Assembly: GCA_964514585.1 (NCBI GenBank)
Contig: CAZETU010000001.1
Coordinates: forward strand, 178,523 to 242,522
Direction: 5' to 3'
Source of the DNA: Candidatus Woesearchaeota archaeon
Lineage (GTDB): Archaea; Nanobdellota; Nanobdellia; Pacearchaeales; GW2011-AR1
DNA: 64,000 bases
Shown: piece after piece, positions 1 through 64,000 of the stretch
How positions within the stretch are numbered: position 1 is the first letter of the stretch
Layout: every line of letters starts with the position of its first letter
The notes under the pieces: model-generated
Told to the model about the DNA's origin: nothing
What the model saw: the letters and a program-made list of their open reading frames with translations, nothing else
Databases searched by the model: none
Translations under genes and position numbers: made by a program

Positions 1-212
1 AGTAGCCTTCCAATCGTGCCTCTTCTTCTTAGAAATACCAGAAGCAGAATACTGAGCACCAGCACCTTCCATAGCTCCGTAAGGCTGAGCAAAAACACCC
101 TTCTGCGCCTCGAAAACCTTCGACAAAATATCCTCACGAATCTTAACGCTAAAATTCTTAGGCAAATCTACAGAACCTTTTTCCTTACCAGCTTTATCGA
201 AAACTTTTGCCT

Positions 213-1148
213 TCATCTCAACTCAAGCACCTCAAGCTTTTTCTTCGCCATAAATTTACTTGGCTTCATTGCAGGCGTAATCACAATCCCTCTCTTCTGC
301 GGTCCAGGAACAGAACCCTTCAAAATAATATACTCATTCTTCAAAACACCATAATGCTCAAACCCACCTTTCTTTTCAAAATCACCCTTGCCAATCTTCA
401 AAATTAAATTATTATAACAAATTCTACTATGATATCCAGTCTGTCCCATCTGTGGAGCCCTAAAAGTAACTCTACACGGATGCCATGGCGCCAAAGATCC
501 CGGTCTCCTTCGACCCTTCTCCGACTTACTAGCTTTCAATGCAATACCAAATCTCTTCATCGGACCATTCGTCCCAAAACCCTTCGTAACTCCTCTAACA
601 TCAACAAGCCCCTCACTGAAAACCTCACTAACCAAAATCTCCTTACCAATCTTCTCCTTAACAAAAGCCAACTTCTCTTCCTTCGACCCACTAACGCCAA
701 TCTCCAACATATCAGCCTTATTCTTATCAACACAAGTTCCCTTAACTCCAGAATAAACAATCACCCTCAAATCATCAAACTCAACATCATCCTTCAACTC
801 ACCAACCTTCTTAGAAACCTTAACACTCTTTTTCAACTCCTTCCCATTAGCAACAACAATGTCCTTCGTAACCTTGCCATCCTTGTAAAATCGAACAGAA
901 TAAATCTTCATAGCCGGACATTCAATAACTGTAGCCGGAACAGCAATTCTCTTCCCCTTCGTCAAAGAAGCCTCAGTATCATCTTTAACCCAAGCAGAAA
1001 TCATCCCAACCTTATATCCAACAAAACCCATAACACCAACACCATCCTTTTTCAAAGGCGCCCAATTCACACTAGGCACAACTTTCTTCGCCCGCACCCT
1101 CGGGTAAAACTGCAAACTTCCACTGTGTATTCCGTTGTTATCTGTCAT
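213..1148 (-). CDS. rpl3: 50S ribosomal protein L3 (uL3)
   Basis: GSLQFYPRVRA, GFVGYKVGM, DVRGVTKGFG, RAPQMGQTGYH and KGSVPGP motifs. Start moved from the ORF-track 1226 to ATG 1148 (MTDNNG). Confidence 0.95.
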   Translation of the reverse strand: MTDNNGIHSGSLQFYPRVRAKKVVPSVNWAPLKKDGVGVMGFVGYKVGMISAWVKDDTEASLTKGKRIAVPATVIECPAMKIYSVRFYKDGKVTKDIVVANGKELKKSVKVSKKVGELKDDVEFDDLRVIVYSGVKGTCVDKNKADMLEIGVSGSKEEKLAFVKEKIGKEILVSEVFSEGLVDVRGVTKGFGTNGPMKRFGIALKASKSEKGRRRPGSLAPWHPCRVTFRAPQMGQTGYHSRICYNNLILKIGKGDFEKKGGFEHYGVLKNEYIILKGSVPGPQKRGIVITPAMKPSKFMAKKKLEVLELR

Positions 1149-1275
1149 TTTATCAATAGAGCATAAGCTCAGTAGTTTTACTACGTGATATAACCCTGGT
1201 AGCACCCAAAGCGCAATCGTGATCAACCAATCACAAAATTCTCTTCACCCGAACATTTAAGTTTCGGATGGAACC
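1149..1275 (-). promoter_or_regulatory. Structured 5' leader of rpl3, candidate ribosomal leader
   Basis: TATA box TTTATATA at 1299-1306. Helices 1151-55/1186-90, 1159-62/1167-70, 1172-76/1180-84, 1219-23/1230-34, 1246-53/1263-70. Confidence 0.5.
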
Positions 1276-1363
1276 GTAAAATTACTCACAAATTCGGGTA
1301 TATAAAGATTACTATTACGAAATTTCCACAAACCTTTATAAAACAAAATTACGTTTTTAGCAT

Positions 1364-2014
1364 ATGGCCATCAAGACTCCAGACATTCTCCCAGGCGAAA
1401 AAGGTTATGTTTCTAAAAAAGATCGAACAGCCGTAAAAAAATCAGTCGAGAAGAAAACAAGAAGAATCACAAGAAAAAAAGAAATGACCATTGGTAAAAT
1501 CAAAACTGGGTCAAAAGGTTATAGAATCGGTCGACCATCAGTAAATCCAAAAAAAGAAAAAAAATATATAATCTGGAGATACTCTCGAAAAATCGGAGAA
1601 ATCGTCATTTCAAAAAGAGATACACCAGATGAAGAAATTTCTCTTAAGTTTAACAGGTTAGGAGGAATAGGGAACTACAAACATTTAATCCAGGACGCCG
1701 ATTTCCAATTCCAATGGGCAGTCAAAGAACAAGAACTCCTACTAACCCAAAAAAGATGCCACGTCTGCGGAAAACCAATTTCAAAAGCAGCAAAACCAAA
1801 TCTATACCACTACAACATGTTCAAGAAACGAACAGACCTCCTCGAAGAAGCATCAAAAGTTGCTCCACAAGTCGTCTCAGGAAAACTAACAATCGAAGAA
1901 GGTTGGGAGAAATTCAATGACACCTTAGAAGAAGGAAACAGATACTACATGTCCCTAAAAGAAGCCGCACTGGTTTGCTCAAGCTGTGCTAAAAAGAAAA
2001 ATCTAGAATTCTAA
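1364..2014 (+). CDS. Hypothetical basic protein with CxxC...CxxC zinc-binding pair (degenerate HNH-like)
   Basis: 216-aa ORF with CHVCGK and LVCSSC; stop overlaps the next start. Confidence 0.7.
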   Translation: MAIKTPDILPGEKGYVSKKDRTAVKKSVEKKTRRITRKKEMTIGKIKTGSKGYRIGRPSVNPKKEKKYIIWRYSRKIGEIVISKRDTPDEEISLKFNRLGGIGNYKHLIQDADFQFQWAVKEQELLLTQKRCHVCGKPISKAAKPNLYHYNMFKKRTDLLEEASKVAPQVVSGKLTIEEGWEKFNDTLEEGNRYYMSLKEAALVCSSCAKKKNLEF

Positions 2015-2262
2015 TGGAAAAAAACTGGTTCGTCTACATTCTCGAGTGCCAAGATGGCTCATTCTACACAGGCATCACAAACGATCTCGACAAAAGGATG
2101 AAAGCTCACGCCGAAGGCAAAGGCTCCAAATATGTCCGCCATAAAAGATTCAAAAAACTTCTCCGATCAAAACAATGTGAGTCAAGATCAGACGCTCAAA
2201 AGACAGAGTGCCACATTAAGACATTACAAAAATACGACAAGTTAGATTACTTCAACCCCTAG
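2014..2262 (+). CDS. GIY-YIG nuclease family protein (UPF0213/YazA-like)
   Basis: WFVYILECQDGSFYTGITNDLDKRMKAH...GSKY signature. Confidence 0.92.
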   Translation: MEKNWFVYILECQDGSFYTGITNDLDKRMKAHAEGKGSKYVRHKRFKKLLRSKQCESRSDAQKTECHIKTLQKYDKLDYFNP

Positions 2263-2626
2263 CTTCTAAAATCGGCAAGTTAGCCTCAGTAGGAACATAA
2301 ATCACTTCAGTATTCCCATCATTCAAACCCTCAACAAACTTATACCTAATGTACTCCTCAGTAATACTCCCAGCAATAATGCTATTAGCATCAGCAATCC
2401 CCTGGGCCCGTATAACCTCGGCCTCAGCTTTCAACTTAGCCGACTCCTTCAGGGCCTGAGCTTCTTGAACAGCAATTTGCCTATTCCACTCAGCCTCCCT
2501 CAACTGCGCCTTACCATTCAACTCTCGAGAATAAACCTTATATCTAGGAATCCCCCACAACATAAATCCAATTAACAGCATTACAAAAACAATAGCCACA
2601 ACAATACCAATCACTTCTTTTTTCAT
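2252..2626 (-). CDS. Small membrane protein, SPFH/prohibitin C-terminal-like coiled coil
   Basis: N-terminal TM, AEVIRAQGIADANSII, YVPTEANLPILEAR tail. Confidence 0.65.
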   Translation of the reverse strand: MKKEVIGIVVAIVFVMLLIGFMLWGIPRYKVYSRELNGKAQLREAEWNRQIAVQEAQALKESAKLKAEAEVIRAQGIADANSIIAGSITEEYIRYKFVEGLNDGNTEVIYVPTEANLPILEARG

Positions 2627-2660
2627 ATCAAAATTAAGTTCCCAATCTATTTAAAACTTC

Positions 2661-3365
2661 TTAAGCTACAAATTCAGCTTCACTAATTTTTTCTTTCCCG
2701 TCACAAATAACCTTTCTAACAATAACACCCTTTCTCTTAGCCATCTCTCTAATCTCAGTAGGTTTCAACTCAGCCATATTACTTGGGTAAACAATATCTG
2801 TAACATTAATAGTATGATTCACTTTCACTTCCTGAAAATCTCCAACCCCAAAAAGTAACTCGTCAACAATTCCCTTATCTTCAGTCTTCAACACACAAAA
2901 ATCAGCCACAGGTCCACCATCTTTTTCCTTACCAGGCTTCCCACTCGCCGGAGCTTTCGGTTTAACCTTCAGGTCAAAACCATTTCCCTTAAAAGTCAAA
3001 GCAAAAAAAGCCTTTGGATATTTATCCATTAAATCAAAAATTTGCGAAGCTTCAACATCAGCATCAATCACATGTTTTCTAACACCCTGAAAATTACTAA
3101 CCTTCTTAATTTCAAACCCCATCTCGCCTTTCAAATCCAAAGTCGAAACAATAACACCCTTAATAGCAACAGGTCCATTAGTCTGCTCCAAACACCGTCT
3201 CACAAAAAGATTAGCATATTCAACACCGCCCTTAACAGCCCACTTCTTTGCCTGCCTTTTCCCGTCAAGCAAATACTTATTTTTATATTCCCCTCGACCA
3301 AATTTTAAAAACGCAATATGAACCTCATCATCAAAAACTCCCTCAAAGATTTTTTTCACAACCAT
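2661..3365 (-). CDS. Conserved hypothetical protein
   Basis: 234-aa ORF with native minus-strand codon bias; family not recognised. Confidence 0.75.
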   Translation of the reverse strand: MVVKKIFEGVFDDEVHIAFLKFGRGEYKNKYLLDGKRQAKKWAVKGGVEYANLFVRRCLEQTNGPVAIKGVIVSTLDLKGEMGFEIKKVSNFQGVRKHVIDADVEASQIFDLMDKYPKAFFALTFKGNGFDLKVKPKAPASGKPGKEKDGGPVADFCVLKTEDKGIVDELLFGVGDFQEVKVNHTINVTDIVYPSNMAELKPTEIREMAKRKGVIVRKVICDGKEKISEAEFVA

Positions 3366-3441
3366 GACTCATAAATACTAATTCTCTTTATAAATTTTCC
3401 TCATACCAAGATTTTATAAATTGGCAATCCATAGTATTATC

Positions 3442-4458
3442 ATGCTTGATCACAGCGACATAAAAAGGGGATTAGTCGTCGCAATAATCGTCGGTATCTT
3501 CGCCCTAACCTTCTTCGTCCTAAGACCAATTATCATCTCAATAATCTTCGGATTAATGTTCGCATACTTATTCAATCCAATTCACAAAAGAATCAAAACA
3601 AAAATTCCAGGGAAAAACCTACCGGCACTTCTCTTAATGCTCGGCATACTAATTTTAATAGCAATTCCAATTTTCTACTTCACGCCAATCTTAGTAAAAC
3701 AAATATTCAATACGTATGTAATGTTCCAGGGGTTTAATTTTCAAGAATTAATAGGCCAATTTATAGAAGGGGATATAGCCTCGACAATAGCAATCAACCT
3801 AGATAATATCGTAGGCAAATTTTTCTCTTCTCTTCTTAGTCAATTCACAAGTCTCGTCGTCAATTTACCTTCTCTTTTACTTCAATTAGCAGTATTCTTA
3901 TTTACATTTTACTTTGCGATAAGAGACTCAGAAGAATTAAGTAAATACATAAAATCACTTTCTCCATTCTCAGAATCAACAGCAGGAAAATTCTTAAAAG
4001 AATTCCGAGGAATAACTAACGCAATCGTCTTCGGTCAAGTTCTTATAGGAATTATTCAAGGTCTTTTAGTAGGGCTAGGGCTATTCTTGCTCGGGGTCCC
4101 ACAAGCATTAGTCTTAACTTTTGTAGCATGTCTCGTTTCGATAATTCCAGTCCTAGGCTCGTGGTTTATCTGGTTGCCAGCTGGTATATTCCTAATTATC
4201 GCAGGGCAAACATTTTCAGGAATATTCATGTTGCTATACGGAGCAATCTTCATTTCAACAATCGATAATCTTCTCCGCCCATATTTCCTATCAAGACAAT
4301 CAAATCTCCCAGTTGCACTAAGTGTTATTGGAACAATTGGCGGACTATACTTTTTCGGAATCGCCGGGCTTATCTTAGGACCTTTAGTCTTAGCCTACGC
4401 ATTAATCATAATTGAATTCTATCAACAAGGGAAACTAAAGGAACTATTCAATAAGTAA
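3442..4458 (+). CDS. AI-2E (PerM) family transporter
   Basis: Multi-TM protein with IIQG, SIIPVLGS, IDNLLRP and FGIAGLILGPL motifs. ATG 3442 preferred over TTG 3421. Confidence 0.92.
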   Translation: MLDHSDIKRGLVVAIIVGIFALTFFVLRPIIISIIFGLMFAYLFNPIHKRIKTKIPGKNLPALLLMLGILILIAIPIFYFTPILVKQIFNTYVMFQGFNFQELIGQFIEGDIASTIAINLDNIVGKFFSSLLSQFTSLVVNLPSLLLQLAVFLFTFYFAIRDSEELSKYIKSLSPFSESTAGKFLKEFRGITNAIVFGQVLIGIIQGLLVGLGLFLLGVPQALVLTFVACLVSIIPVLGSWFIWLPAGIFLIIAGQTFSGIFMLLYGAIFISTIDNLLRPYFLSRQSNLPVALSVIGTIGGLYFFGIAGLILGPLVLAYALIIIEFYQQGKLKELFNK

Positions 4459-4461
4459 TCT

Positions 4462-5934
4462 ATGAAACTAAAAATAAAAAATTTTAATTGGCTAGCAGGA
4501 AAGCCAGTCGTAATCTTGAACGATAAAACAGCAAAAAGAATGAACGTATTCGTAGACGATAGGGTTACAATAATGGGCAAAGAAAAAGTCTACGCAATAG
4601 TAGATATCTTTCCAAAATTAGTGGGCAAAAGTCAAATAGGAATATCTAACGAATTAGGCAAAGTTCTAAAATTAAAAAACGGCACAAAAGTCGAAGTCAG
4701 CGCCTCAGAATTGTCAGATGCTACATTCTTAATCAAGAAAAAAATGGAGGGTAAGGAATTAACAAAAGAAGAATTAAATTATTTAATTTCTGAAATAGTT
4801 CATAATGGTTTAAACGAAGCCGAAATAGCATATTTCACAGCCGCCCAAAAATTAAACAAAATGTCATTTGAGGAAATTGTGGGATTAACAAGAGCCATGA
4901 TAAAAACAGGGGCCAGGTTAGGATTTAAAGGAAAATACATCGCAGACAAACATTGCATTGGCGGAATTGCTGGAAACAGAACAAGTCCAATCGTTGTAGC
5001 AATATGTTCAGCAGCAGGACTAACAATGCCAAAAACATCTTCGCGTGCAATAACTTCAGCCTCAGGGACAGCAGATGTAATAGAAACAGTATCAAATGTA
5101 GACCTCTCTCTATCAAAAATAAAAGAAGTCGTCAAAAAAACTGGGGCTTGTTTGGCATGGGGAGGCTCCCTAGGGTTAGCACCTTCAGACGACAAAATAA
5201 TCCAAGTCGAACGTCTCTTAAACCTCGACATCGAATCACAACTTTTAGCCTCAATAATGTCCAAGAAAATTTCCGCGGGATCAAAATACGTTTTAATCGA
5301 CATACCATATGGAAGGGGAGCGAAAGTAAAAAACTTCAAAAAAGCAAAAGGGTTAGGAGCCCAATTTATTAAATTAGGAAAACGTTTCAAAATAAAATTA
5401 AAAGTTGTCTACACAAACGGATCACAACCAATAGGTAACGGCTTCGGACCAGTCCTGGAAATGCTAGATGTCTTGGCGGTTTTAAAAAACAAAGGGCCAA
5501 AAGATTTGAGAGAAAAATCCCTTGAGCTCTCAATAGAATTAATGCAACTTTGTGGTATAACTGATGCAAGAGAAAAAGCAGAAGAAATTTTATCCTCGGG
5601 GAAAGCATATAAAAAATTCAAAGAAATAATAAACGAGCAAAATGGCAAAAGAAATTTCGATAGAAAAGTAAGGGAACTTCAACTAGCAAAATTCAAAAAA
5701 ACAATCAAAGCAAAAAGAAATTCCAAAATAACAAGAATAGACAATAAGGGAATAAACTCACTTTGCAGAATTTTAGGAACCCCAGAAACAATAACAGCCG
5801 GCGCATATATCCATAGACATTTAGGAGAAGTAAAGAAAGGCGACCCGATAATAACAGTCTATAGCGAAAACAGAAAAAAGATGAAAGCGGCTCTGCGTTT
5901 TATAAAAGAATTTGAACCCCTAACCATCAAATAA
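4462..5934 (+). CDS. deoA: AMP phosphorylase / thymidine phosphorylase family
   Basis: DKHCIGGIAGN, KTSSRAITSASGTAD, ASIMSKK, DIPYG, SQPIGNGFGPVLE; archaeal N-terminal extra domain. Confidence 0.93.
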   Translation: MKLKIKNFNWLAGKPVVILNDKTAKRMNVFVDDRVTIMGKEKVYAIVDIFPKLVGKSQIGISNELGKVLKLKNGTKVEVSASELSDATFLIKKKMEGKELTKEELNYLISEIVHNGLNEAEIAYFTAAQKLNKMSFEEIVGLTRAMIKTGARLGFKGKYIADKHCIGGIAGNRTSPIVVAICSAAGLTMPKTSSRAITSASGTADVIETVSNVDLSLSKIKEVVKKTGACLAWGGSLGLAPSDDKIIQVERLLNLDIESQLLASIMSKKISAGSKYVLIDIPYGRGAKVKNFKKAKGLGAQFIKLGKRFKIKLKVVYTNGSQPIGNGFGPVLEMLDVLAVLKNKGPKDLREKSLELSIELMQLCGITDAREKAEEILSSGKAYKKFKEIINEQNGKRNFDRKVRELQLAKFKKTIKAKRNSKITRIDNKGINSLCRILGTPETITAGAYIHRHLGEVKKGDPIITVYSENRKKMKAALRFIKEFEPLTIK

Positions 5935-5979
5935 GTCTAGTATAACAATACTTAAAAAATATCAAAAATACGCTTTTTT

Positions 5980-7299
5980 GTGGAAGTCAAAACAAAAATT
6001 CTTACACTTTTACTTTTATTAGTTAGCTCCGTTTTATTAGTATCAGCAGAACCGTATATATATTGCTCAGATGGAACACCAGTCGGCTCATGTTCAACGC
6101 TAAACCCAGGACTATACTGCGACTACAACGCCTACTATAACCAAAACGGAATCTTAGTCCTCGATTCGAACAAATGCAGCGCAAACGCAGGAAAATGCTG
6201 CCAATCTACACCGGAGCCAACAACAGCAAACGAAGTCAGCACTTATTCCAAATATCTAGCCGTTAACATCCCATCAAGTGAATCCTGTTCAAACGCATAC
6301 CAATATTTCGACGAAAGTTACGTCGGAACATGGGTCGATAATACATTCACCGAACAACCAGGAATTGCAAAAGTATTAGGAGGGTTCCCAACATCAATCC
6401 GTTGCATCGACTCGGGCCACAAAATCACGGCCCCAGATCAAGACCCATTTAAACCCTACGTAGGAGTCAGAGGAAAATCCGGCGCATACATGTCAGTAGA
6501 ATACTCAATGGAAACTTTCCAAGACCGACAAAAACAAGCTGCCGTCCTCGACTGGACATACTACTCAACATCCTACTTCCAACAATCAGGCTCAACCTTA
6601 GACCTATTCTTCCCAATAAATAACGTCAACATCCTAAGCTGCCAAACCTTATCAACATCAAACATAAGATACACATTATCATCAGACTTAATCCAAAATG
6701 CCGACGAGGATTGCATCACGATAGCCGCAGAAAACATAACCTTAGATTGCCAGAATCATTCAATAATAACAACTTCATCAGCAACAATATCCGGAGTTTA
6801 TTCAAATCAAAAAGCAACAGTCGTAAAAAACTGTGCAATATCAGATTTCGCTTACGGAATAAATATAGACGACACATCAAATTCCATAATTCAAGACAAC
6901 ACTCTAACATCAAATTCAATCACAGGAATCCGTATGTCAAACTCAGACTCAAGCCACATATTCAGCAACAATGCCAGCAACAACCTCGAAGGAATTTATC
7001 TTTCAGGCTCAGGAAATAACATAAGTTACAACGAAATTTGCACAAATACAAACGTAGATATCAATGCGGACAGTTCAAACTCAGGAGACGAAAATACATG
7101 CAACACGGCTCAAAATTGGAACGATGAATATTATGCAGTTTGCGCCCATCTATGTTTTTGCGAAGACGCCGATCTAGATTGTAACAATTACATAAGCAAC
7201 TCAGAACTCGAAGCATACTCAACAAAATGGAAAAACGGGGCTCACGGCGTAACGAGCCTAAAACTAGCAAGACTAGCACTAAGATGGCACAATCAATAA
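5980..7299 (+). CDS. Secreted protein with right-handed beta-helix (NosD-like) repeats and C-terminal dockerin/EF-hand-like motif
   Basis: Signal peptide; ITLDCQNHSI, GINIDDTSNSIIQDN, GIYLSGSGNNISYN repeats; DADLDCNNYISNSEL tail. Confidence 0.75.
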   Translation: MEVKTKILTLLLLLVSSVLLVSAEPYIYCSDGTPVGSCSTLNPGLYCDYNAYYNQNGILVLDSNKCSANAGKCCQSTPEPTTANEVSTYSKYLAVNIPSSESCSNAYQYFDESYVGTWVDNTFTEQPGIAKVLGGFPTSIRCIDSGHKITAPDQDPFKPYVGVRGKSGAYMSVEYSMETFQDRQKQAAVLDWTYYSTSYFQQSGSTLDLFFPINNVNILSCQTLSTSNIRYTLSSDLIQNADEDCITIAAENITLDCQNHSIITTSSATISGVYSNQKATVVKNCAISDFAYGINIDDTSNSIIQDNTLTSNSITGIRMSNSDSSHIFSNNASNNLEGIYLSGSGNNISYNEICTNTNVDINADSSNSGDENTCNTAQNWNDEYYAVCAHLCFCEDADLDCNNYISNSELEAYSTKWKNGAHGVTSLKLARLALRWHNQ

Positions 7300-8393
7300 A
7301 AACAATACTAACAATTTTCCTAATCCTAGCTCTAGCTACACTCGCATCAGCATCGAGTATCACAAGAAATCTTCCGACAACCCTAATAGACCAATCAGGA
7401 ACAATTGATGTAGGGTTAGTAGTAGACATAACAAACACCGAAGGATTCTATCTAATCGACGAAACAATCCCAGAAGGCATGAAGGTCCTAAATCCAGGCT
7501 CAGGTTCAACCGCACAAGCAGGCCACATAAAATGGTTCATAACTTCCACAATCCAAGACACAACACTTTACTACACGCTTCAAGACGCAACCGGCATCGA
7601 ACGAGACGTCCAATTTAGCGGAACATATATTTTCGAATCAGATCCAGAAAACGAAATCTCAATCTCAACAATATATCTAAGAATCTGCACCGCAATACCA
7701 GAACTCTGTGACGGCCAAGATAACGACTGCGACCGAGCAATCGACGAAGACTTTTCAGTCATCAGTGAAAATTTCTCGAATGCATTAAGACTCCCATGTA
7801 GCACAGGAATCGGTGAATGTCTGTCCGTCGGAGAATACGTTTGTTCGAGTAGTCAATTAAACACAACCTGCAGCGCAACTCCAGGAACTCCAATAACAGA
7901 AATATTCAACGGGTTAGACGATGACTGCGATGGAACAATAGATAACGGAGTAAGTGGCGGCGGCGGCGATGACGGAGGTTCTTCAGGCGGAGATGACGGC
8001 GGTTCCGGAGGAGGCTCAACAACCCCAGTCAACAACGAAACAAACCAAACAATTGAAGAAGATAGTTCAGACGATGACGACGATGACGACAACAACGATT
8101 GCACAGAACGTTGGGAATGTGGAGATTGGCAACCAGAAGAATGCGAATATGAAGATACCCAAATCAGAACTTGTTCAGACAGAAGAGATTGCGGATCAGA
8201 AAAAGACAAACCAGAACTAACAAGAGAATGTTCAGCCCAACCCCCAAAAGACAGTTCTCTCAAAAATATTTTATTAACGGGAAACGTCGTCTCAAAAGTT
8301 TCATCACAAGGTCCATTGACAATAATCCTAATCATAGGCGTCCTAGTTATAATCGTCCTATATCTTTTAGTTATGTTCCCAAGAATCAAATAA
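7284..8393 (+). CDS. Membrane-anchored surface protein with MopE-related Asp/Cys repeats
   Basis: Signal peptide from ATG 7284; ELCDGQDNDCDRAIDE and EIFNGLDDDCDGTIDN repeats; Gly/Asp linker; C-terminal TM. Confidence 0.75.
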   Translation: MAQSIKTILTIFLILALATLASASSITRNLPTTLIDQSGTIDVGLVVDITNTEGFYLIDETIPEGMKVLNPGSGSTAQAGHIKWFITSTIQDTTLYYTLQDATGIERDVQFSGTYIFESDPENEISISTIYLRICTAIPELCDGQDNDCDRAIDEDFSVISENFSNALRLPCSTGIGECLSVGEYVCSSSQLNTTCSATPGTPITEIFNGLDDDCDGTIDNGVSGGGGDDGGSSGGDDGGSGGGSTTPVNNETNQTIEEDSSDDDDDDDNNDCTERWECGDWQPEECEYEDTQIRTCSDRRDCGSEKDKPELTRECSAQPPKDSSLKNILLTGNVVSKVSSQGPLTIILIIGVLVIIVLYLLVMFPRIK

Positions 8394-8427
8394 AAACAAG
8401 ATTGTTCACAAGATTTTCCTATGAAAA

Positions 8428-8928
8428 TTAAGGTTCTTCAGTATACTCACCAAGTTCTTCATTTTTATCAAGAAAATCAATAGCTGTAGTGTTATGTGAA
8501 ATTATTTCTAATTTATCTTTACCACACCAATCCTTATCTTCTTCTAGTAGCCTATTATGTTGACGAAGTGAATCCGCTAAGTCTTTTCTACCGTTCACAA
8601 CGGACTCACGAGGAGTGTCATACAAAGGATAAGAGGTTCTCACGCTATCGCCACAATAGCTAGGCTCATCATCATCGCTTGCATATTCAAGCAAATACTG
8701 AGTATCTTTCCGGGAAGCGGTAGTTGTAACTTGTTCAACAAGGAAAAGTCCACCAAAACCAGGAACATCATATTTCCGAATTCTTTTATTTTTTATGTTC
8801 CCTTCTATGAATCTCCCATCTCTAAAAATTACACCCTTTGAGATATCCTCAGGACCAATCCGACTTTTAATGATTCGGGCTCTATCCGGACCAGAACGAC
8901 CAGCTAAAAGCTCTCTTAAATTTCCCAT
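8428..8928 (-). CDS. Hypothetical protein
   Basis: 166-aa ORF with atypical composition for this strand. Confidence 0.6.
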   Translation of the reverse strand: MGNLRELLAGRSGPDRARIIKSRIGPEDISKGVIFRDGRFIEGNIKNKRIRKYDVPGFGGLFLVEQVTTTASRKDTQYLLEYASDDDEPSYCGDSVRTSYPLYDTPRESVVNGRKDLADSLRQHNRLLEEDKDWCGKDKLEIISHNTTAIDFLDKNEELGEYTEEP

Positions 8929-8992
8929 AATACATCTATAACAAACTATTATTTAAAATTATCCTCAAAAATTATCCCCCATCCAGTAGTAT

Positions 8993-9589
8993 CTAAATAA
9001 CACTCGCCTTAACAATCACAACATCTTCAACAGGCTTATCCCCTCTCTCCGTCGTAACACTAGCAATCTTATCAACAACATCCATCCCTTCAACTATCTC
9101 ACCAAAAACCGGATGCTTACTAGTCACCGGCTGCTTATCATAATCTAAAAAACTATTATCAACCAAATTAATAAAAAACTGACTCCCCCCGCTATTTGGC
9201 CCAGAATTAGCCATCGAAAGCGTCCCTCGAACATTAGAATGCCCAGCAACAAACTCATCATCAATCTTATACTCAGGTCCACCACTACCAGTCCCAGTCG
9301 GGTCCCCGCCCTGAATCATAAAGTTAGGAATAATCCTATGAAAAATCACACCGTCATAAAATCCCTCCTCGACCAACTTCTTAAAATTCCCAGCAGTCAC
9401 CGGCATATCCGAATATAACTCTATAACAATATCCCCATGGTTCGTCTCAAATTTCACTTTTGTATTCATATTACCCTCGATGTTGTCAAACATTTTCATA
9501 ATAAACAACGTAAACAAAACAAGCAACACAGCTATTATAAATATTGCGACAGCCTTATTCTGTAAAATCTTCTTAATCTCTTTCTTCAT
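8993..9589 (-). CDS. Cyclophilin-type peptidyl-prolyl isomerase with N-terminal TM
   Basis: FHRIIPNFMIQGGDP, LSMANSGPNSGGSQFFIN, HPVFG. Start likely ATG 9589. Confidence 0.95.
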   Translation of the reverse strand: MKKEIKKILQNKAVAIFIIAVLLVLFTLFIMKMFDNIEGNMNTKVKFETNHGDIVIELYSDMPVTAGNFKKLVEEGFYDGVIFHRIIPNFMIQGGDPTGTGSGGPEYKIDDEFVAGHSNVRGTLSMANSGPNSGGSQFFINLVDNSFLDYDKQPVTSKHPVFGEIVEGMDVVDKIASVTTERGDKPVEDVVIVKASVI

Positions 9590-9590
9590 A

Positions 9591-10229
9591 TTAAAATTCT
9601 TGCGTAGCTTCGAACCCACCCTCATCATTCAAAAGAATCAAACTACAATAGTTGGAGGTACATCCAATCGCACCAGTATCATATTTATCCAACTTAATTA
9701 TATTCTTAACAAAATAAATCCGGTCAAACTCATTTCTAAAACCATCAATACCCAACCTACCAATAGAATAAATAGCAGTATACTGAATCGGAAAATCAGA
9801 CAAATCAATAGCATTCTCCACAAACTCATTTCTCTCAGGCACCTGTCTAAACATCAAAGGATTCCTTTCCTTCTGATTCGACATATTCAAAGCAACCAAA
9901 TAAACATCAAAATCAAACTCAAACGCCGCCATCTCTTCAGAAGCCCGATACTCATTAATATAATCAAAAGCCCCTTGAGAAATAACATCCGCCTGAGGCA
10001 CCGCAGCAGGTTCATCAGTATCCTCCACATTTATCAAATGGTAATCAGTATTCGTAACAAGATAAACTACAAGCACAATAACCAAAACAGCAACAAGCGC
10101 CACAATAAGAATTTTAGAATCCCTGAAGTCAATCTTATTAACCATCTCCACAACTTTCTTAGAACCAGTTTTCTTAGAAGCCTTCTTAGCCTCCCCTTTC
10201 TTCACTTTCTTCTTAGCCTCTCCCATCAA
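9591..10229 (-). CDS. Membrane-anchored protein, possibly degenerate CAP/SCP domain
   Basis: Lys-rich N-terminus, one TM, then FDYINEYRA and YDTGAIGC segments. Confidence 0.6.
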   Translation of the reverse strand: MMGEAKKKVKKGEAKKASKKTGSKKVVEMVNKIDFRDSKILIVALVAVLVIVLVVYLVTNTDYHLINVEDTDEPAAVPQADVISQGAFDYINEYRASEEMAAFEFDFDVYLVALNMSNQKERNPLMFRQVPERNEFVENAIDLSDFPIQYTAIYSIGRLGIDGFRNEFDRIYFVKNIIKLDKYDTGAIGCTSNYCSLILLNDEGGFEATQEF

Positions 10230-10278
10230 GTATCCTCGTCAAACAAATTTAAAAACCTTCCCTTCCCAAGACTAATAT

Positions 10279-10359
10279 GCCCACATCGTATAATGGTATT
10301 GCACTGGACTTGAAATCCAGGCCTTTCGAGGCGTCCCGGTTCGATTCCGGGTGTGGGCG
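10279..10359 (+). tRNA. tRNA-Ser(UGA)
   Basis: Acceptor GCCCACA/TGTGGGC, anticodon arm CTGGA-CTTGAAA-TCCAG, long variable arm GCCTTTCGAGGC, T arm CCCGG-TTCGATT-CCGGG; no encoded CCA. Confidence 0.95.
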
Positions 10360-10362
10360 TTC

Positions 10363-10569
10363 TCACCTCTCATAAGCTCTATCTCCATCAACCCGATACT
10401 CAACTCTAGATTCAACCCCCAATCTTTTCTCAATAGAACTAATAACAGTCTCGTTAACTCTAACCCTCACCGGGCTTAATCCAAAAAAAACTCCAGCAAC
10501 AAATCCAACATAAAATGATTTCTCAAACAACTTCCCCGTTCTAACCTTATTCTCAAACAAGCTTCCCAT
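10363..10569 (-). CDS. Small hypothetical protein
   Basis: 68-aa ORF convergent on the tRNA 3' end, with one short hydrophobic stretch. Confidence 0.4.
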   Translation of the reverse strand: MGSLFENKVRTGKLFEKSFYVGFVAGVFFGLSPVRVRVNETVISSIEKRLGVESRVEYRVDGDRAYER

Positions 10570-10695
10570 AAAATTATCCTAACACATCTAAGAAGACTTC
10601 CTTGTTCAAAAGACAAAGCTACAAAGGCCCCATCTCGATATCAAAGCAGCCAGTCTAACTAAACCCCACTGCTTCTAAATTTAAATTAATCAAAT

Positions 10696-10983
10696 TTATC
10701 CGAACAATGAAGCCAAACCTTCAGCCGCTTCAGCTTTTGGTTCTTCTTTCTTCTTTTCTTCTGGTTCTTCTGCTGCTGGTGCGCTAGCCGCTGCCGGAGC
10801 CGCTGCAATAGACGCGTTCGCAAGCTTGTCCGCGATGTCTACGCCAGATAAACTAGCAACCATAACCTTAACCTTCGCTTCGTCAACCTCAGCGCCAGTC
10901 GCGGAAATAACTGCCTTCAAGTTATCTTCGTTGATATCCTTTCCAACCTTGTGCAACAAAAGTGCCGCATATGTGTATTCCAT
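10696..10983 (-). CDS. rpl12: Ribosomal stalk protein P1/L12
   Basis: [11 protein letters not shown] start, Ala/Glu hinge, GLASLFG end. Confidence 0.96.
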
Positions 10984-10999
10984 TTTGTATTATTCAAGA

Positions 11000-11905
11000 T
11001 TAACCAAACAAGCTAGAAAGACCCGCTGCCGACTCTTCCTTTGGTTCTTCTTTTTTAGTTTCTTCTTGAGTTTGAGTTTCTGCCACAGCTTCAACAGCCA
11101 CTGGCTCCGGTTCTGGTTCCCCGCTAATTATCCTACTAACAATCCCTTCCTGAACCCCAGCCTTACTTAAAATAAAATCAATAGTCGTTTCATTCATAAT
11201 TCCCATCTCAACAGCAAACGGCAAAGCCCGACCAAAATCATTCATAATCATTTCGACCATCCCGTCCTTGTCAATCTTAATATCAACATAAACCTTCTTC
11301 TCATCATTATCAAAAGCAGCAATAGGCTCAATCCCAACCTCAAAAGGAATAATATCAAGCTTAGCCATAATCGACGCAACAGCCTCAGTAACTTCCTTAC
11401 CTGCCTTTAAAATAACCTTATCTTTCATAACCGCAATTTTCCCATTCTCAACCTTAGGTGCAAGTCCAACAGCACTCAAAGCAGAAATATCAGGACCAGG
11501 AATCAACTCAGTAGGCCCAGCTTTAACTTCAATATCAAAAGGCGCGATCTGCCCAGCCTTAGCCTTAGCCGGACTCTTCTCATCAGCCAAAACACCAGCA
11601 ATCTCAAACGCATCCTTATCCGAAAACAACATAGCCGTCGAGTCATCAACATGCTTAACCAAATCATGCAACTCTTTAATCCCACAATGACCCAAAGCAA
11701 AATTAACCAAACTCTTCTTAACAACCTGAACCTGAGCCTTGCTTCGGAGTTTCTTCTTAATATCCTGAAACTGCGCCGACGGCAAACCTTTAATAGAAAT
11801 AACCATAACAGTTTTCTTCTTCATCAACTCAGCCAATTCCTTAACCTTAGCTTTCTTAAAATCCGAAACATGCGTCGTAGTATCATGCTCAACAGTAACT
11901 TCCAT
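11000..11905 (-). CDS. rplP0: Ribosomal protein L10/P0 (uL10)
   Basis: LPSAQFQDIKKKLR, AKAGQIAP, GPTELIPGP, GLSSLFG tail. Confidence 0.95.
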   Translation of the reverse strand: MEVTVEHDTTTHVSDFKKAKVKELAELMKKKTVMVISIKGLPSAQFQDIKKKLRSKAQVQVVKKSLVNFALGHCGIKELHDLVKHVDDSTAMLFSDKDAFEIAGVLADEKSPAKAKAGQIAPFDIEVKAGPTELIPGPDISALSAVGLAPKVENGKIAVMKDKVILKAGKEVTEAVASIMAKLDIIPFEVGIEPIAAFDNDEKKVYVDIKIDKDGMVEMIMNDFGRALPFAVEMGIMNETTIDFILSKAGVQEGIVSRIISGEPEPEPVAVEAVAETQTQEETKKEEPKEESAAGLSSLFG

Positions 11906-12522
11906 TACTTCTTCTCCACAATTACAACCGGCTTGGTCATAGTAAATTTAATCAAAACTTCCTTAACATTATCATTCTTCCTCGGCAAAATTTTCTCCAA
12001 TCCCTTAATCGCAGCCGCAATATTCTCAACCAACTGATCATCACTCATATCTTCCTTCCCAACAGGAATCTTAATCGCCATCTCTTTATTCTTAACCTTA
12101 ATAGACTTCTTCATTTTCTCAATCATCATGTTAATCATAGCATCTTCTTCCTTAGGAATAATTCCAGCTTGTGGCGACGGCATTTTATTCATAGGGCCAA
12201 AATATCGACCAAACTTCGTAGCAACTTTCCCCATCATCGGAGCAACCGCAATAAAAGCATCATAACTCTTAGCCAACTTCTTAATATCCTTCCCTTCCTT
12301 ATACTTCACAAAATCCTCTTCGGTAATCGTATCAATCAACTTCGACCTCTTCGTAAAAAACCCAGCCAACTTTTTCTCACGACCATGCGGAACCATAACA
12401 AAAGTATTCAAAGCCTCTTTTCTAACATCAAAATTTTTCAAATTCACAATTAAGTCCACGGTCTGCACAAACTTCCGCTTCTTCTCTTTCCTTAACTCAA
12501 CCAATGCGTCTTTAATTTCCAT
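11905..12522 (-). CDS. rpl1: Ribosomal protein L1 (uL1)
   Basis: RKFVQTVDLIVNLK, GRYFGPMNKMP, VGKEDMSD, KFTMTKPV; upstream of P0 and L12. Confidence 0.92.
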   Translation of the reverse strand: MEIKDALVELRKEKKRKFVQTVDLIVNLKNFDVRKEALNTFVMVPHGREKKLAGFFTKRSKLIDTITEEDFVKYKEGKDIKKLAKSYDAFIAVAPMMGKVATKFGRYFGPMNKMPSPQAGIIPKEEDAMINMMIEKMKKSIKVKNKEMAIKIPVGKEDMSDDQLVENIAAAIKGLEKILPRKNDNVKEVLIKFTMTKPVVIVEKK

Positions 12523-12668
12523 GATACATAAACTGTTAGAATAAACGTTTTTATCCGCGCGGTATTAAACCTGCTACTAACAGTAGTAATAACCTAGCGA
12601 AATTTGCCTATATAAAACTTACTATCCACTACAACAATCCTTATATAATCCCCAAGATAATTTTTAAT

Positions 12669-13022
12669 ATGGAACTAGTAGCATTATTATCAACAGGAAA
12701 AGGAACATGGGGCCAAATCTCAGGACTAATCCAAAAAGGCGAATGGGAAAAAGTTGTCGTACTAGGTCCCGCTTTCGCAAAAGAATTCACAGTCCACGGC
12801 GAAGCATTCGACTTCATAGAATTCGACCCAAACAAATCCCTAATCCCACTCAAAAAAGAACTCGAGAAAAAATTACAAGGAAAATTCGAAGGCCTAGAAG
12901 TCGCACTCTCAATCGCATCTGGAAACGGCAAAGAACACATGGCCCTCCAATCAGCCCTACTCTCACTCCCCGTCGGAATCAGATTCACAGCCCTAACCAA
13001 AGACGGCGTCGTAATGTTGTAA
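12669..13022 (+). CDS. Small Rossmann-like protein, possible stand-alone CARF domain
   Basis: LSTGKGT after strand 1 and VALSIASGNGKEHMAL resemble the two CARF motifs. Confidence 0.5.
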   Translation: MELVALLSTGKGTWGQISGLIQKGEWEKVVVLGPAFAKEFTVHGEAFDFIEFDPNKSLIPLKKELEKKLQGKFEGLEVALSIASGNGKEHMALQSALLSLPVGIRFTALTKDGVVML

Positions 13023-13433
13023 CTATCTTCTCCAGAAAAAAACAATTAGAGCAAACAAAAAGGTTCCAAAGATATCTGAATAAAGTTCTGAATAACTAGA
13101 AATTCCTTCCTGAACAACTACTTCTGTGAATAGCATAAATATTGAAAATAAAATGGAAAGAAAAAATAAAAAGATTTTACCAAAGTAATTTTTGTTTTTA
13201 GATAATAATAATGCAAGACAAAAAATAAACAATGGAACCACAATAAAAGCAATGATATGAGAAGAAGTATCCCACAAGGGTAAGTGAAGGGGGCTCATAA
13301 TGTTAATGCGATTATAAAACAAGGATCCATAACTATTTATGGAAGCAAATACTCCACCCATAAAGCAGATTAACATTACCCATAGTTCCTTTTTATTTTC
13401 TTTAATCCATTTCATTATAACACTTCTCAACAC
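13023..13433 (-). CDS. VanZ-like membrane protein
   Basis: Four TMs; H..AF, E..Q and D.FG pattern; start may be ATG 13415. Confidence 0.55.
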   Translation of the reverse strand: MLRSVIMKWIKENKKELWVMLICFMGGVFASINSYGSLFYNRINIMSPLHLPLWDTSSHIIAFIVVPLFIFCLALLLSKNKNYFGKIFLFFLSILFSIFMLFTEVVVQEGISSYSELYSDIFGTFLFALIVFFWRR

Positions 13434-14440
13434 TTCTCAATTTTTAACTTAGCACCCTTCCTAGAAATACAAACAACACAACTCCTTTCATCCTCAGCCG
13501 CAATTTCATACCCGTCCAATTTCTCAGCCAACTTCAAAGCATAATCCTTAACCGCATCAAACCAAGGCTGATTATCATAACCCATCCGACCCCGAGCGAA
13601 CCCAACAGACTTATATCCTTTCACATGAACAAAATCCGGCTCAGCCCTCCGAATCAAATCACAATACTCACCAACATTCTCATCCAACATATTAGTTACT
13701 TTAGCAAATTCCCCCTCCTCGCCAATGTCAACCAATGTCATTCTAATCACTCTCCGAACCCGACCCTTCATCCCCCTAATCACATCCAACGTTTTCAAAA
13801 ACTCATCCCAAGCATTTTTCTTAGTAGACCGATGCCAAATATCAAACAACCTCTTATTAGGAGCATTAGTAGAAACAGTAATCTGCGTAGGCAAATCCTC
13901 GTCACTAAACCCAGCAATCACTTCCGGATTCAATCCATTGGTAACCAAAAAACTAACAGCCCCCCTTCGACGAATCTCTCTAAACATCTCCCCAAGACGT
14001 GGGTATAAAGTCGGCTCTCCAGATAAACTAGTTGTATAAAGTTTAGGCTCCATAGCCGCCTCCAACTTTTCAATGTCAATTCCCTCACGTCCCCTAAACC
14101 CTTCCAATAACTTTTTCCGAGCCTCAACAATCCCATCCAAAATCTCAACCGGGTCATCAACACGAGGCAACTCCGTCCCAAGATTCATTTCAATCGGCCG
14201 CCAACAATGCAAACACTGATTTTCACACCACATAACACTAGGCGTCATCTGACAACACCCAGCACAACTAATCCCATAAAACTTCTCCTTCCAACACTCG
14301 CCATTCCCACGCAAAGAATTCTTAGTCCAACGACAAATCTGCACCGCACTAGTTTCCCCAACAAGCGCATAATTCATTTTCTCCAACCTAGATCGAACAT
14401 CGTCTTCACAAATTTTCCGCTTAGGATTTTTTCTAACCAT
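13427..14440 (-). CDS. taw1: Radical SAM 4-demethylwyosine synthase
   Basis: AVQICRWTK, CENQCLHCWR (CxxxCxxC), SLSGEPTLYP, FLVTNG, FVHVKGY. ATG 14440. Confidence 0.92.
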   Translation of the reverse strand: MVRKNPKRKICEDDVRSRLEKMNYALVGETSAVQICRWTKNSLRGNGECWKEKFYGISCAGCCQMTPSVMWCENQCLHCWRPIEMNLGTELPRVDDPVEILDGIVEARKKLLEGFRGREGIDIEKLEAAMEPKLYTTSLSGEPTLYPRLGEMFREIRRRGAVSFLVTNGLNPEVIAGFSDEDLPTQITVSTNAPNKRLFDIWHRSTKKNAWDEFLKTLDVIRGMKGRVRRVIRMTLVDIGEEGEFAKVTNMLDENVGEYCDLIRRAEPDFVHVKGYKSVGFARGRMGYDNQPWFDAVKDYALKLAEKLDGYEIAAEDERSCVVCISRKGAKLKIEKC

Positions 14441-14470
14441 ATCAAAACCAAATTTCAAAGATTTATAATT

Positions 14471-14731
14471 CTATTTGCGACCATTTAAATTTTCTCCAGA
14501 CAAAATAAGTGAGTCGTACAATTCGCTCATCACATCACCCCAAGAGTCTCTAGTAATAGCAATATACCTATCTTTAGAATAAGGAACCCATCTATCATTT
14601 ATTACAACGCCACCCCTAAAAGAATATTTTATTCTACCAAAAAAAACAACCTCTGGTCTCGTTACAGTATTCTCAATCATGACGTCAGCCCATCTTCCCT
14701 TAAGACCATTATAGTTTCCAAATCTCATCAA
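14471..14731 (-). CDS. Hypothetical protein
   Basis: 86-aa ORF filling the gap; atypical composition. Confidence 0.5.
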   Translation of the reverse strand: MMRFGNYNGLKGRWADVMIENTVTRPEVVFFGRIKYSFRGGVVINDRWVPYSKDRYIAITRDSWGDVMSELYDSLILSGENLNGRK

Positions 14732-14769
14732 TCCCTATCCCAACATTAACATTTTATATATTCTTCCAA

Positions 14770-15012
14770 TCACCCTTCCAAAATTTTTTTACAATCAGTT
14801 TTTATAGATTCAATATTTTTTGAAGTAAACCCAGTCTCGTCTCTCCAACCCTTTGAAAAAGTTTCATACCTTGCCACAATTTGTAAATATAACCGAGCAT
14901 ATATTCTTTTTTCTTCCGGCCCATACTGAGGAAAATCACGATTTAATGCCCACCCCATATTTTTGCAAGAACGTTCAAACTCTACAGACTTACTAAAATA
15001 ATCATCCATCAT
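14770..15012 (-). CDS. Hypothetical protein
   Basis: 80-aa ORF filling the gap; atypical composition. Confidence 0.5.
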   Translation of the reverse strand: MMDDYFSKSVEFERSCKNMGWALNRDFPQYGPEEKRIYARLYLQIVARYETFSKGWRDETGFTSKNIESIKTDCKKILEG

Positions 15013-15044
15013 TTCACCTAGTCAGCCTCAATCTTTAAAAAAAT

Positions 15045-16481
15045 TTAGATAACCTCAAACAACCAAAAAGCCATCAATATCAAGAACGATAACAATATCA
15101 AATATCCCGCAATCTTATACGCCCACTTTGCAGTTTTCTCATGTCTCGTAATACTTAAAACAGTCAAATAGAAAAATCGTCCACCGTCCAACATCCCAAG
15201 CGGCATCATATTAAACAAAGCCACAAGCAAATTAATTATCATAACCCACCAAAGCAAATGATAAATAAAAATAACAAAATTCTCATTCCGAATCGGCTTG
15301 TAGTAAATTGAACCGTCCTTAAACGACATAAATTTAGCAAAAACCGTCTGAATAACTCCACGAGGACTAACCTCATTGTGCCCAACTCCAAGATAAGCAC
15401 GACCAGCCTCATTAGGATGTTCACTTAAAGTCAAACTATATTCCTGAGTTTCCATCGTAGTTTTATCCTCAGTAACAAAATTAACAACATCCCCAGGATT
15501 CTTCGTTATCAAAAACAACATTAAATCATTCTGATTTTTTATCTTCACATCATTAGCCTGAATAATCGCCCCCCTTATCTGAGACCTAACTGCATCAGTG
15601 TCCTCAACTACAACCATAGTCAAATTAGAAAATGCAGGATTTAAAACAGCCCCCTTAAACTCAGAGCCCATTAAATAACTCCTGCCATCAACCATTAATT
15701 CAGTCAAATTAGTGTCCGCAATCTGCCCTCCTAAAAGCATAGAAAGCGTCCCAACATCAGCGCCAACACTGTCAATTGAACTCACATTTACTTCAGCAAG
15801 CCCATAGCTATTAAAAGCATAGCCCGAAGCCGTAAACGAAGTAGAGAAAAACAAAACATACAACCCATAAAAAATCAAAGCAAAAACAATATTCGCAAAA
15901 ACCCCAGCAGCCAAAACAGTCATCTGCTCCAACTTCTTCTTCTTATGGAAACCCTTCTTTTCTTCCTCAACAAACGCCCCTAAAATCGGTCCAAGAAAAA
16001 CCAACCCAGTCGACTTAATCTTAACCCCAAACAGCTTCATGAAAATCCCATGACTAAATTCATGAACAATCGCAACAACTCCCAAAGCCACAATAAAATA
16101 AGTAAAATAAAATGGAGGGAAAAACGATTCCATTCCAAACAGCTTAGGAAAATACGGAATCAACGGAGCAATCGGAGGCGCCGCAACCATTTCTACAATC
16201 TCCTTCGAATGTAAAACATATATAAGAACAGTCTTTCCCAGCATCCAAATCATACCACCCATCAAAACAAACCCAACTCCAACAATCAAATATTTCAAAG
16301 CATGAAGAGTTTTCTTACAATGAGTACCAACCCAATTTATGGCATCCACACCAACCTGCGTCCGATACATAAAAATAATCCCCTCACGACTCAATTGCTT
16401 CTTTCGCGAACTAAGAAACCAAATTACAAATGCAGTAAACAAAATCAAAAAACCAATATCATACACCAAAAAGCTCACCAT
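15045..16481 (-). CDS. Site-2 protease (peptidase M50) with PDZ-like insert
   Basis: HEFSH and NMMPLGMLDGG; multiple TMs. Confidence 0.95.
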   Translation of the reverse strand: MVSFLVYDIGFLILFTAFVIWFLSSRKKQLSREGIIFMYRTQVGVDAINWVGTHCKKTLHALKYLIVGVGFVLMGGMIWMLGKTVLIYVLHSKEIVEMVAAPPIAPLIPYFPKLFGMESFFPPFYFTYFIVALGVVAIVHEFSHGIFMKLFGVKIKSTGLVFLGPILGAFVEEEKKGFHKKKKLEQMTVLAAGVFANIVFALIFYGLYVLFFSTSFTASGYAFNSYGLAEVNVSSIDSVGADVGTLSMLLGGQIADTNLTELMVDGRSYLMGSEFKGAVLNPAFSNLTMVVVEDTDAVRSQIRGAIIQANDVKIKNQNDLMLFLITKNPGDVVNFVTEDKTTMETQEYSLTLSEHPNEAGRAYLGVGHNEVSPRGVIQTVFAKFMSFKDGSIYYKPIRNENFVIFIYHLLWWVMIINLLVALFNMMPLGMLDGGRFFYLTVLSITRHEKTAKWAYKIAGYLILLSFLILMAFWLFEVI

Positions 16482-16511
16482 CTTATTAAATATAAAAAAG
16501 AGTTTAAAAAA

Positions 16512-16676
16512 CTACTTCTTTCGCACAGGTCGAAAATCAGTTCCACCACACTTTCGACATCTAGCTTTCCCGCCCAAAATTTTCAAAGGTTCAAGCTTCA
16601 TCTTATGCTTACACACCTTACAAACAAAAGCATTCTTATACAATCGATTTTGCGCCGCTGGAATTTTTGTTGCCAT
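16512..16676 (-). CDS. rpl40e: Ribosomal protein L40e (not in ORF track)
   Basis: Manual translation MATKIPAAQNRLYKNAFVCKVCKHKMKLEPLKILGGKARCRKCGGTDFRPVRKK. Confidence 0.85.
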   Translation of the reverse strand: MATKIPAAQNRLYKNAFVCKVCKHKMKLEPLKILGGKARCRKCGGTDFRPVRKK

Positions 16677-16737
16677 GTTAATTCATCAGAATTTTAGTTT
16701 TTAAAGTTGTCGATAGGTTGTTAAAATATTTAAGAAA

Positions 16738-17127
16738 TTAAACAACTTTTTTAATTAATTTATCGCCTTCAACATCCCAATATTCAACCACAACACCGTC
16801 AGTAACAGTGCCCTGCAAATCTTCAGGAATTGTCAAATCCAAATTCTCAAAACTCTCACTATCCATAATGCTAGCAGTATCTCCACTCACCGATAGAACC
16901 TGAGCCTGCCTCTTGTCAATCATAGGAACCTCAAACTTATCATGTCCAGGAATAACCATAACTTTCTTCTTCCCAGTCATAATCGAAACAGCCTCAAACC
17001 GAACCTTAGCGTGACCATGCTTTCCAGTTTTAGAAATATCCATTTTCTTAACCTGATGTGCTACGTTGTCAATCAATAAATAAGTTCCAACACGCATCTC
17101 CGTCGCTTCAATAACTCTTGCTACCAT
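16738..17127 (-). CDS. eif5a: Translation factor aIF5A
   Basis: ISKTGKHGHAKVR hypusine motif; ATG 17127. Confidence 0.96.
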   Translation of the reverse strand: MVARVIEATEMRVGTYLLIDNVAHQVKKMDISKTGKHGHAKVRFEAVSIMTGKKKVMVIPGHDKFEVPMIDKRQAQVLSVSGDTASIMDSESFENLDLTIPEDLQGTVTDGVVVEYWDVEGDKLIKKVV

Positions 17128-17204
17128 ATTTAACAAAACAAAAAGTTCATTTATAAAAGTTTGCTAAACCCAACTCTTAAAAACCCATCATTCTCAATTT
17201 AATC

Positions 17205-17867
17205 ATGACAATCAAAAAAAACGACTTCGTTGAGGTTGAATTCACAGGAAAAATTACAAACACAGACGAGATTTTCGATACAAATATAAAAGCACAAGCC
17301 GAAAAAGCAAATCTCAACGCCAAAGACATCAAGCCATTCGTTCTAGCAGTCGGACACAAGATGTTACCAAAAGGTTTCGACGATGACATCGAAGGAAAAG
17401 AATTAGAAAAAGAATACACACTCGACCTAAAACCAGAAGACGCTTTCGGAAAACGAAACCCTCAAATGGTTAGAATGATCCCAACAAAGCTTTTCCATGA
17501 ACAAAAAATCGACCCACAAAGAGGAATGCAACTTTCCCTTGATGGTCAACTCGTAAAAATCTTATCATCCGACCGAGGCCGAACACTAGTCGACTTCAAC
17601 AACCCACTCGCAGGAAAACCAGTCACCTATACATACAAGCTAAACAAGCAAATCACAGATGACAAAGAAAAAATCAATGCAATGCAAGAATTCCTATTCC
17701 GAAAACAATTTGAATTCGACCTCAAAGACAAAACAGTAACCTTCAAAATCACAAAAGAATTCGAGCCATTCATCAAAATGTTCGCCCCAAAATTCGAAGA
17801 AATCTTGGGTTTTAAAGTCGAAAGTAAAATAGTTGAAGAAAAGAAACCCGAAGATAAAAAAGAATAA
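17205..17867 (+). CDS. slyD: FKBP-type PPIase (SlyD-like, long type)
   Basis: PEDAFGKRNP and VDFNNPLAGKPV. Confidence 0.92.
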   Translation: MTIKKNDFVEVEFTGKITNTDEIFDTNIKAQAEKANLNAKDIKPFVLAVGHKMLPKGFDDDIEGKELEKEYTLDLKPEDAFGKRNPQMVRMIPTKLFHEQKIDPQRGMQLSLDGQLVKILSSDRGRTLVDFNNPLAGKPVTYTYKLNKQITDDKEKINAMQEFLFRKQFEFDLKDKTVTFKITKEFEPFIKMFAPKFEEILGFKVESKIVEEKKPEDKKE

Positions 17868-18272
17868 CTATTTGCGACTATGCTTCAATTCTAAATTATT
17901 AACCAATCTCTCAATCTCACCAATTTCTGGAGCAAAATCAGGTTCACTCTCTCCAAAATAAGTAAAGCTAGGAAAAGAATCTTCATCAGCAATCAATCCA
18001 TGATAAAGTACTTCAAGAATTTCTTTTTGTTCAACCCAATATTTCAAACATTCAATATGACCGTCACCACCTCTTAATCTCACGACATTAATGAAATTAA
18101 CCCCATTACAAACAAGCTCCCAATATGCCCTAAAATTAGCAGATTTAGAATGATCTTTATCGACAAAGGGCACCCCCGCCTCCACCTTATCACCTCCAAA
18201 TCTTTTCTCTTTCTGTCTTTGGTTTTTCTCACGTCTCTTTTTCCAATATTCCCTTCTACTTGATATTACCAT
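17868..18272 (-). CDS. Hypothetical protein
   Basis: ORF to 17868; ATG 18272 (MVISSRR) most plausible. Confidence 0.5.
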   Translation of the reverse strand: MVISSRREYWKKRREKNQRQKEKRFGGDKVEAGVPFVDKDHSKSANFRAYWELVCNGVNFINVVRLRGGDGHIECLKYWVEQKEILEVLYHGLIADEDSFPSFTYFGESEPDFAPEIGEIERLVNNLELKHSRK

Positions 18273-18368
18273 AAGAGCTCCAATCCCAATCCCTTTAATA
18301 ATTTTTATATACACAATTATCCACTCAACCCCACAAATTATTATAAACTCAAATTTCCCCAATCACTC

Positions 18369-19484
18369 ATGGATGATATACTAGAAAGAGATGATATTTC
18401 AGAACTACAGCCGTTTCCTCAAGCCAACGCAAATTCTGAAATAGATAGAGAGTTAGAGGAAATTCTAAAACGACAATCCGCAAGAATAAAAGTTGTCGGT
18501 GTCGGAGGTGGAGGCGGAAATACAACATCAAGAATGAGAGAAATCGGAATAAAGGGCGGCGAAATTATAGCAATAAACACCGATGCCCAAGATCTACTTT
18601 ACGCGAACGCAGACCAAAAAATTCTAATCGGACGTGAAATCTCAAAAGGATTAGGCGCAGGAAGTAATCCTCGAATCGGAGCAGAAGCAGCAAAAGAACA
18701 ACAGCAAGATATCAAGAAAAAATTAGCACACTCAGATTTAGTTTTCGTAACATGCGGACTCGGCGGTGGAACAGGTACGGGAGCAGCCCCAGTTGTAGCC
18801 GAAATCGCGAAAAAACAAGGAGCCCTGGTAATCGGAGTCGTAACTCTACCTTTCACAGTTGAAGGAGCAAAGCGAATCGAAAACGCAATGGAAGGCCTCG
18901 AAAGAATGGAAGGAATCGTCGACACACTAATTGTAATCCCAAACGACAAGCTACTAGACCTAGCCCCAGACTTACCCCTCCCAACAGCATTCAAAGTCGC
19001 AGACGAAATACTAACAAACGCAGTAAAAGGAATAACAGAACTAGTAACAAGTTCAGGATTAGTAAACCTAGACTTCGCAGACATCAAAGCAGTAATGGCA
19101 AACGGTGGAGTTTCCCTTATCGGAATGGGCGAATCAGACTCATCCGACCGAGCAATGGAGGCAGTCGACAAAGCCCTGAACAACCCACTTCTAGACGTCG
19201 ACATCAAAAATGCCCAAGGCGCACTAGTCAACGTCATCGGAGGAAATGATTTAGCACTAGACGAATACAAAAAAGTCGTCCAAAAAATCGGCGAACAATT
19301 ATCTCCAGATGCAAAACTAATCTCAGGAGCCCAAATCTCAAAAGACATGGAAAAATCCCTAAAGGTCATGGTAATAATCACAGGCGTAAAATCCCCGCAA
19401 ATTTCAGGAGAAAGACTCCCACCAGAAGTCGCAAGAAGAAAAGACATGGAAGGAGAATTAGGAATAGAATTCTTCGATGAGTAA
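18369..19484 (+). CDS. ftsZ: Cell division protein FtsZ
   Basis: VGVGGGGGN, GLGGGTGTG, NLDFAD. Confidence 0.98.
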   Translation: MDDILERDDISELQPFPQANANSEIDRELEEILKRQSARIKVVGVGGGGGNTTSRMREIGIKGGEIIAINTDAQDLLYANADQKILIGREISKGLGAGSNPRIGAEAAKEQQQDIKKKLAHSDLVFVTCGLGGGTGTGAAPVVAEIAKKQGALVIGVVTLPFTVEGAKRIENAMEGLERMEGIVDTLIVIPNDKLLDLAPDLPLPTAFKVADEILTNAVKGITELVTSSGLVNLDFADIKAVMANGGVSLIGMGESDSSDRAMEAVDKALNNPLLDVDIKNAQGALVNVIGGNDLALDEYKKVVQKIGEQLSPDAKLISGAQISKDMEKSLKVMVIITGVKSPQISGERLPPEVARRKDMEGELGIEFFDE

Positions 19485-19521
19485 TCAACAATCTTAAAAA
19501 CCCAAAACTTCTATAATCAAC

Positions 19522-19704
19522 ATGGCAAGCAAAATATCAAGAAAAATTTCGTCGCAATATCACAAATATCTAAGAGTTTGGCGACTTCTAAAAAAGCCAA
19601 CAATGATGGAATTCAAAACCGTCTCAAAAGTCTCAGCAATCGGTCTTTTAGTCATCGGAGCAATAGGATTCGCAATCTCAATCGTTATGAAGATGATGTT
19701 TTAA
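19522..19704 (+). CDS. secE: Translocase subunit SecE/Sec61 gamma
   Basis: LRVWRLLKKPTMMEF plus TM; position between ftsZ and spt5. Confidence 0.92.
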   Translation: MASKISRKISSQYHKYLRVWRLLKKPTMMEFKTVSKVSAIGLLVIGAIGFAISIVMKMMF

Positions 19705-19860
19705 TATATCACGTCTTTCTCTAAAATTAGAATAATCATTCACAAAATAAGACATTAATTCAACGGCATAATGAGAAACCATAGCAGACCCAAGCGTAAT
19801 AGCTCCAATCATGGCAGCACCCTCCATAATTTCCCAACCAGTAAGATTTTCCAAGGCCAT
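19678..19860 (-). CDS. Small membrane protein
   Basis: 60-aa ORF with one TM; overlaps the secE 3' end. Confidence 0.45.
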   Translation of the reverse strand: MALENLTGWEIMEGAAMIGAITLGSAMVSHYAVELMSYFVNDYSNFRERRDILKHHLHND

Positions 19861-19985
19861 ACCTCAATTAAAGAATTAAGCTTTATATTTACTTCCAACC
19901 TCAATCACCAAAATCTTTTTAAACCAACATTTTCTAATTTAAATATCTAATTCTTAGATTTTTAAGAATTAGCTGGAGCAAAATA

Positions 19986-20702
19986 ATGGCAATTGGTTAT
20001 GATGACGAATTTGACTATCTCGATGAAGAGAAAGATAGCAACGCAACCGAAGACGCTTTCGCCCCAAAAATCAAGGGATCAAAAAAACAATCCTTAATGC
20101 CAGAAGAATCAGCAAACGAAGAATCAGTTGAAGAACCAGAAGAAGAAAAGAAGTCCGAAAAAGATTTAACCGAAAGAGGGAAAGCCTTAGCTAGAGAAGA
20201 AGCTAAAGCAACAGAAGCCGCAAAACCAAAAAGAGAATTTGAAAATGTGATTTTTGTAGTAAAGGTTACAACAAACAAGGAAGACAAAGCCCTTGAAATG
20301 ATCGCTGACAAAGTTAAGAAGAAAAAAGTCGGAGTCTACGCACTTGCACGACCACACGGACTTCGAGGTTACGTATTCTTAGAATCCCCTGACCGAGAAC
20401 ACGCAGAAGAAGCAGTCTTCAACTTACCCTACGTCAAAGGAATCATCGGCAAGACAGTAACCTACGAAGAAATCAGACAAATGCTCGAGCCAGTCGCAGC
20501 AGACATAAAAATCGAAAAGAACGACATCATCGAAATCATCTCAGAACCTTTCAAGAACGAAAAAGCAAAAGTCGTCAGAATAGATAAAGCAAAGAACGAA
20601 TGTGTAGTCTCTCTACTTGGAGCAGCAGTCCCAATCCCAGTTACAGTAAAACTAGATAATATAAGAGTAATCAGAAGGGAGGAACTCGAAGACGAGGAAT
20701 AG
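19986..20702 (+). CDS. spt5: Transcription elongation factor Spt5 with acidic N-terminal extension
   Basis: NGN domain (LRGYVFLE) and KOW (IEIISEPFKNEKAKV). Confidence 0.95.
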   Translation: MAIGYDDEFDYLDEEKDSNATEDAFAPKIKGSKKQSLMPEESANEESVEEPEEEKKSEKDLTERGKALAREEAKATEAAKPKREFENVIFVVKVTTNKEDKALEMIADKVKKKKVGVYALARPHGLRGYVFLESPDREHAEEAVFNLPYVKGIIGKTVTYEEIRQMLEPVAADIKIEKNDIIEIISEPFKNEKAKVVRIDKAKNECVVSLLGAAVPIPVTVKLDNIRVIRREELEDEE

Positions 20703-20744
20703 TTTTAGCTAAAAGCTTAAAAACTAACCTTTCAAAAAAATACA

Positions 20745-21398
20745 ATGGCATTAATCAAACTTTTAGTTGAAGGCGGAAATATGACCCCAGGACCAGCGGT
20801 CGCTCAACAGCTAGGACCAATGGGAATCAACATGGGACAAGTTATTTCCGACGTAAACACAGCAACATCAGGGTTTAAAGGCGTCACAGTTCCAGTCCAC
20901 TTAAACGTAGATCCAGCAACAAAGGAAGTCTCAATCAAAGTATTATCCCCACCAACTTCAGAATTAATCAAAAAAGAATTAGGAATCGAAAAAGCCTCCG
21001 GCGCAAGATTAAAACAACGAGTAGGAAATTTCGCAATTGAACAAGTAATCGGTGTATCAAAAGCAAAACACGCCAGCATGCTTTCAAACGAGTTCGTCTC
21101 AACTGTAAAATCAGTCATCGGAACTTGCCAAGCTCTAGGTGTATTAGTTGAAAGCAAAGAAGCCCCAGAAGTATTACAAGAAATCGAAGAAGGAAAATAT
21201 AAAGAAGAAATCGAAGCCCAGAAAACTGATATTGATCCAGAAAAACAAAAAGAATTAGATTCATACTTTGCAGGAATTGCAGAGGAACAAGAAGCAGTAA
21301 AGAAGGCCGAGGAAGCTGAAAAGGCAGCCGAAGAAGAAAAGAAAGCCGAAGAAGCAACAGCAACCCCAGAAGCCGAAACAGAAGAAAAGAAAGAATAA
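20745..21398 (+). CDS. rpl11: Ribosomal protein L11 (uL11)
   Basis: PGPAVAQQLGPMGIN, SPPTSELIKKE, GTCQALG; acidic C-terminal tail. Confidence 0.96.
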   Translation: MALIKLLVEGGNMTPGPAVAQQLGPMGINMGQVISDVNTATSGFKGVTVPVHLNVDPATKEVSIKVLSPPTSELIKKELGIEKASGARLKQRVGNFAIEQVIGVSKAKHASMLSNEFVSTVKSVIGTCQALGVLVESKEAPEVLQEIEEGKYKEEIEAQKTDIDPEKQKELDSYFAGIAEEQEAVKKAEEAEKAAEEEKKAEEATATPEAETEEKKE

Positions 21399-21430
21399 CT
21401 TTATTAATTAAACAATCACCTCATAATCGT

Positions 21431-21503
21431 GGGGCCATGGTCTAGCCTGGTATGATTCGAGGTTTGGGACTTCGCGACCGCAGTTCAAATCTGCGTGGCC
21501 CCA
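21431..21503 (+). tRNA. tRNA-Pro(UGG)
   Basis: Acceptor GGGGCCA/TGGCCCC, anticodon arm CGAGG-TTTGGGA-CTTCG, T arm CGCAG-TTCAAAT-CTGCG. Confidence 0.95.
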
Positions 21504-21549
21504 TTCAAATTCAGAGAAAAGCCCCATTCACTAAAATAACAAAACAAAA

Positions 21550-21765
21550 ATGGCAGTAAAGAAGAAGAAAATCGGAAGCGCAGGAAGATTCGGCGCAGGA
21601 TATGGTAAGGTAAAAACCAAACTTATAGCTGTAGAAGCAAAACAGCGAACAAAACAAGATTGCCCATTCTGTAAAGGCAGAGCGAAAAGACAAGCTAGGT
21701 CAATTTGGCTATGCTCAAAATGCGGAAAGAAATTTGCAGGAGGAACCTTCCACCTAAAGGACTAA
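21550..21765 (+). CDS. rpl37ae: Ribosomal protein L37ae
   Basis: AGRFGAGYG, CPFC...WLCSKC, FAGG. Confidence 0.95.
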   Translation: MAVKKKKIGSAGRFGAGYGKVKTKLIAVEAKQRTKQDCPFCKGRAKRQARSIWLCSKCGKKFAGGTFHLKD

Positions 21766-21789
21766 AAACCCTTCTGGATATAAAATAAT

Positions 21790-21927
21790 ATGGCAGGATA
21801 CAAATGTTTTCATTGTGGAAAAAAACTCAAGTCGGACGACTTAAACAAACGTTTTGTCTGTCCAGATTGCGGCTCAAGAATTTTCTACAAACCACGAACT
21901 AAAATGAAAACAGTAAAATCAGATTAA
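21790..21927 (+). CDS. rpoP: RNA polymerase subunit P (not in ORF track)
   Basis: Manual translation MAGYKCFHCGKKLKSDDLNKRFVCPDCGSRIFYKPRTKMKTVKSD; canonical position after rpl37ae. Confidence 0.92.
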   Translation: MAGYKCFHCGKKLKSDDLNKRFVCPDCGSRIFYKPRTKMKTVKSD

Positions 21928-22298
21928 TGGCAGAAGAACCAACGCAACCAGCAAATCCATTAGCAAACCTAGATGAGGCAACTCAAGCCAAAATCCAGGA
22001 ATTGCAAATGATGGAACAAGGCTTTCAGCAACTTTTAATGCAAAAGAATGCATTTTCTATGGAATCAAACGAAACAGATTTCATAATCAAAGAAGTTGAA
22101 AAAACATCTGGCGAAGTTTCAAGGATCATCGGAAACCAAGTTGTTATCAAAACAACAAAGGAAGAAATTCTAGAAGACATGAAAAACAAGAAAAAGCTAA
22201 TCGATACAAGAATGAAGCAAATCGACGAGCAAGAAAAAGAATTTTCCGAAAAGATCGAAAAAGTTCGTGAAGAAGTAATGAAAGCAATCCAGGGATAA
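21927..22298 (+). CDS. pfdB: Prefoldin beta subunit
   Basis: Coiled coil with central RIIGNQVVI hairpin; gene context. Confidence 0.85.
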   Translation: MAEEPTQPANPLANLDEATQAKIQELQMMEQGFQQLLMQKNAFSMESNETDFIIKEVEKTSGEVSRIIGNQVVIKTTKEEILEDMKNKKKLIDTRMKQIDEQEKEFSEKIEKVREEVMKAIQG

Positions 22299-22424
22299 TC
22301 CCACTTTTTATTATTACTTAATTTTCTTTATTTTTAACACGACGAGAGTCTATTCTTCCTCGATAAATCAACACAATTACTTCACTACATAAATATTTAA
22401 ATACTGACAATCTAAAAGATACAT

Positions 22425-22820
22425 ATGGCATTCAACCTATTCAAAAAAATTCGAGGCGGCGAAGAGGAATTCTCCCCAGAGTTCATAGAAATTGACTTAG
22501 AGAAAGAAAAATCCAATTCAAAGGTCTTAGTAAAAACATTCGTTCTAAAAGTCTATGAAGACATCAACCCAATCTTAAACGCTCTTCGAGAAGGCTACAC
22601 AATCGCAGTTATAGACATCAAAACATTAAAATCAAAAGACGTTGTCGAGTTAAAAAGAGCAATTTCAAAAATTAAGAAAACAGTAGAAGCACTTGAAGGA
22701 AAAATCGCAGGATTCGGAGAAAACGTTGTAATCGCAACACCTTCAAAAGTTTTCGACATTCAAAAAGGCGAAGCAGAATTCGTAGAAACCCCAAGATCTG
22801 ACGAACTCGAAAGATACTAA
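22425..22820 (+). CDS. sepF: Cell division protein SepF
   Basis: LREGYTIAVIDI, LKRAISKIKK, GKIAGFG..VIATP. Confidence 0.88.
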   Translation: MAFNLFKKIRGGEEEFSPEFIEIDLEKEKSNSKVLVKTFVLKVYEDINPILNALREGYTIAVIDIKTLKSKDVVELKRAISKIKKTVEALEGKIAGFGENVVIATPSKVFDIQKGEAEFVETPRSDELERY

Positions 22821-22861
22821 TTCTCCCTCAATTTTAAAAAGCATTCTTATCTAATATACCT

Positions 22862-23515
22862 ATGAAAACCCTATTCATAGAAACAAAACGAAAATTCAAA
22901 GATTCAGATATAAATCTATCCTTATTAGATAATCTAAAAGGCAAAACAATCTCGCTAGCAGCCACTATCCAATATATAGACCTCATCCCAAAAGTAAAAT
23001 CCTACTTAGAATCCAAGAACAAAAAAGTCATAATCAAAAAAGGAGCACATTACAAAGCCCACATCCTAGGCTGCAATTCATCAGCACTAGATAAATCAGC
23101 CGACACCCTTCTCGTAATCACCGACGGAAAATTCCACGCAATAAATAACGCAATCCAACTCCAAAAACCAATCCTAGTTTTCTCTGGCAAAACCCTAGAA
23201 AGAATCACCCAAAAAGAAATCGACGACCACAACAAAAAAACACTAACAAAAAAGAAAAAATTCCTAACAGCCGATAAAGTAGGATTATTAGTCTCATCAA
23301 AACACGGCCAACACGCTAAAAACATTAAAGCAATAAAAAAACAAATAGAAAAATTCGGCAAAAAAGCCTACATCTTTGAATCAAACAATATAGACACGTC
23401 AGAATTCGAGAACTTCCCCCAAATCAAAATGTGGATAAACACAGCATGCTTCGGTCTAGCAAGAGACGACATGCGAATCATAAACCTTTCAGATATATTA
23501 GAATTTATAAATTAA
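22862..23515 (+). CDS. dph2: Diphthamide synthesis protein Dph2-like, N-terminally short
   Basis: ATIQY, ILGC, DGKFHA, INTAC motifs; only 217 aa. Confidence 0.8.
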   Translation: MKTLFIETKRKFKDSDINLSLLDNLKGKTISLAATIQYIDLIPKVKSYLESKNKKVIIKKGAHYKAHILGCNSSALDKSADTLLVITDGKFHAINNAIQLQKPILVFSGKTLERITQKEIDDHNKKTLTKKKKFLTADKVGLLVSSKHGQHAKNIKAIKKQIEKFGKKAYIFESNNIDTSEFENFPQIKMWINTACFGLARDDMRIINLSDILEFIN

Positions 23516-23571
23516 GAAACGCCACAGCCATTTTGACTGGAAGTTTGTGTCTTTGGTGGGTGGATATTGAC

Positions 23572-24252
23572 TTAAGGAAGGTTAGACAATTCAACCCATA
23601 AAATTACGTCTGCAAGAATTCTGGAATCTTTAATTTGTAAGCCCGAAGCCTTTGCTATCTTTTTCATATCCTCAAGGCTATATGATTTTGATTTTAATCC
23701 ACTTTCTGAATAAAATATCTCATCAACTTCATTAATTTTAAAAATTTTAATTCCTACAGTTTTATACCAATTCTTTCTGTCCTCTAGGGTTCCTTTTAGA
23801 TATACACTTATGAAAATACTTTTCTTGGTCACTTGTGAAATTTGTTTTAAAGTTTGAACTTCGTCCTTAACATTCCCTAGGGTATTCCAAACACAAAGGC
23901 TAAAATCAAAATATTTTAAAGGAAACATTTTACTTATATCTTCCAAATCTCCTTGGAGAATTTTAACATTAGAAAAATTCTTTGCAACTCTTCTTGACTC
24001 TTTTAGCATAAGATGTGCATTATCTATTCCTATGAATTCCTTTACAAATGGAGCAATTTTTGGAATTAATCTTCCGATCCCAACTCCTGCCTCAAGAATT
24101 TGAGATTTTATATTTAGCTTAGTTCTTAACAGCCTCATTTCATCATTTATATATTTTTGATATTTTTTGGGATAATATTTAGGAATCAGTGCTTTGAATT
24201 CTCCTTGTTCAAAATCTTCTCCTTCAAAAAACTTTTCTTTCATTACTCCCAC
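23572..24252 (-). CDS. Class I SAM-dependent methyltransferase
   Basis: LEAGVGIGR motif I, FDFSLCVWNTLGN; AT-rich, lacks native skew. Confidence 0.85.
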   Translation of the reverse strand: MGVMKEKFFEGEDFEQGEFKALIPKYYPKKYQKYINDEMRLLRTKLNIKSQILEAGVGIGRLIPKIAPFVKEFIGIDNAHLMLKESRRVAKNFSNVKILQGDLEDISKMFPLKYFDFSLCVWNTLGNVKDEVQTLKQISQVTKKSIFISVYLKGTLEDRKNWYKTVGIKIFKINEVDEIFYSESGLKSKSYSLEDMKKIAKASGLQIKDSRILADVILWVELSNLP

Positions 24253-24377
24253 AAGCTTTCTAATTATAAAAAACTTATCCCCCTATCTATCACAAGTACG
24301 TGGTCGACAACACTTAAAACGTTCACCCATGGAAGTCACAAAAGTCATGGACGCCCCAACCGACTCCCAGTAAAAGT

Positions 24378-24467
24378 ACACAAGATAACGTACGAGATTC
24401 ACTCTCGGGAGTTATCCCTAAAAATTCTGCAGAATTTTCCCAACGATTTTTTCACCAGAAAAAATGT
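24378..24467. repeat. 90-nt three-hairpin structured intergenic repeat, copy B
   Basis: Ungapped 72/90 match to 32181-32270 with six compensatory base-pair changes. Confidence 0.85.
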
Positions 24468-24473
24468 TGATGT

Positions 24474-24842
24474 TTACACCTTCGCCATCGAGAACACAGT
24501 TTTCAGCGCAACAATAATCGTAGCAGGTACAAATAACACCAATAGCGATGTCAAAACATTCCTAAGAGCAGTCACAACATAATTATTCAAAGCAACATAT
24601 TTCAAAGGCTCAACTCCAAGCGCCCCAACAATAACCAAAGAAAGACTCGCTAACAAAAAAGTTTGAGAATTTTTATCGCCAACATTCATAAAACCAACGA
24701 TAAGACCAATAAGAACCAAAGCAGAATAAAACAGCCCACCAGCCTGCTCAAGCGATTTATTGAATAATCCAAAAACAATAGCCAAAACAACACCTGTCAA
24801 GAACGCATATGCCCCCAGCAAATTCTCTCTCGATTTCACCAT
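24474..24842 (-). CDS. Hypothetical four-TM membrane protein
   Basis: 122-aa hydrophobic ORF with native codon bias. Confidence 0.75.
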   Translation of the reverse strand: MVKSRENLLGAYAFLTGVVLAIVFGLFNKSLEQAGGLFYSALVLIGLIVGFMNVGDKNSQTFLLASLSLVIVGALGVEPLKYVALNNYVVTALRNVLTSLLVLFVPATIIVALKTVFSMAKV

Positions 24843-24951
24843 AATATTACATAATTCATAAATTTATAAACTTTCTCTTAACTAGCTCAAATCAATATTA
24901 TCCAAAAAGTATCGAAAAGTTTATAAAGTGACGTAATTCAATAATTACAAC

Positions 24952-26703
24952 ATGAAACAAAACAAATTCACAATTTTGGGGATTTTCGCAGTTTTACTTC
25001 TAACTTTAGGTTTGGTTAGCGCAACGACAAGTAGCGTTATGTCAATCGACAATTTAATTACCCCAACAAGTGTAGCAGAGAACGCAGGTTCTTTCACGTT
25101 CACTTTTAATATAACTTACACAGGAGCATCTTCAGACGCAAACATTTCTTTCGCAGATTCAATTGTTTCAACTTTCGGGACATTAGTAATCCCAAACGCA
25201 GAAAATATGGATGGTGTTGCATCTGAAACAAAAACAATTACAGGAACAGTATCAAACTTCGCAGATAAAGGCGGACAGGACTTAATAGTTACAATAAACG
25301 CAACAAAAGATTCAGCAAGAGACGATGAAACAAATTTCACAGTTTCAATTACTGACGTAACAACAGACGTATACGGATGTATGGACTCAAGCGCAAACAA
25401 CTACGACTCATCTGCAACAGTAGATGACGGATCGTGTACATACGACGACCCGAACTACAACTTCTGTGAAATTAACGGAAATGTAGGAGACTTAGAAATA
25501 GCAGACTTTGTAATAAACAACCTTGGAAGAGGAGAAGATGAAGAGTGGGAATTACTTGATGAAGTAGAAATCGAAGTAGAAATCGAAAACACACACAATA
25601 CAGACGATGTAGATGATGTATTAGTAGAAATCAAAATCATGCACAACGGAGAAGACGTTACAAGCGACTTCGATCTTGACAACGAAGAAGTAGACTTAGG
25701 AAGAATCAAAGACGACGAATCAGAAATAGCAATCTTCACAATTGACGAGGTCCCAGCAGATCTTGACGAAGGCGATTATAAATTATATATTAAAGCATAC
25801 TCAGAAAATGACGAAGATACGCAGTGTATAGCAGAATCAAATGACATGGACAAAGACACATATCAAGAAATCAAGATAAACAGAGAACACGATCCAGCAG
25901 TTGTTGTTAAAGAAGATATCTTAAAAGTCTCAGCTTCATGTGGAGACGAAAACGTAATGTTAGCTCTAAACGTATATAACTTAGGTTCAGATAAGGAAGA
26001 AAAGGTTTTGGTAACACTATCTAACTCACTCCTTGGAATAGATGAAAAGATAGTTATCGATGACTTAAAGTCAGGAAAAAGGAAAGAAGTAACATTCTTC
26101 TTCGACGTCCCAGCAGACTTAACAAAAGAAATCTATGACTTAGAAGTTATGACCTATTTCGACTACGACGATGACGAAGACGAAATGGACCTATTAGCTT
26201 ATGATGAAGATTCAGACGAAATTGACGAAGACTACTCAGTAAGATTAGAAGTTTTATCTTGCCAAGGTCCTTCACCAACAATTAACGTAGCTTTAGAATC
26301 TGAAATGACTCTAGGCGAAGAATTAGTAGTAAAAGCTAGGATAACAAACAACGGAGCAGAAAACGATTTCGCGTTCACTATTGTAAACTACGAATCATGG
26401 GCAGAACTTGTAAGTGTGAGCACACAGTCTACATCAATCAATAAAGGAGAATTCGAAGAAATCACAGTAACACTTATACCAAAAGAAGAAGGAGTCCATT
26501 CTTTCAATATCAACACGATATCTGACGGAGAAACATACACTCAGCCGGTATCAGTAAACGTCGCAGGAAGCCCAACAATCATCGAAGGAATCAGCGACCC
26601 AATCTTCTACATAATCATAGCAATCGTGGTAGTCTTAGTATTAATCCTTTTAACTTTGATTATAAGAGTTGCATCTAGAGGAAGCAAATCTTCAGCTTAT
26701 TAA
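24952..26703 (+). CDS. Acidic membrane-anchored surface (S-layer-associated) protein with Ig/CARDB-like domains
   Basis: Signal peptide, GCMDSSANNYDSSATVDDGSC repeat, beta-rich domains, C-terminal TM with basic residues. Confidence 0.75.
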   Translation: MKQNKFTILGIFAVLLLTLGLVSATTSSVMSIDNLITPTSVAENAGSFTFTFNITYTGASSDANISFADSIVSTFGTLVIPNAENMDGVASETKTITGTVSNFADKGGQDLIVTINATKDSARDDETNFTVSITDVTTDVYGCMDSSANNYDSSATVDDGSCTYDDPNYNFCEINGNVGDLEIADFVINNLGRGEDEEWELLDEVEIEVEIENTHNTDDVDDVLVEIKIMHNGEDVTSDFDLDNEEVDLGRIKDDESEIAIFTIDEVPADLDEGDYKLYIKAYSENDEDTQCIAESNDMDKDTYQEIKINREHDPAVVVKEDILKVSASCGDENVMLALNVYNLGSDKEEKVLVTLSNSLLGIDEKIVIDDLKSGKRKEVTFFFDVPADLTKEIYDLEVMTYFDYDDDEDEMDLLAYDEDSDEIDEDYSVRLEVLSCQGPSPTINVALESEMTLGEELVVKARITNNGAENDFAFTIVNYESWAELVSVSTQSTSINKGEFEEITVTLIPKEEGVHSFNINTISDGETYTQPVSVNVAGSPTIIEGISDPIFYIIIAIVVVLVLILLTLIIRVASRGSKSSAY

Positions 26704-26756
26704 TTCTCAAAAATCAAAGCACTAAAGTTTTTTAAACAACCTTTCAATGTAATTAT

Positions 26757-27314
26757 ATGGACAAAGAATCCAAAAAAATCATAGGATTATTCTCGAGATA
26801 CATCGTTATAATATTAGCAGGGCTCGGCAATTTATATTTGTTCTACAAAATTCTAACTCCAATCACAATAGTAGTTCTAAGATGGGCGATATCCATCTTC
26901 ACAACCCCCGTGTTCACAAATAATTTTATTTTCATCAAAGGTATAGCCATAATAGAAATCGTTCCAGCATGCATCGCAGGAGCCGCATTCTATCTATTGT
27001 TTATATTGATATTCTCAAGCGCAGATATAGAACCCATAAAAAGACTTTACGCAGCAATCACAGCATTTGCAATACTATTCGTGCTAAACATCCTAAGAAT
27101 ACTGCTACTAATCCCCATGATCAGACTCTCATATTTCGCAGTACTTCATTGGACATTCTGGCACCTTCTATCAACAGTATTCGTACTAGCAGCATGGTTC
27201 GCTGTCGTAAAAATATACAAGATCAAATCAATACCAGGTTACTCAGATTTGAAATATATGAAAAGCCTAATGCAATCCGGAAAAAAGACCAAACGAAAGA
27301 AAAAGAATAAGTAA
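26757..27314 (+). CDS. Archaeosortase/exosortase family protein
   Basis: Multi-TM; IEIVPAC (Cys), NILRI (Arg), LHWTFWH (His) catalytic triad pattern. Confidence 0.8.
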   Translation: MDKESKKIIGLFSRYIVIILAGLGNLYLFYKILTPITIVVLRWAISIFTTPVFTNNFIFIKGIAIIEIVPACIAGAAFYLLFILIFSSADIEPIKRLYAAITAFAILFVLNILRILLLIPMIRLSYFAVLHWTFWHLLSTVFVLAAWFAVVKIYKIKSIPGYSDLKYMKSLMQSGKKTKRKKKNK

Positions 27315-27746
27315 TCCTGCAATCAATATTCCCAAAGCAATAGCAACAAAACTTCTAAACCTGTCCAACTCCATCATCCACGCCACAGCTGCCCCAGTCC
27401 AAGCCCCAGTCCCCGGAAGTGGAATCGCAACGAAAAACATCAACGCAAGATAACCCCAATCATTCATCTTGAGTTTAATCTTCTCAGACTTATGATGAAC
27501 TTTGTTTAAGAATCGTCCAACGACAGCTCGATAAATCCTGTTTTTCATCAATAACTCATGCAAGAAATCTAAAAACAAAAAAACAAAAAATATCAATAAA
27601 ATATTTAATATCAACACAATAAGAAAATAAGGCCAAACAGAAATCTGATTCCTAACACAATATTCAACAATAACAGGAAGCCCACCTCTCAATTCAAAAA
27701 TCGGCAATATAGTCAGAAGAAGCCCAATTAAAATTTGAGTATCCAT
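27267..27746 (-). CDS. Small multi-drug export family membrane protein
   Basis: LPIFELRGGLP and FVAIPLPGTGAWTG. Confidence 0.88.
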   Translation of the reverse strand: MDTQILIGLLLTILPIFELRGGLPVIVEYCVRNQISVWPYFLIVLILNILLIFFVFLFLDFLHELLMKNRIYRAVVGRFLNKVHHKSEKIKLKMNDWGYLALMFFVAIPLPGTGAWTGAAVAWMMELDRFRSFVAIALGILIAGLLILFLSFGLFSGLH

Positions 27747-28432
27747 TATTTCTTTCCGCCAAAATCATCAAGAGTCTCAATCAAAAACTTCTCAACAGAG
27801 CTAATATCATTACAGTCATCAATATAAATTGTATAGCAATAAAGATTTTTTTCGTCTTGAGTTATTTTTGATTCATCACCTCTGTCCACAACAACCAAAG
27901 TCCTATCAGCAACAATCTCACACGTCGCATAAAGCCTCTCATTCTCTACAGCAACAAACTTATCAGTCGAAGCAACTTCCAAGGCTCCAACCCCAACACC
28001 TTCTCTCAAAAAAGCACCCAAATCAATCATCGCCCTAGATATTTCACCTCGACACTCATCAACTTCAGGGCTTATCGAAACAATTCCTCCATGCTTAAAC
28101 ATGTCAAAATTTCCCTCAACAGCAACGTCATTCTTTCTCGGATCTCCCCTCAAATAAATGTTATAGTTAAGGTTTGAACCATCTAATGCCGCAAATCTCC
28201 CGTGATAAATTCTCAAATTTTCATAATCCTCAATTCTCCAATCAGCGCCAACATATTCAAAACTCTTAAGGCTCCCCATATAAAAATACGGAACAAAAAA
28301 GCTAGCAAAAAGAATAATAACAATTACAAAAAACCAAAGAGCCTGCCTATTCTCGTTCTTTTTCACAGACTCTTTAACATCAGCATCACCTTCAGTAACA
28401 TTCTCTTTTTCAACTACTTCTTTCTTTGCCAT
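27746..28432 (-). CDS. Single-TM extracytoplasmic hypothetical protein
   Basis: N-terminal TM, Cys-containing ectodomain; stop overlaps the next start. Confidence 0.75.
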   Translation of the reverse strand: MAKKEVVEKENVTEGDADVKESVKKNENRQALWFFVIVIILFASFFVPYFYMGSLKSFEYVGADWRIEDYENLRIYHGRFAALDGSNLNYNIYLRGDPRKNDVAVEGNFDMFKHGGIVSISPEVDECRGEISRAMIDLGAFLREGVGVGALEVASTDKFVAVENERLYATCEIVADRTLVVVDRGDESKITQDEKNLYCYTIYIDDCNDISSVEKFLIETLDDFGGKK

Positions 28433-28441
28433 ATTCTAAAA

Positions 28442-29032
28442 TTAAAAATGTAAAACCTCATATAAAAATGCATCGGCTCCCTTTATATAATCACCGACGA
28501 TATAAACACAGTTACCATTCTGATAGACCATATCTTCATCACCCTCCTCAAAAATTATCAAATTACTATTGCAGTCCTTCACGGGCAAATCTCCGTTACA
28601 AAAACTCTCATTCAAATCCTCATCACTCCCATTAAACCCCTCTGGCATCACGCAGGCCTCCTGATACCTCAAAACATAATCAGCAATATTACTCAAAATT
28701 TCACTAACAGCTTGATTCGACCCAACAAAATAAATCGGTTGCCCAGTATATTGCCCGATATCATAAACTCCTTCAATCGAAACATTCTCAACTTCTGAAG
28801 GCAAATTTTGAAAACCAAAAACTCGTCCATCAAGAGCAGCCTTCCAAAGTCCATTTTCTCTATAAAAATCAATATCACCTTCAGTCACCTTCGATTTATC
28901 ATCATCATCGCCATTAAATAAAGAATATCCTAACGGAGCTATCACCAATAACCCAATCATAACGACTCCAATAATAATTTGATTCCGATGCCTTTTTTTA
29001 TCAATTTCCGCCTGCGTTTGAATTTTTCTCAT
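28442..29032 (-). CDS. Single-TM extracytoplasmic hypothetical protein, distant relative of neighbour
   Basis: Same architecture as 27746-28432. Confidence 0.75.
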   Translation of the reverse strand: MRKIQTQAEIDKKRHRNQIIIGVVMIGLLVIAPLGYSLFNGDDDDKSKVTEGDIDFYRENGLWKAALDGRVFGFQNLPSEVENVSIEGVYDIGQYTGQPIYFVGSNQAVSEILSNIADYVLRYQEACVMPEGFNGSDEDLNESFCNGDLPVKDCNSNLIIFEEGDEDMVYQNGNCVYIVGDYIKGADAFLYEVLHF

Positions 29033-29088
29033 GAATAACCATCGAAAAAAGACTTTAAAAAACTAACCTCAGCAAGAAATTCATAAGT

Positions 29089-29140
29089 CTAAAATAAAAA
29101 AAGCCCTTCAGGATCTTCCTTGCGGAAGACCCCGAAGGGC
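29089..29140 (-). terminator. 17-bp hairpin with GCAA tetraloop and U-tract after the S-layer gene
   Basis: Minus strand GCCCTTCGGGGTCTTCC-GCAA-GGAAGATCCTGAAGGGC (two G-U pairs) followed by T-rich run. Confidence 0.85.
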
Positions 29141-29178
29141 GAGTAAAAATAAAAAATAATAATTTTCTATGTATTGAT

Positions 29179-31338
29179 TTATGCAGTAACTATAGTTCCT
29201 TCAGTAGCAGATGTGCCTTTTATCTTAGTTCCGACAGTTGTATCAACGTCTTCATTAATCAAATAAGTAACACCCTTTTCTGTATCAGGAGCATTGTAAC
29301 CAGCAACTAATAGAGCAGTCTTTCCAGATCTACTAAAAGATTGGATCAAAAACTCACCAGCAGCGATACCTGTAGCAGATGTAAATGCAGCTTCACTGTA
29401 TGCACCACCAAGTAACTCAGCAGCAACAGCGTTGATAGCAGAACCACCAACAACAATCAAGTTCTTTCCAGCAACAGTAGCAACAGCGTTGTCCATTACC
29501 GTCATAACACCAGCCTCTGTAGATGTACTAGCGTCACCGCCAGCAACAACAGAAACACGTGCATAAACTCGATCACTTGGAACACTAAAGACAATCTCAT
29601 CGTTATCCAAGTTAGCCTCTGGAGTCTGGATAATCTGACCGTTTGTAGTCATGATATCGTTATCATAAGTACCAACAGCAGTACCGCCAACAGTTAAGTC
29701 ACCAGCAAGACCATCCTCTTTATCAGTAGTTTCACTGTCTCCACCGAACCACTTCAATTTACCAGCAGTACCTGTCAAATTAACACCACCAACATCAATA
29801 GTAAATGGTTGAGCAGCCTCACCGTCAACGAAAGTTATCATCAAGTTACCATTTGTAACAGAAACATTCATTGCAACAGTAGTATCACCAGAAATCAAAT
29901 CACCAATATCTTGACTAACAATATCTGCAGTAGCAGTATTATTACTGTCTGAAGTATGTGCTACAGAGAACCTTGGTCTGATAGAATCTTGAATAGTTCC
30001 ATCAACGTCACTATAGAACACTTCTAACGAAGAGTTAACTTGAGTTCCTTGTGTCGCATCTGTAGAACTAGCCCATCTAAGATAAATCTTAGAAGTTTCT
30101 TGACTAAGTGTCTTTAATACGATAGAGTCCTTAACTCCATCAGTAGACTCAATAATCAAAACAGGAGCATCTAATGTATTAGCAGTAGATGTCAAATCAG
30201 TATTGTTCCATAAGTCTTCTGTATCATCGAAGTAGATCTTGAAGTCTTCGTAAGTCACATCAGTTGTGCCTAAGAATTTAACTTCACCGAAGTTTTCTGG
30301 AAGCAAGTAACTTCCACCTTCGTAAACTACATCGTCAGTATCTCTAGTCTCCTTTTGGTTGTATTTCACACCAACGTAACCATTAACAGAGCTTAGGTCA
30401 GCCATAGTCCAAACCCAAGTTGGGTCGTCCTCGTCTTCGCCAATATATTCTTCTCCATCACTATAAGTCTTGGAAATTTCTTTACCAGCCTTTATAATGA
30501 TTTTGCTAAGTTCAGGAGCATTAGAATGATATCCTACAGTGTCAACCTTAACCTTTATGCCACCAATCTTCTTAGTTGAACCTGCTGTGATAATCTCTCC
30601 ATTAATTTGTGCTTTCCCCTCGAAAACATCATCAACTGTAAGAGTCACACCGTCAACGGTAGTACTCTCTCCAATTGCAAGAGAAATTTCATCAGAAGTA
30701 ACAACTGTAATAGTAGTATTGGTCATAGAATCAATCTCATATTGCTTTCCAAGAAGAGTCAAGTAAAGAACGTCAGCAGTACCGCCAGCGGCAGCCCAAT
30801 CTGCAGTTACATTAAAAGCATCGTCAAATACATATCTGTATTCAAGAGCTTTATCATTAGTCATAGCAAGAAGTTCACTAAAATCATTATCATCTAATGT
30901 AGTTTTAATGGCCATCGTACCAACTCTAATCTCTTCATGAATGTTATAATCATCAGCACCAGAAGCACCACCGTCATCCCAGTTGAGTTTTGTGTCAAGT
31001 AGAGAATCGATCTTACTATCTGTAAGTGTAGATGTTATTTTAGAAGCAGCACTAGACGTAGTTAAATTAATATAACCACCAAGAGCAACTTCATCTTCTG
31101 TAACTCCAGTAGCACCTGTTAAAGTTGTAACAGAACCACCTGCAGTTGCAGCATCCAAATTAGAAGCAATACTAGAAGCAGCAATATTGTCTGAAGGAGC
31201 TGCGTTAGCACCAACAACAATTGCAGTGTTACTTGTAAAAGGAGCCGGGTAAGAAGCAGCAACAGCTGTACCTACAGTAGCACCTATTAAAGCAGCACTT
31301 CCTAATACTGTAATAGCTTTTCTAAATATTTTTTTCAT
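29179..31338 (-). CDS. Major S-layer protein (S_layer_N/S_layer_C type)
   Basis: Signal peptide MKKIFRK..., AIVVGANAAPSD, KNLIVVGGSAINAVAAELLG; strong SD GGAGG before ATG 31338. Confidence 0.9.
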   Translation of the reverse strand: MKKIFRKAITVLGSAALIGATVGTAVAASYPAPFTSNTAIVVGANAAPSDNIAASSIASNLDAATAGGSVTTLTGATGVTEDEVALGGYINLTTSSAASKITSTLTDSKIDSLLDTKLNWDDGGASGADDYNIHEEIRVGTMAIKTTLDDNDFSELLAMTNDKALEYRYVFDDAFNVTADWAAAGGTADVLYLTLLGKQYEIDSMTNTTITVVTSDEISLAIGESTTVDGVTLTVDDVFEGKAQINGEIITAGSTKKIGGIKVKVDTVGYHSNAPELSKIIIKAGKEISKTYSDGEEYIGEDEDDPTWVWTMADLSSVNGYVGVKYNQKETRDTDDVVYEGGSYLLPENFGEVKFLGTTDVTYEDFKIYFDDTEDLWNNTDLTSTANTLDAPVLIIESTDGVKDSIVLKTLSQETSKIYLRWASSTDATQGTQVNSSLEVFYSDVDGTIQDSIRPRFSVAHTSDSNNTATADIVSQDIGDLISGDTTVAMNVSVTNGNLMITFVDGEAAQPFTIDVGGVNLTGTAGKLKWFGGDSETTDKEDGLAGDLTVGGTAVGTYDNDIMTTNGQIIQTPEANLDNDEIVFSVPSDRVYARVSVVAGGDASTSTEAGVMTVMDNAVATVAGKNLIVVGGSAINAVAAELLGGAYSEAAFTSATGIAAGEFLIQSFSRSGKTALLVAGYNAPDTEKGVTYLINEDVDTTVGTKIKGTSATEGTIVTA

Positions 31339-31553
31339 TATTATTAAACCTCCTTTCAGTACCATTAGCTTAGCCGCCTTGTTCAAGGCCGTGGTAACCC
31401 ACGTTCAACGTTTCTAATAGTCTGGCAGGATCTTATAACTAGGGAGCGTTATAAGTTGTCATCTCTAGGGTGTCCCTATATGTACACTGACTAGTCAATG
31501 CATTATTGATAAACAATAACGCCTGACTATAACATCCATTTTTCCCTTATAAA
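31339..31553 (-). promoter_or_regulatory. S-layer promoter and long structured 5' UTR
   Basis: TTTATAAG box at 31546-31553; several hairpins between it and the SD. Confidence 0.6.
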
Positions 31554-31787
31554 GCTTTCCCCAGACATATTAGAAAATATTCGGTTTTTACACCCATTTT
31601 CACTGGTTTACTTATAAAGCTTTCGTTGTCACGATAAAATATAACACATTTCAACATAGTTTTACATTCGATAAAATTATTTTTTCAAAATATGGGGTAT
31701 AAAACACCACCTATACCTAAAGCATAAGGCTTATATATCTAAGTAGTTTTACCATATATACAAAATTAGCCCAAAATCACACAAAAA

Positions 31788-32144
31788 ATGCCCCAAAAAA
31801 AGAAAACAAAAATAAGATATGTTGATGTAAATGTTAACAAAGGAAACTTCGTCTCAAAGTTAATGGGCGGCAAAAAAACCCACGATTTCTCAGATGTAAA
31901 ACTCCTCAGAAGTCTACTGAGCAACGAAAAAGCACGAATTCTTTATGCCATAAAAACCCAAAAACCAAGATCAATTTACGGGTTAGCCAAACTCCTGGGT
32001 CGAGATTTCAAATCGGTCAGAGAAGATATTAAAGTCCTAGAAAGATTCGGCTTCATCGATTTTCATTCAGAAAAAGTCGGCAAAAGAGAATCCCTAATGC
32101 CAGTTCTGGTAGCAGACAGACTCCAAATAATCATAGATATCTAA
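31788..32144 (+). CDS. HTH transcriptional regulator (predicted archaeal type)
   Basis: KPRSIYGLAKLLGRDFKSVREDIKVLERFGFI. Confidence 0.85.
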   Translation: MPQKKKTKIRYVDVNVNKGNFVSKLMGGKKTHDFSDVKLLRSLLSNEKARILYAIKTQKPRSIYGLAKLLGRDFKSVREDIKVLERFGFIDFHSEKVGKRESLMPVLVADRLQIIIDI

Positions 32145-32180
32145 ATATACACAAGCGCCGAAAAGCGGCGCAACAAAAAC

Positions 32181-32270
32181 ACATAAGATATCGTACAAGA
32201 TTCACTCTTGGAAGATATCCAAAGGAATTCTGCAGAATTCCCCCAAAGAATTTTGCACCAGCAAAATTTT
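32181..32270. repeat. 90-nt three-hairpin structured intergenic repeat, copy A
   Basis: Ungapped 72/90 match to 24378-24467 with six compensatory base-pair changes. Confidence 0.85.
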
Positions 32271-32276
32271 TAACGT

Positions 32277-32774
32277 CTAAAAGACCTTACAAACCTTCAT
32301 TCGAATTACTAAACTATCACTACCAGAAACAATACTTCTCTGCGAAGCCAAAACATTCCCCGTGCAATTCCCCTCATCTATCCTCAAAAGCCCCTGCGTC
32401 CCATCATCTTCCTTAACAAAAAAATCAAGCTGATAAGCATTCACACTTGCCTCACTTTCCATCAAATCCCCCAAAATATCACTCAGACTCTCATTTAGAT
32501 AATCACACGCAGAAACCCCCAAATTGCTGCACCGATCACCCTCATAACAACTCTTAAACAAATCCTCAACAGCATCATAATCCGGCTCGTAAACAATCGC
32601 ACAATCAGTCGTATATTTCATCAAAGCACTCAATATATGACTCGTCTCTAAACTATCGCTCTCATCCGGCCCATCTCTAAGCGAAATCACCAAAAAAACC
32701 ATCAACCCAACAACAACCAACACAACTATCAAAACAAACCCAACCATCTCCTGCTGCCCCTTATTGTTCCTCAT
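32277..32774 (-). CDS. Class III signal peptide (pilin-like) protein
   Basis: MRNNKG/QQEMVGFVLIVVLVVVGL. Confidence 0.7.
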   Translation of the reverse strand: MRNNKGQQEMVGFVLIVVLVVVGLMVFLVISLRDGPDESDSLETSHILSALMKYTTDCAIVYEPDYDAVEDLFKSCYEGDRCSNLGVSACDYLNESLSDILGDLMESEASVNAYQLDFFVKEDDGTQGLLRIDEGNCTGNVLASQRSIVSGSDSLVIRMKVCKVF

Positions 32775-33285
32775 GAATCTTCACCCCCACAACTAATTTT
32801 CCAATCTCACACCTCGGCTCACCACCCAATTCCTTCATATTCTTACAAATCGACACATAACTCGAATATTCCTTCACATTACTCTGCCCAGAATCATAAA
32901 TCTCATAATAATTACAATTAAACCCAGGACATTTCTTAACCTCATCAAACGCAGGATAAACCAAATAAACCTTCACAGAAGCAACAGGCCAAAACACCTC
33001 ATAAGCAGCACTAAAATCTCCAGTCATAATCCGAAGCTTATCCTCATCTAAAGTCATACTCTCACTAGAATCATAATTCAACTCAGGCATATCTGCAATA
33101 ACCCGCAAAGAAGAAATCGCCTTATCTCTCTGAAGCGAAGCAGCCCCACCCTGAATATCACCAACCCAAATCCCAAGAAAAAACAACCCAACTAAAACAA
33201 AAAAGAACATTACAGCAACTATCATAAACGCCATCTGCATAATTTTCATCTGCCCTCGCGCGCGACATTTCACCATAATCCACAC
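32761..33285 (-). CDS. Class III signal peptide (pilin-like) protein
   Basis: RARG/QMKIMQMAFMIVAV; C-terminal Cys pairs. Confidence 0.7.
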   Translation of the reverse strand: MWIMVKCRARGQMKIMQMAFMIVAVMFFFVLVGLFFLGIWVGDIQGGAASLQRDKAISSLRVIADMPELNYDSSESMTLDEDKLRIMTGDFSAAYEVFWPVASVKVYLVYPAFDEVKKCPGFNCNYYEIYDSGQSNVKEYSSYVSICKNMKELGGEPRCEIGKLVVGVKIHEEQ

Positions 33286-34238
33286 AACTCCATATCATTT
33301 CTCCTCTCAAGAGTATCACCTAAAGGCCGCAAATTCATCAAATCTTCAGTAGTAGCATTACCAACCAAGCCACTCCAAACAAACAAATCCCCTTTCAAAT
33401 TCGTATTACAGCCTCGAGCATCCATCAAATCAGCCTTCTCAACAAACATCTCCCCAATCTTCCCAGCTCGATACATCAACCGCTCAACATTACACTCATA
33501 AATATTCTCATCCGAAAAAATCGCAGCATACATCAAACTCCCAACATAATTCATGTCCTCACCCTTCTTCACAACAATTCCCTCATCATAAACCGAATCA
33601 CACTTAGACAAACACGATCCATAAACCGAAATATCACAATCACTCCCCTGTCCAAAACAAACATTAACAGCCTCAGGAAAATCACAGCCAACATTTTTCC
33701 CAATCGAAATATCATACTCTGAAACCCCAACATTAGGCATCCCAAAACTCAAAACCTCATCAGCAATCTCATCAGGTGCATCCATAAAACAATAATTCTC
33801 ACTCGTCAAAAAAATCAAATCCGAAACCTTATACGGAAAATCAAAAGGCTTAGAAAAAACATAATAATCCTTACCGGTATTCTTCTCCGAAGAGAAAATA
33901 TACTTATTATAAACGGAAGTAGCCCCGCCAAAATCGCCCCACTCACCATTCATCCCAGTTTCCGTCGCAACCGCAATATCATTTTTCCCGAAACCACCAG
34001 TGAAACAAATATTCCTAATCTTAGTTTCCTGTCTAAAAGCTATCTGACCAAAAGAACCCTCGCTAAAACCGGCTTGCAACGGATCAGTAATTATCGAAAT
34101 ACTTTTTCCAATTTCAGTATTTGACCCATAAACTTGAGTATCTCCCGTATTCATAGCCCCAAAAATCGCCAAGAATAAAATCGCTCCACCAACGATAATC
34201 GCAAATAACCACGCAAAATTAAATTGCCCCTTTTTCAT
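33270..34238 (-). CDS. Class III signal peptide (pilin-like) protein, Cys-rich
   Basis: MKKG/QFNFAWLFAIIVG. Confidence 0.7.
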   Translation of the reverse strand: MKKGQFNFAWLFAIIVGGAILFLAIFGAMNTGDTQVYGSNTEIGKSISIITDPLQAGFSEGSFGQIAFRQETKIRNICFTGGFGKNDIAVATETGMNGEWGDFGGATSVYNKYIFSSEKNTGKDYYVFSKPFDFPYKVSDLIFLTSENYCFMDAPDEIADEVLSFGMPNVGVSEYDISIGKNVGCDFPEAVNVCFGQGSDCDISVYGSCLSKCDSVYDEGIVVKKGEDMNYVGSLMYAAIFSDENIYECNVERLMYRAGKIGEMFVEKADLMDARGCNTNLKGDLFVWSGLVGNATTEDLMNLRPLGDTLERRNDMELCGLW

Positions 34239-34276
34239 AAAAATACAATGCCAATACTTTTTTTAAAATCTCCTAA

Positions 34277-34768
34277 TCAGCTTATCATAACCAACTTATC
34301 ATAAAAATCCTTCTCGATCCTCAACCCCTTCGAAACCTCGACACAATAAGGATTCCCCTGCGCAGTAATCTTCTCCAAATTAATATGTTCAATCAATTTC
34401 CACTGCATATTTTCAGCTTTCTCCGGCGGAACCAAAAAAGTATTAGCCCTATAAACATCATAATTCCGAATCTGATCATAATCCGCCCCAGGCCTAGTTA
34501 TCGTCGCCGACAAATTAGCAAAACAAACCTTCTCAATCCCCGACGGCAAATCAATATCAAAATTAACAGCACTCGACTGACCACTAAGCGCATCATTCAC
34601 ACCCCCCTGCAACTCACGATAAAACAACCCAACACTCGATGCATCTCCAATATCCAAAAAATAATCAACCGCAATAAATGCCACAACAACAAAAACAACT
34701 ATCAACAAAATCGCAAAAATCATACCAAAAGGCATTCCCATCGTCTGCTGTCCCCTCTTCAACCTCAT
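34277..34768 (-). CDS. Class III signal peptide (pilin-like) protein
   Basis: MRLKRG/QQTMGMPFGMIFAILLIV. Confidence 0.7.
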   Translation of the reverse strand: MRLKRGQQTMGMPFGMIFAILLIVVFVVVAFIAVDYFLDIGDASSVGLFYRELQGGVNDALSGQSSAVNFDIDLPSGIEKVCFANLSATITRPGADYDQIRNYDVYRANTFLVPPEKAENMQWKLIEHINLEKITAQGNPYCVEVSKGLRIEKDFYDKLVMIS

Positions 34769-34882
34769 AATAATTACATAGCAACCGATTTTATAAAACT
34801 ATAGCTAAAACTATACAATCTCCAACAACACCATTTTGCCGTTGGTAAAATTAATAAAAAAATAAAAAAATAATTTTTATAT

Positions 34883-36160
34883 TCAGTAGAGGATGTTCAA
34901 ACCTGCAATATCTCCAAAGTTAAGAGTTCTTTTCCCAATATCTCCTTCCCAAGAATAGCCAAACATTGTTTGTTCTCCACATTCAGAATTATACAAATCT
35001 CCTAAACCAATTGCATGTCCAAGTTCATGTGTTAAGATATTTTGTAAATCCATTTTCAAAGGATCTCCATCTCCCCAAGCGAAATCTGTATCCAACATTA
35101 CGTCAAACTCTGTAATTTGCCTCTTTTTTGGCGGTCCTCCGAAATAACCCCAAACTGAACAAACTGCGATTACACCATCTTGATCATAGTCGCCAAAAGA
35201 GATTACATTTGTCCCATCTCCATTAATTCCGGTTGGATAACTAGAATCAAGAGTTTGAACTCCAAAGTTAATAAAATCCGTGTCAGCCCAATCTACCGGC
35301 TCATTCCATTCACCTATCGATTTATCAACCGCAGCTACAAATTGCTCTGCCGTAACGCCTTCTTCTCCTTCCGTTACACTTATTAGATAATTAGGCGATG
35401 TCCACCATTCCATATCTCTCGATATGAAACTATAACAAGCATCATCTTTTACAGGCTTAGCTTTCTTAATCAATTTAGACCCACCAATCTGTTCATGTCT
35501 GCCATCCGCATAATGAATAAACGTGATTTTTTCTTTATATTGTCCAAGTCCTGCTCCTGCAGGCGAAACATATTGCATTCCATTTAATCCAGCACAATGG
35601 TCGTTTTCAATTTGTTGTATTATTGCAAAGGCACCCCAAATTTCAGGTCCGATTTCTGTTCCATCAGCAGTCTGCCAAATCTCATCAACCAAAACAGCGT
35701 CCGTAGGTGCAGCAACTATCTTAACAAAATAGTTCCATTTACAAATCTCTCCTTTAACCTCATATTCGCCACTTTGATGATTAGTCAACCAAGCTCCAGA
35801 ACCAATATAACTCTCATGTCCATAGTGTCTATCAAGTAACCCATCGTCATCACAATCTTTATTACTTAACCATGCATCGTTCCATTTCATAGATAATTTA
35901 ATATCCCTATAATCGTGGCACCATTCCGCATCTCTGTAGGAATCACAATACCCGCCATTAAAAAATCTTCCTTGATAATTATAGCCCCATTCGTCAAAAC
36001 CAGTCGTTATAGTTTCTCCTTCAGAATTAACCAATTCTCCACTTTGAATTGTCATACATTGACCAGAAGTCTTCTCCTTATTTTCACTCCCAGCAAAAAC
36101 CAAACCAATAGTTGAAAACATCATCAGCAGAATTAAACTAAATGTTATTATTTTTTTCAT
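34883..36160 (-). CDS. Secreted two-domain protein with C-terminal matrixin-like (M10) metallopeptidase
   Basis: Signal peptide; HELGHAIGLGD and Met-turn TMFG. Confidence 0.8.
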   Translation of the reverse strand: MKKIITFSLILLMMFSTIGLVFAGSENKEKTSGQCMTIQSGELVNSEGETITTGFDEWGYNYQGRFFNGGYCDSYRDAEWCHDYRDIKLSMKWNDAWLSNKDCDDDGLLDRHYGHESYIGSGAWLTNHQSGEYEVKGEICKWNYFVKIVAAPTDAVLVDEIWQTADGTEIGPEIWGAFAIIQQIENDHCAGLNGMQYVSPAGAGLGQYKEKITFIHYADGRHEQIGGSKLIKKAKPVKDDACYSFISRDMEWWTSPNYLISVTEGEEGVTAEQFVAAVDKSIGEWNEPVDWADTDFINFGVQTLDSSYPTGINGDGTNVISFGDYDQDGVIAVCSVWGYFGGPPKKRQITEFDVMLDTDFAWGDGDPLKMDLQNILTHELGHAIGLGDLYNSECGEQTMFGYSWEGDIGKRTLNFGDIAGLNILY

Positions 36161-36254
36161 ATTTTTATACCTCCTATAATTTAGTTAAGTATATGTAATC
36201 AACGTCGACAAAGTATTTAAATTTTTATACCCCAGCAGATTATACATTATTATC

Positions 36255-38687
36255 TTACAAAAAATCCTGAGTCGGTCTCACAACAACCGAACAATCAGCG
36301 TCCTCATTTCTAAAGGCATCACGACACTTAATATAATAAGTCTCCTGATCATTCCACTCAGCAACGTGAACACTAGAATTAGAATAAGGCATCTCAACTC
36401 CCTCATCAAAACTAAAGTCACAATTATTAAACGAATAAGCACACTCACTATCCCGAACAGTCACAAGCTTCAACATCTGATCTTCCTCATAAATCCTCGC
36501 AACAACCGGCGCATTAGTATCAACATCCAAAGTAAAACTCGCAATATCTAAAGCTAAATTCCCACCCTCATCGATACACTTAACATAATAATCATGCTCA
36601 CCACCAACCAAATCTAACCTCTGCGTATGAATTCCATCATCAGTATTCGTATCATAAAACATAATGTAGTCATTCTCATTACCAGTCTCAGAATAATAAC
36701 AAACCGACCGACCATTATTACAACCATAAATCGTCTCAGCATATAACTCAACAGGCGCAGGACTAACAGCCCCAAAAATGGTCCCATTAGGCATCAATCT
36801 TCTCAACTTCAAACCAGTGCTCCCTCTGAGGCTAAACTTAAAACTCTCTTTATTCTCATTCCTATCATTCTCTTCAACTCCAGGCTGATCCTTACATCTT
36901 ACATAAAAGTCAGCTCCATCCCTAGGAATCCCACTAAGCTCACCTTGACAAGTAAACAACTGCGCCGCATTCATTTGATAAAGCTCACTCGAACAACTCA
37001 TCTCATTTTGCATATTATCATAATCCTGATCCTGAGTACTCCACCTACAAGTCGACGGCTCATTAACATAAAACTCAACCATAGCAGTATCCTGTTCCTC
37101 AGCAACACACCCACCATTAACAACCGAAGTAGCCTTAACCTGCGGAGCAGTCACGTCTGGCGACGGATCAATACAAAACCGAATAGCATACTCAGCCGAA
37201 TTCTCATTCCCATTCTTATCCTTACACCTCAAATAAAACGTCAAATCCTTCCCATTCTCCAAAACAAGACCAGTCCCCTCAATCTCAGCAGCCCCAGGCA
37301 AACTAAACTTCTCCGAATGATTATAAGAATACAAATTACTCGACCCCACATAACTAATCATCTCATCAAATGTCTCAGTATGATTAAAATCAATCTTACA
37401 CTGCGCTGGCTCATTAACAGTAATCCCAAACTCCAACGGTGTAAACGCTTTTAAGCACCCATCACTAGATTCTAAATTAACAATCTTAAATCCAGGACCA
37501 GGCGGCGAAATCTTAACATCAGTATACTTATGCCCCAAACTAAGCTCATTATAATTCGGCTTAATCACAGGCATATCAACATCCCGAGGATTAATATTCA
37601 CACACTTCTCATCCACTGTTCCCTCATTAACAATCTCACAATTCTGTCCCAAAGATTTACACCTATACTCAGAACAAGGCAAAGAGTCATCATTACAAAT
37701 CTCACAATCATTCCCTCCCGACGGAGCCTGCCACGGCATACACTCAAAAGTCACAACCTCAGTATCCATCTTCTGATACATAGCAACAAAAACAACAGCC
37801 CCAATCCCAACACCAACCAAAGGATTAGAAAGCCACTTCCAAGACTGCGACTCAAGAATTTTACTATAAGTAGAAAAAAACCTATAAGATCCAGCTCCAG
37901 CGGCCAAAGCCGTAGACAAAGCCTCAGTATTTTGTTCCTCCATCCCAAACAAACTTCCAATCATCTGACCAGCAAAATAAGCAATTCCTGCCCAAACCAA
38001 ACCAGAGACAGCTGCATCAGCAAAAGTTCCTTTAATAAGTCCAAGATGAGAAGATCCAAATTTAGTACTAGTTTGGCCAGCACTAGTAACCGGAGTCTTA
38101 GCAACAACGGAAGAAGTTCCTTCAACAGTTTTTGTAACACCATTAGAATTAGTAACGACCATATCATAAGTACCTTTTTCAGCACCAGCAGTAACAGTGG
38201 CAGTTGTTCCGTCACCTAAAGCTGCAGTTTCAATACCTTTCTCTCCCATGTATTGTAAGGTTCCACCATTATAAGTTCCAGCAGGAAGTTGGGTTGTTAA
38301 GTCAGCAGCATAAGTAGTGGTTCCAGACCAAGAGCCCGTATTGCCCGAGGCGTAATTCGTAACATCAACCTTAGGAGCATTAGAAGGAGGAGTTGGAAGT
38401 TTTGAAGTTTCCCCAGCCCCAGCGGATCCCTTAAGTCCCCCAGCACCACCAGTCTCAACAGTAGAGGTTCCTGCTTCTGCAGCATGTTGAGATGTAATAA
38501 CACTACCATCGCCAATTATACCATCACCATTAATATCATATTGAAGGTCAACTTCACTAGGAGTGCCAGCACTAACAAATTCAATATTCCCAATCATAAA
38601 TGCAAACGCAAAAACAGACAAAATAAACAAGCCTAATTCAAAACTAGCAACGGATTTTTTAACAAATAAATCAGACCCTTTTTTCAT
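36255..38687 (-). CDS. Large Cys-rich surface protein with Gly-rich hydrophobic segment and Ig-like repeats (810 aa)
   Basis: VASFEL N-terminus; FECMPWQAP...PCSEYRCKSLG motif shared with 46689-50477. Confidence 0.8.
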   Translation of the reverse strand: MKKGSDLFVKKSVASFELGLFILSVFAFAFMIGNIEFVSAGTPSEVDLQYDINGDGIIGDGSVITSQHAAEAGTSTVETGGAGGLKGSAGAGETSKLPTPPSNAPKVDVTNYASGNTGSWSGTTTYAADLTTQLPAGTYNGGTLQYMGEKGIETAALGDGTTATVTAGAEKGTYDMVVTNSNGVTKTVEGTSSVVAKTPVTSAGQTSTKFGSSHLGLIKGTFADAAVSGLVWAGIAYFAGQMIGSLFGMEEQNTEALSTALAAGAGSYRFFSTYSKILESQSWKWLSNPLVGVGIGAVVFVAMYQKMDTEVVTFECMPWQAPSGGNDCEICNDDSLPCSEYRCKSLGQNCEIVNEGTVDEKCVNINPRDVDMPVIKPNYNELSLGHKYTDVKISPPGPGFKIVNLESSDGCLKAFTPLEFGITVNEPAQCKIDFNHTETFDEMISYVGSSNLYSYNHSEKFSLPGAAEIEGTGLVLENGKDLTFYLRCKDKNGNENSAEYAIRFCIDPSPDVTAPQVKATSVVNGGCVAEEQDTAMVEFYVNEPSTCRWSTQDQDYDNMQNEMSCSSELYQMNAAQLFTCQGELSGIPRDGADFYVRCKDQPGVEENDRNENKESFKFSLRGSTGLKLRRLMPNGTIFGAVSPAPVELYAETIYGCNNGRSVCYYSETGNENDYIMFYDTNTDDGIHTQRLDLVGGEHDYYVKCIDEGGNLALDIASFTLDVDTNAPVVARIYEEDQMLKLVTVRDSECAYSFNNCDFSFDEGVEMPYSNSSVHVAEWNDQETYYIKCRDAFRNEDADCSVVVRPTQDFL

Positions 38688-38721
38688 AAATACTACAACA
38701 ATCAGTTATTTATAAATTCTA

Positions 38722-39237
38722 TTATTCGATAACCCTAAATTTTCTTACATCCGCAGCTCCACTTTCTGCTCTAGCAATTACAACATATTCTCCTGGAAGT
38801 AAGGAGTCTTTTCTAACAATACATGCTTTCCCCGGCAATGCGTTATACCGATCAAAAGACTTACCATTTTTGTCTCTAAATTCATAAGAAACACGCTCTC
38901 TTTCACTATAAGCCCCTAAATCAATATATATTCCAATGTTTCTATTGTCAATAACATTTCCAGCATCATTACCCAATTCTGAAATCTCAATATTCCCATT
39001 TTCATCCTTATCATCACATTCTCTAAAATTCATTCTGGGATCAGGACTCTTATTAGTACGAGTTGGGAAATACTGTTCTGATAAAGTTTTAGCATTGGCC
39101 TGCCTATCCCTATTCCTCTGAACATGCTTCCCTGCTTCATATGTAGCAATAGGCATACATCCATTAACAGCAACAGCAGCCAAGCCAGCAAGACCAACTC
39201 CTAAAAAACCACGTCTAGTAATATTACCTTTTCTCAT
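38722..39237 (-). CDS. Putative lipoprotein with Tat-like signal and EF-hand loop
   Basis: TRRGFLGVGLAGLAAVAVNGC; DKDENGNIEISE. Confidence 0.6.
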   Translation of the reverse strand: MRKGNITRRGFLGVGLAGLAAVAVNGCMPIATYEAGKHVQRNRDRQANAKTLSEQYFPTRTNKSPDPRMNFRECDDKDENGNIEISELGNDAGNVIDNRNIGIYIDLGAYSERERVSYEFRDKNGKSFDRYNALPGKACIVRKDSLLPGEYVVIARAESGAADVRKFRVIE

Positions 39238-39366
39238 ACAAACTACAAGAATTCAAACTTTAAAAGCTTTTCGATTTGTCATCACTCTTAAGAGACAAAG
39301 AAAGAAATTATTTAATTCTAATTAATCCATAGGTAAATTTTTATAACACTATTCTCTATTAAATAT

Positions 39367-40383
39367 ATGGATCTCATTAAACCAAAAAACTTGGAAAGGG
39401 GAGACACTATAGGAATTATTTCTCCTTCGGGAGGCCTAGCTCCGTTCGCTCCTCACAGACTAGATAATGCAATTAAATTCTTAGAAAATCAAGGGTATAA
39501 AGTAAAAGAGTTTTCTTGCACGAGGAAAAATAATGGATGGGAATCAGCTCCAGCAGAGGAAAGAGCCAAAGATATAATGGCCGCATTTTTAGACGAAGAA
39601 GTAAAGGCAATTATATGTTCAATAGGTGGGAACACTCTAAATAAAGTATTAAAATATCTAGATTTCGGAAAAATCGGAGAAAACCCAAAAATATTATGTG
39701 GGTATTCAGATATAAGCGTTCTTCATTATGCAATATTAAAAAAGACAGGGCTATCAACTTTTTACGGTCCATGTATGATGACCCAGTTTGGAGAGTATCC
39801 AAGTCCTCTGAGCTATACTATAGAATATTTTAACAAAGCAATTGTAAATGGGAACATTGGAGAAGTAGAATCATCAGAAGAATGGACTGGAGAAACCCTA
39901 GATTGGTTTGCAAAAAAAGATCTAGAAAGACCTAGAAAATTATCAAAAAACCCGGGCTATAAATGGCTAAAAGAGGGTAAAGCTAACGGAGAATTAATCG
40001 GCGGGTGTCTCCATTCCATAGCACACTTAATAGGAACAGAATATTGGCCAAATCATAATGAAAAAATTTTATTTATAGAAACACCAGAAGGGGAAGACTT
40101 CAAGAAAAGCGAATCACTGGCCGAAATTGATGCTCAGTTAGCAGACCTCGAAATTGCAGGGATTTTTAAACAAATAAAAGGCTTGGTGATAGGAAGACCT
40201 TTTGGCCAATCAGAAAAAGAAGTCGAAAAATTCAAAGAAGCAATTCTTGATAACACTAAAGATTACAGTTTCCCAATTTTATTCGGGATAGATATAGGAC
40301 ATACTGATCCCCAAATAACAATTCCTTTAGGAGCAAATGCAGATTTAGATTCCGAGAAAAATTTATTTATGATAAACAAATAA
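39367..40383 (+). CDS. Peptidase S66, MccF/LD-carboxypeptidase family
   Basis: GDTIGIISPS, CGYSD nucleophile, FIETPE, GHTDP; EEWTGETLDWF aromatic loop. Confidence 0.93.
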   Translation: MDLIKPKNLERGDTIGIISPSGGLAPFAPHRLDNAIKFLENQGYKVKEFSCTRKNNGWESAPAEERAKDIMAAFLDEEVKAIICSIGGNTLNKVLKYLDFGKIGENPKILCGYSDISVLHYAILKKTGLSTFYGPCMMTQFGEYPSPLSYTIEYFNKAIVNGNIGEVESSEEWTGETLDWFAKKDLERPRKLSKNPGYKWLKEGKANGELIGGCLHSIAHLIGTEYWPNHNEKILFIETPEGEDFKKSESLAEIDAQLADLEIAGIFKQIKGLVIGRPFGQSEKEVEKFKEAILDNTKDYSFPILFGIDIGHTDPQITIPLGANADLDSEKNLFMINK

Positions 40384-40387
40384 TCTA

Positions 40388-41491
40388 CTAATTAACTTCA
40401 TCTCTCCCAACTTCTCGAACCCCAGCGCTTGAAACAATAATTTTTTTTGGAACTCCAATATAGTCTGAAAATTTTGCCTTCGTTGTTCTTCTTGTTCTAC
40501 GGTCATCAAGTAAAACACGCCCGCCTTCAGATCTTATTTTTTCATAAACTTCTCTAGTTCTAGCATAAACATCTTCTGAATCACCAAACATTAAAACAGA
40601 AGTATCAAATGGTCTTATCTCTTCAGGCAAGTCAAACCCCCTACTGTCTCTCGAAGCATCAAATGCAGAGTAAAGCATTCTTTCAATACCCATAGAAAAT
40701 GATCCCAAAACAGGAAAAACATTTTCATTTTTATCGTTAGTGAATTTCAAAGATCTAACTCTTGGAACGTATTCATATCCCATGGCTAAACTTAATGCCT
40801 TATTTTGCTGATCATCCCAATTAACATTATCTCCCTCGGGGCATTTATAGAAATATTCCAAATCAAAATCTAAATGAGGCCCTCTTCTAACGTTTTCACC
40901 TCTCTTTCTTTTTGTTGCTTTGATCCCCAATCTATCAAAAAGACCTTCACAGGCTGATTCATATTGATTAAGTGAAAGGCCAAATCTTCTTCTATCCTCA
41001 TCAAGAGATAGCATTGCACAAACCTCAAACTCTCGCAATTTTAAAATTCCTCGAGGATCTTTTATAGGTCTTAGTAGACTCTTATAAAAAAATAATCTCA
41101 ATGGCAAAGTTCTATAAGAGACAGTATCTCTGTTTAGCCAATCGACAATTTCCATTTCATGGGTTGTAAGCCCTATATACTTTTCCATTGGGCTAGGCAA
41201 AGTAACAAACTTTCTCTCGAAAGTATCTTGGATTTCTGTTCCATCGTTTAAAACTTCACGTTTCATATAACTAGGAATTTCAATATGTAACGCGTCCATT
41301 CCTTCATGGCTTTCTCTAACTAATCTAGTAAGATTATCTCGTACCATAGATCCAATTGGAAGAGAAAAAGGCAATCCAGGATTCTTAAAAGAGAAAAAAA
41401 CTCCCCGCTCTAAAAGATCAGATGTTCTAAAATCTTGAAAATTATTAGGAATTTTAAATGAATTTGGAAAAGGCAACTTACTTATTCTCAT
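40388..41491 (-). CDS. Diverged ProRS-like class II aaRS paralogue (no editing domain)
   Basis: LPIG motif 1, TTHE, SYRTLP...LKLREF motif 2, GSFSMGIER motif 3, LLDDR...IGVP anticodon-type domain. Confidence 0.8.
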   Translation of the reverse strand: MRISKLPFPNSFKIPNNFQDFRTSDLLERGVFFSFKNPGLPFSLPIGSMVRDNLTRLVRESHEGMDALHIEIPSYMKREVLNDGTEIQDTFERKFVTLPSPMEKYIGLTTHEMEIVDWLNRDTVSYRTLPLRLFFYKSLLRPIKDPRGILKLREFEVCAMLSLDEDRRRFGLSLNQYESACEGLFDRLGIKATKRKRGENVRRGPHLDFDLEYFYKCPEGDNVNWDDQQNKALSLAMGYEYVPRVRSLKFTNDKNENVFPVLGSFSMGIERMLYSAFDASRDSRGFDLPEEIRPFDTSVLMFGDSEDVYARTREVYEKIRSEGGRVLLDDRRTRRTTKAKFSDYIGVPKKIIVSSAGVREVGRDEVN

Positions 41492-42318
41492 TTTATTCTT
41501 TTAGAAGTATAAAGCTCCGAATCTTCCCAAGCCATTTTATTAGAGAGTATCATTATGTCATATCCCATCTTTGATAAATTTTCTCTAAATAAAAACATGT
41601 ATTCCTTGTAGTTTTTCATTAATTTTTCTAAAGTTTCTGGGAGTAAATCATTAAGGTGTTTTCTGTTTAATATATCCTCGACAAATCCACTTACAACACC
41701 ATCCTTAATATAATCAAATTTAAAACTAAGTTCAACATATTTTTCTAAACCAGGCAAATCAAAAAACTTAATCCAATCTTTCTTATAGAGTGGTGTTATA
41801 TCTACATGTATTGCTTTTGAAACATCTTCAATTAGTTTTTTAGATGGAACCTCCATATAATACATAGGAACTGCTACAATAAATCCAGATTTTTTGCAAA
41901 CTCGTCTACATTCCTCAAACGCTTTTTCTCTATTGGACATTAAAGAAAGCACATTGCCAACTATTACCAAATCAAATGTTTCATCTTCAAAGGGAAGAGA
42001 ATTAACATCTGCTTTTTTAAATCTAATATTGTCCAATTTCTCCACATTAGCTCTTTTTGCCGCCTCTTTTAGACTCATTTCGTTTATATCTATAGAAATT
42101 AATTTGCAGGGAATCAGTTTGCTTAATTCAATCGCGGTAAATCCAGTACTGGTCCCAATTTCTAAAACCTTACTGTATCTATCTATACAAGTTCTATTTG
42201 CAATTTCAAAAACAGTATTTCTCCCACCCGGGATCCTGTTTGTTTCTTTAGTTAAGCCAATTAATTGATTGTAATCCATTTTATCAATATCATCCGCTGT
42301 TAATTCTTCAATTTTCAT
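41488..42318 (-). CDS. Class I SAM-dependent methyltransferase
   Basis: RIPGG, VLEIGTSTG, ADVNSLPFEDETFDLV. Confidence 0.9.
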   Translation of the reverse strand: MKIEELTADDIDKMDYNQLIGLTKETNRIPGGRNTVFEIANRTCIDRYSKVLEIGTSTGFTAIELSKLIPCKLISIDINEMSLKEAAKRANVEKLDNIRFKKADVNSLPFEDETFDLVIVGNVLSLMSNREKAFEECRRVCKKSGFIVAVPMYYMEVPSKKLIEDVSKAIHVDITPLYKKDWIKFFDLPGLEKYVELSFKFDYIKDGVVSGFVEDILNRKHLNDLLPETLEKLMKNYKEYMFLFRENLSKMGYDIMILSNKMAWEDSELYTSKRIK

Positions 42319-42319
42319 T

Positions 42320-43477
42320 TTAAGGTTTTAAAGTTCCATCAACTCTTGGGAATTGATTAGCGCTCCAAATAAATGGCATTTCTAAAAGACCCTGTAAAAA
42401 TCTCTCCCATCCAAGTCCAAATCCAGACGTTTCTTTATAATTATTTAATTTACGAGTTTGAAGGTATGGTTCATAATCTTCTTTTGGAAGATTAAATATC
42501 TCAGATTTTTCTTCGAGCTCTTCTCTAGACCTAACCCTATGTCCACTTCCAATAGTTTCTCTATATCCTGGCCAAATAATATCTGAATTATTAGCCACTT
42601 TTGGGATTTTACCATCTATCATAGAATGATAAAAAGGAACCTCTAAGAGAGGGAATTCTCTGATTAAAACCATATTCCCCATTATTTCTGTAATTTTAAT
42701 TTCTTCCCAAGATCCAAAATGCTTAAGTGTAAATTCTTTATATTTCTCTTCGCCCGTTTCTTTGTATAAAATTTCTAGCGCCTCCTTAAATGTAATTTTC
42801 GGTATCTCTAATATGTTCTCGGCAAATTCGCCAAGTTCTCCTAGCTTCTCTTTAGATAAAAAATATGCTAAGTCCTCATTATTTTTTACCAACAAATCTT
42901 CTATTATTTTTTTAAGCAAATTAAGAGCAATAAATTCATTCTCCTTTTGATTAACTTTCCCTTCATATTCTATATGGTGGAATTCAGACAAGTGAGTTGC
43001 ATCAGATATCTCTTTCCTGAATGAATTATAAATTGAATAAACATGATTCACACCACTTTGCATCATTGCAAGCTCCAAATAAATTTGTGAAGATTCTGAC
43101 AGAAAAGCTTTTTTGGGCAAGTTAAACCAATCAAGAGTTATTGGACATGTATCTGTTGTGTAATTCAAAGCCTCTTTGCCATAAACCGCTCCAGGAGAAG
43201 ATATCATTCTTGTAGTCATTGGAAGTGCAGTAAAAAGGGCATTTAAGTTATCGAAATATTCATTTGCAGAAAGATTTATCCTATGATTAATTTTAGCTAT
43301 ATGTCCCCACATTTCATCTTCATTAAATTGATTAACTCTTTCTTTAAACTTTTCAATGGGAGGAACTACAGATAAAACATTATCAATTTTTGAGAATACC
43401 TTATTCCCTTTATAGGAAATTGTCCCATCTTTATTTGCAGTATATGGACCTAACATAAGAAAAGAACAAATTCTCAA
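42320..43477 (-). CDS. AsnRS/AspRS catalytic-domain-only paralogue (amino acid-tRNA ligase-related)
   Basis: LSESSQIYLE, FRKE.SDATHLSEF motif 2, ETIGSG, GFGLGWER motif 3; no OB anticodon domain. Start may be ATG 43456. Confidence 0.85.
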   Translation of the reverse strand: MRICSFLMLGPYTANKDGTISYKGNKVFSKIDNVLSVVPPIEKFKERVNQFNEDEMWGHIAKINHRINLSANEYFDNLNALFTALPMTTRMISSPGAVYGKEALNYTTDTCPITLDWFNLPKKAFLSESSQIYLELAMMQSGVNHVYSIYNSFRKEISDATHLSEFHHIEYEGKVNQKENEFIALNLLKKIIEDLLVKNNEDLAYFLSKEKLGELGEFAENILEIPKITFKEALEILYKETGEEKYKEFTLKHFGSWEEIKITEIMGNMVLIREFPLLEVPFYHSMIDGKIPKVANNSDIIWPGYRETIGSGHRVRSREELEEKSEIFNLPKEDYEPYLQTRKLNNYKETSGFGLGWERFLQGLLEMPFIWSANQFPRVDGTLKP

Positions 43478-43532
43478 TTTAAAAACATTACTATAGAATA
43501 GTTACAGTCAATTCTATACAATTTTATCTTTT

Positions 43533-45314
43533 CTATACCCGACCACTAATAGCCGCAATCACTCTTCCAGAAAACCCACCACTAACAATATTCACAGTAT
43601 TCGGAGCAAACTCTTCCTCGCTCCCATCAACAGTCCAGACATATCCATCATCAGTATATTCTCCCTGATAATTAACATAACCACCACAGTCACCTAGAGC
43701 AGTACAAATCCTATTAGCCCCAAGAGCCCATTCCTCTTCCAAACACTCACATCCCTCAACACACTTCCAATTATCATCAAGCAAGCCCTTTTCATAAGTC
43801 ACAATACATTTAGCACTAGCCTGCCCACAAATCTGCGACGCACTTCCCTCTTCCCAAAAAGCAAGTCCAGGCGGAAAATTAGGCAAACAAACCCCGCTAG
43901 CTCTATTAGTCACAGTTTTCTCAACTACTTCTTCATCATCATCTCCACCAAAAATAGACTTCCCAGTTATCGGAGCAACAACATTCCCAGTATAAGTCGG
44001 ATTGCTAAACGATCCAGTCGAAGTAGGATTAGAATAAGTCGAACTACCAACTCCACCACCATCACTACTTCCAGCCCCAATTAAAAGCCCAGCAATCGAA
44101 GGCTCCCAAATACAATCCCTCCTATCAATATTCAAACAATCATCCTCATCCTCTTGAGCCGTACAATCCTGCCACCTATTAACTCTACATCCAGAAGTCC
44201 CAAAATCCCCAGCGCTCGTCTCAATATAACTCCACAAACAAATCTCATTCCTATAATCAGCACAAGGCTCAACCCTCACCTCACCATCAACACAAGTTTC
44301 CCTAAAATACCTCGACCCAACCTGGTCGTTCCCCTCGCCAACATTATCATCATAAACACACCACGCTTCCCCATTAATTCTTTTCTCACCATCAGCATCC
44401 ACACACTCAGTCCTCTGACAATAATAATCACTATCCGCAGGCCCACCAAAAACCCCTTCCCACTCAGCACACCGCGACCCTAACATATAATCACAGTTCC
44501 CACAATTCTTATTCGACCCATCATTAGGATCACAAATATCGTCAGCCTCGGCAACCTTCCCATTATTCCAACTCCTAACCTTATCCGAAGAATAAATATT
44601 CTCCCTATTCCCACAAGAATCAATCCAATAAACCTGACCCCGATAACACGAAGTAGAAGTCTGCTTAGCACAAGACGTACTTAATTCCTCAGCCGAACAA
44701 AGAAAGTCCTCATAAAAAGTCCTCTGCTCCGACAAGGCAACTTCAGTACCATTCACCGTCTCAACTCTCTCCCCAGCCCCACAATCAGCCCGAGTCGTAA
44801 ATTCACAAACCCTATCAAAATCCTTCTCATAAACACAAGCACCCATATCCTGAGCCTGTGCCGTTGCAATACAACTAACCTCATTAGTTATATCAGACCT
44901 ATAATCATTCTCAACTCCAAACAGCGTCGACAGTCTCTTACATCGAACCAACGGAACAAACGCAGCCTGATCAGCAATTATACAACATCCCAACTGACAC
45001 TGCGGCACCTCTTCAACACTTCGAGAATCCCACGTCCCACCAGCGTCCGAACAAACTCTCTGCGGCGTATTCCCCATACAAATTCCTTCCTCACTATCAT
45101 AACAAGTCCCAAGCTTACAATAAGAAGTAGTCTCACAAGACGTCGGCGAACTCTTAAATCCAGAATCACAAGTTTCCTCAGGAGCATTAATACACCATCC
45201 ACCACTCTCAGTCTTTTCACAACAAAAACTCGGGTCAGACATCACAGTCTCAGCAGCAACACTAAAAGTAAAACAAACCACAAACACACTCATCAACAAA
45301 CTCAACTTATTCAT
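43533..45314 (-). CDS. Secreted Cys-rich protein (593 aa), paralogue of the N-half of 46689-50477
   Basis: Signal peptide; LGCC, DSCGN, EPCADYRN, GDCGG shared motifs. Confidence 0.8.
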   Translation of the reverse strand: MNKLSLLMSVFVVCFTFSVAAETVMSDPSFCCEKTESGGWCINAPEETCDSGFKSSPTSCETTSYCKLGTCYDSEEGICMGNTPQRVCSDAGGTWDSRSVEEVPQCQLGCCIIADQAAFVPLVRCKRLSTLFGVENDYRSDITNEVSCIATAQAQDMGACVYEKDFDRVCEFTTRADCGAGERVETVNGTEVALSEQRTFYEDFLCSAEELSTSCAKQTSTSCYRGQVYWIDSCGNRENIYSSDKVRSWNNGKVAEADDICDPNDGSNKNCGNCDYMLGSRCAEWEGVFGGPADSDYYCQRTECVDADGEKRINGEAWCVYDDNVGEGNDQVGSRYFRETCVDGEVRVEPCADYRNEICLWSYIETSAGDFGTSGCRVNRWQDCTAQEDEDDCLNIDRRDCIWEPSIAGLLIGAGSSDGGGVGSSTYSNPTSTGSFSNPTYTGNVVAPITGKSIFGGDDDEEVVEKTVTNRASGVCLPNFPPGLAFWEEGSASQICGQASAKCIVTYEKGLLDDNWKCVEGCECLEEEWALGANRICTALGDCGGYVNYQGEYTDDGYVWTVDGSEEEFAPNTVNIVSGGFSGRVIAAISGRV

Positions 45315-45631
45315 TTTAATTCCCCCTTTATTTTTACAATTACTTTCTTTAAGGATGGCAATTCGTTAATCAGTTCCATAATTACTTCCATAGGTACATC
45401 ATTATATACATGACTTATTAAATTTCTACAGGCATAAAACTTTTTCCAATTAATCTCATTATGTTTCTTTATAATCTCACGAGGCAATTTATCAATATTT
45501 TCTCCTATAACCTGAAATCTCATAAGCATAGCATCCCAAACCGTCTTATCCTCCAATGATTTATTCAAATCTCCCTCAATCCTTCCAATCATCTCCTTAA
45601 TCAAATTTAAATTTAAACTATATTTTAACAT
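45311..45631 (-). CDS. hepT: HEPN (DUF86) RNase toxin
   Basis: MRFQVIGE and RNLISHVY (RX4H). Confidence 0.88.
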   Translation of the reverse strand: MLKYSLNLNLIKEMIGRIEGDLNKSLEDKTVWDAMLMRFQVIGENIDKLPREIIKKHNEINWKKFYACRNLISHVYNDVPMEVIMELINELPSLKKVIVKIKGELK

Positions 45632-45911
45632 AAACCACCTCTTTCTTTATATAATTTAATTCAGGTCTCAACGATTGAGAAGAAACCAAGTCAATTTTTC
45701 TCTTAAACAAATTTTCTAAATAAAATAAAACCTCAAAATAATTTTTACCCAAATTCTCTTTTTCAAGAGTAACCAAAAAATCAATATCACTTCCTCTCTT
45801 CTGTGTTCCTTTTAGATATGAACCAAATAACCCAATTTTTTTTACACCCCTCGCTTTCAACTTTTCTTTTCTTTTCTCAATCTCACTAATTATTTTTTTC
45901 TTATTCATCAT
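45618..45911 (-). CDS. mntA: Minimal nucleotidyltransferase antitoxin
   Basis: LFGSY...GSDIDFLV, KIDLV; ATG 45911 overlaps the upstream TGA. Confidence 0.88.
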   Translation of the reverse strand: MMNKKKIISEIEKRKEKLKARGVKKIGLFGSYLKGTQKRGSDIDFLVTLEKENLGKNYFEVLFYLENLFKRKIDLVSSQSLRPELNYIKKEVVYVKI

Positions 45912-46669
45912 GCATACCCCGGAGGCCAAGCCAAACTTCGACTAGCAAATTTAAATTTATTTCCATAAACCTTATTCTCCAACATGTAAACAGTAGTGCC
46001 ATCTCCACGCTTAATTTTATCAATCACATAATCAGGATAAAAGCCCATCATACTCGTCACATCACTATCCCCATACTTAACTTCAAATTGTAAAATCGAA
46101 GTCGCAATCATCAAAGTTTCATAAAGCGCAGAATTTATTCGAACATTAAACTTCGTAAATCTCTGACTACCAACGGTAGTAGGAGCATTAACCTCAACCC
46201 TAATCACACCAGGCTCAATCACAACATCATAATTAATTTCCCCACTCACAACATCATAACCCTGAGACTTCAGTTCATTAATCGAATTACTATAACAAGT
46301 ATCCATACTATCCCGAATAGAAATCTCCAACTGATCATCAAAAGTCTGCTTCAAAAACGGCCTCTGCACAGTACAAGTCTTATAATATTCACTAGTATAG
46401 CAAAGATAAGTCAAGTCCTCTCCCTTATACGCATAAGTAAACTCAGGATCAATCAACCCAGCCTTCGCCTCAAGATCCTCCATCACCTGCTCAACTGCAT
46501 CCTCAATACAAGATTCAAACCCAAGCTTCTTCCCTTCTTGAGAAAAATAAGTCGGCCGCGCCCACAAAAAGAAAACCAAAATAGCCGAAACAATAACAAT
46601 CGCCACTAAAATAAACATAGTCACCTGACCCTTTTTGCCACTGCCCCTTTCCATGCTCATTATAGCCAT
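45908..46669 (-). CDS. Class III signal peptide (pilin-like) protein
   Basis: KKG/QVTMFILVAIVIV; paralogue of 50477-51238. Confidence 0.75.
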   Translation of the reverse strand: MAIMSMERGSGKKGQVTMFILVAIVIVSAILVFFLWARPTYFSQEGKKLGFESCIEDAVEQVMEDLEAKAGLIDPEFTYAYKGEDLTYLCYTSEYYKTCTVQRPFLKQTFDDQLEISIRDSMDTCYSNSINELKSQGYDVVSGEINYDVVIEPGVIRVEVNAPTTVGSQRFTKFNVRINSALYETLMIATSILQFEVKYGDSDVTSMMGFYPDYVIDKIKRGDGTTVYMLENKVYGNKFKFASRSLAWPPGYA

Positions 46670-46688
46670 CCCTTATTTATAAATTCTA

Positions 46689-49600
46689 TCATAATGCACG
46701 AGCAGTAATAGAGCATTCCCTAGGAATATTTCCAAACTCGTCCTCGCACTTAATATAATAAGTATCCCCCCGAGTCGTAGAAAATGAATGCGTCTCCCCT
46801 ACACCAAGCATTTCACCACTGTCCCAATCAAACCTACAAGTGCTAGTTGAATACCGACAATCCGCATCTTCATTCGTCACAATATACATCGTCCCACCAT
46901 TCTGCCAAACCCGAGCAACCTGCGGCGTCGAAGTATCATGAATAATCCTAAACTCAGTCTCGCCCCTCACAAAATCCCCAGTCTCATCCGTACACTCAAT
47001 ATAAATATGATTAGTCACAGCCGGCCGATTCAACATCTGCTCATGACTATTACTCTCGCCAGTCTCAAACATCTGAATCATATTCTCATATCCCGAAAAC
47101 GAATAAGAACACCAATGATACTCGGCCCCACCAGAAGTATCAACTTCAACATAAATCGTCGTCACAGTCGTATTAACCTCAAAGTCTTCACTCGGTTCAA
47201 TTGAATCAATCGCAATCTTTCTCTCAGGCTTCCGAAGCTCATAAACAAAACTCTCAACATTAGCATTCCTCTCAGTCTCATCAACAACCCACGGCTGATC
47301 CATACACTTCACATAATATGTATTCGTCCCATTAGAAACCGGTAAAATATCACTACAAGTATATCCCAAAGGATTCGACGGCCGCGCCAAAGTATCATTA
47401 CAAATCATAGAGTTAGCCATGGCTCCATAATCAACATCCGTAGAACTCCACTTACAAGTCGACAACTCATTCGTCACAATACTAACATCCTGCGAAGTTT
47501 TCTCAAACCCAATAATCAAATCATTCTTTGGCTCACTCCCACGAATCATCGGCGCAGTCACATCATCACCCTCGACAACACAAAGATCAACCGTATAAAA
47601 TCCAGGACTCTCATGCCCCTTAACATCTCTACATTTCACATACAGCGTCATATCCCCATTCCAATCAGCACCCTGACTCTGCCCATGACTAGGATCAGGC
47701 AAAAGAAAACTAGTCGTATGATTCCGAATATAAGAATTCCCACCAAGGTCAAATTCCATATTCTCAAACTCATTCATAGCAATATCAAACTTACACTGCG
47801 CCGGCTCATCAGTCGTAATCCCAAAAACCAACTGAGTATAAGCATCAATGCAACCCCCTCCAGAAGTAATACTAAAACCGCTTTCACTAATACTAGTATA
47901 TTCCTCATCTTCAGAAATCATACTTATCGAAGGCCCCAAAACAGGCGGATTAACATCATCAGGACTCCCATCAACACACATCTCATCCTCAGTCCCCTTA
48001 TTGATAATCTCACACGCAGCCCCCAAGCTCGCACAACGATATTCAGAGCACGGTTTCAACGGGTCACCATTACACTTCTCACAATCATCAGCCCCACTCG
48101 GAGCCTGCCACGGCTTACACTCAAACTGAACCTCAATCGGGTCACAATCATCCCCTCCAAAAAATAAAGAAACAATAACCAAGACAACACCTATTATAAA
48201 TAAAGCAAGACCAAGCACAGGGATGCCCAAAAGAGGAGCGCTATTAGTCAAAAGAGCATACCCAGCAATTCCACCTATAAGCCCGCCACCAATAGACATA
48301 AGTAAAGATCCGCCGGGACTAAGACCCAAAGATTTCGCAATCATAGCTCCAGCAATCATTCCAATTCCAAGTCCAATAGCAAATCCAGCGAAAGGAGCCA
48401 AGCTTCCAGCCGCCCCAAGTACACTCGTGGACTGAGAAATTGTAGCAACTGCAGAAATTCCCTCGAGCGCAAGGGCTCCACTCAAAGAACCAATAGTAGA
48501 AACAAGTGAAATAAATCCTGCAGCATACCCAATACCAACAGCCCCCATTCCAATATTATTCATTAAAGTATCCTCCCCCAATTCCCCAACAGGAGTTTCC
48601 AAATCCCCAATCAATCCAGCAGCCTCCAAAAATTCTGTATAATCTTCGACTTCAGCAATTTGTCCAGGAACAGGCGCAGACATTTTAATCAAATCAGAAA
48701 TATATTTAGTGCTTAAATCTGGAGAGTTCCTAAGTTTATAATTATCATTATATTCCCCCAAAATATTTACAGAGCCCCCACAATCCCCAATACCTCTACA
48801 CATATCATTCATCTCCTCAACAAATCCCGCTCCCAAACATCCTTTATTCGCAACAATCTCGCATCCTCCCCATGTCTTAGGCTTATACACAACCGTACAC
48901 GTCTGACTCGCAATCCCACAAAGTTGTTTAGCTGTCATCTCATACCTCTCGTCCCGAAGATTAAATCCGCCAGGATATCTAGGCATACAAACATCAAAAC
49001 TAAACTTATCAGCAATTTTAACTTCCTCAACTCGACAATTCAAAGTATCCGCACATTCTTCCATCACATCTTTATCCCCATTCATATCAAGACACTTCCT
49101 CCAATTATTAGCAATACAAGCCGCATTCCTAAATTCAACTTCATTCCCCTGGACATCAAAAGTATTAGTCTGCACACAAATCTGATTTCTATAATCAGCA
49201 CAAGGCTCTATTTGGACAACACCTTGAGAACAAACATATTTCCAATGCCGACTCCCAACAACATCATCTCCATCATCAATCTTCCCATCATACTCACACC
49301 ATGATTCACCATTCCCATAAATCTCACCCTTAAACTCACAAGACGTTGACCGACAATAAAAATTTCCATTATCTACATTAAAATTATCTTCCGAGGCAGA
49401 TGCACAAATCCCCCCAATAAATCGATTACAATTCCCGCAACTTTCAGAATTAGCATTGCCAGTTTTGCTAAAATCCCCACAAACATCTTCAGGCTCAGCA
49501 ACCCTCTCCCAATAATTATAATCATTTAACTTCGACGAATCATAAATATTAGCATAATTCCCACAAGAATCCAAAAAATAAACCTCATCCTTGCCATCAA

Positions 49601-57363: not shown

Positions 57364-59277
57364 ATGAAAAAGACAGGGGTGATGATAGTGCTATTCTTAT
57401 TAGTATTCTCATTAGTCCCACTAATTCTCTCAGCAGAAAACGACACATGTGAAGCAAACGAAGATTGCGGAACTGGAGAAATATGCGACAACGAATTATG
57501 CATCATCGAAGACGACACAACAGATGACGATGACGAAACAGAATCCCAACAAGACCCAGAAAAAATTGACGAAGCCTTTCTTTGTCTAGAAGATAAGGCC
57601 GACGATTGTTCAGGGTTAACAACTCAAGAAATCGCACTAACAATACTAGCAACTCCAGACAACATATTCGACGACTGCGTAGAGGAATTAATCGACAAAG
57701 AATCTTCAGATAACTGGGGAAACGTCCGAGACACCGCACTAGCAATCATAGCCCTAAAACACGCAGGTGAAGACACAACCGACTACGAAGAATGGCTACT
57801 CGAACAAGAACAAACCCCAACAGAATTAATCTGGTACTTGCAAGAAGATTCAAACGAACAAACAGAATGCCACATCGGCTACGACGCAAAAGATTACCTA
57901 ATAACAATAGGTGAAAACAAAAAGATCGACAAGAACGCTGGGTCATGTTTAACAAGAGCTCAATCAAACTTCTGGTTACAAATAAACTCAAACTGCTTCG
58001 AAGAAGAATTCATAATCGAATGCGACAAAGATTTCATAGCAAACCTATTATACAGAAACCAAAAATCCTCAACAATATATGTATTAGAAGGAACTGAAAG
58101 CTCTCCAGCCTTCGGATCAATATCACTATCAGTAAAATCAAAATGCTTTGGAAAAAACTCATGTGAATATGAAGCAACAGCATGGGCAACACTAGCACTT
58201 TTATTAACCGGTCACAACGTCGAAGAATTCATACCATACGTAATCGCAATGTCCGACACAAACGAAGGATACCTACCAGAAGCATTCATCTACATGCTAA
58301 CAAACTACGAAGATTATGCAAGCCAACTAGTCGCAAGCCAAAAATTAGGAAACTATTGGGAAGCCGAAAATTCTGCATACAACCGGCACTACGACACATC
58401 ACTAGCATTACTTGCATTAGGCAGCTCATCCTCATCAGAACAAATCACAAAAGCACGAGACTGGCTGTTATTTTCACAAGGTTCCAACGGTTGCTGGTCA
58501 AACTCAATAAAAGATACGGCAATGGCTTTATGGGCACTTGAAGGGCGAGCAGGACGAGCTTCATCAGGCGGCGGCGTAACATACTGTTCAGAAGCAGGTT
58601 ATTTCTGTGTCCCAACATTCGAATGCCCAGCCTCAGAAGATGTAGGAAATAATTATTTCTGTGGTTCACTTTCAGACACATGCTGTATGTCAGAAAACCT
58701 AAAAAGCTGTTCAGAATATGGCGGCTCACAATGTGAGTCAACTCAAGTCTGTGCAGGAAATTCCAGAAAATCAACAGATATAGAAACATGTTGCACAGGA
58801 GAGTGTGTAGAAAAGCCAACAGAATCAGAGTGCGAAGAGAATTTCTACACATGTATGGACGAATGCTCAGAATTTCAAGAATCAATATCAACATATTCTT
58901 GCGACGGTGTTCAAGTTTGCTGTCGAACCAAAACTGAATCAGAACCTAGTTCATCTTGGTGGATTTGGATGCTAATTATTTTAATCTTAATAACACTAGG
59001 AGCAATAGGATATATTTACAGAGAAAAAATAAAGTTATGGTGGTTTCAATTTAGATCAAAGTTCAAAAAAGATAAAGGCAAAAAAGGCCCAGGCCCAAGA
59101 CCAGGTATGCCACCAAGACCAGGCCCAGGCCCAAGACCAGGTATGCCACCACGACCTGGATTTCCTCCAGTAAGAAGGGCTCCTACCCCAGTAGCTCAAC
59201 AAAAAGGAAGACCTTACGACAGAAGAGATCCTCAAATGTCAGCAACATTCAAAAAACTCCGAGAAATGTCAAAGTAA
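57364..59277 (+). CDS. Membrane-anchored surface protein with prenyltransferase/squalene-cyclase-like alpha-toroid repeats
   Basis: NWGNVRDTALAIIAL, TAWATLALL, SQGSNGCWSNSIKDTAMALWAL; Cys-rich linker, TM, Pro-rich tail. Confidence 0.7.
   Translation: MKKTGVMIVLFLLVFSLVPLILSAENDTCEANEDCGTGEICDNELCIIEDDTTDDDDETESQQDPEKIDEAFLCLEDKADDCSGLTTQEIALTILATPDNIFDDCVEELIDKESSDNWGNVRDTALAIIALKHAGEDTTDYEEWLLEQEQTPTELIWYLQEDSNEQTECHIGYDAKDYLITIGENKKIDKNAGSCLTRAQSNFWLQINSNCFEEEFIIECDKDFIANLLYRNQKSSTIYVLEGTESSPAFGSISLSVKSKCFGKNSCEYEATAWATLALLLTGHNVEEFIPYVIAMSDTNEGYLPEAFIYMLTNYEDYASQLVASQKLGNYWEAENSAYNRHYDTSLALLALGSSSSSEQITKARDWLLFSQGSNGCWSNSIKDTAMALWALEGRAGRASSGGGVTYCSEAGYFCVPTFECPASEDVGNNYFCGSLSDTCCMSENLKSCSEYGGSQCESTQVCAGNSRKSTDIETCCTGECVEKPTESECEENFYTCMDECSEFQESISTYSCDGVQVCCRTKTESEPSSSWWIWMLIILILITLGAIGYIYREKIKLWWFQFRSKFKKDKGKKGPGPRPGMPPRPGPGPRPGMPPRPGFPPVRRAPTPVAQQKGRPYDRRDPQMSATFKKLREMSK
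59086..59157 (+). repeat. Two-copy 36-bp tandem repeat encoding GPGPRPGMPPRP
   Basis: GGCCCAGGCCCAAGACCAGGTATGCCACCA(A/C)GACC(A/T) twice. Confidence 0.9.
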
Positions 59278-59324
59278 TTCTCCTCGGGCAAAGGATTTAT
59301 TAATCCCGAAAACCTTTTCTCCAA

Positions 59325-60629
59325 ATGAGGTGCGTAGCAATTTTGTTATCAATATTTCTAATATCCATGGCATCAGCCCTTCCTTTATTAGAATTCCAAC
59401 ACGAACAAACTCAACCAGGCGAAACAATTCTTGCAGCAATTACAACAACAGGAGAATTCTCAGAAGAAATAAGCAATGACCAGGTCAAATTCTACGAAGG
59501 CCGAAAAGAAATATTTTTAGAATCAGGCATAAAATTCTACGAAGACACTCATTACTTATATGTTTATACGACAAGAGAAGGAAACTTTTCAATGAAAATC
59601 TCAAATATATTATACACAGAGAAGGGCGAACTAAAATCAACAACAATCACAACACCTCTACTTATTCAAACAAACGAATTAACAGACGACAACACTACCT
59701 ACACTGAAATCCTATCAATAAAACCAGGAGTAGTAATAGCAAACCCAGAAGCAAAAGTAAAACTAATAAACAAAGGAACCTCCCCTATAGACGTAACTTA
59801 CGACGAAAACGAAATAACGATACAGCCACTCCACACAGAAGAAATAATAACATATCCACAAAAAATATTCTCCGAACTAAAAATTTCAACATACAAAGAT
59901 TTTACAGTTTCAATAATATACCCAACATTTAACTCAAGCCTAAATGAAACACCATTTATAGAAGAAAAATTCGATCTTAAACACGACCCAGACTTACTTT
60001 TTGCAGAGTTAATCGTAGATAACGACACAACAGAAACAATTCAACTTTTCAACTTCGGAAACGAATCAATAACAAATATGGTGTTCGTAACAGATATAGA
60101 CTTCATAGAAATCAAAACAATAGAAAACATGACAGGAAAAGAAATCCACAACCTATCACTCTCATTCTCACCAAACTATCCAGGCCACATCCAAGGCGAC
60201 ATCAATATAACATACACACAATACGATGAAGAAAAAACAATCTCAATTCCACTCAGTATATTCGTCCTACCAAAAGGAAGCACAGTAGAAGACTTCAACG
60301 TCACCGAAGAAACTTGTTCCGACCAATTCGGAATAGTCTGTGCAGATAGTGAAGTCTGCGACGGCAAAGCAATCTTCACCAAAAAGCAAGACTCAATAGA
60401 CCGAGAATATTGTTGCCTAGGAAGTTGCCTTCCAATAGAAACAGACGAACCAGGAAGCGGCGGTTGGGGTTGGCTAATTGGACTAGTCATTTTAATAATT
60501 CTAGGAGCAGGTGGATTTTACTTCTACAAAAAATCAAAAGGGATCAAGCAAAAAACTCCAGATCAACAAATCAAAGAAACTACAGACAAATATTCGAAAA
60601 GATTAACTGGCGGACTAGAGCGAGGATAA
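59325..60629 (+). CDS. Membrane-anchored surface protein with Ig-like and Cys-rich domains
   Basis: Signal peptide, beta-rich body, CSDQFGIVC...YCCLGSC, C-terminal TM. Confidence 0.8.
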   Translation: MRCVAILLSIFLISMASALPLLEFQHEQTQPGETILAAITTTGEFSEEISNDQVKFYEGRKEIFLESGIKFYEDTHYLYVYTTREGNFSMKISNILYTEKGELKSTTITTPLLIQTNELTDDNTTYTEILSIKPGVVIANPEAKVKLINKGTSPIDVTYDENEITIQPLHTEEIITYPQKIFSELKISTYKDFTVSIIYPTFNSSLNETPFIEEKFDLKHDPDLLFAELIVDNDTTETIQLFNFGNESITNMVFVTDIDFIEIKTIENMTGKEIHNLSLSFSPNYPGHIQGDINITYTQYDEEKTISIPLSIFVLPKGSTVEDFNVTEETCSDQFGIVCADSEVCDGKAIFTKKQDSIDREYCCLGSCLPIETDEPGSGGWGWLIGLVILIILGAGGFYFYKKSKGIKQKTPDQQIKETTDKYSKRLTGGLERG

Positions 60630-61106
60630 TTATTTCTTTTTCTTTTTGCTAGTAACCTTCTTCTTAGCAACCTTCTTCGGCTTCTCTTTCTCCTCTAACT
60701 TCTTCTGAGCTTCTTGCAACTGCGCATTAAGCTGATTAATCTTAATGTTAGCAATCTTTGCAATCTCATCATAACGATGCATTCGTCCAGAAATATTATT
60801 CAACAAAGCAGTAGCTTCAACCATATCCATCGTAACCTTCCCAGGCTCAATCACCTCAACCGAACTCGGCATAAAATCAAACATCGTCTCAGCCAACCGA
60901 CCAAAATTAGGCGTCTCAAAATCAGCCTCGGCAAAACAAGTAAACATATCCCTATGTCCCTCAATCTCCTTAGGCTCACTAAGCTTAATCGAATGAACCT
61001 CTATATCATTAACCTGATTCAAAATCCCAATATGTTGCGACAAAGCCTCTTTCAAATGACTCGCAGGCCGCCCCGCAATCTCAACAATCATAATAGCTCT
61101 TACCAT
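60630..61106 (-). CDS. Conserved hypothetical protein
   Basis: 158-aa ORF, IMIVEIAGRP start, coiled coil and Lys-rich end. Confidence 0.75.
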   Translation of the reverse strand: MVRAIMIVEIAGRPASHLKEALSQHIGILNQVNDIEVHSIKLSEPKEIEGHRDMFTCFAEADFETPNFGRLAETMFDFMPSSVEVIEPGKVTMDMVEATALLNNISGRMHRYDEIAKIANIKINQLNAQLQEAQKKLEEKEKPKKVAKKKVTSKKKKK

Positions 61107-61130
61107 GAATCGATAAACCCAATTCCCCTT

Positions 61131-61730
61131 TTAACCTTTTCCCCAAATCAAAACCGCAACGACAAAAATCATGAACAAAGAAAAAACATAAGGCAAATAA
61201 TCAAGAGCCTTAGAATCCCTAGACTCAAAAACAACAACCTCATCCTTACTTTCACCACCAAAATCAACAACCTCCGGCTCCCAAGATTTCTTCAAAACAA
61301 TCACTTCGTCATACTCTTCAATCTCAACAACCTCCTCCAAAACCCCTACTTCCTCTTCCTCAGCCTCCTCAACTTCAATCTCAATCTCAAAAAACTCCCG
61401 CTTATCACCCTGCCTCAATTTCACAAACCCATCAAAATTCCCATCATCAGAAACCTTCAATAAAACATCTTCTTCATCCCCACTCTCAACAAATTCCTTC
61501 AAATAATAATACCCAGACTTCCACTCATCCTCATCCTCATCCCAAATCTTCAAAACAGAATCCCGCTCCTCATCCAACTCAACCTTAACGTCATAAACCC
61601 CATCACCATCAAAAACCTCCAACGAACACTCAAACTCTTCATCGACAAAAATTTCATCAGGACAATCAAAATCAATATCAACCGCAGAAACAAAAGAAAT
61701 CATCAATAGAAAAAGTAATAGATATTTCAT
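61131..61730 (-). CDS. Secreted, membrane-anchored acidic hypothetical protein
   Basis: Signal peptide and C-terminal TM. Confidence 0.75.
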   Translation of the reverse strand: MKYLLLFLLMISFVSAVDIDFDCPDEIFVDEEFECSLEVFDGDGVYDVKVELDEERDSVLKIWDEDEDEWKSGYYYLKEFVESGDEEDVLLKVSDDGNFDGFVKLRQGDKREFFEIEIEVEEAEEEEVGVLEEVVEIEEYDEVIVLKKSWEPEVVDFGGESKDEVVVFESRDSKALDYLPYVFSLFMIFVVAVLIWGKG

Positions 61731-61847
61731 ATAAAATACATAATATCAAAGCATATAAATTATCCGAAATCAATTTTACATACCAACAAATAGAAAAACA
61801 AATATTCCAGCAAAACATTTATATACTACTATTAAGTTAATACAATT

Positions 61848-62201
61848 ATGGCAAGTGATAATGATACACTTAGAAAGCTCGAAACTTTAGAAAGCTTGGA
61901 AAGCGTACCTGTTGGTAGTGAAGTTGTACTTGTACACAGAAATGGGCGTCCCGGGAATTCTTTTACAGTTCATGGTAATTTTGAAGGTGTAGATACGAGA
62001 GTAGGTGCATATGTGGATGTTACAAATCATTTAGATCTACCCATCGAGCTAAACTTTGATCCAGCATACCCCGGGAAGCTTTTAACTTTTTTAAGAGGAT
62101 TTCAAGACCCAAGATTTGAAAGAAAATCCGAATCCACGGGCTATAACCACTTTGCAAATCCCGGACCCAGATATGAAGCTTATCAAGTTGTCGAAAAATA
62201 A
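61848..62201 (+). CDS. Hypothetical protein
   Basis: 117-aa ORF with an upstream TTTATATA box; atypical composition. Confidence 0.6.
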   Translation: MASDNDTLRKLETLESLESVPVGSEVVLVHRNGRPGNSFTVHGNFEGVDTRVGAYVDVTNHLDLPIELNFDPAYPGKLLTFLRGFQDPRFERKSESTGYNHFANPGPRYEAYQVVEK

Positions 62202-62271
62202 ATTTTTTATCACTAATCCCTCATTCGTTCTTCAATGCCCCAAAAATTAACATACTCAATCTAAAGCCATC

Positions 62272-62655
62272 TTAATACATCAAAGTCCCAATAAGAACAG
62301 TCATATTAGTAATAAATCCAAGCGAGTACGCAATGGCAATAGGTTTATCCTTATGAACAATACCGTAAATGAACCAAGGAATATTAAACAAAGCATAAAG
62401 CCCCCAAGACAAACCCGACACTCCCATAGCGCTCTTATAAATAAAAATCTGTAAAATCTGAGGCAACGCAATCAACGGACCAATCACAGCAATAACAACC
62501 AAAAACCTATCTAAAAACCGAACCCACTTATTTTCATGCGGATATATCTCCAACTTTTTATGCACTCTCTTCCTTTTATGCATATGATGAATACCATTCA
62601 TAGAAATCCCTAACAAACTTTCTTTAAATAATCTCCCTACTACATCCGCCCCCAA
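62272..62655 (-). CDS. SemiSWEET/PQ-loop family small transporter
   Basis: ALPQILQIF and GVS.LSW motifs, three TMs; start may be ATG 62601. Confidence 0.8.
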   Translation of the reverse strand: MGADVVGRLFKESLLGISMNGIHHMHKRKRVHKKLEIYPHENKWVRFLDRFLVVIAVIGPLIALPQILQIFIYKSAMGVSGLSWGLYALFNIPWFIYGIVHKDKPIAIAYSLGFITNMTVLIGTLMY

Positions 62656-62711
62656 TCTAAACAGTAGAAATATCTACAATCATAAACAAAAGCAAAATCT
62701 CCAATTAGCTT

Positions 62712-63665
62712 TTATTTTAATTTTTGACATTCCTTTAAAATTTTCTCTGATAATTTCAATTTATCTTTAATCATATTTTCATTAATTTTATCAATCCCCA
62801 AAACTTTCAAAAGAATTTTTTTAAGTTCAGTTCTCTCGCTTTTTATTATCTTTTTATCAAAAGCCCACGTTACTAAACATCCCACAATAAATCTATATGC
62901 AAAAACAAAAGGATAATTTTCAAAAGTTTTTCTTAATCCCTCTATATTATACCTAATTTTTATCTTATCAAAAAAACCAAAGTTTTCGCAGCTTGGATTT
63001 TCAGACTTTTTTATTTTATTCATTAGAAGATATGCTTTTTTAAAATCCCTTAAAATCTGTTTTTCATTTTCATTTTCAAAAGTATACAATCTTTCAATAT
63101 TCTCATAGGTTTTAATTTTATATTTCCTATCAATTTTCTTCAAACTTGTCAATAATCTAAAAGTTGGAAAGGGAAAATTAAACCTTGGAGGCAAAGTGTG
63201 CATTAAAATAAATGCAGGGCTTTCGAGTCCATACAAATGATGAAAAGATTTTTCATAATCTTTATTCCTAAAAGATTTTTCTGCTGATTTCTGGTACTTT
63301 TTTGATTCTTCTAATTCATTATTAAATCTCTTTTTTGCCACTTTTTCATTAAACTTACTTTTCTTTATCTTACCTGTCTTGTCGTAAAGAATTTTTTCCT
63401 CTGGCAAAATATTTTCATTATTCAAATTTTCTATTTCAAAATAATGTTCTTCAATATATTTTCCTCCAAACCTATAAAACCTTCTTGGGTTTTTTGGCAT
63501 ATCTTTTTTCTTAACATAAAAAACTATATCAATATCACTATGTTCAGTTTCGTCTCTTCTAGCAACACTTCCTCCAAGAATGATTGCTTGAATAAAACCT
63601 TCATTAATCTTTTTATCAACTAAGGCATTGACAACCTCTACAAATTCTTCATGTATTTTTCTCAT
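62712..63665 (-). CDS. Nucleotidyltransferase domain protein with helical C-terminus
   Basis: ILGGSVARRDETEHSDIDIVFY; very AT-rich. Confidence 0.8.
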   Translation of the reverse strand: MRKIHEEFVEVVNALVDKKINEGFIQAIILGGSVARRDETEHSDIDIVFYVKKKDMPKNPRRFYRFGGKYIEEHYFEIENLNNENILPEEKILYDKTGKIKKSKFNEKVAKKRFNNELEESKKYQKSAEKSFRNKDYEKSFHHLYGLESPAFILMHTLPPRFNFPFPTFRLLTSLKKIDRKYKIKTYENIERLYTFENENEKQILRDFKKAYLLMNKIKKSENPSCENFGFFDKIKIRYNIEGLRKTFENYPFVFAYRFIVGCLVTWAFDKKIIKSERTELKKILLKVLGIDKINENMIKDKLKLSEKILKECQKLK

Positions 63666-64000
63666 CGCATTCGCCCCTCAATCTCCCCAAAATCAATATA
63701 CTCAACCCGCACCCGATTCTTCTCCTTCTCCTTAGACGCAACCAAAATCTCCGAAAAAATCCCACGATCCAAATACCATTTACATTTCTCCTTCTCAATC
63801 CTAGACAAAGTTCCATTCATCTTAACCTCAACCCCAATCACCTTATACAAATCCCCTCGCTTTTCAAAGCAAACAAAATCAGGAAACCCAGTCCCAATCG
63901 TCATCACCCCCATATTATTTCTAAACTTCCTAAAAAGCCTCTTACACGGCACCAACTTATCCTCGTCAATATCAATATTATTAGACCACTTATCAACAAC
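63662..64000 (-). CDS. PD-(D/E)xK-like hypothetical protein, 5' end beyond the window
   Basis: GFPDFVCF...IGVEVK; frame stays open to 64000. Confidence 0.6.
   Translation of the reverse strand, partial: VVDKWSNNIDIDEDKLVPCKRLFRKFRNNMGVMTIGTGFPDFVCFEKRGDLYKVIGVEVKMNGTLSRIEKEKCKWYLDRGIFSEILVASKEKEKNRVRVEYIDFGEIEGRMR

Follow-up and report, generated by a model that had tools for sequence, protein, structure and literature searches.

Two copies of a hairpin repeat that belongs to a dispersed family, unlisted so far, were found at gene 3' ends in the 64,000-nt stretch of archaeal DNA analysed here (the window). With somewhat less than even confidence, the element is read as a REP/BIME-like mosaic repeat that caps transcription units in Pacearchaeota (DPANN). 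The window corresponds to C1:178523-242522 of a genome of 1.04 Mb in 18 contigs (G000). Proteins that cluster with its S10 and TBP bear the names Candidatus Pacearchaeota or Nanoarchaeota, which places the genome among the DPANN archaea. Searches with nhmmer located 12 copies in this genome, all at E < 1e-12, and the covariance model R1 recovered the same 12 at E values up to 8e-5; the sequence-only reading of the window had spoken of a two-copy element, a count that these searches replace. Rfam 15 at gathering threshold returned only two tRNAs from the whole window, and E-value scans (up to 1 or 5) of six G000 loci and ten loci of the congener JAGLQO01 (G030) gave only tRNA, 5S, 23S and chance-level matches, in keeping with the earlier remark that no named family was recognised. 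No description of such elements in DPANN or Pacearchaeota was returned by a literature search. That the repeat family is real, and absent from Rfam and from the searched literature, is strongly supported.

Architecture of the repeat and its two window copies

The element is described in gene sense, which is the minus strand of the window. Its first hairpin, H1, consists of a 4-bp outer helix, a bulged C, an 8-bp helix and a UGGU loop, with a near-invariant run of U5-7 in the 5' arm and the general form YYRAC-AUUUUUUC-UGGU-GAAAAAAU-C-GUYRR. H2 is an A/U-rich hairpin ending in U4-5, typically AAAAUUC-UGCA-GAAUUUU, and together with H1 it forms the conserved core. For H3, four or more unrelated types were distinguished, and the P1 helix of the sequence-only reading is replaced by unrelated hairpins in over half of the copies. 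That helix corresponds to type I, in which both stems covary; in type III a covarying outer stem encloses an invariant CUUACCG...CGCAGA...GAU. A run of at least four T follows within ∼15 nt of H3 in 8 of the 12 G000 copies. Conservation of sequence was seen in the UGGU loop (with any closing pair), the bulged C, a GG linker and UAGAUUC after H2. The 5' boundary is sharp and common to the G030 copies, with RT before it and YRAC after it, and 5' of H1 only the RT is conserved; the 3' boundary varies by module.

The trains of G030 continue with a fourth hairpin and further modules, and some H3 loops hold nested inserts. One such insert, ...GCGCACCCUCACU...GGUUGGGGCAG..., was seen in some type III H3 loops (L107, L122, L125). 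A recurrent extra module, roughly CUUCCAUAAnAAAUCA-(GC-rich hairpin)-GCAUUUCUCAUGGAG, trails many trains, among them those of G030 at L112, L114, L119, L120 and L126 and those of G000 behind C1:60846, C1:107917 and C1:126965.

The window copies, A (32181-32270) and B (24378-24467), align without gaps and are identical at 72 of 90 positions. Upon realignment this figure and the six compensatory swaps previously reported were reproduced exactly, 12 of the 18 differences falling into the pairs TA to AT, AT to GC, GC to AT (twice), AT to TA and GC to TA. The other six differences had been placed outside those helices. Two of them (positions 67 and 89, A to C and T to G) form a seventh swap in an outer helix that had been missed, closed over a bulged G and reading CAAA/TTT in copy A and CAAC/GTTG in copy B. 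Plus-strand folding of A and B gave z values of −6.65 and −3.77, with 0 of 200 shuffles folding as well. The minus strands fold about as well as the plus strands, and both strands of both copies yield three hairpins.

In copy A, H1 (the earlier P3 plus the outer helix) was placed at 32244..32272 on the minus strand from folds, the R1 model and pair counts. It reads UAAA-AAUUUUGC-UGGU-GCAAAAUU-C(bulge)-UUUG and contains the conserved U-run, UGGU loop and bulged C; the R1 match covers window 32218-32277. H2 (the earlier P2, GGAAUUC-UGCA-GAAUUCC; folds and pair counts) occupies 32224..32241 and the type I H3 (the earlier P1 plus P1b; folds) 32185..32221, both on the minus strand. This H3, a swappable module, folds as a hairpin in two steps, its internal loop being 3x3 and its hairpin loop GUGAA. 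Right behind it in gene sense lies a U5 run (32175..32179, minus strand), a possible second oligo-T terminator. A GC-rich hairpin, GCGCCG-AAAAG-CGGCGC (32155..32171, no strand assigned), sits between copy A and a convergent plus-strand gene, and a homologous extension trails one G030 copy (L052). The gene capped by copy A (32277..32774, minus strand) encodes a 165-aa protein with a hydrophobic stretch at its N-terminus and no match in Pfam.

Copy B gave the top R1 match of the whole genome (83.6 bits, window 24415-24474). Its H1 lies at 24441..24469 (fold and R1) and reads CAAC-AUUUUUUC-UGGU-GAAAAAAU-C(bulge)-GUUG, its H2 (AAAAUUC-UGCA-GAAUUUU; folds and pair counts) at 24421..24438 and its type I H3 (folds) at 24382..24418, all on the minus strand. 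The capped gene (24474..24842, minus strand) encodes a 122-aa protein that looks hydrophobic along most of its sequence and has no match in Pfam. The next gene 3' of the element (226 aa, 23572..24252) is on the same strand, and copy B is thus placed between two tandem genes. In both copies the minus-strand stop codon is 6 nt from the aligned block, as had been noted, or 4 nt ahead of H1 when the outer helix is counted. Homology between the two capped genes was considered and rejected; they encode unrelated small proteins with hydrophobic stretches.

Selection on pairing, folded strand and position behind genes

Pairing is under selection. Across the 12 G000 copies the paired cells amount to 93.9%, and in 10 of 19 pairs both partners have changed; none of 500 shuffles did as well in either paired fraction or covariation score, and pairing drops to 37-62% when the registers are slid. 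When 62 copies from five genomes were taken together, in an alignment fitted to the covariance model and hence somewhat favouring structure, 97.3% of cells were paired and 18 of 19 pairs carried double changes (0/500 shuffles). That the structure is selected, as proposed from two copies, is borne out, and the substitutions in the additional copies, which might have broken the helices, largely keep the pairing. The pairs between the U-run and the A-run of H1 are near-invariant (UA in 55-62 of 62 copies), which points to a sequence constraint on the U-run itself, and the outer and apical pairs covary freely. Since the UGGU loop is also kept whatever pair closes it, pairing and some sequence are both constrained in the core hairpins.

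Which strand folds is indicated less directly. G-U pairs number 26 and A-C mismatches 14 overall, or ∼13 and 12 when one terminal pair is left out, and a strand assignment from this count is biased by the genome's GC skew of 0.3-0.4, which itself predicts some excess. Pairing so close to strictly Watson-Crick is as compatible with DNA, or with function on both strands, as with RNA. A few conserved, putative wobbles (a U-G closing H1, two G-U at the foot of type I H3 and a U-G in type III H3) favour the gene-sense strand as the folded one. This strand is the G-rich strand of the contig in 12 of 12 G000 copies, for which the chance is ∼0.006 given that 58-67% of genes, depending on the contig, lie there. 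We take the G-rich strand to be the lagging-strand template; the placement fits the capping of leading-strand genes and a single-stranded-DNA mechanism equally. GC skew is one-signed and extreme (0.3-0.4) across the whole of the G000 contigs C1, C2, C5 and C6, where about two thirds of the genes are on the G-rich strand. Minority-strand genes of C1 keep the skew sign of the contig, at a mean of −0.11 as against −0.42 for majority-strand genes.

Every copy has the orientation of the gene whose 3' end adjoins it, in the window a minus-strand gene. In G000, 10 of the 12 copies begin 1-5 nt after the stop of a sizeable same-strand ORF or overlap that stop, one follows the 5S rRNA gene directly, and one lies ∼105 nt behind a gene and precedes a tRNA-Leu/tRNA-Arg/5S cluster. 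Of the 62 cores, 35 either lie 1-10 nt (mode 4) behind an ORF that is 60 codons or longer, counted from its stop, or provide that stop with their own first three bases. Others come directly after 5S rRNA in four lineages (gap 0-4 nt, ∼10 nt in G000) and after RNase P RNA in two, at 0-2 nt; tRNA-Phe and tRNA-Gly are followed at 3-4 nt, and a single core lies ∼130 nt past the 3' end of a 23S gene. Genes capped in G000 include those for TBP, proteasome alpha, TFS, rpS2 and rpS10. The abutment to protein, rRNA, tRNA and RNase P RNA genes alike ties the element to the ends of transcription units and not to translation. Ten of the 12 G000 copies separate tandem genes or RNA genes and precede the next gene. 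A role as promoter for the downstream gene was rejected, the TATA-like box of that gene being outside the element.

Two details of placement were recorded in passing. The upstream ORF takes its stop codon (UGA or UAA) from the first three bases of H1 at L058, L112, L113 and L120 of G030 and at C1:279620 of G000. At C1:126228-127084, ∼51 kb before the window, two co-oriented copies bracket the tRNA-Leu/tRNA-Arg/5S rRNA cluster, one ahead of tRNA-Leu and the other directly after 5S.

Distribution among genomes and history of sites

The distribution is patchy. Among 49 genomes of the genus, 12 copies were counted in G000, at least 44 in G030, and 2, 2, 1 and 1 in four others, and 43 genomes had none at a cut-off of E ≤ 0.001; 24 genomes from other families of the order gave one weak match. 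A 25-mer from H1 was found among 185,579 species genomes only in JAGLQO01, had no exact match in viral contigs, and in a looser form was present in 13 metagenome contigs.

Individual sites differ between species. Behind TBP the element occurs in G000 only, among 30 species, and G001, G003 and G031 keep the TBP-FKBP synteny without it. Behind rpS10 it occurs only in G000 and one metagenomic lineage, and other species have different hairpin-rich trailers, a tRNA or nothing at this position. Such sites have therefore been gained or lost, and the comparison shows the TBP site as a gain in G000. Twenty-one contigs carry an identical S10 protein, and in all eight of those listed the spacing from S10 to the next gene is as in G000, the element being evidently present. 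At least two other families of long AT-rich hairpin trailers lie directly behind rpS10 in congeners (L076, L085, L088 and L094; L078, L082 and L097), so that structured gene-end trailers seem general in the genus and the repeat family would be one of several.

Nucleotide similarity identified three sites common to G000 and G030, namely 5S, a 584-aa gene and a 722-aa gene. A G030 gene with a C-terminal tail closely similar to that of the 122-aa protein also has a copy (L114:451); it is probably the ortholog of the copy B gene, which would make this site a fourth, the comparison covering the C-terminal tails only. Copies at shared sites differ by compensatory changes and even in H3 type, and resemble the other copies of their own genome, which points to maintenance in place combined with concerted evolution.

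No pair of G030 copies exceeds ∼89% identity. The copies at L037 (G005) and L138 (a metagenome) are ∼92% identical, stand behind unrelated genes with unrelated flanks, and show three stem differences, all compensatory. The genes preceding both end in a similar tail, AVADGE-x-KK-xx-stop, and the copied unit may therefore sometimes include ∼35 nt of gene end plus stop codon. The L037 copy (L037:1460-1503) follows a gene of at least 500 aa whose C-terminus looks, by eye only, like that of a family B DNA polymerase, and the L138 copy follows a 67-aa cysteine-rich protein.

Candidate roles and relation to known systems

We infer that transcription passes through the element, which would serve the host as the end signal of the transcription unit. 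Across the genome, T-runs of at least five are over-represented within 15 nt downstream of stop codons (124 of 860 gene ends), at 38-43 per 5-nt bin as compared with ∼17 further out, and the U5-7 run of H1 starts ∼5-15 nt past the stop, within this zone. Both G000 and G030 encode the termination factor aCPSF1 (TIGR03675), a U-tract-binding protein that is most effective when at least two tracts are present (PMC8716108), and oligo-T read-through rises at lower temperature (PMC2253867). On the strength of the T-run zone, the serial U-runs and the presence of aCPSF1 the train is read as a fail-safe terminator and spreading 3'-end structure. The embedded U-runs would act as terminators of the oligo-T/aCPSF1 type, the hairpins would add a fail-safe stop or shield the 3' end from nucleases, and the family would spread and be homogenised by copy-and-paste or gene conversion between gene ends.

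Several points stand against this cap reading. Archaeal termination is not known to need hairpins, and in Pyrococcus furiosus a hairpin was without effect on termination (PMC2253867). An efficient stop at the U6 of H1 would leave the conserved H2 and H3 untranscribed. Of the 49 congeners 43 manage without the element, pairing is near-strictly Watson-Crick with few G-U, and in type I H3 it is on the opposite strand that the purine-rich GUA/GRA loop more resembles a motif. A more specific version is unlikely: a lineage-specific structured end signal with U-run hairpin, UGGU loop and bulge, read by a dedicated factor or by aCPSF1, ending mRNA, rRNA, tRNA and RNase P RNA genes and copying itself without a recognisable transposase.

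A live rival is a mobile element that is purely selfish and non-autonomous, with hairpins that would be read as single-stranded DNA, either as in IS200/IS605 PATEs and REPINs or by another enzyme. Such an element would be tolerated only in the few bases between gene end and next promoter, and its covariation would record the evolution of active source copies with no host function. The patchy copy numbers among the 49 congeners, the gain at TBP in G000 only, the near-identity of L037 and L138 behind unrelated genes in two lineages, the sharp 5' boundary, the near-strict Watson-Crick pairing and the G-rich-strand placement of all 12 copies agree with this, as do the conserved loop and bulged base, which are features of the kind that HUH enzymes read. 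No target-site duplication or copied gene end was found when the 40 nt upstream of every G000 copy were compared with the 300 nt downstream (no direct repeat >7 nt, none better than shuffles), as in Y1 transposition; no terminal inverted repeats were evident by inspection. Of the REP/MITE-like character suggested by the sequence-only reading, the dispersed repeat thus stands, and the inverted ends and target duplications do not appear. The suggested HUH link is not supported. Y1_Tnp genes, present in 11 of 49 congeners, are unrelated to element content: G000 has two identical IS200-like copies, G030 has five, nine congeners have the gene without the element (in G067 at least six full-length matches plus fragments), and none was found in the element-bearing G003, G005 and G015. 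The IS200-like ends are unrelated GC-rich hairpins, and R1 with filters off gave nothing below E 0.6 around seven Y1 loci. The selfish reading is opposed further by the want of copies above 90% identity within G030, which indicates no recent burst, by the three or four G000/G030 shared sites with compensatory differences, by the absence of exact H1 25-mer matches in viral contigs, and by the abutment at 0-10 nt to RNA and protein genes alike, for which there is no known targeting mechanism; we regard it as rather unlikely. The G000 IS200-like pair (C5:31193-31552 and C5:59638-59997; L066 and L068) is identical over ∼665 bp with GC-rich end hairpins, and the transposase frame of both copies has one in-frame TGA.

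Binding of the element, as RNA or DNA, by a lineage-specific protein with another role (3' processing of stable RNAs or mRNAs, control of RNA decay, chromosome organisation, or management of replication-transcription clashes) would account for the conservation of sequence beyond pairing, in the UGGU loop, bulged C, GG linker, UAGAUUC and type III H3 motif, and for the abutment to the mature 3' ends of 5S rRNA, RNase P RNA and tRNAs. With no candidate protein known, most congeners lacking the element and H3 interchangeable among unrelated hairpins, it is quite unlikely. A further rival is an independent small RNA gene or antisense RNA from the plus strand of the window, the strand drawn in the sequence-only reading, with an E-loop-like motif in P1. 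The good plus-strand folds speak for it, and the E-loop-like GUA/GRA 3x3 internal loop is indeed kept in seven type I copies, on the plus strand only; it belongs to a variable, swappable module on a strand that is probably not transcribed. Read in plus orientation the copies share no conserved promoter-like block upstream, all of them point towards the 3' end of the adjoining gene on the other strand, and the conserved wobbles become A-C mismatches on the plus strand, which leaves a plus-strand RNA very improbable. Equally little, or slightly less, can be said for an attC-like folded recombination site marking mobile gene cassettes. Location 3' of genes in fixed orientation, structure more conserved than sequence and an extrahelical base are shared with such sites, and the G000 outer helix YAAC...GTTR presumably resembles attC core sites. 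The capped genes are nevertheless dispersed core genes (TBP, rpS10, 5S rRNA, RNase P RNA) and not arrays, the G030 copies read TGAC...GTCA, so that the YAAC/GTTR core is not kept, and H1 at 29 nt is far shorter than attC sites (57 nt or more). The content of the capped genes largely refutes this reading.

The element is REP/BIME-like in kind, set apart by its host, its composition, its strict placement at gene ends and the lack of a RAYT. Like the REP/BIME/REPIN elements of enterobacteria and pseudomonads (PMC2817692, PMC3337134), of which similar palindromes have been reported computationally in archaea too (PMC12306157), it is a short extragenic palindrome in many copies, mostly at gene or operon 3' ends, with module mosaics, compensatory pairing and no target-site duplication; termination and mRNA protection have been proposed for those elements, as here. 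Unlike them, it has no linked RAYT and forms no inverted or alternating doublets (all 12 G000 copies are single and co-oriented), its hairpins are AT-rich and not GC-rich, it lies 0-10 nt from the gene end, always in gene sense, in a DPANN host, and its U-run is in the 5' arm of the first hairpin. With IS200/IS605 elements and PATEs it shares hairpins with specific loops or bulges, the absence of target-site duplication and an orientation bias relative to replication; it departs from them in that the G000 IS ends are different and content is independent of Y1_Tnp, and from PATEs in having no fixed 4-5-nt target 5' of H1. Correia elements of Neisseria, pneumococcal BOX and RUP, and ERIC are non-coding folded repeats of ∼100-150 nt that are co-transcribed with their neighbours, can provide terminators or processing sites, and have a patchy distribution in related genomes. 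In contrast to these families, the element shows no evident terminal inverted repeats and duplicates no target site, a parent insertion sequence was not found, and its orientation and position to the upstream gene are strict. The U4-7 runs directly after the gene end, several in series and with aCPSF1 present, recall archaeal oligo-T/aCPSF1 (FttA) terminators (PMC8716108, PMC7515710, PMC2253867). Those terminators need no hairpin and are not homologous repeats, whereas here the U-run is paired with a downstream A-run in a covarying hairpin with conserved loop and bulge.

If the cap reading is true, the element would be the first structured, spreading end signal in archaea, found at the ends of all gene classes, where archaeal termination is, to our knowledge, thought to need only U-runs and aCPSF1. 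The host lineage has so far not been grown, and its sequence is the only evidence. For annotators the repeat also marks where genes and transcription units end in these genomes, and it shows that REP/BIME-like repeat populations persist even in streamlined genomes of 1 Mb. Were it only selfish DNA, it would still be an unlisted repeat family with an unexplained way of moving.

Elsewhere in the window, several direct repeats of 40-84 nt and 72-81% identity (families D4, D6, D14 and D20) link 36300-38730 with 46650-50470, ∼10.4 kb apart, and indicate a diverged duplicated gene block.

Follow-up and report, generated by a model that had tools for sequence, protein, structure and literature searches.

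In the 64,000-nt stretch of archaeal DNA analysed here (the window), four intact genes at positions 39367-43477 probably constitute a horizontally mobile biosynthesis and immunity cassette of the agrocin 84/microcin C type, the product of which would be an aminoacyl- or dipeptidyl-phosphoramidate nucleotide. The genes are homologous to members of these antibiotic systems, occur in conserved synteny, retain intact catalytic residues and are distributed as accessory, mobile elements; the chemistry of the product is deduced from these relationships. A preliminary description of the locus had proposed an aminoacyl-nucleotide Trojan-horse system, and direct homology supports this proposal, because three of the four genes match the agn cluster (AgnA, AgnB1, AgnC5) and two match microcin C genes (MccD, MccF).

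The cassette comprises an S66 serine peptidase of the MccF clade on the plus strand (39367..40383, 338 aa; PF02016 and PF17676) and a run of three genes on the minus strand, with 4 nt between the convergent stop codons. The run encodes an AsnRS catalytic core of the AgnA family, the cassette anchor (42320..43456, 378 aa; PF00152, 108 bits; without anticodon-binding domain), an AgnB1/MccD-family class I SAM-dependent transferase (41488..42318, 276 aa; Methyltransf_11/25/31), and a ProRS-like enzyme (40388..41491, 367 aa) with a bacterial-type catalytic core and an anticodon-binding domain but without INS. Separated from the anchor by 1 nt and overlapping the ProRS-like gene by 4 nt, the methyltransferase gene is translationally coupled to both neighbours. 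This layout agreed with the ORF coordinates, spacings and convergent S66 gene given in the preliminary description, except at the 5′ end of the AsnRS-like gene: the locus was confirmed and the ORF is open to TTG 43477, but the start is most likely ATG 43456, which gives the family length and coincides with the Met at which the family consensus begins. Direct reading of the upstream sequence revealed an A+T-rich minus-strand leader of 76 nt (43457..43532), extending from the stop of a 593-aa surface-protein gene to ATG 43456 and representing a putative promoter region of the operon. Besides this leader, the only gaps between the genes of the cassette are the 1-nt and 4-nt spaces.

In base composition, the four genes (GC 0.30-0.355, GC3 0.22-0.26, coding-strand GC skew 0.13-0.27) differ from the flanking surface-protein genes (GC 0.37-0.44, coding-strand GC skew 0.35-0.61). 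The weak strand skew described earlier therefore holds against these flanks, but does not single out the cassette, as similarly low values occur in some further genes of the window. The suggested foreign origin is supported by the patchiness of the cassette, by flanks that differ between loci and by a tree that crosses domains. Among 120 other genomes of the order, the anchor gene was found in only three, and it was found in none of eight genomes of the same genus; the cassette recurs in differing flanks, where the ProRS-like genes are 39-51% identical.

Over 345 aa, the AsnRS-like core shares 26% identity with AgnA (E 1e-22), and a quick tree placed AgnA as the sister of the AsnRS-like family (SH-aLRT 99), although the AgnA branch is long (2.44) and this placement could partly reflect long-branch attraction. 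Members of the family are 62-84% identical over more than 100 protein clusters and span DPANN archaea, Natrinema, Haloarcula and some bacteria, including a Paenibacillus MAG. In public records, many of them are labelled 'asparagine--tRNA ligase'. The AF2 model of the core (pLDDT 86) matched best T. thermophilus AsnRS with Asn-AMS (9sh8, TMq 0.75). Family invariants are motif 2 R147/E149, E163/E165, R307 and motif 3 R352, of which E163/E165 and R307 are the equivalents of E225 and R368 in the T. thermophilus enzyme. The asnS model covered residues 56-383 only, with 142 bits against a cut-off of 414, and the OB-fold anticodon-binding domain (PF01336) of a canonical AsnRS is absent from the core.

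We consider it extremely improbable that the AsnRS-like core instead serves the host as its AsnRS or as an asparagine synthetase of the AsnA type, with the ProRS-like enzyme as a second ProRS. The names of many family records would agree with such housekeeping roles, as would the failure to find a canonical AsnRS in the host genome, which is 89.65% complete, and archaeal AsnA models also match the core, albeit more weakly (101.6 bits). These points are outweighed by the missing anticodon-binding domain, the rarity of the anchor within its order and genus, its occurrence in Natrinema, Haloarcula and the Paenibacillus MAG, and its location next to true AsnRS genes in other genomes. Moreover, the preliminary description had raised the question of whether housekeeping enzymes exist elsewhere in the genome, and a canonical archaeal-type ProRS (447 bits), an AspRS and two GatB-family genes were indeed found; the AspRS adjoins the two GatB-family genes, offering an indirect route to Asn-tRNA.

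The methyltransferase shares 43% identity along its entire length with AgnB1 (Arad_15003 of pAgK84; E 9e-74), which is encoded between agnA and agnB2. With E. coli MccD, it shares 34% identity across 185 aa (E 5e-28), including the N-terminal extension. The agnB1 query matched the cassette methyltransferase in 39 loci and the mccD query in 37. To our knowledge, the 5′ phosphoramidate of agrocin 84 carries no alkyl group, and the target of the methyltransferase is therefore uncertain.

The S66 peptidase is a probable self-immunity or processing hydrolase. It shares 33% identity with E. coli MccF, whose residues S118/E243/H311 align with S114/E238/H312, and 34% with AgnC5 of pAgK84 (E 1e-65). 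MccF-type structures matched at 1e-47 to 1e-59, with B. anthracis BA3275 (4.5e-59) and E. coli MccF (3tla, 4e-48) as the top solved relatives, whereas LdcA-type chains gave 7e-27 or worse and left residues 160-200 unaligned. The LdcA equivalog scored 113.7 bits against a cut-off of 378. In line with the earlier view that an LD-carboxypeptidase role is unlikely, its sequence groups within the MccF clade, away from LdcA. The segment EEWTGETLDWF, previously likened to the Trp loop of MccF, does correspond to it: W180 is aligned to the adenine-stacking residue of E. coli MccF, W186 (PMC8323819, Fig. 7 legend). No other S66 gene is present in the genome.

ProRS models scored 92-108 bits on the ProRS-like gene, compared to cut-offs of 307-558 (best 107.9 against 558); the gene thus lacks both hallmarks of a canonical ProRS, a score above the curated cut-off and, in the bacterial type, the INS domain. 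Its product aligns with residues 1-191 and 434-535 of E. faecalis ProRS, skipping INS, and its AF2 model (pLDDT 88.5) matched best the INS-less R. palustris ProRS (2i4l, TMq 0.86). Both aaRS-like families have invariant catalytic residues; in the ProRS-like one, T110/E112, R141 (motif 2) and R271 (motif 3) do not vary. The anticodon-binding domain fits a resistant spare ProRS and a ligase equally. Similarity to AgnC1 was undetectable, which counts against an agrocin-type reading. All six ProRS-like relatives whose contigs were read adjoin cassette genes, five of them the AsnRS-like core together with the methyltransferase, and L020, which lies at a contig end, the S66 gene.

Co-location of the cassette genes in many divergent loci, a synteny check suggested in the preliminary description, was evident: of 39 anchor loci with 4 kb or more of downstream sequence, the methyltransferase was encoded in 33, a hydrolase of the S66 or HIT type in 33-34, and further aaRS-like genes in 31. 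Hydrolase and aaRS-like genes vary around the constant anchor, and sister cassettes carry HIT in place of S66 or an additional MccE-like acetyltransferase. All ten anchor-adjacent HIT proteins have the motif E-x5-H-x-H-x-K, which instead of HxHxH defines the MccH clade (PMC7157772), whereas the housekeeping HIT of the host genome has HxHxH. Each of the three classes of immunity enzyme known for microcin C (MccF-like S66, MccH-type HIT and MccE-CTD-like GNAT) occurs near the anchor. An MccE-NTD-like PLP decarboxylase is present in loci L042 and L047, with the same ORF family in L053. The accessory aaRS-like genes score far under curated cut-offs and lack editing domains (INS in the ProRS-like enzyme of the window, CP1 in LeuRS-like ones). 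Because the pocket residues of the anchor are constant whatever the accessory gene, the accessory enzyme must pick the variable amino acid. In several loci, extra AspRS or AsnRS copies scoring above cut-off adjoin the anchor, as expected for resistant target copies.

These neighbourhoods also bear on two other functions. aaRS cores can yield side products from aminoacyl-adenylates, and HIT enzymes hydrolyse nucleoside phosphoramidates (PMC7157772), so that a non-toxic derivative such as an adenosine phosphoramidate or dinucleoside polyphosphate might be made and degraded as a signal or nitrogen carrier. We regard this as highly improbable: all linked HITs are of the MccH subtype and none of the general HinT type, the extra AspRS/AsnRS copies suggest a toxic, target-directed product, and, unlike a core signalling system, the cassette is sporadic and mobile in its distribution. 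It is also very unlikely that the aaRS paralogues aminoacylate a protein or non-tRNA RNA, in the way that EpmA/PoxA, a LysRS paralogue, modifies EF-P, and that the methyltransferase acts on the same target. Class IIb paralogues without anticodon domain have this precedent, EpmA models are among the weak matches, and the strong cross-domain conservation of the anchor (62-84%) would suit a conserved macromolecular partner. However, the cassettes contain no conserved candidate target gene, the anchor-linked hydrolases are of the MccF/MccH types specific for small aminoacyl-nucleotides, and the closest characterised homologues sit in antibiotic clusters. This alternative, which the preliminary description had included, gained no support.

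For the favoured biosynthesis and immunity cassette, we propose a product that would act as a non-hydrolysable aminoacyl-adenylate mimic blocking a tRNA synthetase. The AgnA-like AsnRS core would bind ATP and an Asn/Asp-type substrate to form an N-acyl phosphoramidate (P-N) link; in the simplest, MccB-like route, free asparagine would be converted via Asn-AMP to a succinimide, and attack on a second ATP would give an aspartamide-adenylate. The AgnB1/MccD-like transferase would then alkylate the intermediate from SAM, possibly at the phosphate by analogy to MccD. In a third step, the editing-less ProRS-like enzyme would select proline and couple it to the core, acting either on the free alpha-amine to give a prolyl pro-drug, or by transacylation to give a prolyl-adenylate mimic of the phosphosidine type (e.g. 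phosmidosine), and may double as a resistant ProRS. Finally, cleavage of the acyl-N bond by the convergent MccF-type S66 peptidase would protect the producer.

Genes for an exporter, a precursor peptide or nucleoside tailoring are absent from the window, which counts against production, and any producer role of this 1-Mb symbiont, which has no obvious export route, is putative. Alternatively, the locus could be an immunity-only island, in which the S66 peptidase detoxifies aminoacyl-nucleotide antibiotics of neighbours, the ProRS-like enzyme serves as a spare ProRS that is insensitive to the drug, and the AsnRS-like core and methyltransferase take part in detoxification or salvage. Stand-alone MccF and MccH homologues confer resistance without production (PMC8323819, PMC7157772), the window lacks an exporter, and the ProRS-like enzyme is predicted by its model to have a complete catalytic core and anticodon-binding domain. 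Nevertheless, we deem this reading unlikely, as the most conserved gene and anchor is a homologue of AgnA, the proposed agrocin 84 synthetase, whereas the hydrolase and aaRS-like genes surrounding it change from locus to locus, and as the ProRS-like gene falls far short of the 558-bit cut-off (108 bits) and evolves much faster than the anchor. Within the biosynthetic reading, we tentatively suggest, as a possibility that we hold to be rather doubtful, that aaRS-like cores make aminoacyl- or peptidyl-phosphoramidate Trojan-horse nucleotides without ribosome or NRPS in DPANN archaea, the AsnRS-derived core performing MccB-like P-N bonding on free Asn and editing-less ProRS-, LeuRS- or LysRS-like enzymes serving as interchangeable ligases. 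If true, this would be the first archaeal family of aaRS-targeting antibiotics, with a possible use against hosts or competitors of episymbionts.

A literature search found no paper describing the cassette in archaea. Chemically related systems are known from Streptomyces. One of these compounds, phosmidosine, is a phosphoramidate nucleotide of natural origin and has been likened to prolyl-AMP (PMC6429109, PMC11229370). The cassette differs in having no 8-oxoadenine-forming enzyme, and as the literature search revealed no phosmidosine gene cluster, the likeness is a chemical analogy only. Phosmidosine is also a methyl ester, a structure that would match genes for a methyltransferase and for P-N bond formation next to a ProRS-like gene. 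In ascamycin (AcmF/AcmD) and SB-203207 (SbzA), in-cluster aaRS paralogues acylate an NH2 of an adenylate-like scaffold: AcmF and SbzA act on sulfamate or sulfonamide nitrogens of nucleoside-type antibiotics, with self-resistance provided either by the acylating enzyme itself or by an additional aaRS copy (PMC12945691). In contrast to the cassette, which has no sulfamate pathway genes, these Streptomyces enzymes are AlaRS-/IleRS-like and use sulfamate or sulfonamide scaffolds.

Judged by homology, the characterised genes closest to those of the cassette belong to the core of the agrocin 84 and microcin C systems. In the agrocin 84 cluster (pAgK84, Rhizobium rhizogenes K84), AgnA is a truncated AsnRS homologue without anticodon domain, for which a role as the phosphoramidate-forming enzyme has so far only been proposed (PMC8323819). 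As in the cassette, agnA is directly followed by a SAM-dependent transferase and then an aaRS-family gene, the 1-nt gap between anchor and methyltransferase parallels the arrangement of agnA and Arad_15003, and an MccF-like S66 (AgnC5) lies within the cluster. However, that cluster has 17 genes compared to four in the cassette, its third gene encodes a full LeuRS (AgnB2, a resistant target copy) rather than a ProRS-like enzyme, and no homologues of the tailoring genes agnC1-C4, C6, C7, D, E and F or of the AgnG exporter were found in the window cassette. Here the host is a DPANN archaeon, with an anchor 26% identical to AgnA; a review search for agn-like clusters reported them only from Ensifer and Actinobacteria. 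Regarding microcin C (E. coli mcc), neither the MccA precursor peptide nor the ThiF-like MccB nor the MccC pump was found in the cassette. The nucleotidylating enzyme here would be an aaRS core, and any peptide part would come from aaRS paralogues without the ribosome. Shared with microcin C are the MccD-type transferase and the MccF-type S66 convergent on the operon, like mccF, and, in sister cassettes, the MccH-type HIT, the MccE-CTD-like GNAT and the MccE-NTD-like decarboxylase.

All four open reading frames of the cassette are intact and were assigned by Pfam and NCBIfam models: an S66 peptidase of 338 aa (39367-40383, plus strand), a class IIa aaRS-like (ProRS-like) protein of 367 aa (40388-41491, minus strand), a class I SAM-dependent methyltransferase of 276 aa (41488-42318, minus strand), and a class IIb aaRS catalytic core resembling AsnRS (42320-43477, minus strand). 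The layout was as first described: one junction among the three minus-strand genes is a 1-nt gap and the other a 4-nt overlap, and the S66 gene is convergent, 4 nt separating the stop codons. For the AsnRS-like gene, which served as the anchor for comparisons across genomes, the ATG at 43456 is the probable start codon: from there the protein has its family's usual length of 378 aa, and the family consensus opens at that methionine. As also claimed, the cassette sits inside a surface-protein locus, between the 810-aa (36255-38687) and 593-aa (43533-45314) halves of a split giant gene, along with a 171-aa ORF without family match (38722-39237). In the related archaeon BMS3Abin17 (L065), the surface-protein halves are adjacent and the cassette lies beside them in another orientation. 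GC content (0.30-0.355), GC3 (0.22-0.26) and coding-strand GC skew (0.13-0.27) of the four genes set them apart from the flanking surface-protein genes (GC 0.37-0.44, skew 0.35-0.61); the proposed difference in composition is only partly confirmed, as a few other genes in the window have similar values. Around the cassette, we found neither an integrase nor a neighbouring tRNA gene, and the only repeats in its flanks were matches at the level expected by chance in A+T-rich DNA. The nearest tRNA, tRNA-Pro(TGG) at 21430-21504, lies 18 kb away, and its presence on the same window as a ProRS-like gene is probably a coincidence. Promoter and terminator scans with bacterial models gave scores at shuffle level. 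The sole match to PADLOC defence-system models was a generic one of the methyltransferase to mad2, and the cassette was rejected as a defence system.

AsnRS models covered no more of the anchor than its catalytic core (142 bits, cut-off 414), and the protein has no OB-fold domain. Its structure model (pLDDT 86) best matched T. thermophilus AsnRS bound to Asn-AMS (TMq 0.75), and further fold matches included AsnRS/AspRS structures with adenosine sulfamate from 'reaction-hijacking' studies. Across 26 members (40-84% identity), motif-2 R147/E149 and motif-3 R352 are invariant, as are the residues equivalent to E225 and R368 of the T. thermophilus enzyme, which recognise the asparagine side chain. 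Residues 81-120 form an invariant loop of low model confidence, replacing the usual AsnRS sequence there. A search for the anchor family returned 601 matches, with the best 120 clusters at 62-85% identity. Members without an anticodon domain are named 'asparagine--tRNA ligase' in public records (for example, the proteins P0064, P0108, P0115, P0142, and P0146). This label, applied in public records to many anchor-type genes, is a likely misannotation: it can mislead metabolic reconstructions of DPANN genomes and could conceal that AsnRS is missing from them.

Bacterial ProRS models matched the ProRS-like protein in two separate segments (108 bits, cut-off 558). Since the alignment covers only residues 1-191 and 434-535 of E. 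faecalis ProRS, the protein lacks the INS editing domain. In agreement, its AlphaFold model (pLDDT 88.5) best matched the INS-less ProRS of R. palustris (TMq 0.86), anticodon-binding domain included. The proline-site residues T110/E112, motif-2 R141 and motif-3 R271 are invariant in 16 family members. This is a small family: about 16 relatives, 26-52% identical, come from MAGs of Nano- and Pacearchaeota. The anchor family greatly exceeds it in size and in conservation. AgnC1 of the agrocin 84 system has been called remotely ProRS-like in a review; no link between the two proteins emerged, with a BLASTP E-value of 0.64 and an hhalign probability of 0.5% with a 16-sequence profile.

We asked whether the genome (1.04 Mb, 89.65% complete) holds canonical synthetases besides these paralogues. 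An archaeal-type ProRS scores above cut-off (447 bits), and AspRS, a class II LysRS and further class II synthetases are encoded as well; a canonical AsnRS was not found at this completeness. Two GatB-family genes near AspRS fit an indirect route to Asn-tRNA; these genes, AspRS and a canonical HIT gene lie within about 13 kb of one another (G000:C2:77401-90548). Of 120 other genomes in the order, only 3 yielded the AsnRS-like gene; among eight of the same genus, none did. A housekeeping role is less well supported and was rejected on the sparse distribution and the loss of domains. A scan of species genomes yielded 51 anchor loci, from Woese-, Pace-, Nano-, Parv-, Micr-, Mars-, and Aenigmatarchaeota and from the haloarchaea Natrinema gari, N. 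altunense, and Haloarcula regularis; bacterial records include a Paenibacillus MAG, in which an AMP-binding enzyme follows the anchor, Zixibacteria, and one gammaproteobacterium. The distribution of the cassette is accessory and mobile.

The S66 gene is the only one of its kind in the genome. Within the order-level set, S66 is present in 7 of 121 genomes and adjoins the AsnRS-like gene in both genomes having both. In structure-chain comparisons, solved MccF-type proteins scored 1e-47 to 4.5e-59, whereas LdcA chains reached 7e-27 or worse and left residues 160-200 unaligned. The protein accordingly groups with MccF and not with LdcA, in line with the proposed MccF likeness. It is 33% identical to E. 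coli MccF, with S114, E238 and H312 opposite the catalytic S118, E243 and H311. The segment EEWTGETLDWF, suggested to resemble the MccF Trp loop, places W180 opposite W186, the residue with which MccF stacks against adenine in processed microcin C (PMC8323819).

To examine synteny, we read six contigs carrying the ProRS-like gene, and in each it stood beside other cassette genes. In five of them these were the AsnRS-like core and the methyltransferase, followed by S66 in four (the exception, L019, is on a contig that ends before any S66); in the sixth, L020, the neighbour was S66, on a contig that begins at the end of the methyltransferase gene. The flanks differed in every case. Identities to the window kept a consistent ranking within shared cassettes: 68-84% for the AsnRS-like protein, 55-79% for S66, 64-83% for the methyltransferase, and 35-51% for the ProRS-like protein. 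Variable inserts were a radical SAM enzyme (L012), a second methyltransferase (L014), and a 668-aa class I aaRS-like gene with a HIT protein (L016). Among 39 anchor loci with at least 4 kb downstream, 33 had a methyltransferase, 28 S66, and six HIT (plus L054 by tblastn), giving an S66 or HIT hydrolase in 33-34; at least one further aaRS-like gene was present in 31.

These accessory aaRS-like genes were of several kinds: ProRS-like, LysRS-like with an OB fold (275-307 bits versus cut-offs of 428-468), archaeal-LeuRS-like without the CP1 editing domain (279-304 bits versus 677) and, at several loci, true AspRS or AsnRS above cut-off that are additional copies in their genomes. Different accessory genes accompany close relatives of the window's anchor, and in a genome of the same taxonomic family an 83% identical anchor is found with a LysRS-like gene replacing the ProRS-like one. 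In N. gari (L057:5923-8769) and N. altunense (L058), a 948-aa LeuRS with GMSSS in place of KMSKS is divergent from the AgnA-like gene, and an ABC exporter pair sits between anchor and S66 in Natrinema. Haloarchaeal LeuRS2, with Ser for Lys in KMSKS, is a low-activity, tRNA-binding, editing-dead enzyme (PMC4005665); by analogy with AgnB2 in pAgK84, the agrocin 84 plasmid, LeuRS2 may belong to agrocin-like clusters. A family of about 330 aa without Pfam or NCBIfam match (L041:10980-11963; homologues in L043, L046, L049, L054, L055, and L056) comes after either the anchor or the methyltransferase, chiefly at loci with a HIT gene. Another recurrent module beside the anchor (L042:5443-8845, L047, and L053) comprises an Orn/DAP/Arg-type PLP decarboxylase, a ParA/NUBPL-like ATPase, and an APH-family kinase.

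The homology and synteny of the cassette, its intact active sites and its spread as an accessory, mobile element are established, and from these we infer its mechanism. Because the anchor pocket is invariant whatever accessory aaRS-like gene is present, the anchor probably makes a common core product, and the predicted role of the accessory enzyme must be to select the variable amino acid. The accessory enzymes have lost editing domains, fall far below curated cut-offs and evolve fast, which argues against a role in translation; by analogy they may also confer resistance like SbzA (PMC12945691). The true AspRS/AsnRS copies, the MccF/MccH-type hydrolases and the conserved Asn-site residues favour an Asp/Asn-type acyl-phosphoramidate adenylate as the putative warhead, which could arise from free asparagine by MccB-like chemistry. 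The methyltransferase would decorate the phosphate, by analogy with MccD, and in the window proline would go onto the free amine to give a pro-drug. Alternatively, proline would be transferred onto an adenosine phosphoramidate, yielding a phosmidosine-like prolyl-AMP mimic, with AcmF and SbzA as precedents for acyl transfer (PMC12945691). An island conferring immunity only, modification of a macromolecule, and a non-toxic nucleotide product are each less well supported than such an inhibitor.

In the literature searched, no work linking DPANN archaea to agrocin or microcin C was found, and an agrocin-84-like family with a ProRS-like module in an archaeon appears undescribed there. The minimal four-gene version, widespread in DPANN archaea and with related clusters in the cultured N. 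gari, N. altunense, and H. regularis, would be the simplest system for establishing agrocin-type chemistry. If the proposed inhibitor is real, genome-reduced symbionts put resources into chemical warfare or host manipulation, and interchangeable aaRS paralogues would be building blocks for new tRNA-synthetase inhibitors.

Comparison with microcin C showed that the E. coli mcc locus likewise has a convergent S66 gene, and that E. coli MccD is 34% identical to the window methyltransferase over 185 aa (E 5e-28). All ten HIT proteins next to an anchor (L016, L041, L043, L046, L048, L054, L055, L056, L066, and L070) carry E-x5-H-x-H-x-K-L-Y-P, and the housekeeping HIT of the window's genome has HxHxH. 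The motif E-x5-H-x-H-x-K defines the MccH clade, whose enzymes cleave aspartamide-adenylate at its P-N bond (PMC7157772). Around the anchor, HIT and S66 genes usually take each other's place, both occurring in one locus only. The L023 cassette contains an Acetyltransf_3 GNAT similar to the C-terminal domain of MccE, and the PLP decarboxylases of L042 and L047, with the same ORF family in L053, are similar to its N-terminal domain. With MccF-type S66, MccH-type HIT, and MccE-like GNAT at anchor loci, all three immunity classes known against aminoacyl-nucleotides are represented and alternate around the anchor.

A plasmid protein search with S66 retrieved two known genes, agnC5 from pAgK84 and mccF from plasmids of E. 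coli. The same search with the anchor gave only 27-31% identical relatives in Pantoea, the Bacillus group, Xenorhabdus, and Streptomyces. Those on Pantoea agglomerans plasmids (NZ_CP141611.1 and others), where the matching stretch is annotated as a GNAT acetyltransferase gene, and on NZ_CP009649.1 of Bacillus pseudomycoides, which also has an S66 gene, are distant (27-28% identity). A review found clusters resembling agn only in Ensifer and 19 Actinobacteria; in the same review, phosphoramidate-bond formation is proposed for AgnA, the agrocin pathway being otherwise unknown (PMC8323819). AgnA is a truncated AsnRS homologue without anticodon domain (PMC4392301). In a quick maximum-likelihood tree, AgnA and the entire anchor family formed sister lineages within the AsnRS part of class IIb (SH-aLRT 99), a position open to long-branch attraction because the AgnA branch is long. 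Independent support for this kinship comes from the OB domain, lost in both, and from the orthologous gene next door. The pAgK84 record lists, in order, agnA, the SAM-dependent methyltransferase gene Arad_15003 (agnB1 by position) and agnB2, the agrocin-84-resistant LeuRS, with the 'MccF-like' agnC5 further on. AgnA is 26% identical to the AsnRS-like core over 345 aa (E 1e-22), AgnC5 34% to the window S66 (E 1e-65), and Arad_15003 43% to the window methyltransferase over its full length (E 9e-74).
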